Assembly (NCBI GenBank): GCA_047285535.1
Contig: JBJBDC010000001.1
Location: 832,136 to 896,135 of the forward strand
DNA length: 64,000 nucleotides
Direction: 5' to 3'
DNA from: Synechococcus sp.
Lineage (GTDB): Bacteria; Cyanobacteriota; Cyanobacteriia; PCC-6307; Cyanobiaceae
Shown: one piece after another, positions 1-64,000 of the stretch
How positions within the stretch are numbered: position 1 is the first letter of the stretch
Layout of the letters: the number at the start of each line of letters is the position of its first letter
Translations under genes and position numbers: made by a program
The notes under the pieces: model-generated
What the model saw: the letters and a program-made list of their open reading frames with translations, nothing else
What the model was told of the DNA's origin: nothing
Databases searched by the model: none

Positions 1-1197
1 GCTGAACCGATGGCGAGTGAAGACAGACTGTTTGTCTTATATACCTCTGGATCCACGGGAAAACCCAAAGGGGTGGTGCACACCACTGCCGGCTACAACC
101 TGTGGGCCCATTTGACGTTTCAATGGATCTTCGACATCCGTGACGAGGATGTTTTTTGGTGCACAGCCGACGTGGGTTGGATTACCGGGCACAGCTACAT
201 CGTGTACGGACCGCTCTCCAACGGTGCCACAACAGTGATGTATGAAGGAGCACCACGTCCATCAAAACCTGGAGCGTTCTGGGAATTGATCCAGAAGCAT
301 CGAATCAGTATTTTCTACACCGCTCCAACGGCGATACGCGCCTTCATGAGAAGCGGCCGCTCGGTGCCCGATCAGTACGACATGAGCAGCCTGCGTCTCC
401 TCGGAACGGTTGGAGAACCAATCAATCCAGAAGCTTGGATGTGGTATCGCGATGTGGTGGGCGGTCAACGTTGCCCCATCGTTGACACCTGGTGGCAAAC
501 CGAAACCGGCGGCGTCATGATCAGTCCTCTTCCTGGGGCAACCCCAACCAAGCCTGGGTCGGCCACTTTGCCTTTACCTGGCATTCAGGCTGATGTCATC
601 GACTCGGAGGGCAACAGCTGCGGACCTGACGAAGGCGGTTACCTAGCCGTTCGAGCACCTTGGCCAGGAATGATGCGGACAATTCATGGCAATCCCCAAC
701 GTTTCCGCGACAGTTACTGGGAGACCATTCGTCCTTCTGATGGTTCATACCTCTATTTTGCCGGAGATGGAGCCCGTCGCGATGCCGACGGATACTTCTG
801 GGTGATGGGTCGCGTCGATGACGTCATCAACGTCTCCGGCCATCGACTCGGAACAATGGAAATTGAGTCGGCCTTAGTCAGCCATCCCGCGGTTGCCGAA
901 GCAGCAGTAGTAGGTCGTCCAGATGATCTCAAAGGTGAAGGGATTGTGGCCTTCGTGACTCTTGAAGTGGGACGGGAGCCTGAGGATTCTCTGATCACCG
1001 AGCTGCGGGCCCATGTGGGCAAGGAGATCGGTCCGATCGCCAGGCCCGATGAGATCCGCTGTAGCGATGCGCTTCCAAAAACCCGCAGTGGAAAAATCAT
1101 GCGCCGGATTTTGCGTGCCCTCGCTGCTGGTGAAGCGGTGACTGGTGATACCAGCACGCTTGAGGATCGTTCGGTGCTGGATCGTTTACGCGCTTAG
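1..1197 (+). CDS. acs: Acetyl-CoA synthetase (5'-truncated by window edge)
   Basis: AMP-binding motif [21 protein letters not shown] and C-terminal [12 protein letters not shown]. Confidence 0.97.
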
Positions 1198-1242
1198 AGA
1201 ACCGTTGCAGAAGCACTCCAGGGGTGCTTCTGCAACGATTCT
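1198..1242. terminator. 19-bp stem hairpin between convergent acs and TerB-like gene
   Basis: agaaccgttgcagaagcac ... gtgcttctgcaacgattct, one mismatch. Confidence 0.75.
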
Positions 1243-1256
1243 TGCCAAGACAAGCA

Positions 1257-1757
1257 TCAAATCATTGGAAAATCAGGTGGGAGCAATGACTGATCCGGCC
1301 ATCCATCTTTTCCATAGATCGCATCCATAATCACGTTGAGAAGTGATCTTTTTTGTTGCAGTTCCTTTTGTGCAGCCCATTGAATTTCGCTTAACTCTTC
1401 ATCCGATACTTGCAGCGCTTCAATCAATTCTCGATAGGCAACGCGTTCTTTTGCATTGATATCAGTGTCATCTCCAAGATTGCGTGAAACACCCGCCACC
1501 AAACAGGCAACTCTGACTGCTGCACACTGGTCATTGTGATTGGTGAGAGACTTGCCAAGCTCAGTCAAACTTTGCTGAGTGCGAGGTCGATTCACCAGAT
1601 CAACTGAAGCTGCCTTCTCTGAAGAAGCCTCCTCTAAGTACAAGCGCTCGGGGAGTTCTTTGAGCATACGCTCCTCTTCTTCGGAAATTGTTCCATCACT
1701 CAGTGCAATGCACCTAGCAATCTCAAGAAGAACTTTTTGAGTGTTGTCGATCACCAC
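1257..1757 (-). CDS. TerB-family (tellurite-resistance-like) protein
   Basis: IALSDGTISEEEERML resembles the TerB AxxDGxxxxxE motif. Confidence 0.6.
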   Translation of the reverse strand: MVIDNTQKVLLEIARCIALSDGTISEEEERMLKELPERLYLEEASSEKAASVDLVNRPRTQQSLTELGKSLTNHNDQCAAVRVACLVAGVSRNLGDDTDINAKERVAYRELIEALQVSDEELSEIQWAAQKELQQKRSLLNVIMDAIYGKDGWPDQSLLPPDFPMI

Positions 1758-1780
1758 GAGTCATCAAAGAGTTTGATCAA

Positions 1781-2524
1781 TCATGGCTGAGGTTTCCTGC
1801 AGAGTCCCAGGTCCCCAATGTTTTGAATCAGAGCGCTGATCACAAGAGCCCTGGAAGGATCGTCAGCCCAATCTCCAAGCAAACCTTGACGTAAGCCTGC
1901 ACTAGCAGGCGTCAGGTGATCTCCCTGCATTTGTTGGAACTGACTTTGATCTTCAGCCCTTTTACTTAACGCTGCCATGAGATCCTGACTTTGATCGAGC
2001 TGATCCTTCCCAAAACGAATCACCAGATTGTTGGGCTGGAGGTAGTAACGCTCGATCAAGCGCAATGTTTCCTCAGGTCCAGGACTGAATTCCGTCACGA
2101 CGCCAAGACTTGGCGCCAATGTGCCAAGCAGGGGTATCGACCGTTCAGCCGTGAAGTTATTGAAGCTCAGCGCGGCTAAGGCAAGACTGTTGCGTCCACC
2201 ATCAGGGGCTAAGAGATGCAACTTGCAACCCAAACTGTGACCGACGCGAACTGGAACAAGATCTTTCCCTAAACGCTGTTTTAAAGCTGCGCGGCAACTG
2301 CGTAAGGCCTGCCACCCTTCTAGCGCCTGAAGCTGATGATCAAAACCTGGCACAAAGTTCCAGGCATGAATGGCAAGCTGACGGGCTGCCAACCCTTCCA
2401 GCAAGCGCCGGTAACTGATCTGTGGATTGGTGGCGAGATAACTGCCACCAATGAATTCAATGAGTCCTTGAGCTGAAGCGGGCCAGAGGCACCAGCAACC
2501 CTGCTGTCGCTGCCAACGACTCAT
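1781..2524 (-). CDS. DUF1350 family alpha/beta-hydrolase-like protein
   Basis: IEFIGGSYLA, GHSLGCKLHLL, SFNN, EFSPGPEET, GDHLTP motifs. Confidence 0.85.
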   Translation of the reverse strand: MSRWQRQQGCWCLWPASAQGLIEFIGGSYLATNPQISYRRLLEGLAARQLAIHAWNFVPGFDHQLQALEGWQALRSCRAALKQRLGKDLVPVRVGHSLGCKLHLLAPDGGRNSLALAALSFNNFTAERSIPLLGTLAPSLGVVTEFSPGPEETLRLIERYYLQPNNLVIRFGKDQLDQSQDLMAALSKRAEDQSQFQQMQGDHLTPASAGLRQGLLGDWADDPSRALVISALIQNIGDLGLCRKPQP

Positions 2525-2979
2525 CCCTCTGACAACTCCTTCACAATGCGTTCGGCCTCACGCACATGCGCCGGGCCATCGAGCATGTTGCTGAAGATGT
2601 GGCGAATGATGCCCTCTGCATCAATGACGTAGGTCACCCGCCCCGGCAAGAATCCAAGCACTTTTGGAACCCCAAAACTGTTGCGAAGTCGTTGTCCCTG
2701 ATCGATCAGGAGGGGAAACGGCAGTTCATAGCGTTGGGCAAATTTGCGATGGCTCACTGCATCGTCACTGCTCACGCCCCACACAACAGCACCAAGAGCC
2801 TCGAAAGAGGAGTAGGTATCGCGGAAAGCACAAGCCTCAGCCGTGCAACCAGGGGTGTCGTCTTTGGGGTAGAAAAACAAAACCAACACTTTGTTTTTCA
2901 GCTCATCACGACGGCGCAGGACGCCATCCTGATCTTCGATAGCAATGGCTGGCGCCCGGTCTCCGATCTTGAGAGCCAT
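2521..2979 (-). CDS. bcp: Peroxiredoxin Q / Bcp
   Basis: FFYPKDDTPGCTAEACAFRD. Confidence 0.93.
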   Translation of the reverse strand: MALKIGDRAPAIAIEDQDGVLRRRDELKNKVLVLFFYPKDDTPGCTAEACAFRDTYSSFEALGAVVWGVSSDDAVSHRKFAQRYELPFPLLIDQGQRLRNSFGVPKVLGFLPGRVTYVIDAEGIIRHIFSNMLDGPAHVREAERIVKELSEG

Positions 2980-3060
2980 AGAGAAAATCAAGAATTGGCG
3001 GCACCCTAGGAAGCACCTGGGGCAAGACGGGAAAATGAGTTTCAGAACCCGCGAGCTGGA

Positions 3061-3855
3061 GTGATGGAATCAGGCACTGTTCCTGGTCAATTAAATCTCC
3101 TGGGTGAATTCCAGGTTGAAGAGCCGGTGCCTCTTCCGATGCAACAAGACAAAAAGAGCGATGAAGCACCCGTTCAAACCCTTCTGATCATTGATACGGA
3201 AACCACAGGCCTGGAACCTGAAGCACATCAATGCCTCGAGATTGGCGCGATTTTGTTCGATGTCCCAAGCCGGCAGGTGCTCGCTCAGATGTCTTGCTTG
3301 TTACCCGTTGAATCCAATGCGGCTGAGGCCATCAATCGCATCCCAGCCGCAGTCACTCGCCTGCCACAACCCTGGCAACCAGGACTCGACTACTTCCAGG
3401 AACTACTGAATGCTGCTGATCTTCTGGTTGCACACAACACGGCCTTCGACCAGCAATGGTTTGGGAGGGGCCATCTTCCTGCAACAAATCTGCCCTGGCT
3501 TTGCAGCATGGAAGACATACGTTGGCCAAAAGACAAGCAACTCAAGTCACGACCTTCAGTCCGTGACTTGGCACTCGCCTACGAGATTCCGGTTTGGGCG
3601 GCCCATCGAGCTTTAACCGATTGCATCTATCTGGCAGAAGTGTTCCACCGTTGCGATCAACTGGAACAACTCATTGAACGTGGATTGGAACCCCGTTCCT
3701 TAGTGAGAGCTCAGATCTCCTATGACGATCGCCAGTTAGCTCGAGATGCAGGCTTCCGTTGGAATGATCCAGTAAAGGGGGCTTGGACCAGGCGTCTAAG
3801 CGAACGTGAAGTGGACGAGCTGCCATTTCCAGTCGTGCCGCAAGACGAGATTTGA
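3061..3855 (+). CDS. DEDDh 3'-5' exonuclease (DnaQ-like)
   Basis: IIDTETTG, VAHNTAFD, AHRALTD. Confidence 0.9.
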   Translation: MMESGTVPGQLNLLGEFQVEEPVPLPMQQDKKSDEAPVQTLLIIDTETTGLEPEAHQCLEIGAILFDVPSRQVLAQMSCLLPVESNAAEAINRIPAAVTRLPQPWQPGLDYFQELLNAADLLVAHNTAFDQQWFGRGHLPATNLPWLCSMEDIRWPKDKQLKSRPSVRDLALAYEIPVWAAHRALTDCIYLAEVFHRCDQLEQLIERGLEPRSLVRAQISYDDRQLARDAGFRWNDPVKGAWTRRLSEREVDELPFPVVPQDEI

Positions 3856-3967
3856 CATCAACCCCCCTGTTTTGTTTCAACAATCCGAAGCCACATGGGG
3901 GATTTTCATCTGAGCAAGCTCACGGAATCAGGCTGCAAGCACGGTTGATCCCTACCTTGACGCCAGC

Positions 3968-4273
3968 GTGCAAAGGCCTCTCAGTCATTGCCAACACAGG
4001 ACCCTGGATCCCCTGCGACGTCGCCTCCGTCGCTGGCAACAAGTGCGTACGTGGGCACGCCTGATCCGTGAGGCTGAATCTCTCTGGCATGTAGAAGTAC
4101 GAGAACTAAGACGTCTTGGGGCGATTGAACTTTCACAGCTCCTTGAGGAAGTGCCACCGATACAGCGTCTAAGGGTCAACCGCTGGCTCACTCGATATGC
4201 CGTTGCCACGCGCTTGAACTGCCATCAACAACGTAAAGATCACTCCTGCCAAACCATGACTGATGATGAATGA
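3968..4273 (+). CDS. Conserved picocyanobacterial hypothetical protein
   Basis: DPLRRRLRRWQQVRTWARLIREAESLW, recognised from memory as a picocyanobacterial family. Confidence 0.6.
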   Translation: MQRPLSHCQHRTLDPLRRRLRRWQQVRTWARLIREAESLWHVEVRELRRLGAIELSQLLEEVPPIQRLRVNRWLTRYAVATRLNCHQQRKDHSCQTMTDDE

Positions 4274-4337
4274 ATCTGAGATCCTTGTTTGGTTTTAAGC
4301 GAGACCTTGGTCTGATCAATATTGTCAATTTGTATGC

Positions 4338-4367
4338 AATAACCAATTCTTAAACTTGCCTTTAAGT
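4338..4367 (+). promoter_or_regulatory. Pho box (three 8-bp units, 11-bp period) upstream of pstS
   Basis: AATAACCA-att-CTTAAACT-tgc-CTTTAAGT versus the cyanobacterial CTTAACCT-N3 consensus. Confidence 0.7.
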
Positions 4368-4396
4368 CCAGGCAATGCCAACGAATTAGAAAGCGC

Positions 4397-5419
4397 ATGC
4401 AGCCATATCGCAGCATGCGTTCTCCATCCTTGATCCGCTCCAGCATCTCTCTCTTGAGTCTTGGTGCGGCGTTAGGTCTTGCCTCATGCACGTCCAGCGG
4501 AGACAACACCAGCACCATCGAAGGTACTCTTTCTGCTGCAGGTGCATCCTTTCCAGCGGCAATTTATCAACGCTGGTTCCAGGATTTAGCTCCTTCAGGA
4601 GTCAAGGTGAATTATCAATCAGTGGGATCCGGTGCTGGTGTGCGTCAGTTCACAGCCGGCACCGTTGACTTCGGAGCATCAGACAAACCAATGAAACCCG
4701 ACGCCATCGCCAAGGTAAGTCGAGGAGTGGTTCAGATCCCAATGACAGCAGGAGCCATCGCTGTTGCTTACAACAATCCTGGTTGTGAGCTGAAGCTCAC
4801 TCAAGATCAACTCGCGGGGATCTTCCTGGGCAAGATCAATAATTTCAGCGATCTTGGCTGTGATGCCAAAGCTATCAAGGTCGTGCATCGCTCCGACGGC
4901 TCAGGCACCACCTATAACTTCACCAAACATCTGTCCGCCATCAGCCCAGAGTGGGACAAGAACATTGGTGCTGACAAATCCGTGCAATGGCCAACTGGCG
5001 TTGGAGCCAAGGGCAATGAAGGCGTGTCAGCGCAACTCCAACAGATCAGCGGTGGTATTGGTTATGTGGAGCTGGCGTACGTGAGGGGAGATCTGCAGGC
5101 AGCTGCCGTTCAAAACGCTTCAGGAGCTCAAGTGGTTCCTACCAACGCGACTGCAAGCGAAGCACTAGGTTCAATCGATCTCGGACCCGACTTGATCGGC
5201 GGCAATCCAAACCCTGATGGTGGATATCCAATCGTCACCTTCACCTGGGTACTGGCCTACGCCAATGACAATGGCGAAAAGACGCCATTGCTGAAGAAAA
5301 CCTTCGACTTCATGCTCTCTAAAAGAGCTCAGTCGCTAGCCCCCGCACTGGGCTATGTTTCCCTTCCTCCAGAAGTAGTCAGCAAAGCAAAAGAAGCGGT
5401 CAACACACTTAAGGAGTAA
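4397..5419 (+). CDS. pstS: Phosphate ABC transporter substrate-binding lipoprotein PstS
   Basis: Lipobox LASC; AGASFPA, YQSVGSGAG, DFGASD, HRSDGSGTT, GYPIVTFTW. Confidence 0.97.
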   Translation: MQPYRSMRSPSLIRSSISLLSLGAALGLASCTSSGDNTSTIEGTLSAAGASFPAAIYQRWFQDLAPSGVKVNYQSVGSGAGVRQFTAGTVDFGASDKPMKPDAIAKVSRGVVQIPMTAGAIAVAYNNPGCELKLTQDQLAGIFLGKINNFSDLGCDAKAIKVVHRSDGSGTTYNFTKHLSAISPEWDKNIGADKSVQWPTGVGAKGNEGVSAQLQQISGGIGYVELAYVRGDLQAAAVQNASGAQVVPTNATASEALGSIDLGPDLIGGNPNPDGGYPIVTFTWVLAYANDNGEKTPLLKKTFDFMLSKRAQSLAPALGYVSLPPEVVSKAKEAVNTLKE

Positions 5420-5451
5420 TCCTTAGCAGAGCTACATACAAGAATAAAGTC

Positions 5452-5482
5452 AAGGGGGAGCAATATGTTATCCCCCCTTTTT
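5452..5482 (+). terminator. Rho-independent terminator after pstS
   Basis: aagggggag...tccccccttttt. Confidence 0.7.
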
Positions 5483-5695
5483 AATGATCAGAAACCTAAT
5501 GCATGTTGCCCGGGATCTGATCCAGATCAATTCCGGGAAAATCAGGACAGCGCCACTTCAACATCGCATAAAAGCAAAAAAGAATAACAAACAAACATTA
5601 TCCAGGTAAAGACACGAATGGCCAATATAGCCAGTCAAAATAAAGAAGGAATACAGTCATAGAACCCATCAGAACTGTCTAATCAACTCGAGCAA

Positions 5696-6952
5696 TTACA
5701 CAGAACGAATAGGGTTAACGCTATACCTAGGCGGTAACGGTAATTTACAACTGCTCAAAAATGCTAGACCAACAAGAAGACAAGACATCCATAAACAAGC
5801 CTGCATTCCACCTAGCAGGAAAATAGCTCCAGACAACAATGTCCCCGTTAAACGTCCCGCTGCATTCGCCATGTAATAAAAACCAACGTTGAGGCTGACG
5901 CTCTCAGAATCGGTGTACGAAAGCACCATGTAGGAGTGAATGGAGGAGTTCATCGCAAACACAATTCCAAAAGCAGCCAAACCAGCAGTGATTGCAATCG
6001 AAACATCCACCTCGCGCCAAAGCGCTACAGCGATGAGAGCCGGTATCGCTGTTAATAAGGCACTCCAAAACTTTAGAGATGAAACACCAGGTGGAGTGTT
6101 TTTCCCCCAAAGACGACGTAAAGCAGGAGCTGAGCCCTGAACGATGCCGTAACCAATCACCCAAAGGCCCAGAAAACCGCCAATCTCCCAGAAGTTCCAC
6201 CCCAAAGACGCCTCTAGAAAGACAGGCAAAGCCACCACAAACCAAACATCTCTGGCCCCAAACAAGAAAAAACGAGTCAAAGACAGGACATTGATCCCCT
6301 GAGATTTAGATAACAGTGCAGAAAACGACGGTTTGACCTTCATCTTGCCGAAATCAGCTGGCAAAACCAAGGTTGGCAGGAATGCAAATGCCAAACCCGC
6401 AGCCATCCAGCCAACTGCTGCATTGAAGCCCAAGGAGGTGAGAAGCACACCACCCAGAAAAAAACCTACGCCCTTGAGAGCATTTTTGGAACCAGTCAGA
6501 ATTGCAACCCATTTAAACAGTTGTGATTCACCCGCCTGCACATCATCTGCATTCACGGGAACAACGACCTTAATTGCACTTTTAGCACTCATTTTGTTGA
6601 GGTCTTTTGCAATACCACTTACTGCCTGAGCAACCATTACGTAACTCACACTCAATAACTTAGGCCAGCTAGCAGCAACAGGTATCAACATCAACAATGC
6701 AACGACCTGAAGCAAAGTACCAATCCATAACGTAAGACGTAACCCATAGCGAGCACCAATCAAACCACCATAGAGATTGGTAAGGATGCCAAAAAATTCA
6801 TAGAAGAGAAAAAGAAACGCAATCTCAAGAGTGGAGTAACCAAGTTCATGGAAGTGAAACAACACCAACATGCGCAAGGCACCATCAGTAAGCGTGAACG
6901 CCCAATAATTCGCAGTCACAATGCTGTATTGCTGCAGCGAAGAAAACCTCAT
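5696..6952 (-). CDS. arsJ: Organoarsenical efflux MFS transporter ArsJ
   Basis: NYWAFTLTDGALRMLV, KDLNKMSAKSAIK, TGSKNALKG, FLFGARDVWFVVALPV; ATGA overlap with upstream gap. Confidence 0.93.
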   Translation of the reverse strand: MRFSSLQQYSIVTANYWAFTLTDGALRMLVLFHFHELGYSTLEIAFLFLFYEFFGILTNLYGGLIGARYGLRLTLWIGTLLQVVALLMLIPVAASWPKLLSVSYVMVAQAVSGIAKDLNKMSAKSAIKVVVPVNADDVQAGESQLFKWVAILTGSKNALKGVGFFLGGVLLTSLGFNAAVGWMAAGLAFAFLPTLVLPADFGKMKVKPSFSALLSKSQGINVLSLTRFFLFGARDVWFVVALPVFLEASLGWNFWEIGGFLGLWVIGYGIVQGSAPALRRLWGKNTPPGVSSLKFWSALLTAIPALIAVALWREVDVSIAITAGLAAFGIVFAMNSSIHSYMVLSYTDSESVSLNVGFYYMANAAGRLTGTLLSGAIFLLGGMQACLWMSCLLVGLAFLSSCKLPLPPRYSVNPIRSV

Positions 6953-7971
6953 TCCTCGAGACAGGCCACATGGCATGCCAAATCCGCCATTCGTGAGCTG
7001 TATCCCCACTCATTGTCATACCAGGCATAGACCTTAATTTGAGTGCTGTTGATGACCATGGTCGACAACGCATCAACAATGGTACTGCGACTGTCATTGA
7101 CATAATCAACAGACACCAATGGACGGGTTTCATAGCCAAGAATGCCCTGAAGTTCTCCATTGGCAGCGGATTCAAAGGCTCCATTAACGTCCTCTATGCT
7201 CACTTCTGTCTCCAGTTCGAACACTGCATCAGTAAGGGATGCATTCAAAAGTGGAATTCTCACCGCATGACCATTCAATTTACCCTCTAATTCAGGAAAG
7301 ATAAGACCGATAGCTTTTGCTGATCCAGTCGTGGTTGGAATCACACTTTGAAGACAGGATCTAGCACGTCGTAAGTCATTATGAAAGCCATCCACAACAA
7401 CCTGTGTATTCGTGACATCATGCAGTGTAGTAATCGAACCGTGCTTAATCCCGAAGCTGTTATGAACGACCTGAACAACGGGTGCAAGACAGTTAGTCGT
7501 GCAAGAGGCAGCAGTGATAATCCGATGTTGTTTAGGGTTATACCTTAAATGATTAATGCCATAAACAATATTGAGGACTTCAATACCGCTAACAGATCCC
7601 TTTACCGGACAAGCCACAATGATTCGCTTCAGATCAAGTAAATCAAGACATCGTTTAAGAGATTCGGGCGTTTTAAAGCGACCACTGCATTCGAGCATGA
7701 TCTCCACAGCCGATTCCTTCCAGGGAACAAAAGTGGGATCACTCTCAAATGTATACCGTACCTGCTGATCACCCACAAGAAAGCCTCTCTCATTAGCCTG
7801 CACCGACTGATGCCAACGGCCATGGACAGAATCAAATAGAAGAAGATGAGCTGCTATGGAAGCATCGCCGGCGCAGTCGTTTACATGAACAATTTCAATA
7901 TCAGAGCGGCCCCAAAGGGCACGAAAGACGAGCCGACCTATTCGACCAAAACCATTAATGCCGATTCGCAT
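6949..7971 (-). CDS. gap: ArsJ-associated glyceraldehyde-3-phosphate dehydrogenase (gap3 type)
   Basis: GINGFGRIGR, AASCTTNCLAP, AWYDNEWGY; directly upstream of arsJ. Confidence 0.95.
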   Translation of the reverse strand: MRIGINGFGRIGRLVFRALWGRSDIEIVHVNDCAGDASIAAHLLLFDSVHGRWHQSVQANERGFLVGDQQVRYTFESDPTFVPWKESAVEIMLECSGRFKTPESLKRCLDLLDLKRIIVACPVKGSVSGIEVLNIVYGINHLRYNPKQHRIITAASCTTNCLAPVVQVVHNSFGIKHGSITTLHDVTNTQVVVDGFHNDLRRARSCLQSVIPTTTGSAKAIGLIFPELEGKLNGHAVRIPLLNASLTDAVFELETEVSIEDVNGAFESAANGELQGILGYETRPLVSVDYVNDSRSTIVDALSTMVINSTQIKVYAWYDNEWGYSSRMADLACHVACLEE

Positions 7972-8022
7972 CGAGACTGTAACCAAGACCGAAAGTAGTT
8001 ATACTCATACCATTGCCTTAAA

Positions 8023-8041
8023 GCGTTCAGGACTGGTTAAG
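8023..8041 (-). promoter_or_regulatory. Pho box upstream of gap-arsJ, followed by a TATAAC -10 at 8003-7998
   Basis: Minus strand CTTAACCA-gtc-CTGAACGC. Confidence 0.6.
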
Positions 8042-8214
8042 GTTTTGCGTAATGGCTACAAAGGCTCAACCTGCTACACAAAATATAGATAATCGAGTGA
8101 TGGCTCCCCTGAATCAGTTCATACAGACAAAAACCATTTGTCATCCTGAAAAATTATAAATTAATGCCAATATTTAGTTGTATATTACGTCATGAACAGC
8201 AGGCCAATAGAAAC

Positions 8215-8233
8215 CTTAACCAAACCATTACCA
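8215..8233 (+). promoter_or_regulatory. Pho box upstream of ptrA
   Basis: CTTAACCA-aac-CATTACCA, 11-bp period. Confidence 0.65.
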
Positions 8234-8295
8234 AGTCTTTGCTTCAAACTTAGGAATCGCGCATAACGTCAATTGTCAGCACGAGCATCTGCAAA

Positions 8296-8916
8296 ATGGT
8301 CTTCACACCTAGCAGCTCAAGCGGTTTCCTCGGAGACATAGAAGACAATTATCAACGTCGTAATCTCGTTCATTTCACAACTGGGGCCAGAGTTCCCTTA
8401 ATTCATGACCATATCTGGATTGTCACCCGGGGGATAGTCAAGCTGACTTGCCTCAACGAGCAAGGAGAAGAGGTCTTGATTGCTGTCACTGGAGCCAACG
8501 AAACATTCGGAGAACCACTAACACATCTAGATCTATACGAGGCCACGACGCTTAGCGACTGTGATTTGCTTTGCATATCGATGCAGGAGGTGAAATCCAC
8601 TCCCCATCTGAGCAAAGATCTGATGCAAGCCATGATGATTCGAACCCGACAGGCTGAGGCACTTATTGCTCTTTTGGGGCTACGTAGAATCGAAAACCGT
8701 GTGCGATGCTTTCTAGAATTACTAGCACAAGATTATGGTCAGCCATGTAACGAGGGATTGCAGCTAAACATGCGCCTAACCCATCAGGAGATCGCCAGCG
8801 CTGTGAGCACAACACGGGTCACCGTGACTAAAGCGTTGGGGCGACTTAAAGATGAAGGTTGGCTTCAAATTGATCAACAACAAAAGATAATAGTGAGCCA
8901 CTTACCAAAACGCTGA
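8296..8916 (+). CDS. ptrA: Crp/Fnr-family regulator, PtrA-like P-stress regulator
   Basis: Crp HTH LTHQEIASAVSTTRVTVTKAL; short cNMP-like domain; near pstS and preceded by a Pho box. Confidence 0.8.
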   Translation: MVFTPSSSSGFLGDIEDNYQRRNLVHFTTGARVPLIHDHIWIVTRGIVKLTCLNEQGEEVLIAVTGANETFGEPLTHLDLYEATTLSDCDLLCISMQEVKSTPHLSKDLMQAMMIRTRQAEALIALLGLRRIENRVRCFLELLAQDYGQPCNEGLQLNMRLTHQEIASAVSTTRVTVTKALGRLKDEGWLQIDQQQKIIVSHLPKR

Positions 8917-9255
8917 TTCCTAAATAAACACTTCGAACAACAATACAACTGAACCATAAAACCTTAAATCATCAAAGAAAAAATAGAATTCCAAAAGAAA
9001 CTTCAACAGCAAAGTAATCATGACAAGATGGAAAAGCTCACTTTATATCGAATGATTAATACGCCTGAAGGAAGACAGAATCAATTTCAGAAGTCCATCC
9101 AAGCAATATAGTTAATTCAAGTAATACCAACTAATGGATAAATTCCGAGAATAAGTTAAAAGAGAAATAAAATCAAAAAGCAATTATAAAGGCGGCCAAA
9201 AAGAGGCCAGAAAATTGGATAAACCAAAGGGAGTGGATAAAAAACATGTATACAA

Positions 9256-9996
9256 TCAACAGAAGCGATAACCAAATCCACGCACAGTGAATAACTTTGT
9301 AGGACTGGAAGGATTAGTTTCGATCTTTTCACGCAACCAGCGGATATGAACATCGACTGTTTTTTTATCACCAATATAGTTAACTCCCCAAACCTGATCG
9401 AGGAGCTCGTCCCTGCTCCAAACTCGTTTAGGATTCTGAATAAAAAGCTCAAGTAGCTTAAACTCTTTAGGTGAAAGATTAAGATCGTGGCCATTTCGAC
9501 AAGCTCTACACTCGTCAGGAACGAGCTCCAAATCACAACATTCAAATTTGCTAAAAGTAGCCATTTCAAAAGGATACCGACGAAGAAGCGCTCTACAGCG
9601 AGCCACAAATTCACGCATTCCAAACGGGTGGATCAAAATATCATCGGCGCCAAACTCCAGTCCTAATACAGTATCAGATTCAGAATCATTATCACTAAGT
9701 AGAAAAATAAGAGCTTGGTTATTTTGCATTCTTAGCTTACGACAAAGATCAATACCACTGATGTCTGGTAGTTTCCAATCGAATATTAAGAGCTCAAATT
9801 CATCATTTTGAATTAAATTCAAAGCGTGTAGACCATTCTTAGCAGTCGTGACAACGAAGCCCTCATTATTGAGTATTGCACTTAGAGATTTAGTCAACGA
9901 ATGGTCAACAGTCACAACCAGAATGCGGGCCGGACTATAAACATCAAAAAAATCATTTGCCTTCGAAACCATTCTTAAAAAAAAGAAATTCGGCAA
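9256..9996 (-). CDS. OmpR/PhoB-family response regulator (PhoB-like, atypical receiver); start uncertain
   Basis: Winged helix LSPKEFKLL...RVWSRDELLDQVWG...KTVDVHIRWLREKIE...TVRGFGYRF. Confidence 0.88.
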   Translation of the reverse strand: MPNFFFLRMVSKANDFFDVYSPARILVVTVDHSLTKSLSAILNNEGFVVTTAKNGLHALNLIQNDEFELLIFDWKLPDISGIDLCRKLRMQNNQALIFLLSDNDSESDTVLGLEFGADDILIHPFGMREFVARCRALLRRYPFEMATFSKFECCDLELVPDECRACRNGHDLNLSPKEFKLLELFIQNPKRVWSRDELLDQVWGVNYIGDKKTVDVHIRWLREKIETNPSSPTKLFTVRGFGYRFC

Positions 9997-10242
9997 TGCC
10001 TATAGGCTAACGCTAAGAGGCCTGCAATGGTGGCGATAATCTCAAATCAAACGAAAAAAGAAATGCATCACGATTTGAACCCCATCAGAAAGCAGAAGAC
10101 AATATAAAAACACGAATGGCCGAAGCAATATTTGCTGAGCCTGTATCACAAAACGACGAACAAAACATGAAAGATGGAAATAGTTGAGCGAAACTTGAGA
10201 AAAAGCGTCTGGTAATTTGAGGAAAATATGCGCTGTGTCAAA

Positions 10243-10273
10243 TAAAAAAGCCCCTCGTTCTATACGAGGAGCC
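10243..10273 (-). terminator. Terminator of porin gene
   Basis: Minus strand ggctcctcgt...acgaggggc followed by a T-run. Confidence 0.6.
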
Positions 10274-10315
10274 CATATTCGAATGGAAAGAATCGATTAT
10301 GAAGAAAGCTAAGAT

Positions 10316-11974
10316 TTAGAATTTTATAGTAGTTTGAACTAGAGCGCCCAAGACATTAAATTGTCCATCATAACCGCTTCCATTCTTTACAAGAGATTGG
10401 GTGTCCTGACCTTCTGGGCGGGAAAGATAGAAGATGGCAGGTGTAATTGCAATATTATCTGTAACTTGGAAATTATAATACAGCTCTAAAACATAATTGC
10501 CATCGAACGGAGTATCACCACCTTTAAGACTAGTGGCAAAAGTAGGCTGGCCAACAGCGAAACCTAAATCATTACCTTTGAGGAATACGTCATTCCACTT
10601 TAACCCCGCCATCCAGCTTTGTGTTTGGATAGGTGTTCCATCCTGCTTATTTGCAGTACTAACAGTATTCAAACCCCAGCCCAAAGAAATTGATGGAATA
10701 AATCCAGCTTCTTCTGGCTGCCAATAAGCGTTCAAGGCATAACTGTTAGTGGAGCTGCCGCTACGTTTTTTATCTCCATTAGAATCTTCGTAGAAACATT
10801 CATTGTTCCATTTATCATTCCTTGCAAATGACGTGCCACGACGAAAACCGTTACCACTATCACACTGGCCATATCGATATCCAAAAGCAACACCCCAACG
10901 AGGACCTGCATAACCCAACTGAGCGAGTAGACTAGCCTCCGAATTCGCAGTCATAAAACCCCCTGCTCCAGGATCAGAAACATTGCCATCTTTATCGTCC
11001 GCAACATAATTGACCGATACACTGAATGCATTGGCACCCTTATCAACCTTTTGCCTCCAGTAACCACCAATCAGTTGACCCGTTTCTTTGTTGTAAACAC
11101 CACTGGTACCCATTAAGGCAGTCCAGTCAAGAATTTTGGCACCTCCTTTGTTGTACATAGAAGGCCATAGTGCCAAAGACTCAGTATTTCGAGCCACAGC
11201 ACCAGCAATTAGGGTGATTTGATCACCGACAGGAAACTTGTAGTAAAGACGATCAACAATTATGTTGTTGCTGAGATTGCTGTCGACAGCGCCAGAATCT
11301 GTAGCAACATCCAGAGCTGCAAGATTAACGCCAGATCCAGCAAAAGCATTTTTACCTCTCCTGAAGTTTCCAGCCCTAAGACGAGTTAAAAGCTTATCCT
11401 TTCCAGTAAAACTCGTATTGAGGATCAAACGCTGGTCATAGTTAAAAGTTGTCGCTCCGAATGCACCGTTGTAATCATCTGAACCATCACCAGAAGCGTT
11501 GGTGGCACCGATCACGAAGGTACTTTTACCCTTCAACGTGGTGGTGGTGGAGAACTGAGTGGCTTCCAGTTCGCCAACACGGGCTTCCAGTCCGTCCACA
11601 CGGCCCTTGAGGATGGCGAGTTCCTTCTCGAACTCTTTCATCAGGCGCTTGAGTTCGTCGGTCACTTCGGTGACGCGATCGAGACAGGCGTTCAACAGAG
11701 CCGCCGCTTCAAAGCGGGTCATCGCCCTGTTGCCGCGGTAGGTGCCGTTGGGGTATCCAGCGACGCAGCCGTAACGCTCGATCAGGTTGCTCAGGGCCTG
11801 ATAGGCCCAATCCGTGGGGTACACATCAGAAAACTGAGTGATGCTGGTGACCTGTTCACCAGTGGCGGTGTAGTCAGAGACACCGTTGATGTTGAGCTCA
11901 GTGGCGTTCGCAGCCATAGGGGCCAGAAGGCCCAGTGCTGCTGGAGCCACCAGCAGTTTGCGGAACAGTTTCAT
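10316..11974 (-). CDS. som: Som/OprB-type outer-membrane porin with SLH domain (probably the P-island porin)
   Basis: Signal peptide, SLH FSDVYPTDWAYQAL...TRFEAAA, coiled coil, TQFSTTT, terminal Phe. Confidence 0.93.
   Translation of the reverse strand: MKLFRKLLVAPAALGLLAPMAANATELNINGVSDYTATGEQVTSITQFSDVYPTDWAYQALSNLIERYGCVAGYPNGTYRGNRAMTRFEAAALLNACLDRVTEVTDELKRLMKEFEKELAILKGRVDGLEARVGELEATQFSTTTTLKGKSTFVIGATNASGDGSDDYNGAFGATTFNYDQRLILNTSFTGKDKLLTRLRAGNFRRGKNAFAGSGVNLAALDVATDSGAVDSNLSNNIIVDRLYYKFPVGDQITLIAGAVARNTESLALWPSMYNKGGAKILDWTALMGTSGVYNKETGQLIGGYWRQKVDKGANAFSVSVNYVADDKDGNVSDPGAGGFMTANSEASLLAQLGYAGPRWGVAFGYRYGQCDSGNGFRRGTSFARNDKWNNECFYEDSNGDKKRSGSSTNSYALNAYWQPEEAGFIPSISLGWGLNTVSTANKQDGTPIQTQSWMAGLKWNDVFLKGNDLGFAVGQPTFATSLKGGDTPFDGNYVLELYYNFQVTDNIAITPAIFYLSRPEGQDTQSLVKNGSGYDGQFNVLGALVQTTIKF
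11540..11974 (-). repeat. 435-bp 5' porin cassette, inverted copy of 38249-38683
   Basis: Manual alignment gave about 13 mismatches in 435 bp. Confidence 0.92.
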
Positions 11975-11980
11975 TTTCGG

Positions 11981-11989
11981 TCCTCACAC
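11981..11989 (-). promoter_or_regulatory. Yfr1-type sRNA target site GTGTGAGGA at porin RBS
   Basis: Minus strand ggtgtgaggaccgaaaATG, complementary to UCCUCACAC. Confidence 0.7.
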
Positions 11990-12078
11990 CAAAACGAATG
12001 AAATGCGGGATTTAAAAGTTCCCGATAGAAAATTAATGGAATGCCAACCCTTAGAACGTTGCCAATACACCATGGACC

Positions 12079-12094
12079 TGTATTACAGATTACA
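12079..12094. promoter_or_regulatory. NtcA/Crp-type palindrome upstream of porin
   Basis: TGTA-ttacagat-TACA, exact GTA-N8-TAC. Confidence 0.5.
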
Positions 12095-12849
12095 ATTGCT
12101 ACAAGCACGCGTATCAAGCGAATCCCGCCGGCTTTCCTTACCGCCTTGAGTTCTAGCTTTTTGTTTTTAATTTGGTCTGGTCACCTAGCAAAATCTGAGT
12201 AGGCTCGATATTTTATGGAAAGACAATGGCATAGAGATTCAGCAAGAAGCATCATGTTAATTAGACGAATAAAACCATCAATCATACTTAAATACACTTA
12301 ACAACTAACAGAAATCACACAAATAAATGATTTCGAGACCATAAATACTCATTATCCATCGCTTGACTAAGATTTCTTAAAATCCAGGTCAAGCCAACTC
12401 ATCTCAAATTGGATCAAAATGTTAATCAATCAGATCACACCCCGTAGTGGATTCGAACAACATGCCCGTTCTTAAAACTCGATTAAAAGATAATTGAACA
12501 GCATTTAAAGAGTCTACAGTCGTTCTCCCAATCCATTCATTTCAAATCCTATTCATTTTTAATCTGTTTTCTCAGAACTGGCATTCACAACCCTGCCAGT
12601 AAGGTTTCAGGCGTAAAAATTCGCATCAAAGAAATAAAAAAGCACAATTTATCTACTTAAACACTCACAAAACTGGGAACGATGAGCGATGTAACAAGAG
12701 TGGAGTAATTCGAAAAAAGTGATCAACAAAACCAAAGCAGATCCTACAAGTTGCGATACCTCCACAAGCTGAGACGTAATGAGATTTGTTATGGACTCGT
12801 ATACGGAGGAATAGAAGTGGGTCCAGTAACATACCATTTCCAATAGGGA

Positions 12850-13791
12850 ATGCTAAATCAGCTTCCGACAAAGAAAACGATGAATAATTCAATATTCCAA
12901 AACGACGGTACCGCCCAAGGGGTGGCAAAACAGCGACTGATTGAAACACTTGCCACACCAGGTAAACGCATCATCAATGACCCTTATGCAGAGAGATTCG
13001 TATTCGGAGCTGGATTGATCAAGCTGATGGGACATGCGGTGAGCGTTTGGTTAACTCAAAAATTAGCACCTGGTTTTCATGAACATTTAATTTGCCGAAC
13101 ACGTTTTATTGATGATCAGGTCCAAAAAAGTGTGGCTATTGGTGCAGAGCAATACGTCATTCTTGGCGCAGGCTATGACATGCGGGCGTATCGTCTTGCA
13201 CTGCCCTCTGCATTAAAAATCTATGAAGTTGATCAGCCTAAAGTTCAAGCAAGAAAATGCTCTAAACTTCCGAAAAGATTACCTAATTCAGAAAATATAA
13301 GCCATATAAGCATTGAATTCAATCACCAGTCACTCTCCAAAAGACTTTTAGCCGCAGGGTTCAATCAAAATAATTTTACTATTTTTACCATTGAAGGGCT
13401 TTCGCAATACATTTCTAAAAAAGCATTCATTTCAATAATCAACGAGCTGGCTATACTGACTGAAAACACGAATACAATTTTAGTAATCTCTTACGTTGAC
13501 GAGCACCTAAACACAAAGCCCGAAAGTTGCTTTGGCATGGGTTACCCAAATGCAGCTAAAAGAGCTGAATTAATAAAAGGTTTGGCAGCCAAGGCTGGCG
13601 AACCCTGGATATCATTCTACTCAGCAGATGAAATTGAAAAAATATTATCTCACAATGGTTTTACCGTGTACGAAGACACAACACTTGAGAGCCTTAATTC
13701 AATATACTTTAGTCCTGTCGACAGAACAGTTCCAACAAGGTCCATCATGAACCTGGAGCATTTTATCCTTGCCAAATCAATAAAGCACTGA
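12850..13791 (+). CDS. Class I SAM-dependent methyltransferase (LCM/Ppm1-like)
   Basis: RTRFIDD, VILGAGYDMRAYRL, YEVDQP, IEGLSQY. Confidence 0.88.
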   Translation: MLNQLPTKKTMNNSIFQNDGTAQGVAKQRLIETLATPGKRIINDPYAERFVFGAGLIKLMGHAVSVWLTQKLAPGFHEHLICRTRFIDDQVQKSVAIGAEQYVILGAGYDMRAYRLALPSALKIYEVDQPKVQARKCSKLPKRLPNSENISHISIEFNHQSLSKRLLAAGFNQNNFTIFTIEGLSQYISKKAFISIINELAILTENTNTILVISYVDEHLNTKPESCFGMGYPNAAKRAELIKGLAAKAGEPWISFYSADEIEKILSHNGFTVYEDTTLESLNSIYFSPVDRTVPTRSIMNLEHFILAKSIKH

Positions 13792-14736
13792 CCAAAAGAC
13801 ACAAACTAATAACGATCAAAACATTGTTTAAGGATCAATTTTAAGCAAGTAGGAACAACAAAGACTCGCCCTGGATGAACTCGATCAAAGCGATGTTGCT
13901 ACAAACAATCGTCATTGAACAACGAGTCAGATATGATTGAAAAACAATTGATTCCACTATTGCAGAGATGAATAAGATCTTCAAAGCACTACCTCTACGA
14001 TCCATCGTCGCTGGAACAACAGCGACCGTCTCTTCAGTTCAAAGTATCAGTGAATCGGTTCCAGATGAAAGCTTAAGGCTGGTGATGATTCGGCACAGAG
14101 AGAAGCGCCAAAAGGGCAAAAATCTCTCATGCAAAGGAAGAAGCGCACCCTACAACTCGCATCCATGCTCTCCAAGAAATCCCTAAAACCAGACTATACT
14201 TATGTACCTTCTTTGAGACTCGGTACATCCACAACTCACGCCAGAATGTTTCAGGCGATAATCCCATCCGCCATTAAGTACAACCTAAGAATCAACAGCG
14301 AATTAGACGGAAAAGCTCATGCGAAGATCACCATACATTTACTGAAAAAATCCCGCACGGTACTTTTAGTGTCGAGACACAGCATGATTCAATCCATCGC
14401 AAAGTCTCGTAGCGTACTCTCAATCCTACCTGGCGAAAGGATGATTTCGATAGCATCTGGGTGTTTTCTTTTGCCTATGGTAAGCCAAGTTAGCCATCGA
14501 AGAACAAGGAATAACGCCTTCATCCAAATGCATTTAGCTAGTAATCACTAAAGCGAATGATTGAATCCATAGCTAAATAGAAATCAGTAAAAGGTTGATT
14601 CAACGTAAACTTGATTCGTCAACGATCATTCAATTATTATTTTTTATTTTACGTGGTTAGTCACTTAATTTTTTTATTATCGTCGATCAAGAAGCAGGTG
14701 TTTTTAGTGCGTCCAGAAAGGATGCGATTAAGGAGA

Positions 14737-15783
14737 CTAACGCTCACAGTTGTCACCACTGTTACAAGGATAAAGGGCGTACCCTTTCCCAATAAGTTCT
14801 GGAGTGTCGCTGTTGTTTATCATCCACTTATCGAGCCTAAGCACATATTTATCACCACTCTCTATAAAGAGGCCAGCGAAATAAATCTCAATAAAAGGTG
14901 GCCAGCCACCGGCGCCCCCAGGTTCGTTATCTGCGTAGCACTTCCACCCATTAGTCACACCATAAGAATCCATGCTGGGTGATGTGAAGTTGGTGTTTGG
15001 CATCGAATCGTCTGCTTCACAGACCCAGGGATACAAGGCAAAAGTAAACGTATGCTTGACATTTGCTACATTGTTATAGGGATTAGTCCCATTATTGATT
15101 GATCGAATTTTATTGCAAACATCCTGATTCCAGGGGCGATCGAGATTGCCTCCTGCACCGCAGATCTGCCCAGTTTCTACACCGTCACCATTGAGATACC
15201 AGCCAGCCCAATACTTCATGCGCCCAAATGTTGTGCCTGAGTTGGGATGGGTGAAGGTGCAATGATTTCTGCCATGGGGACCTTTCTCACAGCCAGGGTG
15301 TTGTGATGTAAGGCCATCAAAACGTTCGATGTATTTGATGTCACCTAAGCAGTCGGGTTGAATGCCTGCCCCATCGCAGTTGTGAAACACCCAATAATCA
15401 CTCCGATTCTCTGCAGGGAAGCTGGCCCATGCTCGTGCCCCCATCTGCCATTGGGCGCCGGCAATGATGTTGTCGTAGGGTCCACCTCCACATGGATTCG
15501 GCAGATTTTTGTCGAGATTATATTGAAAGGGCCGATAGGAGAATGGGCTGCAGCTGATATCTTTTGCTCCTTCTCCTCCCCCTCCGCAGTAGTTGGTTAA
15601 TTTCGTTACTGTCCCATTGGGATAGGGGATTTTTGCCCAACAGAAGCCTTGCCCAAGTCCGCTGATCAAGACGGGCTTAGAGACGGGAGAGGTTCGAACG
15701 TTTATCTCCGCAGGTTGGTGAGCAAACGCCGTTGTCGTGAATGGAATAACAGGCGCTAGTCCAGCAACTAACAGAGGAAACAT
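14737..15783 (-). CDS. Secreted Cys/Gly/Trp-rich hypothetical protein
   Basis: 348-aa ORF, signal peptide ending TAFA, 14 Cys. Confidence 0.75.
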   Translation of the reverse strand: MFPLLVAGLAPVIPFTTTAFAHQPAEINVRTSPVSKPVLISGLGQGFCWAKIPYPNGTVTKLTNYCGGGGEGAKDISCSPFSYRPFQYNLDKNLPNPCGGGPYDNIIAGAQWQMGARAWASFPAENRSDYWVFHNCDGAGIQPDCLGDIKYIERFDGLTSQHPGCEKGPHGRNHCTFTHPNSGTTFGRMKYWAGWYLNGDGVETGQICGAGGNLDRPWNQDVCNKIRSINNGTNPYNNVANVKHTFTFALYPWVCEADDSMPNTNFTSPSMDSYGVTNGWKCYADNEPGGAGGWPPFIEIYFAGLFIESGDKYVLRLDKWMINNSDTPELIGKGYALYPCNSGDNCER

Positions 15784-16417
15784 CGTGTCCTAATGATGGC
15801 GTTAAAAGAACACTAGGAATGGATCACCCCTAGAACATGACTTTTTCATTCGTTCGCATGGGGAGACTGCCCGCACGACTACCTCCGGCGCTGTAGCAAC
15901 CAACATGGGTTCAGAATGGTTGAGTCAACAGTTCCTGACCACGCATGGTGTCCGAACGCATGATTCCTTAAGGCCATTGCCAATTCAGACTTTGAGTCCC
16001 CTCATATCAAACCAGTCAGTCCTCATCCCATGAGATGGGCCTTGGTCTCAGCTCAGCTGTGGTATCCCCAGCGCTTGCTTCCTGGATGCTGCCTCGATCC
16101 AATGAACACGCTCCCTTATGAGTGATGGTGATGCTGTAAAAACTGCTGCCTGATTAAGGTCAAGCACGACTTTAGATACTACGCAAAAGGTTGCGCAAAT
16201 CTGCTTGATCCATTCCAGATACAGGTTCATTTAATGACCATTGACGAGATAATAGTTCTGGAGAGGTGAATACTTTATTTCCATACATAGCCCTCAAGCT
16301 TTAGTGTATGTTCGATCATTGAGTTCAGAAAGCCTCAGTGATCACCACTGTAAGGATACGGCTCGAGCAAGAATTTTTTGAAAGAATTTTATAAAGAACT
16401 TTTTCATTTTCTACTGG

Positions 16418-16843
16418 TTATTGATAGAGCCGTGTACACGACCCCTTCCCTCGACTCACATCAGACTTCAAAGCTTTTCCCCATTTACTAGAACTTGTTA
16501 TTTGATCGGTTTTTCTATTAATAGTAATTTCTTTGCCAATATTCTCAAACTTAACCCAATCCTTGTTAACAATTGCTCTGACAACTTTAGGCTCGCGAAT
16601 GCTTCCATTTACATCAGCAGCAATAGAAACTGAATTGTCATAGATATGGATAATCCATGACCACATTGGCCGCCTTATTCGGGAACTACTTTCACTATTG
16701 GCGTAGGCAGAAGTAATTTCGAATTGATTGGACTGACAAGTTAGTGTTGCAGGAGGTTGCCAGAATGCCTTAGCAGACACAGGCATTGCTATAGCAACCA
16801 AAGCTGAAGAAGTGATAGAGGTAGCAAGAGCAAGTAAATTCAT
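16418..16843 (-). CDS. Small secreted hypothetical protein
   Basis: MNLLALATSITSSALVAIAMPVSAKA signal peptide; Cys near each end of the mature chain. Confidence 0.55.
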   Translation of the reverse strand: MNLLALATSITSSALVAIAMPVSAKAFWQPPATLTCQSNQFEITSAYANSESSSRIRRPMWSWIIHIYDNSVSIAADVNGSIREPKVVRAIVNKDWVKFENIGKEITINRKTDQITSSSKWGKALKSDVSRGKGSCTRLYQ

Positions 16844-17094
16844 TTTTGGTGACAGAAAAAGTGATCTAGGGTTCAAACTGGGAACACGTTTGCCCACATG
16901 GGGGATCTTCAGATTGATATGAAGAAAGAGAATGTGCAAAAATCTTTTTAAATACTGCCACATTCACAGAGATAGCAGGAGTAACGTCAGTGAGTATTTC
17001 CTAATAGATGTTTTAGAAAAAGATCAGGGCAAGCTAAGGAGGCCAGAAACAAGTGAGCTTAGCTTGAAAGTACAATGAATTTTATACCTAAAGA

Positions 17095-17460
17095 GTGGCC
17101 ATCATTATTCGTTCTTTTGTCCTAGGAATCGGCTCCATACTTCTATTCACTACCAACCTTGAGAAAGCGAGTGCTTCATGTATTAATAAAATACAGGTCG
17201 GCAATCAGGTGGCATGCCTGGGTAAATCAAAGCCTAGAATCAGTCCTAAAGACACATCAAAAGCCAGGATAAAATCTGTAGGCATAAGATCCCAATACTC
17301 TTCAGAACAAACAGATGAGAGGGTTGAAAGATGTGTTACTGAACAAGAGCGCCTGCATGCAAGCTTAAATAGAGACACCTCCTTGCGAAAAAAAGAGTTT
17401 GAATACAAGGCAAATGCTATTGAAAGCAACTTACGTAAATGCAGAAAAATAAAGCAATAG
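17095..17460 (+). CDS. Small secreted hypothetical protein
   Basis: Hydrophobic N-terminus ending ASA, four Cys, helical C-terminus. Confidence 0.55.
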   Translation: MAIIIRSFVLGIGSILLFTTNLEKASASCINKIQVGNQVACLGKSKPRISPKDTSKARIKSVGIRSQYSSEQTDERVERCVTEQERLHASLNRDTSLRKKEFEYKANAIESNLRKCRKIKQ

Positions 17461-17590
17461 CAATCTCAACTATTGACCTCTTCTCCTAGTTCTTGAGATA
17501 CTTTTGCCAACTATTGCAACCTCAACAGACTCAGTCCAGGTATCAAATAGTTGTTAAACACACTAGGCAGAGGTATTCGCTCGTGCTGCA

Positions 17591-18460
17591 TCAATTGAAG
17601 AACGCTTGCTTGTCATTCTGGATAAAGACGTTTTCGCTTTCCAGGTGAGCACGCATTGGATCCAAGCCAGCATCCAGAGTTTCCCCAAGACTGAACATCC
17701 CAAACTCTGGTTCGATGACAGTGGCGATCGTGCCTTTCGGATCCCCTCCGTCGAAGCAACAACCAGTGCACAAATTTTCACCGGTATCAGGTTGTTTCTC
17801 GCCGTAGTTCGTGGCCATGCTTGCCCCGGTGGCGCGGTTTGTTAGGTCATCAAAGGCGTTCTCTAGAGGATGGCGACTTCCATCAACTTGGGTTGAGTTA
17901 AAAAATTCGGTGTAACAGGGGATCCCCGCTAAGTCATCGTATTCGGGTTCAATCAAACCAGACGAAGTACGGCCAATGTGTTCACTTGCTACGTCTGTAT
18001 CTGTCACACGCGATTCACTAGGACCATACGCGACGTCTGTATCTGTCACACGCGATTCACTAGGACCATACGCGACGTCTGTATCTGTCACACGCGATTC
18101 ACTAGGACCATACGCGACGTCTGTATCTGTCACACGCGATTCACTAGGACCATACGCGACGTCTGTATCTGTCACACGCGATTCACTAGGACCATACGCG
18201 ACGTCTGTATCTGTCACACGCGATTCACTAGGACCATACGCGACGTCTGTATCTGTCACACGCGATTCACTAGGACCATACGCGACGTCTGTATCTGTCA
18301 CACGCGATTCACTAGGACCATACGCGACGTCTGTATCTGTCACACGCGATTCAACAGGAACGAATTCAGCTTTAGTGTCATCCCACTTCATGGAGCCGTC
18401 GGCCACGGGTTGGATAACGCCCTTGCTGGCAAAACTGTCGAAGGTGGTGATGTGGGGCAT
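17591..18460 (-). CDS. Acidic hypothetical protein with (ESRVTDTDVAYGPS)n repeats
   Basis: Longest open frame through the repeat, with protein-like flanks; probable start MPHIT at 18460. Confidence 0.6.
   Translation of the reverse strand: MPHITTFDSFASKGVIQPVADGSMKWDDTKAEFVPVESRVTDTDVAYGPSESRVTDTDVAYGPSESRVTDTDVAYGPSESRVTDTDVAYGPSESRVTDTDVAYGPSESRVTDTDVAYGPSESRVTDTDVAYGPSESRVTDTDVAYGPSESRVTDTDVASEHIGRTSSGLIEPEYDDLAGIPCYTEFFNSTQVDGSRHPLENAFDDLTNRATGASMATNYGEKQPDTGENLCTGCCFDGGDPKGTIATVIEPEFGMFSLGETLDAGLDPMRAHLESENVFIQNDKQAFFN
17991..18353. repeat. Perfect 42-bp tandem repeat, 8 full units plus a 27-bp partial
   Basis: Unit acgtctgtatctgtcacacgcgattcactaggaccatacgcg at 17991, 18033, ... 18327. 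Confidence 0.97.
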
Positions 18461-18760
18461 TGCTTGGGAAGCAGTGGAGGGGCATCCCCTCTCGATGAAC
18501 CCAGCATCTGCGGAATCAGCTGCCCAAGCGTTGACCTGCCTCACCAGCAGCTGTGATGTTGCTCACAGGAGCAAAAGAACACACCCTGCCGCTAGGCGAA
18601 AGCATAGGAATTAAACAGTTGCTTGAAACAGCAGCTGCTTTGTTGTGTAGAGGTTTTGCTGGGGACTGGCCAGGCCAACGCAAGTCCTCAAGCCCTGAAC
18701 CAACGGAGGTCAGTCCAGGGGCAGGAACTTCAAGGCTCAGGTGGAGCAAAGAAATGTCGT

Positions 18761-18979
18761 TTATCGAGTTGATATCTGATCAGAAGCGATTGAATCGAAC
18801 AACAGGTCAAATCTGACTGCATCACTCAAGCAGCAGAGTGTGACTAGAAAATGGCCTATCACGCAACTCGTTATATGCGGTTCGTATTGAGATCCAAGAT
18901 GCCTCCTGTGATCAGCAAGTGATTGGAGCAATTCATCATTGCTCTGTTGACATAGCTGTTCAATACGGAGTCCTGTCAT
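18761..18979 (-). CDS. Small hypothetical protein or gene fragment downstream of the integrase
   Basis: aagagg RBS before ATG; co-oriented with the integrase. Confidence 0.35.
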   Translation of the reverse strand: MTGLRIEQLCQQSNDELLQSLADHRRHLGSQYEPHITSCVIGHFLVTLCCLSDAVRFDLLFDSIASDQISTR

Positions 18980-19084
18980 ATTGACCTCTTAATACCATCA
19001 ATTTGCAGACACAGCGATTGGAGGTCATCAGTTTCAATACCTATACGGAATAAATTCCAATTGCTGAATTAATTTGGATACCGT

Positions 19085-20203
19085 TTATCTCGTCTTCATT
19101 TGATGCTGACTGAACATCTCGTCCATTTGGCTTTTGTTTATCCATCTGCGATAGGTGGTTTCGTGCACTCGCGTTGAATGTCCTAATAATTTTGCGGCAA
19201 GACTGGTTGAAAATCCTTCGCGCATTGCACGAATCGCCCAAGAATGGCGAAGAACGTAGAGGTTGAAAGGCAATCGCGCAGGTCTGGTTCTAACGCCAGG
19301 TCGCCCAGCGGGTTTTGCTCTGAAGTAATCGGATGCCGCTTTGGCAACGGTATCAACTGACTGCTTTGGTCGATGCATCTCGCGCAGCTTCAGATCATCA
19401 ACCCACTGCGGCATGAGCGGCCAGCTTTCGCGAGAACCAGTTTTTCCACCTGAAATCTCCAATCGCCCGTCACTTGTGACCATGCAGTTGGCAATTTCGT
19501 GTGGGCGAATCCCGTACGTCAAGCCAATGCCATAGGTCCAACGCCAATGCGGTGCTTCGATTTTGTCGTAATAACTGAGCAGTTCTTCATCGGAAGATAT
19601 GTCCCTTGGGGTCAGTTCTGCACTTGAGTAACCAGCTGCACTTTCGTAGATGTAACTGCGATCAAACTGTCGCCATGCCTTGTATGTGATGGTCGTGCTG
19701 AAAATGCTGCCATCTGTTTTTCGAGCAGCAAGACTTTGATTACTCAGTAGAAGTTCTCTAATTGATTCATTAGTGACGACCACAACTGAGGCATTGAGCA
19801 TTCGTTTGTACGCAGGTGAATACTTTTTGCCCCAAATCGATTTCCAAGTTCTTTCAACACCGGGGTATTTATGTTCAAACATTTCAACAATGGCATCCGC
19901 AAATTCAGCTGGTGTGATGTCTTCAGGAGTGATACCTCTTGACCGCTTCTTGATCGCCTCCTTACTCCATAATTCCCAAGCAAATGCCCCTCGCTGGATC
20001 TGATCGTCCAGTCCCAGTGCCATGGCCTTGAGCGTGACAACGTTTTCGGGAATGGCTTTAAGTCCCGTGCTGATGGTTTGGTACGTGTTTTTCCGTGTAT
20101 CTGCCTTAGTGGGAAGGGTCGCTCTGATCAAAAAATGATTAGATCGTTCCGACACACGGCAGTGCTTAAGAGCGCTGTTGAGTTTGTCGAGCCTTCCAGC
20201 CAT
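19085..20203 (-). CDS. Tyrosine recombinase / phage-type integrase
   Basis: YGIRPHE (R), GGKTG (K), YVLRHSW, LLGHS (H), TTY (Y); adjacent to tRNA 3' end. Confidence 0.92.
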   Translation of the reverse strand: MAGRLDKLNSALKHCRVSERSNHFLIRATLPTKADTRKNTYQTISTGLKAIPENVVTLKAMALGLDDQIQRGAFAWELWSKEAIKKRSRGITPEDITPAEFADAIVEMFEHKYPGVERTWKSIWGKKYSPAYKRMLNASVVVVTNESIRELLLSNQSLAARKTDGSIFSTTITYKAWRQFDRSYIYESAAGYSSAELTPRDISSDEELLSYYDKIEAPHWRWTYGIGLTYGIRPHEIANCMVTSDGRLEISGGKTGSRESWPLMPQWVDDLKLREMHRPKQSVDTVAKAASDYFRAKPAGRPGVRTRPARLPFNLYVLRHSWAIRAMREGFSTSLAAKLLGHSTRVHETTYRRWINKSQMDEMFSQHQMKTR

Positions 20204-20383
20204 GCCCAGATTTTTACACGGACTTTGCGCAGGAGCACGTGAGATTCGTCGGTTTACGTCCCGAAAAAGGGCGACATTGGTCCTGATGACACGGCCTCAG
20301 ACCAACCTTCAGGCCAATAAAAATGCCACCCTCATCACTGAGAAGTGGCTTGAATGCTGGAGTTTCGCCAGTCTGCCTATCAA

Positions 20384-20457
20384 TCGGAGCGGCGGGATTT
20401 GAACCCACGACCCCCACTACCCCAAAGTGGTGCGCTACCAAGCTGCGCTACGCCCCG
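20384..20457 (-). tRNA. tRNA-Pro (GGG)
   Basis: CGGGGCGTAGCGCAGCTTGGTAGCGCACCACTTTGGGGTAGTGGGGGTCGTGGGTTCAAATCCCGCCGCTCCGA cloverleaf, anticodon GGG. Confidence 0.97.
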
Positions 20458-20471
20458 GCGATTTGAAGCTA

Positions 20472-20819
20472 TCACAGCGCATTCCCTACTTTCTTGAATC
20501 GTCTGATCCGTTTCAAAAGCCGTTCTGTCAATAATTCACGCGGGTCACTGCTGAACCCCCAGAGGTGCATATTTCTTGCAAGGGTTCGAAGCTCTTGCAT
20601 CGACATTGAAGCCAGCTGCAGCTCCGGCAGAGTGCGCCAAGCTCTGCTGGTCAAAGGCATTGCCGAGCGACTAGGCAGCTGATTCAGAGAAAGGGTGCCA
20701 TCAGCCAACCACTCAGGAATGAGCACAACCAAAACGGCAATCAAGCCATACAGCTCGACCAATCCCTTGGGTAAGGGATGCAGCCGGCGACGCTGGCGTG
20801 GATCAGGTGAGGGCGACAC
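20472..20819 (-). CDS. Conserved hypothetical membrane protein
   Basis: LVELYGLIAVLVVLIPEWLA transmembrane segment; core-like composition. Confidence 0.7.
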   Translation of the reverse strand: MSPSPDPRQRRRLHPLPKGLVELYGLIAVLVVLIPEWLADGTLSLNQLPSRSAMPLTSRAWRTLPELQLASMSMQELRTLARNMHLWGFSSDPRELLTERLLKRIRRFKKVGNAL

Positions 20820-20885
20820 GAACCTCTGGATCTGACTTGAGGGTTCTAAATAACCGCAATTTCATTTTAAAGCCTCCATTTGTGA

Positions 20886-21047
20886 TCAAATCGCCAAGGT
20901 GCTTGAACTGGGTGAAGGTTGGTCTCGCCAGAGAAATGGCTGTGAATTCTTTGCATTTGGCCTCAAGCTGAAGATCAAAACAAACACCAAGACAAGGGTG
21001 AGAGCGATGGCCCCCATGACGACCCTGTCAGGCAATGCGTTATTCAT
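20886..21047 (-). CDS. 53-aa single-TM protein, not in the ORF track
   Basis: MNNALPDRVVMGAIALTLVLVFVLIFSLRP...; ATGA overlap with msrA stop. Confidence 0.6.
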   Translation of the reverse strand: MNNALPDRVVMGAIALTLVLVFVLIFSLRPNAKNSQPFLWRDQPSPSSSTLAI

Positions 21048-21772
21048 GAGTTTTCGATCAAGGGAATTGGATTATTATCTCCGCGCAAAACACAATGACT
21101 GACTGACCAGTCGTAATGACTCCAGACAGAGCCTGGAAGTTTGTAGTTCGCGCCAGGGAAGTCACCAAGCAACACACCACTTGGCATCGCTGAGCAATAG
21201 GGCCTGCTGCCTGGTCGGGCCAAATACTGTTGGTGATACTCTTCGGCTCTAAAAAAAACTTGATCAGCCGCAATTTCTGTTGTGATGTTGTTTCCTCCGC
21301 GTTTTTTCAATTCTGATTCATACCAATTGCGACTTGTTTTTGCGAGCTCAGCTTGATGATCTGTGAAGGTATAGATCGCTGATCGATATTGACTGCCTCT
21401 ATCGTTGCCCTGACGATCACCTTGGGTTGGATCATGGCATTCCCAGAACAGTTTCAGGAGATCACTGAAGTCAATAGCTGTGCTGCTCCAGACCACACGC
21501 ACGACCTCTGAATGTCCGGTACGCCCGCTGCAAACTTGTTCATAGCTTGGATTTTCAACCGCACCGCCTGCGTAACCAACAGCTGTTGACACCACACCTG
21601 GCAGTCTCCAAAACCCTTTCTCTGCCCCCCAAAAACAACCGCAGCCAAACAAAACCTCCTGCTGATCCTCCATCAGCGGAGCGTTCAGAGCAGTGCCGAG
21701 AACAACGTGCCGACCTTGATCGCTGGACTGCGGTGAAGACGTCGATTGTCCTGTAAGCCAAGAGGGCAGCAT
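21044..21772 (-). CDS. msrA: Peptide-methionine (S)-S-oxide reductase
   Basis: GCGCFWGAE, GRTGHSEVV, RQGNDRGSQYRS, AEEYHQQY. Confidence 0.96.
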   Translation of the reverse strand: MLPSWLTGQSTSSPQSSDQGRHVVLGTALNAPLMEDQQEVLFGCGCFWGAEKGFWRLPGVVSTAVGYAGGAVENPSYEQVCSGRTGHSEVVRVVWSSTAIDFSDLLKLFWECHDPTQGDRQGNDRGSQYRSAIYTFTDHQAELAKTSRNWYESELKKRGGNNITTEIAADQVFFRAEEYHQQYLARPGSRPYCSAMPSGVLLGDFPGANYKLPGSVWSHYDWSVSHCVLRGDNNPIPLIENS

Positions 21773-21796
21773 TGCAACAAAGCCAATGGCGAAACC

Positions 21797-22048
21797 CTAG
21801 GCACCAGATTTGGGTTCGAGCTGGATGTGATTCAGCAATGTCGTAACGAACGCAAACAGTAGAAAGGGCAAACTCAACACAAGAATCAGGCCAACACCGA
21901 CAAGAGCGAACAGAGGCTTTGATGAACCCATGAGAGCAAGCCCTGAGGCCAAACTCACAAAGATCACAGCCATCCAGGCCAGAATTTGACCATAAATGTC
22001 ACCGAAAGTGAGGGTGCAGCGCACCGCGAAGGGAGAGCTGGAAGACAT
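21797..22048 (-). CDS. Conserved cyanobacterial two-TM protein
   Basis: CTLTFGDIYGQI...FVTTLLNHI. Confidence 0.75.
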   Translation of the reverse strand: MSSSSPFAVRCTLTFGDIYGQILAWMAVIFVSLASGLALMGSSKPLFALVGVGLILVLSLPFLLFAFVTTLLNHIQLEPKSGA

Positions 22049-22124
22049 CGCAAGAAGCTTTTGATCCAGCTAAGCCCCGAACGCCTGATTTGTCGTGATT
22101 TTATGGATAAGCGTTTCATGATGT

Positions 22125-23876
22125 TCACGCCACCGCATCCAAACGTTCTGCGGCTTGTTCCCTATCCCAAAGGCTGCGGTAGGGCCCCTGAACAGACATG
22201 AGTTCGTTGTGATGCCCCTGTTGCACAAGCCTTCCTTGCTCCAAGACCAGAATCCGATCACACGCCGCAGCGGCCGATAGCTGATGGCTGATCATCACAA
22301 TCGTGCGTTGGGTTTGCCGGCGAACAGAAGCGAGGATCTCTGCAGCAGTGTTGTTGTCAACACTGGCCAAGGCGTCATCCAACACCAGCAACGGTGAAGT
22401 CATCAATAGAGCCCTACCCAGTGCCGTGCGTTGGCGTTGCCCTCCGCTCAGCGTGATTCCCCGCTCACCAACCAACGTCTCAAAACCATCGGGAAAACCC
22501 TTGATGTCATCCAGCAAGCGGGCTTGCTCTGCTGCTGCTTTCACCCGATCCATTCCAGCGTCTGGATCGCCATAGCGAAGGTTGTCGGCAAGACTGCTCG
22601 TAAACAGATAACCCTCCTGAGGAACGAGCGCGATTTGCTGCCTCAGATCTTGAAGTCGCAATTTCGTGAGATCGCAACCATCAAGAAACAACTGGCCCTC
22701 TGGGACTTCCACCATGCGTCCAAGCGCGCGAGCCAGGGTTGTTTTTCCACAGCCGACTGGACCCACAACAGCGACCAATTCGCCCGGTGCAATGTGGAAG
22801 GAAAGCCCCCTCAGCGTGTCTTGGTCGCTGCCGTCGTAACGAACATGCAAATTCCTTGCTTCCAGTGCACCCTGCGTACGGTCTTGGAGATTGGCCGGCT
22901 CCGATGGATCTCCAATTCGAGGCTGACGAGACAGCAGCTCTTCAACTCGCTCCAGGCTGACCTGGCCCGTTTGGAACGTGTTGAGGGTGAAGCCAAGCAG
23001 GGCTGTCGGGAAGACCAAGCGTTCCACGTACAGGATCAGCGCAACCAATCCACCAATCGAGAGAGTTCCACGTTCAAGTTGTCCACTCCCTAGAGCAATC
23101 AGCAATAAAAGTGAGATGGAAGAAATTCCTTCAAGCAAAGGGAAAAGGGTGCTGCGGGTGCGGGCCAAACGAATTGCTGAATCCCTGTAGCTTTTATTCC
23201 GCGTTCCGAACGCATCAAGCTCCGGTGCCTCTTGCCCGTAAATCTTGATGGCCGCAATACCGGAGAGATCCTCCTGAATGAGTTCACTAAGACCTGCAAG
23301 ATCCTCCTGTTGACGCCGTTGTTGACGCATCATTCGGCCACCAAATAAGCGCACCGCCCCAAGCATCACTGGATATAAAGAGATCGCAGCAATGGTCAGT
23401 CCTGGATCAATGGCCAACATCGCAGGCAGGGTGAAGGCATAAGCCAAACCTGTGTTGGTCAGGCTGAGTACCGCAAAGCCGAGAAGTCTTCTGACATTTT
23501 CGACGTCACTGGTGGCTCGACTGATGATTTCACCACTTCCGGTCTGCTGCACCCAGCCAGGTTCCTGGAGCAACATCTGGTCAAATACTTTTTGGCGTAA
23601 TTCCACCTCAACCTGCCGCCCTACTCCAAACACCAATTGGCGAGAAATAAGCCTCGCAATGCCCATGCTCGTCGCCAGCAGGACGATCAAGCCGGCCTGA
23701 CGCAGAACATCAGCAATCGCAAATCCATCTTGCAAATCATCAATCACTCGCCTCACTTCAAATGGGATCGTGACGCTGAGAATGTTCACCAGAACCAGAG
23801 TCAGCGCTCCCAGGACGACCGTGCGTCGGTGCGGCCTCAGATAGCGACCGATTAAATCGAGACGGAGGGCAGCCAT
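22125..23876 (-). CDS. ABC transporter, fused permease/ATPase (MdlA-like)
   Basis: GPVGCGKT, LSGGQRQR, LVLDDALASVD, N-terminal TM domain. Confidence 0.93.
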   Translation of the reverse strand: MAALRLDLIGRYLRPHRRTVVLGALTLVLVNILSVTIPFEVRRVIDDLQDGFAIADVLRQAGLIVLLATSMGIARLISRQLVFGVGRQVEVELRQKVFDQMLLQEPGWVQQTGSGEIISRATSDVENVRRLLGFAVLSLTNTGLAYAFTLPAMLAIDPGLTIAAISLYPVMLGAVRLFGGRMMRQQRRQQEDLAGLSELIQEDLSGIAAIKIYGQEAPELDAFGTRNKSYRDSAIRLARTRSTLFPLLEGISSISLLLLIALGSGQLERGTLSIGGLVALILYVERLVFPTALLGFTLNTFQTGQVSLERVEELLSRQPRIGDPSEPANLQDRTQGALEARNLHVRYDGSDQDTLRGLSFHIAPGELVAVVGPVGCGKTTLARALGRMVEVPEGQLFLDGCDLTKLRLQDLRQQIALVPQEGYLFTSSLADNLRYGDPDAGMDRVKAAAEQARLLDDIKGFPDGFETLVGERGITLSGGQRQRTALGRALLMTSPLLVLDDALASVDNNTAAEILASVRRQTQRTIVMISHQLSAAAACDRILVLEQGRLVQQGHHNELMSVQGPYRSLWDREQAAERLDAVA

Positions 23877-24086
23877 GCCTGGTGCAGAACAAACATCAAC
23901 CTAGGCAGTCCTCTCCTTGTCAAGTGGAGGCCTTGGCAACCACAGGACACGGTGGAGCTGGGTGTTGATCGATCTGGTAATTGAGACTTTTGTGAGTAAT
24001 AGTGGAGATGTCCCCATCACCCGGCCCGGCGTGCATCAGCACACCGGGCTTTTTTCTGACCAGACTCCTTCGATTGCACTTCCCCG

Positions 24087-25133
24087 ATGGTCACTGCCTC
24101 AGCTCCATGGCCCCAACTCCTTGAACAGCTATTCGCTGGCCAGGTTCTATCCAAAGAGGACGCCTCAGCCTTAATGGAAGCTTGGCTGGTGGAAGAACTC
24201 ACTCCAGTGCAAACAGGGGCATTCCTTGCCGCTCTGCGTGGAAGAACAATTCAAGGATCGGAGCTTTCCGCAATGGCTAAGGTCCTGCGTAAAGCTTGTG
24301 CGTTGCCAGGCCCTCGACCAGACCTTGCGCTTGTCGATACCTGTGGTACCGGAGGAGACGGGGCCAACACATTCAATATTTCTACAGCGGTGGCATTCAC
24401 AGCGGCGGCCTGTGGTGCCAATGTCGCCAAACATGGCAACCGCAGCGCTAGCGGAAAGGTTGGCTCTGCAGATGTCCTGGAAGGACTGGGATTACAGCTC
24501 AACTCCCCCATGGAAACCGTCGTAGGAGCTTTGGCTTCATCAGGAGTCACCTTTTTATTCGCACCGGCATGGCATCCAGCCCTGGTGAACCTGGCTCCGC
24601 TGCGTCGCAGCTTGGGAGTGCGAACAATCTTTAATTTGCTTGGTCCCTTAGTGAATCCACTCACACCGGAAGCCCAAGTGCTTGGTGTAGCCAATGCCGA
24701 ATTATTAGATCCCATGGCTGAGGCTTTGCAAGAACTCGAGCTGAATCGAGCCGTTGTGGTGCACGGGTCTGGAGGACTGGATGAAGCATCCCTCCAAGGC
24801 CCCAATCAATTGCGCATCCTTGAAAATGGATTCGTGCGTTCTGATCAACTCCACCCCTCTGACTTTGGCCTAACTCCTGCTCCTCTCGAGGCGTTACGAG
24901 GTGGGGATTTGGTCACCAATCAACAGATGCTTGAAGCCGTTCTCAAGGGAGAAGCGCCTCATGCTCATCATGACGTCGTTGTTCTCAACACTGCCTTGGT
25001 CCTATGGGCGGCAGGAGTTCAATCCGATCTTGCTGTGGGGGTCAAAATGGCTTCGACAAGCTTGCATGAGGGTGAGCCTTGGCATCGACTTGTGTCTCTG
25101 CGTCAGGCCCTGGGGGGTCGCAAGGAAGAATGA
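24087..25133 (+). CDS. trpD: Anthranilate phosphoribosyltransferase
   Basis: [36 protein letters not shown]. Confidence 0.97.
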
Positions 25134-25164
25134 AGGGGATCTTGCCCGTCCATCGCTTCTGCTG

Positions 25165-26304
25165 ATGACCGCTACTCATCCATTCACGGCGCGTCTGGTC
25201 CTGCATGACGGAACGGTCCTAGAAGGCTTTGCCTGCGGTCAGCGAGGAAGCGTCATTGGCGAGGTGGTATTCAACACGGGAATGACTGGATACCAGGAAG
25301 TGCTTACCGATCCCAGTTATGCCGGCCAGCTCATCACCTTCACGTATCCAGAGATAGGCAATACGGGGGTCAATCCTGATGATCAAGAAGCAGATCAGCC
25401 CCATGCCCGTGGATTGATTGTGCGGCAGTTGGCTCCTCAACCAAGCAACTGGCGGAGCCAACAGTCCCTTCCAAAATGGATGGAGGAGAACGATGTGATT
25501 GGAATCCAGGGTGTCGACACCCGTGCTTTGGTGAGGCACCTTCGTGCATTGGGACCAATGAACGGGGTGATCAGTAGCGACGGTCGTTCAGCTCTGGAGC
25601 TTTTGGAAGAACTGAATCAGGCCCCTTCGATGGAGGGACTGAACCTTGCCGATCAGGTTTCCACCCGAACGCCCTATGTCTGGAGCGAGCCATGTCGCGT
25701 AAGTTTTGATCAACGACTTCAGAAACGCCCTGATCGCCCGTATCGCGTTGTAGTTCTTGATTTCGGCATTAAACGAGCCATCTTGAATCGGCTTGTCGGG
25801 CATGGCTGTGAACTCATTGTTTTACCAGCCAATACGACGATCAACACCGTGCTGTCCCATGAACCTGAGGGCGTTTTTCTGTCCAACGGACCTGGGGATC
25901 CAGCGGCTGTGAAATCTGGGATCAGGTTGGCACGCGCTTTGCTGGAGCAACGCCATTTACCGATGTTTGGGATTTGTCTTGGTCATCAAATCCTGGGACT
26001 TGCCCTAGGCGGCAAAACCTTCAAACTGGCCTACGGCCATCGCGGTCTGAATCATCCATGTGGCAGCAGTGGACACGTGGAAATCACGAGTCAGAACCAC
26101 GGATTTGCTCTCGACGCAGCCTCATTACCTGCGGATCAAGTTGCAGTGACCCATCTCAATCTGAATGACAGAACGGTAGCCGCAATGGAGCATCGGGATC
26201 AACCCGTGTTTGGCGTTCAATATCACCCTGAAGCCAGCCCTGGCCCCCATGATGCTGATCATCATTTCGCCCGATTTACAACCTTGATGGCTGATCGCCG
26301 CTGA
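25165..26304 (+). CDS. carA: Carbamoyl-phosphate synthase small subunit
   Basis: [41 protein letters not shown]. Confidence 0.97.
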
Positions 26305-26318
26305 ATCGTGGTGAGAAC

Positions 26319-26735
26319 GTGCCCATCTCACTATTATTTGCTCCAACAGAAATCCGGGGGATTGGTCCCATTACTGAACTGCAGCGATTAACCGTTTCGC
26401 TTCGGGGTGGCTTCGAGCAAAAACGTGACTGCGTGGTGTTTCATTTCACTGGTCAGCTTGATGCCTATTCCGAGAGTCAGTTCATGACCTACGTGACTGA
26501 TGTCCTTAAAACGAACAAGTCACCGGCCGTGATTGACCTCGTCAAGATTGATTTCCTTGACTCTTCTGGGCTTGGCGTTCTTGTGCAGGTTGCCAAGCAG
26601 TGCAAAGACAGCAAAAGGCGTTTCGCGGTGGTGGGAAATGCTCGCGTGATTCAAACCGTCAAACTTGTACGACTTGAAGACTTTCTCCACTTAATGGAAA
26701 ATCTCGAGGAAGCTGTTAACAAACTTGCAAGTTGA
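26319..26735 (+). CDS. STAS-domain anti-sigma factor antagonist (start uncertain)
   Basis: GQLDAYS, IDFLDSSGLGVLV. Confidence 0.88.
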   Translation: MPISLLFAPTEIRGIGPITELQRLTVSLRGGFEQKRDCVVFHFTGQLDAYSESQFMTYVTDVLKTNKSPAVIDLVKIDFLDSSGLGVLVQVAKQCKDSKRRFAVVGNARVIQTVKLVRLEDFLHLMENLEEAVNKLAS

Positions 26736-27139
26736 GCGATTGGATTCGCTTCCAGTCTTCGCAAGCACCCGATCGAGATTTGGGTTCTTTGCAACTGGCC
26801 TGGCTAGGAGACGCCGTTTGGGAACTGCATCAGCGACTTAAATTCTGCAAAACCCCGGGGCGATCGCATGATCTTCATCAGGCTGTGGTTTCTCAAGTGC
26901 GGGCCGATGCACAAGCCAAGGCCTTAGAGAAACTTGAACCATTTCTGACCAATCAGGAACTGGATCTTGTCAGACGAGGACGCAACAAGGCTGGTCGAGG
27001 CCCCAAGGGTGGGGATGCAGGTGTGTATGGCAGAGCAACAGGATTTGAGACAATGGTGGGCTGGCTCTTTCTGCAAAATCCAGCGCGGCTTGCGCAGCTC
27101 TTGGATCGCCTCGAGGAGACCGACAACGCCCTGTCATAA
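26732..27139 (+). CDS. mrnC: Mini-ribonuclease III
   Basis: LAWLGDAVWEL, RRGRN, YGRATGFETMVGWL; upstream of rlmB. Confidence 0.9.
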   Translation: MSDWIRFQSSQAPDRDLGSLQLAWLGDAVWELHQRLKFCKTPGRSHDLHQAVVSQVRADAQAKALEKLEPFLTNQELDLVRRGRNKAGRGPKGGDAGVYGRATGFETMVGWLFLQNPARLAQLLDRLEETDNALS

Positions 27140-27150
27140 CAACCCATTCC

Positions 27151-28692
27151 ATGAGCTCACGATTCGAACGCCGCCCCTCCCAAGGTTCTGGCAGCGGCTC
27201 AGGTGCACGCGGTCGTCGTCCTTTTCGCGATGGACCACCGCCTATGCGTCGCGATCGCGATGCAACATGGAGTGGACGCTCTGAGGCTGGGAACTCAGGC
27301 CGTCGCTTTAGGGATTCTCGCTTTGATGAGCGTCGCTCTTCAGATCAACGTTCTTCTTCCCGTCGCCCCACTGACCGCAGATCACCGGAGCGCAGATCAA
27401 CAAACCGTCCCCCCTCTGATCGACGTCTCTCAGACCGCAGGACTTCAGCTTTGGATTCGAGTTCTACTGACCGCAGGCCCTCAATTGATCGGCGTTTCTC
27501 TGAAAAGCGTTCATCTGAAGGCCGTGTTGCGGAAGGCAGTTTTTCGGAACGTCGCTCTCGAGAGTCCAGTCCGAGAGATCGAAGCCCGTCCTTTGATCGC
27601 CGATTCCCTAATCAAACCAATGGAGATCGACGACCACATTTTGAAGAGCGACGTCCCTACAACTCTGCCAAAAACAAGCGCTCATCATCACCACGACAGG
27701 AAGATAAGCCGCGTGGTGAGTCCAGTCCGCATGCCGCTGACCCCGTAGCCGATGATCTGCTCTGGGGTCGACATGCCACACAAGCTGCCTTGGAAGCCTG
27801 CAGACCGATTCATCGAATCTGGTGCACCTCTGAACTACGTAGTTCCTCAAAATTCCTTCAGCTTCTAAAAGAGGCCAAATCCTCCGGAGTGTTAGTTGAA
27901 GAAGTCACCTGGGCAAGACTGGGACAACTGACTGGTGGAGCTGTTCACCAGGGCATTGTTTTACAGACTGCAGCAGCAGAAACCTTTGATTTAGGAGATC
28001 TGGTGCAAGGGTGCAGCTCCTTGGGAGAAGCGCCTCTGTTGTTAGCTCTTGACGGCCTGACTGATCCCCAAAACTTAGGTGCGATTGTCCGTTCAGCGGA
28101 AGCGCTCGGAGCACACGGCGTCGTTCTTCCGCAAAGACGAAGTGCTGGATTGACTGGTTCTGTAGCCAAGGTTGCGGCCGGAGCACTGGAGCATCTACCT
28201 GTCGCTCGTGTCGTGAATCTCAATCGTTCCCTTGAAACCTTGAAATCAGCTGGTTATCGGGTGATCGGATTGGCAGAGGAAGGTGACCTCACCCTCGAAG
28301 AGGTGGATCTGGACGGCCCTCTTGTCATCGTGACCGGCTCAGAAGGCCAAGGCCTGTCCATGTTGACGCGTCGTCATTGCGATCAGCTGATTCGCATTCC
28401 CTTGAGAGGGGTAACTCCAAGCCTGAATGCATCGGTTGCAACAGCACTCTGCATGTATGAAGTTGCCCGTCGAGGTTGGATGAAGGGAATTAAGGGGCAG
28501 AATCCATCCCCAAGAATCACCAGGCCTCAGTTAAGTGGATCCTCACCTTCACCCGACAAGGTTGATCCCCAGCCCGTGGAGGAAAGCCTCAAGGATCAGC
28601 CTTCCGAGAGGGTAACGGTCAGTCTTGATCTCGAGAGAGAAGCTTCTCCAATGTCAGGATCTGAGGCTTTTGGAGTGAGTATTGATCTCTAA
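27151..28692 (+). CDS. rlmB: 23S rRNA Gm2251 methyltransferase with long Arg/Ser-rich N-terminal extension
   Basis: HQGIV, DPQNLGAIVRSA, GSEGQG, SLNASVA. Confidence 0.93.
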   Translation: MSSRFERRPSQGSGSGSGARGRRPFRDGPPPMRRDRDATWSGRSEAGNSGRRFRDSRFDERRSSDQRSSSRRPTDRRSPERRSTNRPPSDRRLSDRRTSALDSSSTDRRPSIDRRFSEKRSSEGRVAEGSFSERRSRESSPRDRSPSFDRRFPNQTNGDRRPHFEERRPYNSAKNKRSSSPRQEDKPRGESSPHAADPVADDLLWGRHATQAALEACRPIHRIWCTSELRSSSKFLQLLKEAKSSGVLVEEVTWARLGQLTGGAVHQGIVLQTAAAETFDLGDLVQGCSSLGEAPLLLALDGLTDPQNLGAIVRSAEALGAHGVVLPQRRSAGLTGSVAKVAAGALEHLPVARVVNLNRSLETLKSAGYRVIGLAEEGDLTLEEVDLDGPLVIVTGSEGQGLSMLTRRHCDQLIRIPLRGVTPSLNASVATALCMYEVARRGWMKGIKGQNPSPRITRPQLSGSSPSPDKVDPQPVEESLKDQPSERVTVSLDLEREASPMSGSEAFGVSIDL

Positions 28693-28747
28693 TTTCAACG
28701 AAACGCCTTGCAGCAAGGCACAATGATTTGACCTCGACAGCTCTTGC

Positions 28748-28993
28748 ATGAGCCCCCTGATCAGGCCCCTGCGCAGTCTCGCCAACGGTCTCGGCTTCGC
28801 ATGGTGGGCGCGTGTCCACACGCACGGACCTGATGTCACCTATTGGTTCGGTCCATTTGTCACAAAGAGCGGCTTAGAAAAGGTTCTGCCTGCTTTTCTT
28901 GAAGATCTCTCTTCAGAAGCGCCCACCTCTTTGGATCATTCGATTCTTCGCTGTCGTCGATCCGAACCCTTCACGATCAACGCTCAGGGATGA
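28748..28993 (+). CDS. DUF1816 family protein
   Basis: GFAWWARV...TYWFGPF...FLEDL. Confidence 0.85.
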
Positions 28994-29030
28994 AACTGAT
29001 AGCGTCATTGCTGGAAATCAAATCCTGCAG

Positions 29031-30494
29031 ATGGCGATTGCCGAGTGGCGTCAGCAACTAGAAAATGGTGATGTATCTGCCAGGGAGCTGACCGATCATC
29101 ATTTGGCTCGAATTGAGGCCATTGATCCAAGCGTTCATGCCTTTCTAGAGGTCACAGCTGATCGAGCTCGCGCCGATGCCGATCGGATTGACGAGGCTCG
29201 AGCAGCAGGCGAATCGCTACCTCCACTTGCGGGAGTGCCCATTGCCATCAAGGACAACCTGTGCACGAAGGGAGTTCGGACGACCTGCTCCAGTCGGATG
29301 CTGAAGTCTTTTGTTCCGCCTTATGAATCGACAGTCAGTGATCGACTCTGGCGTTCCGGGGCAGTTCTGATCGGGAAGACCAATCTTGACGAGTTCGCCA
29401 TGGGCGGATCGACTGAAACCTCTGCTTTTGGTCCAACAGCCAATCCCTGGAATACGGACTACGTACCTGGAGGTAGTTCTGGCGGAAGTGCTGCAGCTGT
29501 TGCGGCAGGTGAATGCATGGCTTCTCTCGGGTCTGACACCGGTGGATCGATCCGACAACCAGCTTCCTTTTGTGGTGTTGTTGGCCTGAAGCCCACCTAT
29601 GGCCGCGTGAGCCGCTACGGGCTGGTGGCTTTTGCAAGCTCACTGGACCAAGTAGGTCCTTTTGCCACTTCAGTTTCCGATGCGGCTGAATTGCTACAAG
29701 CAATCGCTGGGGAAGATTCGCGAGATTCAACCTGCCTGAAAGCCCCTGTACCCAATTACCGCAGTGCCATTGGTCGCTCTATCCAAGGGCTCCGGGTCGG
29801 GGTGGTTCGAGAATGCTTTGAGCAGGAAGGATTGGACGCTGAGGTCAAAGCCTCAGTGCTTGGCGCTGCCGATCAGCTGCAGTCACTAGGAGCCGAGCTC
29901 GTGGATGTCAGTTGCCCACGATTTAACGACGGCATTGCCACCTACTACGTCATTGCCCCATCAGAAGCATCAGCCAACTTGGCGCGTTACGACGGAGTGA
30001 AGTACGGCTTCCGTGCCGACGATGCTTCCAGCCTTGCTGCCATGACGGCACGCAGCCGAGCCGAAGGGTTCGGCAGCGAGGTTCAACGTCGAATTTTAAT
30101 TGGCACCTATGCCCTCTCAGCAGGATATGTGGAGGCTTACTACCGCAAAGCTCAGCAGGTTCGAACCTTGATTCGTAAGGACTTCGAGACAGCCTTTGCC
30201 TCCGTCGATGTCTTGTTGACACCGACCGCCCCATCCACTGCATTCGCCTCTGGAACACACGCGGATGACCCCCTAGCGATGTACCTGGCGGATCTACTCA
30301 CCATTCCTGCCAACCTTGCTGGACTACCAGCCATCAATGTTCCTTGCGGTTTCGACAACAAGGGATTGCCGATCGGTCTTCAACTCATTGGCAATGTGCT
30401 TGAGGAATCTCTGCTGCTCCAAGTCGCTCACCAGTACGAGCAGTCTGCAAATGTGATGATGCAGCGCCCGAGGGGGAGTTTTGTTCCAGCCTGA
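29031..30494 (+). CDS. gatA: Asp/Glu-tRNA amidotransferase subunit A
   Basis: [39 protein letters not shown]. Confidence 0.97.
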
Positions 30495-30575
30495 GCTCAC
30501 CAGCTTCAACCCCTGCATCTAGCGTTTTAGGAGATTGACACCGCTGCATCTTGCGGATGCGCTTAGTCTGGTCGC

Positions 30576-33500
30576 ATGGCATTTGTTCCTCTTCATAACC
30601 ACAGCGACTACAGCCTTCTGGACGGAGCCTCGCAACTCCCCCAAATGGTGGAGCGTGCGAAGGAATTAGGGATGCCAGCTCTGGCCCTTACGGATCACGG
30701 CGTGATGTACGGAGCCATTGAACTGCTGAAGTTGTGCAAGGGAGCCGGAATCAAGCCGATTATTGGCAATGAAATGTATGTCATCAATGGATCCATTGAT
30801 GACCCCCAACCCAAAAAAGAGCGCCGATATCACCTTGTAGTACTGGCTAAGAATGCCACTGGCTATCGCAACTTAGTCAAGCTAACCAGCATCAGCCATC
30901 TCCGTGGAATGCGTGGGCGAGGAATTTTTTCACGTGCTTGTATTGACAAACAACTCCTCAAGCAGTTCGGAGAGGGTTTAATCGTGGCCACGGCTTGTCT
31001 TGGTGGTGAAATTCCACAGGCAATCATGCGTAATCGACCTGACGTGGCGAGAGAAATAGCCCTTTGGTATCAGGAAACTTTTGGCGATGACTTTTATCTT
31101 GAAATCCAAGATCACGGATCACCTGAAGATCGGATTGTCAATGTAGAAATTGTAAAAATAGCGAAGGATCTTGGAATTCGCCTGATTGCAACGAACGATG
31201 CTCATTACCTCACACGTCATGATGTCGAAGCTCACGATGCCTTGCTGTGCGTACTGACAGGCAAACTCATCAGCGATGTCAAACGGTTGCGGTACACAGG
31301 CACTGAATATCTCAAGAGTGAGGAGGAGATGAAGCGACTATTTACTGACCACATTGAGCCAGATGTGGTGTCGGAAGCCATTAGCAACACAGTGCAAGTT
31401 GCCGAAAAAATTGAGGACTACGACATTCTCGGTCACTATCAGATGCCTCGTTTTCCTATACCAGAGCAACACACTCCTGTTAGTTATCTACGCGAGGTCA
31501 CTGAACAGGGGCTATGCAAACGACTGGAGATTAAGAGCACTACAGAGATTGATCTCATTTATAAAGAGCGTCTCCAGCATGAATTAAAGATCATGGAGCA
31601 GATGGGATTCCCCACCTATTTCCTTGTGGTGTGGGATTACATCCGTTTTGCACGGGAGCAGGGAATTCCAGTAGGTCCAGGACGAGGTTCTGCTGCAGGC
31701 TCACTTGTGGCCTATGCCCTAGGCATCACCAATATTGATCCTGTCAGCAATGGCCTTCTGTTTGAGCGATTCCTTAATCCAGAACGCAAATCAATGCCTG
31801 ATATTGACACCGATTTCTGTATCGCACGTCGCGGAGAAGTGATCGATTACGTCACTCGTCGCTACGGCGATGACAAGGTGGCTCAGATCATCACATTCAA
31901 CCGCATGACATCCAAAGCGGTACTTAAAGATGTAGCACGAGTGCTCGACATTCCATACGGCGATGCGGATCGACTTGCAAAGTTAATCCCAGTGGTTCGG
32001 GGAAAACCTGCCAAGTTGGCGGCAATGATCAGTGACGAATCTCCCAATCCTGAATTTCGCGAAAAGTATCAAAAAGATCCGACTGTGAAGCGTTGGGTTG
32101 ATATGGCGATGCGGATTGAAGGAACGAACAAAACATTCGGTGTTCACGCGGCAGGTGTTGTGATTGCAGCAGACCCTTTGGATGAACTCGTACCTCTTCA
32201 AAGAAACAACGATGGACAGATCATCACTCAATACTTCATGGAAGATGTGGAGTCCATGGGACTATTGAAGATGGATTTCCTTGGCCTTAAAAACCTCACG
32301 ATGATCGATAAAACTCTGGAACTTGTAGCGAGCAGCATTGGAGAACGCATTGATCCAGACAAACTTCCATCGGAGGATCCGGAAACATTTGCTCTCTTAG
32401 CTCGTGGTGATCTTGAAGGAATTTTTCAGCTTGAGTCCACTGGAATGAGGCAAATCGTTCGCGACCTCAAGCCATCATCTCTTGAAGATATTTCTTCAAT
32501 TTTGGCGCTCTATCGCCCCGGTCCACTCGATGCAGGATTGATCCCTAAATTTATCAATCGAAAACATGGTCGTGAAGTCATTGATTTTGCTCATCATTCG
32601 ATTGAACCAATCCTTCAAGAGACCTATGGAATCATGGTTTATCAGGAGCAAATCATGAAAATTGCTCAAGACATGGCTGGATATTCGCTTGGCGAAGCGG
32701 ATTTACTCAGGCGCGCGATGGGCAAGAAGAAAGTGTCAGAAATGCAGAAACATCGAGGCATTTTTGTCGAGGGTGCTGCTGAGCGAGGAGTCGAAAAAAA
32801 GGTTGCTGATGAATTATTCGACCAAATGGTTTTATTTGCTGAATATTGCTTCAACAAGAGTCATTCCACTGCCTATGGAGCTGTTACTTACCAGACTGCA
32901 TATTTAAAAGCGCATTACCCGGTGGCTTACATGGCTGCCTTGCTAACGGTTAACGCTGGAGCCAGTGACAAGGTGCAGCGCTATATCTCAAATTGCAATG
33001 CCATGGGCATTGAAGTGATGCCTCCGGATATCAATGCATCCGGAATTGATTTCACTCCCAAAGGTGAGCGCATCCTGTTTGGCTTATCTGCTGTTCGCAA
33101 CCTCGGCGACGGAGCCATTCGCGCAGTCATTGCGTCCAGGCAAGAGGAAGGATGTTTCGAGTCCTTAGCGGATCTCTGCGATCGACTTCCTTCTTCAGTG
33201 TTGAATCGAAGAAGCATAGAATCACTGATCCATTGCGGAGCAATGGATGCACTCGAGCCGAAAGCCAATCGAGCTCAATTGATGGCTGATTTGGATCTTC
33301 TTCTGGATTGGGCCACATCACGAGCCAAAGATCGAGCCAGTGGTCAGGGAAATTTGTTTGATCTGATGGCAGCACCGAGTGATGGTGCTGATTCCGCGGT
33401 CAAGGATCTCAGCCTGGCGCCCAAAGCCCCTGCAGTTAAGGATTACCACCCCACGGAAAAGCTCAGATTGGAAAAGGATCTCGTGGGTTTCTATCTTTCC

Positions 33501-34097
33501 GACCATCCGTTAAAACAGCTCACTCCGCCCGCGAAGCTATTGGCTCCAATCGGCCTCGGAAGTCTTGAAGAACAAGCCGATAAATCCAAGGTCAGCGCTA
33601 TCGCCATGATCAGTGAGATGCGTCAGGTCACCACTCGAAAGGGAGATCGAATGGCAATCCTGACCCTCGAAGATCTCACTGGTTCTTGTGAAGCCGTGGT
33701 CTTTCCCAAAAGCTATGCACGTTTATCGGATCACCTCGTCGCTGAAGCTCGCCTGCTTGTCTGGGCAGCTGTCGATCGCCGTGACGATCGGGTCCAACTG
33801 ATCATTGATGACTGTCGAGCCATCGATGATTTGCGCTTGCTGATGGTGGAACTTGATCCTGAGCAGGCCAGTGATGTAGCTGTACAGCACAAACTGCGTG
33901 AATGTCTTCAGGCTTATCGCCCTGACCAGGAGGAATTAGGTGTGCGAGTGCCAGTCATCGCTGCAGTGCGTCAAGGCACAGCTGTTCGCTATGTGCGACT
34001 TGGTCCTCAGTTCTGCGTGCGTGATGCTTCCGCTGCCGCCGTTCACTTACAAGAACGTTCTTTCAAGGTTCAATGTAGTGAACCTCTTCTCAATTAA
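30576..34097 (+). CDS. dnaE: DNA polymerase III alpha subunit (unsplit, no intein)
   Basis: [29 protein letters not shown], continuous [11 protein letters not shown]. Confidence 0.98.
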
Positions 34098-34134
34098 AGG
34101 GGAGAATTAAACTGAAACTGAAACAAAAGCCAAT

Positions 34135-34551
34135 TCAACTCTGTTGTTGAGTACGAATCGATTCTCTCATTCTCTGGAAATTGATCTTGATATTCTCCAG
34201 CCCAAGGAATGTCCCCGATTCTTGTTCCCAGCTGGCAGATAAAACTCCATAGCTCAGTCCACCCAGCCCCAACAAAAAGAAACCTCCTGAGACAATCAAT
34301 GTGACACCAGGAGGAACATCCAGTATTTGACGAGAAACCAGAAAGTAACTGGCTACAAAGACACCCATTCCGATGATGGAAGGAATCCCGGTGGCTATTG
34401 CTACCCGACGTGCCATGCGATTGGCAACAGCCTTCGGTATGGGTTGGCTACGTACAGATGTTGCTGAATTTTTGCCAGGTTTTGCTTGAGATTTGGATCC
34501 ATCAGCTGATCGTCGCGGCTCAAAAGGCAAGGAGTTGCGTCGGTCAGCCAT
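34135..34551 (-). CDS. PAM68 family protein
   Basis: IPKAVANRMARRV...LSYGVLSASW; downstream of rpsO. Confidence 0.9.
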   Translation of the reverse strand: MADRRNSLPFEPRRSADGSKSQAKPGKNSATSVRSQPIPKAVANRMARRVAIATGIPSIIGMGVFVASYFLVSRQILDVPPGVTLIVSGGFFLLGLGGLSYGVLSASWEQESGTFLGLENIKINFQRMRESIRTQQQS

Positions 34552-34585
34552 GGCTATGGGGGTCTTGAACTCAAATGCAGCTTGC

Positions 34586-34855
34586 TTAGCCGCGAATTCC
34601 AAGCTTAGAAATCAAATCGCTGTAGCGCTGTTCGCTTTTGCCACGAACATAACCAAGCAAACGCTTGCGACGTCCAATCATTTTCAACAGGCCCTGACGA
34701 GACGAATAATCGTGGATGTTCTGTTGAAGATGGCTGCTCAGCTTCGAGATGCGCTCGCTCAGCATGGCGACCTGAACCTCTGCCGATCCTGTATCGGTGG
34801 CATGGGTTTGATGGCTGTTGATGAGTTGCTGCTTTTCAGTGGTATCAAGCGACAT
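34586..34855 (-). CDS. rpsO: 30S ribosomal protein S15
   Basis: [23 protein letters not shown]. Confidence 0.98.
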
Positions 34856-35391
34856 GCGCGGCGTCCGGACCTTTCAGGGCAAAGATCTAATTTACCTCTT
34901 CATGTGCAGAATGAGGAAGACTTTACGTAAGCAAGTCCTATCAATGGATTTGACGGAAAACAAGTCCACAGGTAGCTGTACCAAGTGGCTGTTCCCATAG
35001 GAATAGTGCAGCGATGGGCTCAGCTTCAAAGCTCGCTAGGGCGGACGGAGGTCAAGCCTGCGGCTCCGTGGTACGTCCACAGATGCACCTCAGTGCGCTT
35101 AGACGCAATGACGCGGGCAGCCTTGCTTCGACAAACGGGTGCTACTGCTCAGGATCGTTGTGTGAGACATGGATCTCCGCGATTGCAAAATCCGAGCACT
35201 GACAGTCAGGTCCCAGCATTTCTTCGAGATCAGCGTGGGAGCATCCATCAACCCAATCCAAGACAGCGATCTCAGCAGACAAAATCCCCAAGCTGATGAC
35301 AAAGCTCGCGTTTGCTTCGGTAGATGTGGGGGAACACCTAAAAATCCTGGGATTCAAGGCCCAGGGCGTTCTTTTGTCGTAACGTCAATAC

Positions 35392-35637
35392 ATGAAAAAA
35401 ATCATTCTTATTCTTTTCATTGTATTAGCAGCTGGTGGCTGGTCTGGAGGCACTTATGGATCACGCATAGAAGCCAGGAAGGCAAGCCAAAAATGGCAGA
35501 AAGCTGATCCTAATAATCGAGTTTGCCATCTATCAAGTGACTACCGGGAGAAACAATTCAATTGTTTCCAAAAAGATAGTGATGAACAGAACTATGACGA
35601 TCCAAAATATTTTTATTTTAAATGGGGCAGTCAATAA
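35392..35637 (+). CDS. Small secreted/membrane hypothetical protein
   Basis: MKKIILILFIVLAAGG signal-like N-terminus, AT-rich. Confidence 0.5.
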   Translation: MKKIILILFIVLAAGGWSGGTYGSRIEARKASQKWQKADPNNRVCHLSSDYREKQFNCFQKDSDEQNYDDPKYFYFKWGSQ

Positions 35638-36753
35638 TTTCTTTGCCGTGGATCGCAAGAAGTTCGCGCTGTCTCCATCAATCGCTCTCACTGTTGGGCG
35701 AACTCTTTAGTTCCATAGGAAGAGCCCGAGTCTGGGAGGTGCGTGGAACTCCTAAGGTTTGAACGCTCGGCGCCTAAACGAATTGTACAGATTCCATGGA
35801 TTGACTTCTTCCTTGTGTTGAGTCGTGAGTGTGGGGTTCTTCTGCCAACCATTGTCGGTTAGACCCTTGCATCTGTTGCTCGCGCCAATGTTTTTTTGAA
35901 CCAATGTCGTATTGGGTTGTACGAAATTCGAATACTCTGATTAGCTTCAACAGCTTTGATCGAAAATCGATCAATTTTGGGTTGCGTCATTCCGCCAACC
36001 TGGCGGTTTGTCGTTTGCGCCATTGGGCCAATACTTTTTGGCCCTTTGGCAATACCACCACTGAACAACACAGGGGAGTGGCATATCGAGTTGGCGCCAG
36101 GGGCTCCAAAGCTCGTCCATCAACAGCTGTTGAATCACAGATTATTCCAAACTCTCATCAATAGGGCAGTGATCGCCAATGCGGTCTTACACAGCAACAT
36201 CTTTTGCTGTTGCAACACCGTTGTCCATCCACTCGAACTGGACCGACCACAAGATCCGTTTTTAGCTGCTCAACAGCAGTTGCCATACGTTGAAGGTTCA
36301 GAGCCTTATGAAAGCCAGTTCTTGCCTTCTGATACAGGGTTTGATGAGCTCTGTAGAAATCCATCTGGAGAAACCAATAACCTTCCAAGGACTTTCTTCT
36401 TCTCAGCAGTCGCAATTAGTTGCCCAAGGTCCACCCCTGATGGCGTAGTTCTCAGGACCATCAAGAGTTCGGTTTAATCAACAGTGATCGGCAGTCGCTT
36501 TCCAAGCAATGAGTTGCTTGCAGTCTGGCGATATGGACGGACAGCTCCCAGAATAAGTTTCAGGCATGGCTTCAAAGTCGAACTCACAGCTCTTGAACTG
36601 CTCTGAAGAGATTGAGACGATTCACAAGAAGGAATTGATTGTCATCCCTTCGTTGCCATTTAGCATCAATGCAAATGTGAATTAGAGCTCAAGTTCTATT
36701 TCTCCAGAGTCAGCGAGCAAGTCTTAGTACCACCATTGAATGCACCAGAGGTC

Positions 36754-37413
36754 TTACGCAGAAGGACGATTTAACCAACGCAAACTGGCCCGTAACCAAC
36801 CATCACCGTCATCAGAGGCCGGGACATCACTTCCTGCCGCCACTGCGCGCATGGCTCGACGGATCTCCAGGTCCTCGTAGCCCAGTGCGCTCAAAGTGAG
36901 TTGTAAATCCTCAAGAGGGTCAGGCTGAATCGGTAGCTGTTTGAGGTCACTCCGATCAACAAGAGAAAGCCCGGAAGAATCACTCTCGTGCTGCGCACTC
37001 CAGGCACCAAGACGATCACGCAGTTCCACAGCGAGCCGCTCAGCTGTTCGTTTACCAACCCCCTGAGCCTGGGTCAGTCGGCGCAGATCACCATCGATGA
37101 TGGCTTCAATCAGCTCTTCTGCCCTACAGCACTCCAATAATGCAAGACCCATCTGGGGCCCGACACCATTGACGCTGATCAGAACTCGAAACAGGTCTCG
37201 CTCCCTTCGATCAGGGAAACCAAACAAACTGGATCCATCGTCCCGCTGAACCTGATGAATCCAAACGGTGCAAATCGTACCGGCGGAGAGTGGTTGCAGG
37301 TATCGAGAAGCCAATTGGACTTCGTAACCAACTCCAGCGCAGGCAATAACCAAGCCCTGACGTCCGCCCTGACTCCAGTGTTCGATGCGCTCACCTTGCA
37401 GCCAACCGATCAT
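36754..37413 (-). CDS. ruvA: Holliday junction branch migration protein RuvA
   Basis: MIGWLQG, GVGYEV, LISVNGVGP, GVGKRTAERLAVELR. Confidence 0.96.
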   Translation of the reverse strand: MIGWLQGERIEHWSQGGRQGLVIACAGVGYEVQLASRYLQPLSAGTICTVWIHQVQRDDGSSLFGFPDRRERDLFRVLISVNGVGPQMGLALLECCRAEELIEAIIDGDLRRLTQAQGVGKRTAERLAVELRDRLGAWSAQHESDSSGLSLVDRSDLKQLPIQPDPLEDLQLTLSALGYEDLEIRRAMRAVAAGSDVPASDDGDGWLRASLRWLNRPSA

Positions 37414-37643
37414 GCGAAAGAGTCCAATTGCTGTATCAACATTTGCTCGGGCACTGAGTATGAGAAGGAATCAGACCAATCAACCTGTGAGCCAAGACCA
37501 GCCAGCTCACACAGGATGGTCAGTCTGCGAAATGAGATTCGCTCGATCATCCGTAAGAAAAACCCAGCAAGACGCACATTGATCTGTTCCTTTTTAGAAC
37601 TGAATTTCGCACCACTGTTACCACCAGACTGAACCTGAGCCAT
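37410..37643 (-). CDS. Small hypothetical protein upstream of ruvA
   Basis: ATGA overlap with ruvA start. Confidence 0.55.
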   Translation of the reverse strand: MAQVQSGGNSGAKFSSKKEQINVRLAGFFLRMIERISFRRLTILCELAGLGSQVDWSDSFSYSVPEQMLIQQLDSFA

Positions 37644-37856
37644 AGAAAAGATCTGGTCTTTGGTCAAAAAATCACAAAAGCCTTCTTCTGCTCATCAAAG
37701 GAGCGCAGGAGGGAAACTGACTCTCAAAGTCCCTCATAAGAGCTCCAAAGCAGTCGTGGAGCTCTGAACGTTTGGATCGATCACGAAGATGCTCAGAAAA
37801 GGCAATGGCAGCATGCCCAAAGAAGTGGAGCAACGGTTCAACGAAACGACAGACAT

Positions 37857-37928
37857 AAAAAAGAAGGCCAGGAAGCCTTCTTTAGGGGTGTGAGGAACCA
37901 AATCGTGTGAGGAGATGGCTTCTCCATC
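37857..37928 (-). ncRNA. Candidate Yfr1/Yfr10-like small RNA with two UCCUCACAC seeds
   Basis: Minus strand: 5' hairpin gatgg-agaag-ccatc, TCCTCACAC-gatttggt-TCCTCACAC, then a 9-bp stem with T6 terminator; lies in a non-coding gap. Confidence 0.72.
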
Positions 37929-38234
37929 GATAGGAACACTGAGCCAATGAGTCAACAAGCTGATGCTCTGAGGTTTGTTGCAACTGACAGACCTTACTGT
38001 GTACTGATGTGCATCAGAACCTCTTGAAATCAAAGCGTCAAGCCAAAACCAACACAGGACAAACTCGTCAATCACGGCCCCAATCAACCGGATATGGAGA
38101 CAATGCCTTTGAATCCACAAAAAAGGCGATTACCTGCACATCATCGATTCAAGCTTTTAATCTTGATCCACGCAGAAACCCTGACCTGTTAAGGTAAAGA
38201 AATAATGGAAATAATTATCGCTTTCATTATATTT

Positions 38235-38242
38235 GTGTGAGG
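38235..38242 (+). promoter_or_regulatory. Yfr1-type target site GTGTGAGG at second porin RBS
   Basis: ttGTGTGAGGtttaatTTG. Confidence 0.65.
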
Positions 38243-38248
38243 TTTAAT

Positions 38249-39823
38249 TTGAAACTATTTCGCAAACTGCTGGTGGCTCCAGCGGCTCTGGGTCTTCTGG
38301 CCCCTGTGGCTGCGAACGCCACTGAGCTGAACATCAACGGTGTGTCTGACTACACCGCCACTGGTGAACAGGTCACCAGCATCACTCAGTTTTCTGATGT
38401 GTACCCCACGGATTGGGCCTATCAGGCCCTGAGCAACCTGATCGAACGCTACGGCTGCGTCGCTGGATACCCCAACGGCACCTACCGCGGCAACAGGGCG
38501 ATGACCCGCTTTGAAGCGGCGGCTCTGTTGAACGCCTGTCTCGATCGCGTCACCGAAGTGACCGACGAACTCAAGCGCTTGATGAAAGAGTTCGAGAAGG
38601 AACTCGCCATCCTCAAGGGCCGTGTGGACGGACTGGAAGCCCGTGTTGGTGAACTGGAAGCCACTCAGTTCTCCACCACCACCAAGCTGAAAGGTCTAGC
38701 GACTTTTGCCATTGGCGCTAATAACTTTTATGGAACGAAATCATTAACTCGTGAAAGCAAACGCGAGTTTGGAGGCACCACGTTTAATTACGACCTTCAA
38801 TTAAGCCTTGAAACAAGTTTCACAGGAAAAGATCTACTCCTTACGGTCTTAAGATCTGGAAACTTTGAAACATCTGCATTTGGTGATGGTGGTGGACCAA
38901 CAGGACTATCCACCTTGGAAACCGCATTCCAAGAAGACTCTGGCCCTAATTCCGTAGGGATCGATAAATTATTTTATCAATTCCCAGTTGGCAGCTCATT
39001 CACCTTCACTTTGGGTGGACAAGTAGGCCAAGAGGACATGCTGGCTGTTTGGCCAAGTGCATATCCAAGTGAAACTATTTTAAATGTAACGACTCTCAAT
39101 GGCGCGCCAGCTGCTTACAACAAAAATCTAGGGCCAGGTGCGGGTGTGAGCTGGGCAACAGAAAGCGGATTTAGCATTTCTGCTAACTACGTTGCAGCGA
39201 ATGGAGCCATTGGAAATCCCAGGGAAGGTGGAATTGCGACCAGGAATTCATTGTCCTCTGGAACAGTTCAAATTGCCTATGAATCAGAGAACTGGAACAT
39301 AGCCGCTATTTATTCTGGAATCCAGAATTCAGCACAACTAATAGGAGGGTTTGGTACGACTTTTAATGAAGTGTTCACTGGCTCCAATGCCTTTATGAAT
39401 GCATGGGGCATTGGTGGTTCATGGCAACCTCAAGAGAGTGGCTGGATCCCCTCTATTTCTGCTGGATACGGATACAACACTGTAGAGGCAAACATTGATT
39501 TCGAAGTTTCAGGGAGCCAATCCTGGCTTGTAGGCCTGCAGTGGAATGATGTGTTCCTTAAGGGGAACAATGCTGGTATGGCCGTTGGTCAACCCGTTTT
39601 TGCCACAAGACAGAAAGGAGATTTCACTCCAGGAGACGGCAACTATGTATGGGAATGGTGGTATCAATTCCAGGTTACAGACAATATTAGCGTTACACCT
39701 GCATTGTTTTATCTCTCGAGTCCACTTGGCCAGTTCACTGAGCAGTTCACTGAGCAATTTGCTGGCAATGGCGCAACTTTTTCACAGCTTGGAGGACTCG
39801 TTAAAACTTCATTTAAATTCTAG
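38249..39823 (+). CDS. som: Som/OprB-type outer-membrane porin with SLH domain (TTG start)
   Basis: Same N-terminal SLH cassette as 10316-11974; YVWEWWYQFQVTDNISVTP; terminal Phe. Confidence 0.93.
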   Translation: MKLFRKLLVAPAALGLLAPVAANATELNINGVSDYTATGEQVTSITQFSDVYPTDWAYQALSNLIERYGCVAGYPNGTYRGNRAMTRFEAAALLNACLDRVTEVTDELKRLMKEFEKELAILKGRVDGLEARVGELEATQFSTTTKLKGLATFAIGANNFYGTKSLTRESKREFGGTTFNYDLQLSLETSFTGKDLLLTVLRSGNFETSAFGDGGGPTGLSTLETAFQEDSGPNSVGIDKLFYQFPVGSSFTFTLGGQVGQEDMLAVWPSAYPSETILNVTTLNGAPAAYNKNLGPGAGVSWATESGFSISANYVAANGAIGNPREGGIATRNSLSSGTVQIAYESENWNIAAIYSGIQNSAQLIGGFGTTFNEVFTGSNAFMNAWGIGGSWQPQESGWIPSISAGYGYNTVEANIDFEVSGSQSWLVGLQWNDVFLKGNNAGMAVGQPVFATRQKGDFTPGDGNYVWEWWYQFQVTDNISVTPALFYLSSPLGQFTEQFTEQFAGNGATFSQLGGLVKTSFKF

Positions 39824-39829
39824 ATATGT

Positions 39830-39858
39830 CCAGGCCTGATTTGCATCAGGCCTGGTTT
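39830..39858 (+). terminator. Terminator after porin
   Basis: ccaggcctgat-ttgc-atcaggcctgg-ttt. Confidence 0.8.
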
Positions 39859-40368
39859 CAATAGTCACGAAAAAATCACAACTGAAGCGATGATCACGAA
39901 AAATCTTGCCAAAATCATATTATTGCATGAGCATAGAAGAGCTTGAATGGACAAGCTCTCACTTCAAAACCAGATCTCACTGAACCTGAACTTACATCGC
40001 CGTAAAAAATCGATTCCCGCAAAAGACGACTGCAGTGCAACAACAATCACATAAACAAATTTCCCAGCCAAAGCATTCATCGGCCACCTCCTAGTATGAC
40101 AACAAAACTCCCATTTTATCAAAAAAAATACAACCAGAAACTAACTACACTGATGAGCTGCCATAGGCTAGTCCGTTCAGAACGTATCTGAATCGATTGA
40201 TGAAATTGAGTGCAAAGACACAGCAATACTTGGCATGGACCAAGCCTTCTCGTTAGATTTTACCTACCCTTTATCCTGAATTAGTAATCTCAATCAAATA
40301 ATCCGTACACCATCTATGATCGGAACGACAGAAATCCATGATTTGGTTATCAAAGACCTCATCTGCTC

Positions 40369-40851
40369 ATGTTGACTGACCTGGCTGGCCTTTCATGTCA
40401 AAACTTTTGGATTGTTCCTTCCAAACGCCTCGTTGAGGGGTTGTTGGTTTTAGCGCTGGTGTTGCTCCTAAGCGTGGGATTAACCGGGTGTGGGCCCTTC
40501 GACCAACCGCCACGAAGTGTGCTGTTGAAAGCTCTTGGTCTACAGATTGAATTGACCCAAACGGCGATTGCCCACTCTTTGGAGTTAGAGCCAGCTGGGG
40601 TCCCGGAGGTGAGTCGTGTGCGCATAGAAAATCAAGAGTCCATTCGCTTGGGTGAGCAACGCGGAATCCATCTCAGAGGCCGTTTCGACTGGCGACTGCC
40701 AGCTGACCCCGTACGTGTTGACAGTCCTTTTGAACTTTTCTTGGAGCGTGGTGAACAGGGTGAAAGCTGGCAATTGATTCAACCTGTTGGCTCCAGCGAT
40801 GGAACATCTCAGGATTGGATCACCCATCCGCTACCGATAGATTCGCCCTGA
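40369..40851 (+). CDS. Conserved cyanobacterial lipoprotein (start uncertain)
   Basis: Lipobox LTGC; FELFLERGEQGESWQL. Confidence 0.7.
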   Translation: MLTDLAGLSCQNFWIVPSKRLVEGLLVLALVLLLSVGLTGCGPFDQPPRSVLLKALGLQIELTQTAIAHSLELEPAGVPEVSRVRIENQESIRLGEQRGIHLRGRFDWRLPADPVRVDSPFELFLERGEQGESWQLIQPVGSSDGTSQDWITHPLPIDSP

Positions 40852-40868
40852 ACCCAACGATCAAATCG

Positions 40869-41783
40869 TTAGGCCTCTGGTTGTCTGGAAGACCTCGCGC
40901 TCAAGCTGATCAAGGTCGCTCCTAAAACGCACATGGCACCAAGCACCACGCCGCCGGTAATCGGCTCTGCGAAAAACAACATTCCCCAAAAAGACGCAAA
41001 CACCACCTGGACGTAATTGATCGAGGTGGCTCGGGCTGCGGGAAGAGCAGCAAGGCCTTCGGTTAACCAGATTTGCCCAAGTTGAGTAAATAAACCAACC
41101 CCCAGTAGCCAGATCCATTCCGTTGGTGTTGGCAAGAGAGTGGGTTGGCCCCAAAGCAACAGCAGAGTCGCGGGCACAGAAACCAATGGGAAGTAAAAGA
41201 CAATCACCAGCGGGTGCTCTTTCACTGAGAGTTGACGCACACTTACGTATGAAAGTGCCGTCAGCAAAGCTCCGCTCACGCCAATTAGGGCTGCCATTAC
41301 TGGCAGGTTTTGCGTTGTGCTGTCGACCCACTGTGGCTGCACAACCAAAGTGACACCGACCAGCCCCAAAAGCACTGCAATGCCAAGGCGCCGTCTCACA
41401 TATTCACCCAGCAGCAACCATGCCGCCAAAGCTGTCAGGGTTGGATAGGTGTATTGCAGCAGGGTGGCCGCTGCTAAAGGCAGTCTTGCCAGTGCGTCAA
41501 AAAAACACAACAGAGCTGCAGTTCCAAGCCCCCCACGTACCAATAACAATCTCCGTTGCTCTCCCCACGGTGAGACCCCAAGGCGACGAAGCATTGCCAA
41601 GGTAATGGCAATGCTGATCAAAGAGCGCACCAACACGACCTCCGCCACTGGTAAACGTCCTCCCAGGTATTTCACGCAGACGGTCATCAAACTGAAAGCC
41701 AGTGCACAAGCAATCAGAAGACCGCAGGCGCGCCATTCTTGTGCCGTCTGGCTGCCTTTGATTGCGCGTAGCAGCCCTTGCAT
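40869..41783 (-). CDS. DMT/EamA family transporter
   Basis: About ten TM segments in two EamA repeats. Confidence 0.9.
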   Translation of the reverse strand: MQGLLRAIKGSQTAQEWRACGLLIACALAFSLMTVCVKYLGGRLPVAEVVLVRSLISIAITLAMLRRLGVSPWGEQRRLLLVRGGLGTAALLCFFDALARLPLAAATLLQYTYPTLTALAAWLLLGEYVRRRLGIAVLLGLVGVTLVVQPQWVDSTTQNLPVMAALIGVSGALLTALSYVSVRQLSVKEHPLVIVFYFPLVSVPATLLLLWGQPTLLPTPTEWIWLLGVGLFTQLGQIWLTEGLAALPAARATSINYVQVVFASFWGMLFFAEPITGGVVLGAMCVLGATLISLSARSSRQPEA

Positions 41784-41998
41784 GGTTGATCAACAGCTTT
41801 CAAAAAAGTACAAGCCTGCTTTTACAGGCTTTTCTAAATGTATGACCCAATGATTGAAACACCGGGCTAAAACTCCAGAGTGAAACTTCGTGAGGTGGGG
41901 ACGATCATCAGGGGTTTTTTGGAGTATCTAATCCAGAGATTGAACGCAAAATATGATCGAACGATATTCTGTCCTGCCTTGAAAGCTCGGAACATCCA

Positions 41999-42199
41999 TT
42001 AGATACGGACTTCCAACATCCTTGCTGAATCCATGCGTTCTGCTTCTCGTGAGAGAAATTCGTACCACATGCTCACCAGGACATTGAAAGTGTTGAGCGC
42101 CCGAATTTGCTCATCTGAACCGGGATCAGTGTACTTAAAATCCATAAACATTCGATCAGCAATGACCTGTTGCTCCTTACACCTTGTATCAATCGACAT
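41999..42199 (-). CDS. Small hypothetical protein
   Basis: Clean 66-aa ORF starting 3 bp after the upstream small ORF. Confidence 0.55.
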   Translation of the reverse strand: MSIDTRCKEQQVIADRMFMDFKYTDPGSDEQIRALNTFNVLVSMWYEFLSREAERMDSARMLEVRI

Positions 42200-42202
42200 T
42201 GA

Positions 42203-42337
42203 TCATCCCTGAGTTTGAGATTTCTTGACGACAGGGAGGTCAGAGGGCTGCACAAGAACAAAAATCACAGCAGCAGAAATGACTGCGGTGAAGCCAAGCA
42301 ATCCAATGAACGCAGTTATGCAGTCAACCATTGGCAT
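42203..42337 (-). CDS. 44-aa single-TM protein, not in the ORF track
   Basis: MPMVDCITAFIGLLGFTAVISAAVIFVLVQPSDLP... Confidence 0.5.
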   Translation of the reverse strand: MPMVDCITAFIGLLGFTAVISAAVIFVLVQPSDLPVVKKSQTQG

Positions 42338-44419
42338 ACTTCATGAAGTCACGCAAAGAGCCTAGTCTTTTCGTGAAGAATTGTAAACAGACTGATCGCT
42401 GGATCAGCTTAAGTGCTTACACACTTGATCCGAGCACTCCAAGACTGCGCAGCGGTTCAGGCGGACCTACAAACATCACTGAACTGTCCCAGCTATCAGA
42501 GCACTCTTAAGGAAGCAGGAGCCCCTGGCTTTAGTACGGCCCCGTTGCAACACGATGCTTGTACAAGTAGATCAGACGATTGCATTGATCACGATTGGCA
42601 CATGGCGAAGGGATCTAGCCATAGGAGCAAGCAGGCATCCAAGAATTGCAGGGGCAACCGGATACTCCCAGCCTCAGACGAGAAGGAGAGACGAATGCAG
42701 TCAGGCCTTGAGGGTGAGCTGATCTGACCTGCATTCACTGGATGGCATGCCCTTCTCATGCCTGACAATCCATGGCACATGGCGTCGATCGTTCGTTTAG
42801 TCGCAATGGAGACATCCAACAGCTGTCTCGAAGATTAATTTTCTTTTTTGACAAATACTTGTTATGGGATTTCTGCTTGTCGCTGGTTGCATGGCTTTAG
42901 CAGCCGTCATGTCTGCATCGTTAACCGAGAAAAACTGATCTAGATTCGAAATCATCCAATCACATGTTTTGATGTTTTTGTTCCAAGCAGGAGCAACTCA
43001 TCACTGTAGTCCTACAATTTTTTGAATCACTACCGATCACACACGGCGTATCAGCTTCAAAGAATTCTGTTGATTAAAGCTCCATCTAATTAACCACAAT
43101 GCTTAGCATCCAAAAATTTTGGAAGCCACATTATTTTTCATTATCCAATCAAAGCTGGGACCTAAAAATTTCTCTCGTACTTCTTCTTCCTGCCATAGGA
43201 ACCAGGAGTGTAGAAACCCATGAAAACCAGCATTTTTGTAATATCGCTCCTCCCGGCAAAGAGATTGCCCCTCATTGGATTGATTTGTCATTATCAGACA
43301 AGAGAAGCCGACACAGGCTTTTAATTTACTCAATCGCTTGACAATTCAGGCACGACGGATTCACCCTTATCTGAAGCATATTTTATATCTTGCAAGGGAT
43401 GCGAAATCTCCTTATTGACATACAACTCTTTGATCTCACTTAACTCAATAAGCAACCGTTCAGCACGGCTATTTTGATCACTAATCGAGTGATGATCCAA
43501 TAAATGGACTCAAAATTGGGTAAGGCACCCAACCAAGACCCAGGGTTCCAGCAACCAGCAATTGTCCTGACGGCCACGACATCGCACAAAGCCTTGGCGT
43601 TTAGCCTAGGCATCCCAAAAAGACCAATGGAATCACCTGAACGCAATGTACCGTTTTCGTAGACATTCCTCCTCGCACCGTCCAAAATGACGCGTGCCAA
43701 ACCATCGCCTGCCATAAGCATCCCGAACAATTGCTGATCAATAGAGCAGAGGGTGACTTGTATATCTTCAATCTTTTAGCCAAATCTTCTTAATCGCTAA
43801 TGCATTGGATGATGCTTATGAAACAGCAGGCATCCATTTTGCAGCAAATTAACATCACCTGCGTTTGCGATGAGACCGATTCGCAACAATGCAGCTTTGG
43901 CTTGAATAGCAGGGGAGTATCGAGAGCATTGCACGCAGAATAGAGACACCTAGCTTTCGTTACTGCAGTCGATCGTGACTACCTGATGGATATCATTGAC
44001 AGCAGATCTTCCTCAGCAGCCCACATCCATGGACCTGAGCAGCCGTTTTCTCTAGCGGAATGGGCAAGGCAGGCTTGAGTCGCACATCAGACTAGATATG
44101 GCAGAAACGCATTGCAAACTCAGTCGCGAAAAAGAAGAACCTGTTGCCCCACGAGATGGACAGCTGTTCTTTGTATCTGGAGCCCATCGGTGAAGTTTCC
44201 AGCATCGATGTTCATCAGCCCCAGCGAGGAGTTGTCCTTCAGCACTGGTGTTGAGGACTTGTCTTAAGTCACTCCTTCAGATGTTGCAGAAGTTTTCTCC
44301 CTATCGAGTGGTTGAGTACGCCCGCATGATTGAAGAGCCGGATTGGCCCTCGATCACCGATGTCCCATCGTGGTGAACAACCACGATGGGCTCAGGTCTC
44401 GCAGAATGGTCCCATGGCG

Positions 44420-46495
44420 ATGCCCCGTCTTCATCCCCGCACCATCGACGCCGTCAAGGAGCGAGCCGACATCGTCGATGTGATCGGTGAGCACGTGGTG
44501 CTCAAAAAGAAAGGTCGAGAGTTCGTTGGCGTTTGCCCGTTTCATGACGACAGCAAGCCCTCGATGACGGTGTCTCCGCAGAAGCAGTTTTATTACTGCT
44601 TCTCTTGCGGAGCAGGAGGAAACTCCATCAAGTTTTTGATGGAGTTTCAACGCCAGAGCTTCAGCGATGTTGTACTGGATTTAGCGCGTCGATACCAACT
44701 CCCTGTAGAGACGGTTGATGGACCGCAACAGGAGCGACTTCGTCAACAACTGTCAAGGCGTGATCAGTTGCATCGTGCTTTGGCTCTTGCCTCAGGTTGG
44801 TTTCGCAGTCAGCTGAAGAGTTCTTCCGGCGCTGACGCCCTGACTTATCTTCGCGATCAGCGTGGCTTGAGCGAAGCCACGATGGAGTCCTTTCAGCTCG
44901 GCTACGCCCCCGATCAATGGGACGGATTGATCAAGCATCTTCAACACGTTGAGGGCCTATCGCCCGACCTACTCGAATCTGCGGGCCTGGTTGTTCCCAG
45001 GAAGGGGGGAAACGGATTTTATGATCGCTTTCGTGGTCGAGTCATGGTTCCGATCCGCGATCGACAGGGCCGGGTCATTGGATTTGGAGGAAGAAGTCTT
45101 GATGGCAGTGATCCGAAATACCTGAACTCACCAGAAACGGAAGTCTTTGAGAAGGGAAAACATCTATTTGGTCTGGACCAGGCGGCCAATGCGATCCGAA
45201 AAGACGATCGAGCTGTCGTCGTAGAGGGCTATTTCGATGTCATTGCACTGCATGCGGCTGGCATCACAAATGCGGTCGCCTCTCTTGGCACGGCTCTCAG
45301 CGGACAGCAGATCACCCAGCTTTGCCGGTGCAGTGATGGCAAGCGGATCGTTCTCAATTTTGATGCTGACCGAGCAGGAATCAGAGCTGCCAACAGGGCA
45401 ATCGGGGAGGTAGAGCAGCTTGCTCTTCAAGGACAACTGGAGCTGCGAGTGCTTCACACGCCCTCCGGCAAAGATCCGGATGAGTACTTAAAAGACCACG
45501 GCGCCGGTGACTATCGCGCTTTGCTCGATCAGGCTCCTCTTTGGCTCGATTGGCAGATCGAGCAAGTCCTCGAAGACCGTGATTTAAGTAAGGCTGATCA
45601 GTTTCAACAGGCCGTCAGTGGTTTGGTGGAGCTGTTGGGCAAGCTCCCTCAGTCGGCCATTCGGACTCATTACCTGCAGCAAGTCGCGGAGAGATTGAGT
45701 GGAGGCCAAGGCCGTTTGGCGTTGCAGTTGGAGCAAGATCTGCGCCAGCAGGTTCAGGGGCAGCGCTGGCATGGACGTTCCGCTCGGCATGAAAAGGCTG
45801 GAGAAATCAGCCAGCGAGAGCGCTGCGAAGCTGAGATCCTTCGCATTTACTTGCATTGTCCGATTCATCGCGCCCGGGTGCGCCTCGAATTACGGCAACG
45901 GGAATTGGAGGATTTCGCCCTGCAGCATCACCGTCTGCTGTGGTCCACGATCACAGATCTTGAGGAGGGCAACATCGGATCAGAACGGCTAGAGGCGATC
46001 AGCAGGGGCAAGGACCCTGGTCAAGAATTGGCCGATCTTGATCTTCCACGATTGCTCACCGATCAGTTGCTGCTGGAAAACAGTGACTTAGTAACCCGGC
46101 TAACACCGCTGCTAGAACCCGCTGAACTTCAGCGCCTGGCCCTGGCCCGTCCAATGGAGGTCTTACGTGGCACCGCTGCAATTCTGGAACGTCAGAAGAG
46201 TCATAAGCGCTGCCGTCATTTGCTTGAGGCCTGGGGTGGACAAAGGCTCGAGACCCTGGAGCGCTGTATCGCCTCGCTGATTGCCGATGAACAGGAGCAG
46301 GCGGGCGCGGGAGAAAAGGTGGATATGGAAGGCCGTATTCAAACGATGTTCGAACAGCTGAATGCAGATGCTCTTCGATTGCAAGAGCTCTATTACTCCG
46401 AAAGGAAGCACATTCAGCATCTTGATCAACAGCGCTGCGCTGGTTATGAGGTTGCTGTTGCTTCCCCCCCCGAATCCACGCCTCCAGCAGCTTGA
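44420..46495 (+). CDS. dnaG: DNA primase
   Basis: CPFHDD...CFSC zinc finger, DRFRGR, KYLNSPET, VVEGYFDVI, GKDPDE. Confidence 0.97.
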   Translation: MPRLHPRTIDAVKERADIVDVIGEHVVLKKKGREFVGVCPFHDDSKPSMTVSPQKQFYYCFSCGAGGNSIKFLMEFQRQSFSDVVLDLARRYQLPVETVDGPQQERLRQQLSRRDQLHRALALASGWFRSQLKSSSGADALTYLRDQRGLSEATMESFQLGYAPDQWDGLIKHLQHVEGLSPDLLESAGLVVPRKGGNGFYDRFRGRVMVPIRDRQGRVIGFGGRSLDGSDPKYLNSPETEVFEKGKHLFGLDQAANAIRKDDRAVVVEGYFDVIALHAAGITNAVASLGTALSGQQITQLCRCSDGKRIVLNFDADRAGIRAANRAIGEVEQLALQGQLELRVLHTPSGKDPDEYLKDHGAGDYRALLDQAPLWLDWQIEQVLEDRDLSKADQFQQAVSGLVELLGKLPQSAIRTHYLQQVAERLSGGQGRLALQLEQDLRQQVQGQRWHGRSARHEKAGEISQRERCEAEILRIYLHCPIHRARVRLELRQRELEDFALQHHRLLWSTITDLEEGNIGSERLEAISRGKDPGQELADLDLPRLLTDQLLLENSDLVTRLTPLLEPAELQRLALARPMEVLRGTAAILERQKSHKRCRHLLEAWGGQRLETLERCIASLIADEQEQAGAGEKVDMEGRIQTMFEQLNADALRLQELYYSERKHIQHLDQQRCAGYEVAVASPPESTPPAA

Positions 46496-46548
46496 TGAAT
46501 TGGCGTTACCGCTAACAATCTGGGGGTTTGATCTAAGAGCATCCCTTG

Positions 46549-48819
46549 TCAAAGCTGGGGAGCAGAGGCTGGTGCTGGTGCTCTCAGCAAAACGGGCACG
46601 CGTTTGAATGCTGGGGTACCGCTCACTGGATCCGCGGTACCTCGCATCAACACATTGGCTTCCGGATAAAACATCAACCCGCAACCCCGACGGATGGATC
46701 CAGGAATCAATTGAATCTCTTCCAGTCGACCCGCTTCACCCTGAACCGTGACCCTTTCATGAGCCACCAGACCAGCGGCCAGAAGATCCTCCGGATTGAT
46801 CAGTAGCGTCTGTCGATGTGGCATGCCGCGATAGCGATCGGCGGATTTGTACACCACTGTGTTGTGTTGGCCATAACTACGAGCCGTGATGAGATTCAGA
46901 AGAAGACCACGCTCACCGTGAGCCAACCCTCCAAAATGATCAACCGAGGGGAGGCTGAGATCTGGCAACGGCGTCAAGGCCAACTGAGCTCGACCATTAG
47001 CAGTCGAGAAGTGCGGAGTCTGAAACACTCTTCCACTCACTTCAAACTCACGACTTGCTGTATCCATCTCCGCCATCGCCGCATATCCAGGAACAGTGCG
47101 AGCAATCAACGCGCGGACGTAAACAGGGTCCTGAAGTCCCCGCCAGTCGATGGGATCAGCACCAAACAAACGGTGGGCCAACTCAGCCAAAAAAACCACT
47201 TCACTGGTGAGCTGGGCATCACGCAGATGGGTGCTGCCCGGCTCATTCAGCCGCACCCAGTTGTTGCCGGATTCCACTGTTGTGCGATGCGGCGATTCAA
47301 ATCTGTTGAACACCGGCAAGAGCAACGTTGTCCGAGCCGCAAGGCCTTGAAAATGCCCAAGATTGGGTTTGGTGGCGAGGTAGGCAATGGTGTCGACCTG
47401 ACCAAGAGCACGACGGGCCTGAGTGCTATCGGGATTGGCTCCGTAAAGATTGCCACCTAGACAAAGCAAGGTCTGCACCACACCCCGGTCTGCCGCCTCA
47501 ATCAAATCACGAGCGTGATACCCAGGCGTAGGGCTCATCGGGCGCCCGAGCAAAGCTTCTAACGCCTGTCGCATCGGTTCTCGCAACCGCACCGAAACGC
47601 CCATCGAGCCAAATCCCTGCACATTCGAGTGACCGCGAATCGGCATCGTTCCCGCCCCAGGGCGGCCAACATTGCCACTCAAAACAGCTGAATTGGCAAT
47701 AGCACGCACATTGCTTGTGCCATTGGCATGATGCGTGATGCCCATCGCCCAGGCAAACACCACGGCACGGCAATCTGCTAATCGAGCAGCGGTGTGTTCA
47801 AGCTCTTCACGACTGAGACCGCAGCAATCCGTGATCGACTCCCAGCTGGTGGTCTGAATCTGTTCCAGCAATAACTCCCAGCCGTCACTATGGGCCTTCA
47901 CAAAGTCCCAGGCGATGGAACCACTCTCCAACCAAGCTTTTTGAAATCCAAGAAACACTGCGGTATCTGAGCCTGGGATCGGCTGCAAAAACAAAGAAGC
48001 GATCTCACTACCACGCAACAAGGAGCGAATCGGAAATGCAGGTGAACCAAATTTGAGAAGACCAGCCTCCAAAACAGGGTTGATCACCACTACGGTTCCA
48101 CCACGATTTCTGAGGCGAATCAACTCATTCATCAAGCGCGGATGGTTCGCCGGAGCATTGGAACCGACCAACACGACTCCATCCGCATGACGGAGGCTCT
48201 CTAAGCTCACATTTGAAGTGCCGCTTCCAAAGACCCGAGTGAGGCCCACACTCGATGGGGCATGGCAGAGATCGGAGCAATCGGCGAGATTGTTCGACCC
48301 ATACGCACGCATCAGCAGTTGGAGCAGATAGGCAGCTTCATTGGATGAACGCCCAGAGCTGTAGGACGCCACTCGCTCCGCAGGCGCAGAAAGGAAAGCA
48401 GCGGCTAGGAGGTCATAAACCTCTTCCCAACTGATCGGCTCGTAGAAATCCTCTCCAGCTCGATGAATCAAAGGACGATCCAGGCGACCGAGCCGGTCAC
48501 ATGACGCTGAATCCATCTGCTGCAGCTCCGTCAGAGTGAGACGGTCAAAAACATCAGGAGGAACTGCTGACTGAAGTTCAGCATGGATTGCCTCAACACT
48601 CTTCAAACAGCGCTGGAGGGGTTCACCAAGTTCATCGCGAAAACCACCGTTCTGACCTCCAGTTCCCCATGCACATGAGAGACATGCACTGTTGTGATTT
48701 AGCGTTTTCCACAGTCTTGTGCCCCGTCGTCCCAATGACGCCTTTGCCCAGCCTGCAATCAGAGGCCATCCCCCACCCGTAACCTCTTCTCCTGGTGATT
48801 CGCCTCCTTGGATCTTCAT
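46549..48819 (-). CDS. FdhF/YdeP-family molybdopterin oxidoreductase
   Basis: CLSCAWG, YSSGRSSNEAAY, NLADCSDLCH, PIRGHSNVQG, TARSYGQHNT, GTPAFK. Confidence 0.9.
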   Translation of the reverse strand: MKIQGGESPGEEVTGGGWPLIAGWAKASLGRRGTRLWKTLNHNSACLSCAWGTGGQNGGFRDELGEPLQRCLKSVEAIHAELQSAVPPDVFDRLTLTELQQMDSASCDRLGRLDRPLIHRAGEDFYEPISWEEVYDLLAAAFLSAPAERVASYSSGRSSNEAAYLLQLLMRAYGSNNLADCSDLCHAPSSVGLTRVFGSGTSNVSLESLRHADGVVLVGSNAPANHPRLMNELIRLRNRGGTVVVINPVLEAGLLKFGSPAFPIRSLLRGSEIASLFLQPIPGSDTAVFLGFQKAWLESGSIAWDFVKAHSDGWELLLEQIQTTSWESITDCCGLSREELEHTAARLADCRAVVFAWAMGITHHANGTSNVRAIANSAVLSGNVGRPGAGTMPIRGHSNVQGFGSMGVSVRLREPMRQALEALLGRPMSPTPGYHARDLIEAADRGVVQTLLCLGGNLYGANPDSTQARRALGQVDTIAYLATKPNLGHFQGLAARTTLLLPVFNRFESPHRTTVESGNNWVRLNEPGSTHLRDAQLTSEVVFLAELAHRLFGADPIDWRGLQDPVYVRALIARTVPGYAAMAEMDTASREFEVSGRVFQTPHFSTANGRAQLALTPLPDLSLPSVDHFGGLAHGERGLLLNLITARSYGQHNTVVYKSADRYRGMPHRQTLLINPEDLLAAGLVAHERVTVQGEAGRLEEIQLIPGSIRRGCGLMFYPEANVLMRGTADPVSGTPAFKRVPVLLRAPAPASAPQL

Positions 48820-49254
48820 TTGGACGAACAGGTGACAATTCCACCAACAAATTAGATGGCTTGTGTTGATTAAACCGTCAAATTTCTCATAAACAATCCA
48901 TGAAATACTGAAACCTCTCTAGCTTATGGACGTTTAGTCCAGGCAAAAGGAGAGGCACGTTCTCCCCCTTGGCCAAATCTTTCCGAGGCCGCTTGACCGC
49001 TCCACTTGTTTCGCAATGGTCTTAGGGCTCCTGGGCCTTCCTTCAACAACCGTTCCGCATCCTCCATGGCGTCGCGCGGATGCTTTCATCCGCTAGGCAA
49101 ACAACAAGGAAAAAGGGATGATTGAATCAAGACCTTCTCCTGAATGCAGACTTGATCAATCCGAGTCGGCGCCAGTTTGACCTGACTCCTTGCAAGGACG
49201 AGAGTTGCCCTGAGCTTCTACCCACCCGCAATCAACTTCTAATTCACAACAACG

Positions 49255-49512
49255 ATGTCTGAATTTTTTGAAACGATCTGGCATGGAGAAGGAATCGGGG
49301 ATGGCGGCAATCTTGATGAAGCCCTTCAGGCCTATGTGGCTGTGAAGCCAGACAACAACGATTGGATTGAGGCTTGTTCCGCAGAGGGTGCGAATCCCCA
49401 TATCGAGCGCTTCGCTTCCTTCGATTCCTATCTCGACAATGAAGATGCTCTTGAACGCATTCCCGTGACTCCACAAATGATTGCTGTTGCAATTGAACAA
49501 TTACCGGTTTAA
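49255..49512 (+). CDS. Conserved picocyanobacterial acidic hypothetical protein
   Basis: Clean 85-aa ORF FFETIWHGEGIGDGG...FASFDSYLDN. Confidence 0.7.
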   Translation: MSEFFETIWHGEGIGDGGNLDEALQAYVAVKPDNNDWIEACSAEGANPHIERFASFDSYLDNEDALERIPVTPQMIAVAIEQLPV

Positions 49513-50028
49513 GGCCTGCTCCAACTATGGATTTTTCAAATTTCAGGAAAACGAGAATTACTTCCAAAACCATTACCAAATCAAAGGCAGAAAAATTCTT
49601 TCCGCAATGAAGATCACGTCTGGCTTTGCTTTTGAATCTGCTCAATCAGATCCCGCTCTCCTCTGAATCACTTAACGATCCCATTTGTCAGCGAAAGGAT
49701 GTGTATCTCGACAACCAACTTGCAATGGGCCACGAATCGCATGACGCTATTGATAGTCATTTTGCTTACTACATCCTCAGGCTGAAACTGAAGACTGACA
49801 TTCTCATCGATGCCCCAACCAAACCCTACTGGCCATTGCTGCTGTGCTTACCGCAGGCTTGACTACAGAAAGTAAGGCTTTTAGCGCAAAAACAGTTTTC
49901 ACCAAGAGAACCAATCAATCCTCGGAACCACCGCTAGGCAATTCAGTCATGGCGATGATCCCAGATCCCAATCATGGGCAGGCGCGATCCCGGTCACGAA
50001 GAAGAAGCCGCACCCAATCCAGACCTCA

Positions 50029-50044
50029 TAGTAACTTTGTATTA
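50029..50044. promoter_or_regulatory. Putative LexA box upstream of DUF1651 pseudogene
   Basis: TAGTAAC-tt-TGTATTA versus TAGTACA-N2-TGTACTA. Confidence 0.45.
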
Positions 50045-50061
50045 TATGACCACTGGGTGGT

Positions 50062-50306
50062 GTGGAGGGTTGGCTGACTGACGCAAACGGCTACTGGAGC
50101 AAGCGCTTTCATCAAGGAGAACGTTCGTGACCTCTGATCCGAAGATCTTTGTTGACGCTGGACGTGCCATGCAAGATGGCCAGCAAGCACTACTCAAAAG
50201 CAGGCAGCACATGAGACGAGTGGATGCCGAAAAACTCAGGAAACACTGACGCAAGCAAGGGTGGCAGAAGGTCACTCCACGGCAGGGAAGCCCTGTGGAG
50301 CCATAA
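50062..50306 (+). pseudogene. DUF1651-family pseudogene
   Basis: VEGWLTDANGYWSKRFHQGERS / frameshift / TSDPKIFVDAGRAMQDGQQALLKSRQHMRRVDAEKLRKH*RKQGWQKVTP. Confidence 0.7.
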
Positions 50307-50344
50307 AAAAAGACGGTCATTAAACACCAGCCCGTCTTTTTTGA
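50304..50344. terminator. Bidirectional terminator hairpin
   Basis: aaaaaagacgg...ccgtctttttt. Confidence 0.7.
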
Positions 50345-50942
50345 TTTGAAGCCTTGTCTTCCCCCCAGGCTTCATGGTCATTATGTATCTTCTGGAACCT
50401 ATCTGTCCGTAGACATTTTTGCTCATCGTTAACACTTCTGGGGAAGGCTGCTTTGGTTGATCGATGTGCTTGTGATTAGTTAGCGCACAACAGCCTGATC
50501 AAGCCTTGAACAGCCAACTGCGCTACCCCTTAGAGCTAACAGAATGACTAATGAACAAATGAGAAATTAATCATCCATAGCGCCACTAACAGGTGCGTAA
50601 TAAATCATTAAATCTCGTTAAAATACTAACCAGAACACAGTTTTACCATGACTTCATAGGTCACAGAAGAGCAGGCAATATGCAGTTACCAATAGAGCAT
50701 GCACTGGTTCATATAGAACTCAACAAAGCCCCCACGTGTTTGTCAATAGCACCATAAGCAAGACTTAAAGAAGGAAATTCAATGAAAGAAAAAAGATCTC
50801 ATCCGTGATGACCAATATCAGACTCTTCGAAACACGTCACCTTGAAGGCGATTGACACTCAATTCTTCTGACATTAAGTCCTGCAATTATTCAACGGTCA
50901 TGACGGTTGCATGACTAACATACTTACAAATATCCTAAGAGC

Positions 50943-51170
50943 ATGCAGCATTATTTACTCAGTATCTTTGCAGGCGTTGGTGGTGTTGCCCTAGTGATTG
51001 TAGCCTGTCAAACTATTGTGTTCATGGAACAAGCGATTGAGGAGATGCACTACAGGGAGACATGTGCAAGACATTTAAGCGATAGCAAGTCTTCAGATGC
51101 ATTGATACTGAAGAAATTAGGACTTAAAGAAAATGTGTCTATATCTAAATTCTGCAATCACTATGATTAG
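50943..51170 (+). CDS. Small membrane-anchored hypothetical protein
   Basis: N-terminal TM segment, two Cys in the C-terminal part. Confidence 0.5.
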   Translation: MQHYLLSIFAGVGGVALVIVACQTIVFMEQAIEEMHYRETCARHLSDSKSSDALILKKLGLKENVSISKFCNHYD

Positions 51171-52437
51171 ATGGCAAGATAGATGGATATTCAGCCATGA
51201 CAGCAGCCTGATGCAGTGATGAATCAAGATCACCATGCTTCCCCATAACGACTGTCTCACCATTAGAAGCTCAACAACCAAAGCCTTTCAATCGTTTGCA
51301 GCATTGTGGATTGCTCTATTTGTTGAAGCTTGAATCAGCATTTAGGTCTGATCACGCCCCTCACTCTGAACAGAAGAGGAGCCGCTCAGGCATAGAAGAA
51401 CCCAATTTCACAATTAAGCAAAAACCTGCTTGCTGAATTAGCAATCAAACATCGTAGCTTCATCGAGATAAACAAATAACGAGCACACAAAGAAATCCAC
51501 CGAAGCATACCTGTGCAAGAGATAAAGCGAAATCCACAACACATCCAAGGCTAGAACTTCTGTTTCACAGCCGTAGTGCCTGTGATAATTCACTGCATAA
51601 CGGATCCATCGCATTAACAATGCATAGATGTACATCAATTTTTCATTTCCAAACGTATAAACGCATGCAAGGAGAATTTGTATTCCAAAAATGAAGACAG
51701 CATGCGTAAGTTTCAGTTAGCAGCGGCAGAGAAAAACGTGACTATTCCAAAATAATAATACTACTCATGCCATCAACAAGGGCGATCCTCTCTCGCTAAA
51801 TTCAAACAGAAGGTTGGCAAAACTTGTGCGATAATGACAACAAAGACGTGTCATCAATCAATAACTCAAAATGCAAACTTATAACTCTTTGAGATCACAA
51901 TCGCATTGGAGGCGCAAGTAAACATGCAGAGAATAAATCGACAGACGCTCCACTACTTACAATCACCAAAACGATTCCAACCCTTCATACGATTACGATG
52001 CATTTCCCACAAGATTTAGCGGCAATATGCGTCACCATGATTTTCATTCTTTGACGAGTTAAAGAAGTACATCAAACAGAGAACTTCATCTATTTTTACC
52101 ATATAGTCCTTAGCATTATGTTGATGGATCTAGTAGCACTCAATACTTAGACAACCAGCCAAATCAAACCAACCTTCAAAAGACCGATTAAGAACCCTTC
52201 GCAATAAGAGAATGCGTACTCCTTTGTGATGTCAAGTGCTTTAGGCCAAGGGTCAACTGGACATTGATTTGTGTTGAAGACCTACAAACCATAATCATCA
52301 ACCTAAGAAAGCAAGGACGAATGAGGCTAATTTAACGTCCATCCGTTCTTTCTCATCCGGTCGCTATTGGCCTTGGCTTCTAATACTTTAAATCAGAGTG
52401 ACGCTCAATTTGGCAGGGAGTGAACTCGAATTGCCAG

Positions 52438-52929
52438 TCATCGGTAGGCGAGAAGAATCTGTATCGAAGCGCCAGCCATCGCCAATAACAGGATTGGTCT
52501 GTTGAGGTTTTGCCAGGTCTTATTACCATGGGCGATGGCTTCCCACGTGTGATTGAGTGCTGAAAGGACAAAGAAGCCGCCTATTAAGACGACATACAAA
52601 AGAAACGCTCCCGCGTCTGTCGTGGGGGTTGCCGCCCAGCCAACTCCGACGATGGTCGCAGAGAGAAACCACATCGTGTTCTGACGGTGATACGGATTAA
52701 TTCTTCCCTCCGGCGATGTGTCATAGCCTTTTTCCTTGGCTGACGCCTTCGCAAGGAACAGTCCCTCAAACGCGCAGGTTCCACAAAGTGCGATCGCGTA
52801 GGTCAGGGCCAAAATTCGAATTGCATTGACTGATGGCGGATTGTCAAGAGCTCCGTAAGCCAGCGAAAAGCCAACAGCGGCGCCAAAAATCCGCACTGCC
52901 TCAACAAGCTTGACCCAGCGGCTACCCAT
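52438..52929 (-). CDS. Hypothetical multi-TM membrane protein
   Basis: About five hydrophobic segments; GC-richer than its flanks. Confidence 0.7.
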   Translation of the reverse strand: MGSRWVKLVEAVRIFGAAVGFSLAYGALDNPPSVNAIRILALTYAIALCGTCAFEGLFLAKASAKEKGYDTSPEGRINPYHRQNTMWFLSATIVGVGWAATPTTDAGAFLLYVVLIGGFFVLSALNHTWEAIAHGNKTWQNLNRPILLLAMAGASIQILLAYR

Positions 52930-53130
52930 CGTTCACATTCAACACAGCTCATTGTCAGCCATTTGACTGCACCTGTCCGAAAATATTTTCTTCAAACATT
53001 ATCTTAAACAGTAGAGGCCATTGATTTTGGCAATTCTTTTCAACAACTGGGCTCACAACGATGCATATTATGACTGATGCTAAATTAACCTTGTCATTGC
53101 ACAATTAGCAGTTTGATTCCTGATCCAACT

Positions 53131-53412
53131 ATGGATTTTTCAGAGTGCACCCCTGTCAATCATCTGTGGCCTGCTCTTGTGGAGCGCCTGGGTTCTGAAA
53201 AAGCACAGCAGGCAGTTCGTCAAGCCCTAGATCTTCAAGGGATGAGCGGGCAAAGAGGCAGTTTGCCTGTACTATTTGTGGAAACATGTGGTTTAGCCTT
53301 AGCCAGCAGTGATTTACTGCGTGAGCAAACAGGTCTCAACGGTCATGGACATCGCATGGTGCTTCTCTTCAGCCGTCGAGAGCAATGCCTACAGTTGCTG
53401 CAACAGGCATAA
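53131..53412 (+). CDS. Conserved picocyanobacterial hypothetical protein
   Basis: LWPALVERLG...QALDLQGM...LFVETCG. Confidence 0.7.
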   Translation: MDFSECTPVNHLWPALVERLGSEKAQQAVRQALDLQGMSGQRGSLPVLFVETCGLALASSDLLREQTGLNGHGHRMVLLFSRREQCLQLLQQA

Positions 53413-53874
53413 ACAATCTCCAACAAGCCGTGTCTTCTAAATGCATTCTGCGTGGTTTATAACTGTTTTGAGGACAGGAATGTGAGCATCAATGAATGAC
53501 TGATTCTCGCATTCAACACATAGGACTCGAGACACAACGATCCACTTCCATCAATCTCCATACACAGAAAAATGAGAACATCTGATCTTTAAATATAGAC
53601 AGTTAAATCTCATCGACATGATCAAATCTTTTGGTTTTGGCCTATCACTCAACCCAAGAAAGACAACTCAAAACCAAGCTCTCCAAGACACAACAAGCGC
53701 TTATAGAATGCATACTTTAAACATTTACACTCAGTGCAGAAGATTATTCCCCTTCTATCTAATAGCATTTAAGCCCCTATTTTCGAGTGTTGAATTGCAT
53801 GATTCATGAGCATCACCCGATCAGCCGAGCAGATTCAGGTGCCATGCATTTCATCTCGACAAACCCAGTAAGGA

Positions 53875-55149
53875 TTAACAATGCACCGTTGGCAATTCAT
53901 CCAAGCGCGTTGTACTCGCTCGACCTAAGCGTTCGCGACGCATCGCCCAGCCCGGATGGAGGCCACAAGCTGCCCATTGAACCGTGCCTCGTCCATAGCG
54001 TTGATTGAGGTGATCAATGGTGGCCATCAAGATCTCCCGTTTCCGCTGCTGCTCCTCAGTGCAAGGGACCCATAAGTGCTGTTGCAGTTGATCCATACCC
54101 TGCAGGTGCTGCATCAGAACGCCTGCTTTAGCCAAGGGGCGGTGGGGTTGAAAAATCCTTTTCACCAAGGGCAAGGCAGCCTCCAACAACACGCTGGTGT
54201 CGTTGCTGGGCAAGTCAAGGCGAGTGCTAGCCGCTCGGCTGTAAAACGCTGGGATAAATGGACTCGTACGCGTATAAACCGTGAGTGCCGCTGTGCGTTG
54301 ATGCTGCTGTCGTAATTTTTCAGCAGCTCGCACCACATAGGTCGCCACAGCTTCGCGCAGCTCCTCCAGGCTGGTGATTGGGCGACTGAAACTACGGCTC
54401 ACACAAGTTTCTTGTTTCGGAGATGGTTCTAGATCAAGCGGCAGGCAGGCATGACCTTGCAGTTCTCTCTGGATCCGAACGCCCACGACGCCAGCCTTGG
54501 CACGCAGACATCCGGAGGGCATGTCACGCAGCTCACGGGCATTGACAACTCCTCGCCTTCGGCACCAGAGCGCAAGCTTTCGACCAATACCCCAGACATC
54601 TTCGATCGAGATCGTTTCCAGCCAGCTATCTGGATCACGACACACTTCAAGATCAAAGAGTCCAGCATGGGCTGGCACCACCTTCGCCAGGCGGTTAGCC
54701 AACTTGGCCTGACCCTTGCTAGCGCCAAGGCCAATGGCGATCGGCAGCCCGAGATTGCGTCGCACCAAAGCCCGCAGGTGCCTTGCCCATGGATGGAGAT
54801 TTCCGTCAGACGGACGACCAAGGCGTGCAAATGCCTCATCAATGGAATAGATCTCCAGATCCTCAACCTGACGCTCCAACAGACTCATCAATCGCTGACT
54901 CATGTCGGCGTAGAAGGCGTAATTCGAGCTGCGAATCACAACATTTTGCTGTTCCAGATTGCGCTTGACCTTGAAATAGGGTGTTCCCATCGCAATCCCA
55001 AGCGCTCGTGCTTCAGCGCTACGAGCCACGATGCAGCCATCATTATTTGAGAGCACCACAACGGGACGGCCGATCAGGGCCGGATCAAGGCTCTGCTCGC
55101 AAGACGCATAAAAATTGTTGGCATCAATCAGGGCTGTGACCTGGGACAT
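53875..55149 (-). CDS. umuC: Y-family DNA polymerase V subunit UmuC
   Basis: LIDANNFYASCE, VVLSNNDGC, YSIDEAF, DVWGIG, SRSFS. Confidence 0.95.
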   Translation of the reverse strand: MSQVTALIDANNFYASCEQSLDPALIGRPVVVLSNNDGCIVARSAEARALGIAMGTPYFKVKRNLEQQNVVIRSSNYAFYADMSQRLMSLLERQVEDLEIYSIDEAFARLGRPSDGNLHPWARHLRALVRRNLGLPIAIGLGASKGQAKLANRLAKVVPAHAGLFDLEVCRDPDSWLETISIEDVWGIGRKLALWCRRRGVVNARELRDMPSGCLRAKAGVVGVRIQRELQGHACLPLDLEPSPKQETCVSRSFSRPITSLEELREAVATYVVRAAEKLRQQHQRTAALTVYTRTSPFIPAFYSRAASTRLDLPSNDTSVLLEAALPLVKRIFQPHRPLAKAGVLMQHLQGMDQLQQHLWVPCTEEQQRKREILMATIDHLNQRYGRGTVQWAACGLHPGWAMRRERLGRASTTRLDELPTVHC

Positions 55150-55165
55150 CGCGACGAATTCGGTA

Positions 55166-55627
55166 CTAAAGCGAATGGATGACGTGAATCGCGACACCCC
55201 AAATCTGCACGTCACCGCAACAACGCAAATCCAAATGGGGATAGGCAGAGTTAGCCGCTTCCAGTCGTAGGGACCCGCGATGGCGAGCAAGACGTTTAAG
55301 TGTGAAAGCGCCATCAAGGACAGCCACCACCACACGTCCGGGACAGGGCTCAAGGCTGCGATCGACCACCAGCAAGTCGCCATGATGAATGCCTGCACCA
55401 GTCATGGAATCGCCGCTGACACGCAGAAAGAAGGTGCTGCTTGGATGGCGAATCAGTTGTTCATTGAGATCAATCCCAACATCGATGTAGTCGTCAGCAG
55501 GAGATGGAAAACCGGCAGCCACCTGTTCGCTAGCCAGAGGGAGGCTGAGTCGTTGGCACTGCACCCGCAGAGGCTGAGGCGAGTGCAGCGAGATGCAATC
55601 AAATCTCACGAAAGCGAACCCCGACAA
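55166..55627 (-). CDS. umuD: SOS mutagenesis protein UmuD (S24 peptidase)
   Basis: VAAGFPSPA, VSGDSM, FTLKRL, IWGVAIHVIH. Confidence 0.95.
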   Translation of the reverse strand: MSGFAFVRFDCISLHSPQPLRVQCQRLSLPLASEQVAAGFPSPADDYIDVGIDLNEQLIRHPSSTFFLRVSGDSMTGAGIHHGDLLVVDRSLEPCPGRVVVAVLDGAFTLKRLARHRGSLRLEAANSAYPHLDLRCCGDVQIWGVAIHVIHSL

Positions 55628-55635
55628 CCACTTAA

Positions 55636-55651
55636 TAGTACAAATAAACCA
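55636..55651. promoter_or_regulatory. Possible LexA box upstream of umuD (one good half-site)
   Basis: TAGTACA-aa-TAAACCA. Confidence 0.4.
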
Positions 55652-55698
55652 TCAGGTGCGCTGCTGCGGCCATGGCGCGTGACATGGAAGCCCAAGCT

Positions 55699-55866
55699 CT
55701 AGCCAGGCAAGCCTTCAAACGCGGCTTCATGCTGCCATTGCTGCCGTTGACGAATCACGCGTCGGAAAACGAACAGCCCATCTCTAGGGACACTCATCCA
55801 TTGATTCAGCCATTCCGATGCATCTTCAAAGCAAAATCTTGCCACTCGCAAAATCCTGCCAATCAT
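55699..55866 (-). CDS. Small hypothetical protein
   Basis: MIGRILRVARFCFEDASEWLNQW... between the GAF gene and umuD. Confidence 0.45.
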   Translation of the reverse strand: MIGRILRVARFCFEDASEWLNQWMSVPRDGLFVFRRVIRQRQQWQHEAAFEGLPG

Positions 55867-55873
55867 CACGTCG

Positions 55874-56608
55874 TTACTGCAATGCCTTGGCTTTCTCCTG
55901 TTCTTCTGCGCCCCAGACCTCGAGGACATCTGGAAAATGCTCTTCCATACAGGAATCGCAAATACCATGACTGAAATTTAAATTAGTACGTTTAGACAAA
56001 TACCGATCAAGATGCGACCAATGGCCATCATTATCTCTTGCCTTCCTACAATAAGAACAGGTTGAAATAATACCTCCGACATTGTCGAGTGAGCAGTAAG
56101 ATTCAATTAAATTGATGGATCTTTTCCTTAACTCGAGAAACGCAACGACTTGCCTGGACAAAGCCTGCATAATACTGAATTGCTTATCCGTAAGACCATG
56201 AGGCTCTCTATCAATCACACAGAGAGTTCCAATTCTATGGTTACTATCATTTTGAAGAGGGAAACCAGCATACAACCTAATTTTCGGCTCTCCCTTCACC
56301 AAAGGATTATCAAAAAATCGATCGTCATTCAAAGCATCTTCAACGATTAGAGGCTCTGAGGAGTGAATCGCATGGGCGCAGAATGACCAATCTCTAACCG
56401 TCTCTTTAGCCTCAATACCAACTTTTGCTTTAAACCATTGCCGATTCGAATCAACAAGACTCAGCAATGCGATGGGCGTTTCACATGTAAGTGACGCAAT
56501 TTTAGTTATATCATCAAAACTCTCTTCAGGCTTTGTACCAAGAATTCTATATTCACTAAGAGCCTTCAGCCTTTCTGACTCATTCAAAGGAATCTCGGGC
56601 TTTTTCAA
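55874..56608 (-). CDS. GAF-domain protein with C-terminal CxxC...HGICxxC module
   Basis: NESERLKALSEYRILGT, SFCAHAI, DDRFFDNPLV, IGTLCVID; TCSYCRK...FSHGICDSC. Confidence 0.88.
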   Translation of the reverse strand: MKKPEIPLNESERLKALSEYRILGTKPEESFDDITKIASLTCETPIALLSLVDSNRQWFKAKVGIEAKETVRDWSFCAHAIHSSEPLIVEDALNDDRFFDNPLVKGEPKIRLYAGFPLQNDSNHRIGTLCVIDREPHGLTDKQFSIMQALSRQVVAFLELRKRSINLIESYCSLDNVGGIISTCSYCRKARDNDGHWSHLDRYLSKRTNLNFSHGICDSCMEEHFPDVLEVWGAEEQEKAKALQ

Positions 56609-56986
56609 GTAAGAAACTCAGGCCTAAGCGAATTGTGAGGACAAAGCGAGCGAAATAAGAGCAAGAAACACAAAAGGTAACAAAAGCCAACCCGTATTGT
56701 TTACACTTTTACCTGTAACAAAAGAATCAATGGAGAATGCTTGTGATCAAAAAACCACTGATTAAGCTGACAACCTAAGGGTTGACGAGGCTGAGGCAAG
56801 ATGGGTTCATTCTAGGATTATCAATAGAGAATGGATGCCTTCTGAAATAACAAAAGTTGAGTTACAGATCCTGCGAAACCAGTTGCAACCGATCAAACTT
56901 AATTCTCAGAAGGGTGTAACAGTTACAAAGTCGAGGATGCGATCTTGAATCGATCAGGATGATTCTCTCACTGAAAGCCGTTGCTG

Positions 56987-57403
56987 ATGGCCAACTCTCC
57001 CTATCTCCTAGCACTAGCCCTGTTTGAGCAGAACGGAAAAAGGGCGATGCCCCTCGCTGGAAGATCCCTGCCGCCTGAAACGACACAGGATGAAGCGGGC
57101 GTTCCTGTACGAATCGCCCAGGAACTGGCGTTGGAACTACTGCTCCGCGTCTGGCAACGCAGTGAAGACGGGGCTTTGCAACGCAGAGCGGGGCCAGCAA
57201 GCTTGCTCATCGTTGAATTAGCAATGGAACACTTACCCGAAGACTTACCTGTCCTTAAAGCGGCCTGGCTCTCAACAGGCGATAGCGACGCCTTTCAGGC
57301 GGGACTGCTGGCCATTGCCTCGAAGTGCTGGACCGTGAGCATCGCCAAATTCGAGCCAATAACATTTAGCGCGCTTGAAGCTGGGACTCCAAACCAAAAG
57401 TGA
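56987..57403 (+). CDS. Conserved picocyanobacterial hypothetical protein
   Basis: PYLLALALFEQNGKRAMPLAGRS...LELLLRVWQRS. Confidence 0.75.
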   Translation: MANSPYLLALALFEQNGKRAMPLAGRSLPPETTQDEAGVPVRIAQELALELLLRVWQRSEDGALQRRAGPASLLIVELAMEHLPEDLPVLKAAWLSTGDSDAFQAGLLAIASKCWTVSIAKFEPITFSALEAGTPNQK

Positions 57404-58214
57404 GAGCATGAAAATGGACATTCGCACAATCAAAAGTTCAAAATTGCCAACTCAGGAATAGTTGTGAGAAATTCTGCTCATCCAATAACACTTGTCTCCT
57501 GCTGATCAGCAGCCAAGTAAATACCGTCTCGAGGACACGTCTCGGCACCAGCTTGTGGATCAAAAATAAAATACCCCGACTCCTCTTCGGCGAGTTTGCG
57601 ATAAAAAAACGAAGAAACGGGACTGTTCAGTCGCCCCTTTGAATCTCCAAGGCAGGGAGACTGGAGTCGTTTGCATCAAGCCAGATCTGGCTTAAATACT
57701 TTTAAGATGTCGATTCTCATGGCGTGGTCCACACTCAAAGACAGTACAAACATCATGAATCAGAATTTTCGCTCCGGCCATAATCAGTTCAGGCCTAAAA
57801 TTAAACAACGATTGCAATCATTGAACCCAAGCCTAAGAACAATGACATCATTTGGCTTACAACTGTGTAAAACAATAAGCAAGTGATATCTGACATTAAA
57901 ACGATGATCGCCTCCATCATTAACAGCTCCAGAGGATCATCCGTCACTGATGATCCTGAATTCAAGGCTTGTTCAATCACACTCCTGGACTGATGGTCAG
58001 GGCTGATTCCATTGAGTTGATGCTCGAGACGATTGGGCCAGTCTGTTCGCAATGGCAACCGACCACGACCAGCAGGTGCCATGCCCCTTGAGTTGGGTTC
58101 TGCAAAGCACAGAATGAGTCTGGGCTCTGGCCAAGACTGGTCTCAACCAAGACCTGAGCCTTGATCGGCAGAAGGCATGGTGAGTAGAAATACAGCAATC
58201 CCGAATGTCCTGTC

Positions 58215-58649
58215 TCAAGCTCGGTGGTAAGGACTTCCTTGGTGGATGGATTGGGCGCGAAACAGTTGCTCCATCAAAAGCAGTCTTGCCAGCTCATGAG
58301 GAAAAGTCATCGGCGAGAGGCTGAGCTTCCAACGAGCCAGAGCCTTCAGCTCTGCAGTCACCCCATTCGCTCCACCAATCACGAAGGCAAGGCGCTGAGA
58401 TCCCAGGCTGCGCAACCGCTCAGCAAAGGCCATTGAGGTCATCGTTTCACCCTGCTCCATCAGAATCACAGGCCATTCATCAGATCGCAAGGCCTGGCCG
58501 ATCGCTTCAGATTCCTTCTCCGAACTGGTGTCACGCAACTCGGTGATCGTCAGTCCGGGAAGACGTTTGCGATAAAGCTCGATGCCTTCCTGGACCCAAG
58601 TCTTTCGCACTTTGCCGATGGCAATGATGCGGCAACGGGAAGGATTCAT
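58215..58649 (-). CDS. rlmH: 23S rRNA m3Psi1915 methyltransferase
   Basis: [38 protein letters not shown]...GSPYHR. Confidence 0.95.
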
Positions 58650-58682
58650 CCCTGACGATCAAAAAGCTGATTGACGTTGAAA

Positions 58683-59102
58683 TCAGATTTCGTCATCTTC
58701 CAGAAGCAGCTGCCCAAAGGCCACATACAAGGATTCTTCTTCACTCCCAGCAGCCACATCGGGTCGAGAAGGGCGGGTGGTTTTTCCTTGGCCGCCGCGA
58801 GGCGGTTGCTCAGAAAGAGGTTTGGCCAACGAAGGGGGCTCAACTGTTGCTTTCCTCTGAGCAGCAACATCGCGCTCAGCCTGTTTTAGACGAGCCATCA
58901 AATGCTCTGGCACCGTGCCATCACGACTGGCTTTCATCAGCTCCTGAAACAACCGTTCAGGGTTGTCTTCCGTTTCAACAGGATGACGCTTTTCAGACGC
59001 CTTGCTAGGGCGAACGGATTTCTGCTCCGGTGCCGCAATGGGCTCAGGCAACGTACGGCCCAACTCCTTGAGGCGCTCCAGGCTGCGAGGATCAAAGCTC
59101 AT
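58683..59102 (-). CDS. Conserved hypothetical protein
   Basis: [27 protein letters not shown]; co-oriented with its neighbours. Confidence 0.75.
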
Positions 59103-59578
59103 GAGCAACCTAGGGTTTCGCGAGTTTCTCTACCAGTCACTGGATTCGTACCTTCGGCATTGGCGCAAAGGGCCTTGAGCGCATCGGCGCGTAAAGGCAC
59201 ATTGGTGAAATCAGCACCTTCTACAATGGCATTGACGAAACGCGTGTTGAAAGCAAACGCGTTCTCAAGAACGGCATTGGTGAGATTGGTTCCATCGAAG
59301 ACTGCCGAATCAAGCGTGGCATCGCGGAGATTGCTGTCACTCAGATTGGCGTCCTGAAGTTTGGCACCATAAAGACTGGCACCCTGTAGATCACTGCCGG
59401 ACAGATCGGCATCACGAAGGTTCGTAAGATTGAATGTGACACCTTGCATCTCCCGATTTGAAAAATCGGCGCCAATCAACACCTGCTTGGCGTAATCCAT
59501 GGCAGCCAAGGCCGGGTCCACAGGTAAAGCCATCATGACCAAAAGTGCCATCAGCGGTGCCAACAAGCGCAAACGCAT
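59099..59578 (-). CDS. Secreted/lumenal pentapeptide-repeat protein
   Basis: A(D/N)LSG-type repeats; [17 protein letters not shown]-terminus. Confidence 0.92.
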
Positions 59579-59603
59579 CGGGAGTAGAGATCGCTGATTC
59601 AGC

Positions 59604-60218
59604 CTAGGACTTTGAGATCCGTTTGTTTGATCCAACTTTGATGGCTTCTTCCAAGCTGTTCAGGCGGTCTTCCCTTGCTCCCCAAAGTTCAATCAACTGT
59701 GGTGGGTTCTCTTTTGGCATCACATCAAAACGTTGATGCCGATAAATCTGCTTAAAAATAGCATCAACTTCATCACGATAAGGCAGATCAACAGGGCGAA
59801 TTCCATCATCTTCCATGGCTACTGGCCATTGAGTTGTAATGGGCAGAAAAACCAATACATCGAGTTGCTGAAGAGAATTACGAACTCGTGAGGCCAAAGA
59901 TTCTACGAAAGCATCATCAATATCGGTGGTTCCATGATCGGCAGTGTATTGCGAATAAGCGACATAATCAACAGGGCATCGATCAAAAATAACGCAATTA
60001 TTCTCTTGCCAATAAGCCAGAATTCTACTGATATTGTAATACATTTGAATCCCATTATGCAGCCTAGAACTCTCTTGACGAAAGCGAATATCATATCCTT
60101 CTCTATCAAGGACGCGAAAAGGCTCTTCCTCCAAAATATAATCGGGATGACGCTGAATCCAGTCACGTACGAATGTGCTTTTCCCCTGTGAATGCGTACC
60201 AGTAATAGCTATTCGCAT
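59604..60218 (-). CDS. P-loop ATPase (AAA_28/NadR-like)
   Basis: [31 protein letters not shown]. Confidence 0.8.
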
Positions 60219-60312
60219 ACAATTCTCCAGCTTTTTAATCTTTATAGCGTTCGACCATTGATGAGGAAAGTAAGTCTAGGGGGAACACTTCAGAGCAAGT
60301 ACTGAGAGTTTT

Positions 60313-60705
60313 ATGTCTGGATCCCAAGTTCAAGGAGCAAAGGCAGAGCAGCATGTCAAACGAATCTTGATCGCTCAAGGTTGGCGGTTGCTGGAAGAGA
60401 ATTGGCGATGTCGTTACGGCGAAATTGATCTCCTTTTAACGAAAGGGACCCCGAGGAAGCGCCGAATACTGGTTGTTGAAGTCAAAGCTAGACACCATGC
60501 AGGATTGGATGGCTGGGGTACGGGCGCATTCAATAGCGCCAAGCGCAAATGCTTGGCAAGAAGCGTGGTCTGCTGGCAGGCAGCCAATCCATCGATTAGG
60601 GACAGTCATTGCATCGTGGTACTGGCATTAGTGGCGCTTCCACTTCACAGCCGCGCCGTGCGCTGGATCAACATCGAAGAACTTGATGGCACTAGGTACT
60701 CATGA
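60313..60705 (+). CDS. yraN: YraN family (UPF0102) protein
   Basis: GAKAE...NWRCRYGEIDLL...VEVKAR. Confidence 0.88.
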   Translation: MSGSQVQGAKAEQHVKRILIAQGWRLLEENWRCRYGEIDLLLTKGTPRKRRILVVEVKARHHAGLDGWGTGAFNSAKRKCLARSVVCWQAANPSIRDSHCIVVLALVALPLHSRAVRWINIEELDGTRYS

Positions 60706-60714
60706 GATTGCCCA

Positions 60715-61320
60715 TTATTTAATGAGCAAAGCCTTGATCAACGGCAGCGCAGCAACGACTCCGTGGCGAGGGTTGGTGATGACAAGCAACGCAGCAGAGC
60801 GAAGCGGACGAATAAAGGTGAGTTCTCCTGGAATCATCTGAAACAGCATTTGTTGCATAATCTGCAATCGATTTCGACCACGCTCTTTGACATCACGACG
60901 GAGCCTGCGAATCATGCGCAGCACTAATGGTTCTTCTAGATAGAAAAAGGCATTGATCAAGCCGGCCTCAAGCAAATCTTGAGGCCCATAGGCTCCTTCC
61001 AGCAAGACCAGCTGATAATTTTGATTCAGTGTTTTGCGAGCAACTGCTCGTGTACGCATGTCATAGGTGCGCAAGCTTTTGGCCGAGCCTTGCCTGACAT
61101 GCCCTAAATCAGCTCGCAGTGCATCGGTGTCAATGGCATCCACCGTGTCGAATCCAAACAGTGGATGGGGGTGCCAGTTTTGGCGGTAATAGTTGTCGCA
61201 GCACATCACGAGCACCTGAATATCGAGGGCTAGAAGGGCTTCTGCAAGTTGCATGGTGAAGCTGGTTTTACCAACAGCGGAAGGTCCCCCGATGCAGACC
61301 ACAGGTCGACGAACATTCAA
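60715..61320 (-). CDS. Uridine kinase-like P-loop kinase
   Basis: IGGPSAVGKT, DNYY, LLEG, RRLRRDVKERGR. Confidence 0.8.
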   Translation of the reverse strand: MNVRRPVVCIGGPSAVGKTSFTMQLAEALLALDIQVLVMCCDNYYRQNWHPHPLFGFDTVDAIDTDALRADLGHVRQGSAKSLRTYDMRTRAVARKTLNQNYQLVLLEGAYGPQDLLEAGLINAFFYLEEPLVLRMIRRLRRDVKERGRNRLQIMQQMLFQMIPGELTFIRPLRSAALLVITNPRHGVVAALPLIKALLIK

Positions 61321-62597
61321 GCGATCAGTCCGTTGAGAGTCATCCTGTAGAGATGTCGATGGTTCTATTCAAACGAGTGAGGCACCTCTGGTCTACCGGC
61401 CAAGGAAGAAAATGACCTGGACAGAACAACCAGCTCCGCTGATTCATCCTCTAGATGACTAAGCACAGGTCAAATAAAGGAGTCATAATGCTTTCAGATG
61501 TGCTCATGACTGGAATGGGGTCGAAACTGGAGTCCTACGCCTGAAATCAGGCAAGACTGCTACAAGAGCCACATTGTTATCTGTTATCCGGCTGCAAAAC
61601 ACCAGAAAACGTGAGCTATAAGTTCTTGACACGGATTGTGCGCATTCACTCCCTCTTATAGCAATTTGCAATGCACCTTAGACACTGAAGAAAAGACAAT
61701 AACAAGGCAGTTTTCATGCCCCAACAAAACGCATTTAATGCATTAAATTCATTAAGAAGCGCCCTACCCAATGCAACAGTTTAACAAGTTATTTCGATAA
61801 AGCAACCAACAAAATACAACCTCAGATCACAGAATGAACATCAATGAAAGAACGGTTTGGCGCAGACATCAAAAATACCATCGAGGGCATCAAATCCTCC
61901 ATACTAAATCTACAAACAAGTGTCAAACCCAGTGACCAATACATCCTTGGATAAGCAGGCATTGTAGCAGATGACTACAGAGCCCAACCTCCATCCGAAA
62001 TCTAAAAATTTTTTCGCGTCACCAAGCGCGTCAGAACCAATGGCAAAGAAGCATTCTCATCCTCCCAACCCTCTGAATAGCCATTACTATTAAAAAACTT
62101 TTTCACCAGATGCAAACCGAAATGCCTCAACACAGCCAAAAGGACACAAGCCAAAAGTGAAGCAAATTACAGCCCGTTAAACCGATCAAGGTTGAATCCG
62201 TACGCGAAACAATTCATCATCTCAAAAACGAGTAACGAGATGAAATGGCAACCTGGAAACCTGCCATTCTCAATCTGAGCAGCACAAAAGGTTTTACATC
62301 AAAACTTTTAAACCAAAAAATCACCACGTCATAAATAATCCTGTGCAGTGCTTTCAGCAGTCTGAATAGAATCAATCTCCAGGATCGCAAACAAGAAGCC
62401 TGAGCCCAGAATGGAACCATTCGGCCAGAAACAATAGCAAAGCTTATATCCAATCTTTTATTGCTAGTCCAGAGTCAAAACCAATTATCCCAACACTTTA
62501 GAAGTATTTTAAATCATACAGGTGGAGAATTTCAGACAGAAATAATAACAACAAATTTTGGCTTAATTAAAATCACAAGCAAGGGGATTAAGTGGCA

Positions 62598-63095
62598 CTA
62601 ACTTTCAAGGAGGCTCCTCAACATCCAGGCCGTCTTCTCATGAATCTGAAGGCGTTGAGTCAGCAGATCGGCTGTGGGTTCATCATTCGCGGCTTCTGCC
62701 AATGAAAAAACGCTACGGGCTGTACGGGCGACCGCTTCGTGACCTGTCACCAATTCACGCACCATGTCGAGGGCGGCTGGCTGCTGTTTGCCTGCTTCTT
62801 GAATGGAAGCCAGGCTTGCCAATGTCGCTCCACCATGCGGCGCGACCACGCCCAAGGCACGAATTCGTTCTGCAATCTCATCCAGCGCGTTCCATAGCTC
62901 AGTGTATTGACCCATAAACATTTGGTGGAGCGTGTTGAACATCGGCCCAGTCACGTTCCAGTGGAAACCGTGTGTTTTGCCATAAAGCACATAGGTATCT
63001 GCCAACAGGCGACTGAGACCAGCAGCGATCTCTTCACGCTGTGCGTCCGGAATACCGATATCGATGGCTGGCACACCGGATTTTGCTGTGGTCAT
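62598..63095 (-). CDS. dps: Dps / DNA starvation protection ferritin-like protein
   Basis: [37 protein letters not shown]. Confidence 0.96.
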
Positions 63096-63406
63096 GGAAT
63101 AGAACTAAAACCAATGAGCTTGGTCTATTGCTGCAGTGCTGAGAGCAAAAGGTGGGCTAACCGTAATCAGAGGTTCGGTTCAGGACCTGTTCTGCCTTTT
63201 CTTCCTGTCCATCCGAGCGCTAATGGGGAGATGGGTCAATGTCCGCAAGATTTTTAAATCAGAAGCAATCAGCCGTTTTGGCGTCCAAAAAGAAAGGACA
63301 TCCCTCAGCAAGCATGTCCTATCAACTTTTTTCTCTCATCCCATCAGCCACGAACACCAAGGCTGAATCTGTCATTGGTTCACAGTAAAAGAACGCTTGA
63401 CAAGTG

Positions 63407-64000
63407 ATGACGTTTTCAGGCCACAGACCACGCAAGCGTTTTGGACAGCACTGGCTGAAAGATGAACGAGTGCTCGATCGCATCCTTCAGGCTGCAGAGC
63501 TCCACGAGGGTGATCGTGTTTTGGAAGTAGGGCCCGGTCGTGGGGCTCTCACCGAACGTCTGATGGCTTCACCGGCAGCGGCAATCCATGCCGTGGAACT
63601 TGATCGCGACCTGGTGGCTGGACTTCAGGAGCGATTTGGAAGCAGTCCGCGTTTCTCGCTGCAGCAAGGAGACGTGCTTTCAGTCCCACTGGAACTCATC
63701 GATGGAACAGCAGCGTCAAAGGTAGTGGCCAACATCCCTTACAACATCACCGGTCCCCTATTGGATCGTCTGATCGGACGACTGGATCGTCCTGTCGAAC
63801 CGTCATACCAACGTCTCGTCTTGCTCGTGCAGCAGGAGGTCGCTGATCGGATACGCGCTCGCCCTGGGCATCGAAATTACAGTGCTCTGAGTGTACGCAT
63901 GCAGTTATTAGGGCGATGCAGCCACGTCTGTCCTGTACCACCTCGCTGCTTTCAACCGCCTCCAAAGGTGCAGTCAGAAGTGATCTGCATCGAGCCATTT
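63407..64000 (+). CDS. rsmA: 16S rRNA dimethyltransferase (3'-truncated; missing from the ORF track)
   Basis: RPRKRFGQHWL, LEVGPGRGALT, VELDRDL, VVANIPYNIT, FQPPPKVQSEV. Confidence 0.95.
   Translation, partial: MTFSGHRPRKRFGQHWLKDERVLDRILQAAELHEGDRVLEVGPGRGALTERLMASPAAAIHAVELDRDLVAGLQERFGSSPRFSLQQGDVLSVPLELIDGTAASKVVANIPYNITGPLLDRLIGRLDRPVEPSYQRLVLLVQQEVADRIRARPGHRNYSALSVRMQLLGRCSHVCPVPPRCFQPPPKVQSEVICIEPF

Follow-up and report, generated by a model that had tools for sequence, protein, structure and literature searches.

A ruvA-linked member of a family of predicted two-motif small RNAs of the Yfr1/Yfr10 class in Synechococcus

In a 64-kb stretch of Synechococcus DNA (64,000 nucleotides, hereafter the window), the minus strand between positions 37955 and 37857 carries an element that we consider very likely to be a genuine gene for a small regulatory RNA of the known Yfr1/Yfr10 class, in which the Yfr1 motif occurs twice. 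Our preferred reading, to which we give a probability of roughly 0.6, is that the element is an independently transcribed, terminator-bearing sRNA of ~62-65 nt that acts on porins by analogy with Yfr1. On comparative evidence, the sRNA gene and its family are well supported, but the story that had been built on its porin neighbour is not.

The minus strand at 37955-37857 reads TTGACT, an imperfect −10, two exact copies of TCCTCACAC, and a 10-bp terminator followed by a T-run. An earlier note on this DNA had described this layout, including the linker between the motifs and the terminator stem, and the minus-strand sequence confirms it; the two exact motif copies and the 10-bp terminator stem likewise bear out its statement that the motif is carried twice in an RNA that ends in a terminator. 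The features of the element and its downstream neighbour are as follows.

37950..37955, minus strand: −35-like hexamer TTGACT; GTTGACT is invariant in 7 ruvA-linked orthologues and found at an equal distance in paralogues
37926..37932, minus strand: putative −10 region TATCGAT, an imperfect hexamer in the ruvA-linked copy of this genome
37857..37920, minus strand: predicted sRNA of ~62-65 nt, with its start placed from the −10 and its end at the T-run; fold z = −4.0; matched by covariance model R1 with 82.6 bits (E 6.7e-18; G000:C1:869991-870056, window 37856-37921), a match that is by construction, as this copy is one of the 10 sequences used to build R1
37916..37919, minus strand: 5′ arm of hairpin 1, GCCA, from the predicted fold and the covariation of helix 1
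37905..37913, minus strand: motif 1, UCCUCACAC, an exact TCCTCACAC match placed by the fold inside hairpin 1, whose loop shows CUCACAC
37897..37900, minus strand: 3′ arm of hairpin 1, UGGU, from the predicted fold and covariation
37888..37896, minus strand: motif 2, UCCUCACAC, unpaired in the stretch from hairpin 1 to the terminator (P(unpaired) = 0.99) and likely the main seed
37857..37883, minus strand: intrinsic terminator with a 10-bp stem, a 4-nt loop and a T-run, from a terminator scan and the covariation of helix 2
36754..37413, minus strand: ruvA, the downstream neighbour, identified by Pfam matches and kept beside the sRNA in relatives

The 8-nt linker between the two TCCTCACAC copies is GATTTGGT, CCCT follows directly 3′ of motif 2 ahead of the terminator, and the terminator stem AAAGAAGGCT/GGCCTTCTTT spans 37883-37860 in 10 pairs and leads into the T-run that ends at 37857. 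In the window we counted three copies of the 9-mer TCCTCACAC where 0.45 would be expected, a count reached in 1 of 100 shuffles; the one outside the element, on the plus strand at 11981-11989, corresponds to the antisense of a porin leader. Folding of the predicted 64-nt RNA yields −17.5 kcal/mol (z = −4.0), and none of 200 shuffles folds as well. We rejected a protein-coding reading, for which a 128-aa ORF at 37734-38120 was the candidate: the ORF has no Pfam match, and conservation is confined to the sRNA segment.

Comparison with related copies supports this architecture. All 28 distinct sequences in our alignment fold alike: motif 1 is enclosed by a 5′ hairpin, motif 2 is single-stranded, and a terminator follows. 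(One duplicate, L024 of L003, and one sequence identical to another, L017 to L016, were left out of this set, and three pattern matches in other families, L009, L028 and L029, which have no terminator, were dropped before alignment.) The covariance model R1 was built from the ten closest sequences and describes only the two outer helices; it finds all 28 sequences as well as two more tandem copies, with independent members scoring 27-68 bits. Across the 30 model-aligned copies, which are kin and whose alignment was fitted to R1, 98% of cells are paired and 11 of 13 pairs have changed on both sides; the covariation score is 0.71, compared with 0.27 ± 0.02 in shuffled alignments (0 of 500 shuffles reach it) and 0.04-0.29 in slid controls. 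Changes on both sides affect four of the five pairs of helix 1, which forms hairpin 1 (29 distinct sequences), and seven of the eight pairs of helix 2, the terminator, where 99% of cells are paired. The raw sequences show stem 1 in the versions GCCAA/UUGGC, GUUGG/CCAAC, GAUCAAC/GUUGAUC, GGAAGG/CUUUUC and GUCAA/UUGAC. Covariation thus supports an RNA in which a 5′ hairpin containing motif 1 is followed by a single-stranded motif 2 and a terminator.

This 5′ hairpin is not the one first proposed. An inverted repeat, GATGG-AGAAG-CCATC, does exist in the DNA at 37928-37914 (minus strand), as the earlier note had observed, but its assignment as the 5′ hairpin of the RNA gives way to GCCA/UGGU around motif 1, which shows the compensatory changes, whereas the repeat overlaps the −10 and the discriminator. 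The repeat probably lies upstream of the transcript start and outside the transcribed region, because its 5′ half overlaps the −10 hexamer and an invariant GGA. All seven orthologues have it unchanged and the other paralogues lack it, so that covariation cannot test it.

The start itself can be placed from several conserved features. GTTGACT, and the final AT of the −10 together with the GGA that follows, are invariant at a fixed distance in 7 of 7 ruvA-linked orthologues (alignment A5), and the distance of 35 nt from the −35 to motif 1 is common to the paralogues. The −10 can be read as TATCGA (37932-37927) after a 17-nt spacer or as ATCGAT (37931-37926) after an 18-nt spacer; the TTGACT/TATCGA pair went unflagged in our promoter scan, as its second hexamer has no T at position 6. 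From the −10, the conserved GTTGACT and AT-GGA, and the constant distance between −35 and motif 1, we infer that the element is transcribed from a start at 37921-37919. A second inverted repeat, TCAGT-N6-ACTGA, lies over the −35 (window 37945-37961, minus strand; columns 18-34 of A5). It is kept in all six ruvA-linked orthologues of the relatives and nearly so in the paralogues, but is degenerate here (TCAGC...ACTCA), and it may be a regulator site that has been lost from the ruvA-linked copy of this genome.

Seven marine RNA runs contained 5-10% of the words sampled. In four of them coverage was limited to 38240-38600, a conserved stretch of porin coding sequence where the reads stem from related porins of 90-99% identity, and these runs are uninformative in either direction as to transcription of the sRNA. 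One RNA-library contig (run X4) extends upstream of the start of a related porin (window 38250) and carries GGTGTGAGGACCGAAAA there. If this contig is derived from RNA, the site complementary to the motifs would sit in porin transcripts in the sea, though DNA carry-over is possible.

The two motifs are not equivalent. The probability that the 8 nt of the motif are unpaired was computed as 0.09 for motif 1, 0.99 for motif 2 and 0.98 for the motif of Yfr1. Two seeds of equal standing are thus unlikely for this RNA, because motif 1 is mostly structured. We also looked at conservation among 13 copies from 10-kb loci of six relatives, which were found by R1 alone, since the pattern search described below required both motifs. 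Motif 2 is intact in all 13, and motif 1 in seven; in the rest it has decayed to CUCCUGAC, CCCUGAC or CCAUGAC, with the stem kept. Given its structured state and its decay in 6 of the 13 relatives' copies, a second seed is not required by the family. Motif 2 is therefore the constant seed of the two-motif family, with motif 1 kept in some lineages only. Within the ruvA-linked lineage both motifs are invariant in seven orthologues, and motif 1 is, if anything, more complete in this genome than in the orthologues (CUCCUCACAC versus CUCCUCACAA).

The element is not alone in its genome. The earlier note had presented it as a separate paralog; it is one of four copies here, in a family present in 25 of 33 genomes of the genus. 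Listing every TCCTCACAC in the genome revealed four loci of the same layout, which score 82.6-95.6 bits with R1.

446534-446560, plus strand: two-motif locus
811023-811049, minus strand: two-motif locus
870023-870049, minus strand: two-motif locus, ruvA-linked, the element studied here
1638890-1638916, minus strand: two-motif locus, identical to that at 811023-811049

Similarity among the paralogues is ~85-90%. The score of 82.6 bits for the ruvA-linked copy is the lowest among the ten closest (type A) copies. A composite pattern, CTCCTCA-N8-18-TCCTCACAC, which requires both motifs and therefore biases counts of motif conservation, matched four times in this genome, whereas its reversed control matched in none of the sets of 41 and 301 genomes that were scanned. 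The pattern was found in 17 of 24 same-genus genomes in a first draw and, among genomes at least 90% complete, in 25 of 33 genomes of the genus, whereas the 35 other genera of the family gave 3 matching genomes out of 267; judged by the letters matched, these three are unlike the two-motif family. The two-motif family is thus almost confined to this genus. Viral contigs contained 105 two-motif stretches, close to chance by a rough estimate, and none of 80 listed loci matched R1 at E<=0.01, so these were set aside.

Several other loci deserve mention in their own right. An identical pair of sRNA and Yfr2 genes occurs twice in the genome (G000:C1:810991-811202 and 1638858-1639069), which points to a recent segmental duplication. 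On the minus strand at G000:C1:1283327-1283392 lies a candidate sRNA of Yfr1-like build with a single motif (26 bits with R1), ordered as a hairpin GAAGCG...CGCUUC, ACCUCACACCCC and a terminator with a U-run. In four genomes of another genus, g47 (L053-L056), a hairpin, GUCUCACACC and a terminator are conserved and score 32-34 bits with R1; this element is a single-motif relative with a variant seed. Three tandem units 686 bp apart (G000:C1:2029873, 2030559 and 2031245, plus strand) carry TCCTCACAC on the sense strand 9 nt before an ATG.

As both motifs resemble that of Yfr1, the relation to this RNA and to other known classes requires attention. Scanning the 64-kb window with Rfam at gathering thresholds yielded tRNA only and no family at the element, and a search of 30000-46000 at E<=0.1 gave no family matching it. 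The search with the Rfam Yfr1 model (RF01116) that the earlier note had recommended was run permissively on 37600-38300 and gave no match at E<=10. In the whole genome (3.03 Mb, 50.6% G+C), this model has a single match above its gathering threshold of 38 bits, at G000:C1:222262-222318 (62.3 bits), flanked by an IMPDH-family gene and a thioredoxin gene. The canonical Yfr1 therefore sits where the earlier note placed it, near trxA/guaB, and our element is, as that note also held, a separate locus, located between ruvA and a porin gene. The element at 37955-37857 is not Yfr1.

In plan the two RNAs are alike. In context, motif 2 reads UUCCUCACAC, which matches the Yfr1 sequence ACUCCUCACAC in part, at 9 of 11 positions, and lies single-stranded between a 5′ hairpin and a terminator; motif 1 reads UCUCCUCACAC and agrees at 10 of 11 positions of the Yfr1 motif. 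Yfr1, as portions of two papers describe it, is likewise built from a 5′ hairpin, a single-stranded UCCUCACAC(C) and then a terminator (PMC2796815, PMC2190773), and its motif is complementary to the ribosome-binding regions of porin (som) mRNAs and to Yfr2 5′ ends. Unlike Yfr1, the two-motif RNAs are multi-copy and hold a second motif within the 5′ hairpin, the element studied here lies outside the IMPDH/thioredoxin synteny, and Yfr1 scores only 11.0 bits (E 0.52) with R1.

The Yfr10/Yfr12/Yfr18 class offers a second comparison. The sections of PMC2518516 and PMC6778093 that treat these RNAs describe a Yfr1 motif outside the Yfr1 gene, presented in a loop on a stem, in genes beside Yfr2 homologues; in MED4, Yfr10, Yfr12 and Yfr18 adjoin Yfr2, Yfr4 and Yfr5. 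According to the same sections, Yfr10-type RNAs are poorly conserved in sequence and synteny. Our element carries two exact UCCUCACAC copies outside the Yfr1 gene, and motif 1 lies, partly paired, in hairpin 1, whose stem shows compensatory changes. Adjacency to Yfr2 is true of the other three genome copies but not of the ruvA-linked one. A further difference is that the published descriptions, as far as those sections go, give one motif per RNA, a comparison in which MED4 Yfr10 enters by its description only. The published probe for the Yfr10-like RNA of Synechococcus WH8102 had a single exact-match locus, in G260, a genome of another genus, which has a single motif and a different build and scores 10.7 bits (E 0.61) with R1. 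We found no description of the two-motif form in the literature covered, whose scope stopped short of Gierga et al. 2012 and of figures S6/S7 of PMC6778093, and S6/S7 could show one. 

Repeated C-rich motifs aimed at Shine-Dalgarno regions are also a property of RsaE/RoxS, which are multi-seed C-rich sRNAs of other bacteria. There too, the hairpin loop presents one motif and the linker another, and the targeted ribosome-binding sites are G-rich, but the lineage and sequence are unrelated and the likeness is an analogy only.

The genomic neighbourhood separates a conserved association from one that is particular to this genome. We examined six close relatives (G059, G219, G227, G009, G016 and G018), and in all six the ruvA-linked orthologue scores 92-94 bits and precedes ruvA, in the same orientation, by ~110-250 nt. 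None of their 10-kb loci (about 4-5.5 kb to either side of the sRNA) contains a porin homologue; upstream of the sRNA they have further sRNA copies and Yfr2 genes, in whose place the porin stands here. Of the synteny with som and ruvA that had been proposed, the ruvA half therefore holds in 6 of 6 relatives and the som porin half in 0 of 6, and a position beside one of its probable targets, as the earlier note put it, is not a conserved trait of this RNA. The porin adjacency is peculiar to this genome, because the relatives' 10-kb loci have no porin homologue. Three of the four genome copies are divergent partners of Yfr2/Cyano-1 genes, ~80-90 nt apart, and a Cyano-1 match exceeds its threshold at 13 of 20 relatives' loci. 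Near the ruvA-linked copy there is no Yfr2/Cyano-1 match in the 64-kb window, nor within 8 kb at E<=0.1. The gap between sRNA and ruvA is 444 nt here and contains two small ORFs with no Pfam match and no homologue in the relatives' loci. Downstream of ruvA, ~1.85 kb of the window (~34908-36754) have no counterpart in the loci of three relatives; none of six ORFs tested in this segment has a Pfam match, and the segment may be an insertion.

The same-strand synteny with ruvA, here and in all six relatives (where the spacing is ~110-250 nt), could also mean that the element acts in cis, as a promoter and leaky terminator that drive or attenuate ruvA, with the short RNA as a by-product. Such an arrangement, an 'actuaton', has a precedent as a concept in Yfr2c, as set out in part of the report concerned (PMC6596454). 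However, the strong 10-bp stem and its T-run show the covariation of a terminator, loci that lack ruvA have the same RNA design, seven orthologues keep both motifs unchanged, which would be needless for a mere leader, and 444 nt separate the element from ruvA in this genome. We regard this alternative as very unlikely.

A still less probable account is that the copy is a silent or decaying duplicate, whose Yfr2 partner and regulatory site were lost once a rearrangement had brought in the porin. Its R1 score is the lowest among the close copies, TCAGT-N6-ACTGA is degenerate and the −10 imperfect, and the porin replaces the Yfr2 and sRNA copies found upstream in relatives, all of which would fit decay; yet both motifs, both stems, the terminator and the −35 are intact, and motif 1 is if anything more complete than in the orthologues.

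The reading we prefer, an sRNA acting on porins, draws on complementarity to the leaders of porin genes. Two such genes lie in the window.

38249..39823, plus strand: neighbour porin with SLH and OprB domains (Pfam); its start is most likely TTG 38249 (MKLFRKLL...), with an N-terminus as in 7 paralogues
38235..38242, plus strand: GTGTGAGG, a site of complementarity to the motifs 6 nt ahead of the porin TTG; whether it belongs to the mRNA hinges on the transcript start
11974..11989, minus strand: second window porin with ATG at 11974 and leader GGUGUGAGGA 7 nt upstream, from the genome leader scan

A mechanical ORF call begins the neighbour porin at GTG 38237, within GTGTGAGG, but the seven paralogues favour TTG 38249. 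A promoter-like match at 38206-38233 would begin the mRNA of this porin within the complementary site. Searching the genome for long ORFs whose start codon is preceded by GTGTGAGG, we obtained twelve, eight of which are porin genes with the N-terminus MKLF(R/H)(K/Q)LL; the other four look spurious. All eight porin genes carry GUGUGAGG 6-7 nt before the start codon. Their leaders are of two types, GUGUGAGGUUUAAUUUG and GGUGUGAGGACCGAAAAUG: six porins, including the window porin at 11974, have GGUGUGAGGACCGAAA(A)AUG, and two, including the neighbour at TTG 38249, have UUGUGUGAGGUUUAAUUUG. In 32 of 34 genomes of the genus, MKL-type starts have the site ahead of them, with 0 in the controls, a match made by start type rather than by porin identity.

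Whole-molecule duplex folding gave unrealistic full-length duplexes, and we therefore counted contiguous helices. With motif 2, the six ATG-start leaders form helices of 10 bp (−17.5 kcal/mol) and the two TTG-start leaders helices of 8 bp; the GGUGUGAGGA leader is a perfect 10-bp match to both motif 2 and Yfr1. Motif 1 of the ruvA-linked copy, alone among the paralogues, forms 10 bp, including one G-U, with UUGUGUGAGG of the two TTG-start leaders. Furthermore, the 5′ ends of the three distinct Yfr2 copies of this genome offer both motifs 8-12 bp of pairing. The complementarity to porin leaders and Yfr2 5′ ends that the original proposal foresaw is thus borne out, with contiguous helices of 8-10 bp and 8-12 bp, respectively. 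Canonical Yfr1 forms the same 8-10-bp helices with all porin leaders, and because of this the helices point to no target specific to the ruvA-linked RNA.

Pairing with Yfr2 raises an alternative that is compatible with our preferred reading, namely that the RNA is chiefly a partner or sponge of Yfr2 and not a porin regulator. Its two CUCCUCAC-type sites would bind, or be neutralised by, one or two Yfr2 5′ ends, and would thereby tune how much Yfr2 and Yfr1 is free. Besides the helices of 8-12 bp that both motifs form with three distinct Yfr2 5′ ends, most family members adjoin Yfr2 genes, and an interaction of Yfr2 with Yfr1 and Yfr10 was shown in Prochlorococcus MED4, as one section of PMC6778093 reports. 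On the other hand, the ruvA-linked copy has no Yfr2 gene in the 64-kb window or within 8 kb (E<=0.1), and a U, rather than C, before motif 2 weakens its pairing with Yfr2 (−10.9 versus −12.5 kcal/mol). For this copy we consider a role chiefly as a Yfr2 partner unlikely.

Regulation of porins by an sRNA with this motif has been studied in Prochlorococcus MED4. There, by the account in part of PMC2796815, two som porins are repressed ~3-fold when Yfr1 pairs at their ribosome-binding sites, and a UCCU mutation of Yfr1, for example to AAAA, abolishes the repression; the study of Yfr1 used a two-plasmid GFP assay in E. coli. Yfr2, in turn, relieves the repression of porins by Yfr1 and binds Yfr10 in the same organism (PMC6778093, in part). 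Working from these precedents, we infer that the ruvA-linked RNA regulates its targets in a similar manner. Its 5′ hairpin, GCCA/UGGU, would hold the first UCCUCACAC largely in the loop, with the second copy single-stranded and the terminator ending the RNA. Motif 2 would pair with GUGUGAGG(A) over the ribosome-binding region, 6-7 nt upstream of the eight som-type porin starts, and thereby, by analogy with Yfr1, lower porin translation. The 5′ GUGAGGAG of Yfr2 RNAs could also bind motif 2, and probably the loop copy too, and would thereby titrate the sRNA. The element is the ruvA-linked member of a four-copy family, and the adjacent porin is a genome-specific neighbour.

A more elaborate scenario, which we offer as speculation and judge unlikely, is that the genus evolved a two-site Yfr1/Yfr10 regulator with a linear and a loop seed on one 65-nt RNA. 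Such an RNA might hold Yfr2 and a porin mRNA, or two mRNAs, at once, and act as a multi-copy, higher-order buffering layer in the Yfr1-Yfr2-porin circuit. The ruvA-linked copy would have been rewired within this circuit: it would have lost its Yfr2 partner and the promoter-proximal inverted repeat, and its loop seed would have been completed to UCCUCACAC(GA), the best match to the two TTG-start leaders, one of which is now next door.

Few sRNA networks are conserved across cyanobacteria, and Yfr1, Yfr2 and Yfr10-type RNAs make up one of them; in marine picocyanobacteria it governs both central metabolism and outer-membrane porins. We count about ten seed copies in the six sRNA genes of this genome, beside four Yfr2 genes and eight porin leaders. 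The genus-wide two-seed variant is a test case for whether loop-presented and linear seeds differ in their job, and also for the balance between sRNA and target copy numbers. It adds unannotated sRNA genes to many marine Synechococcus-type genomes, together with a covariance model to find them.
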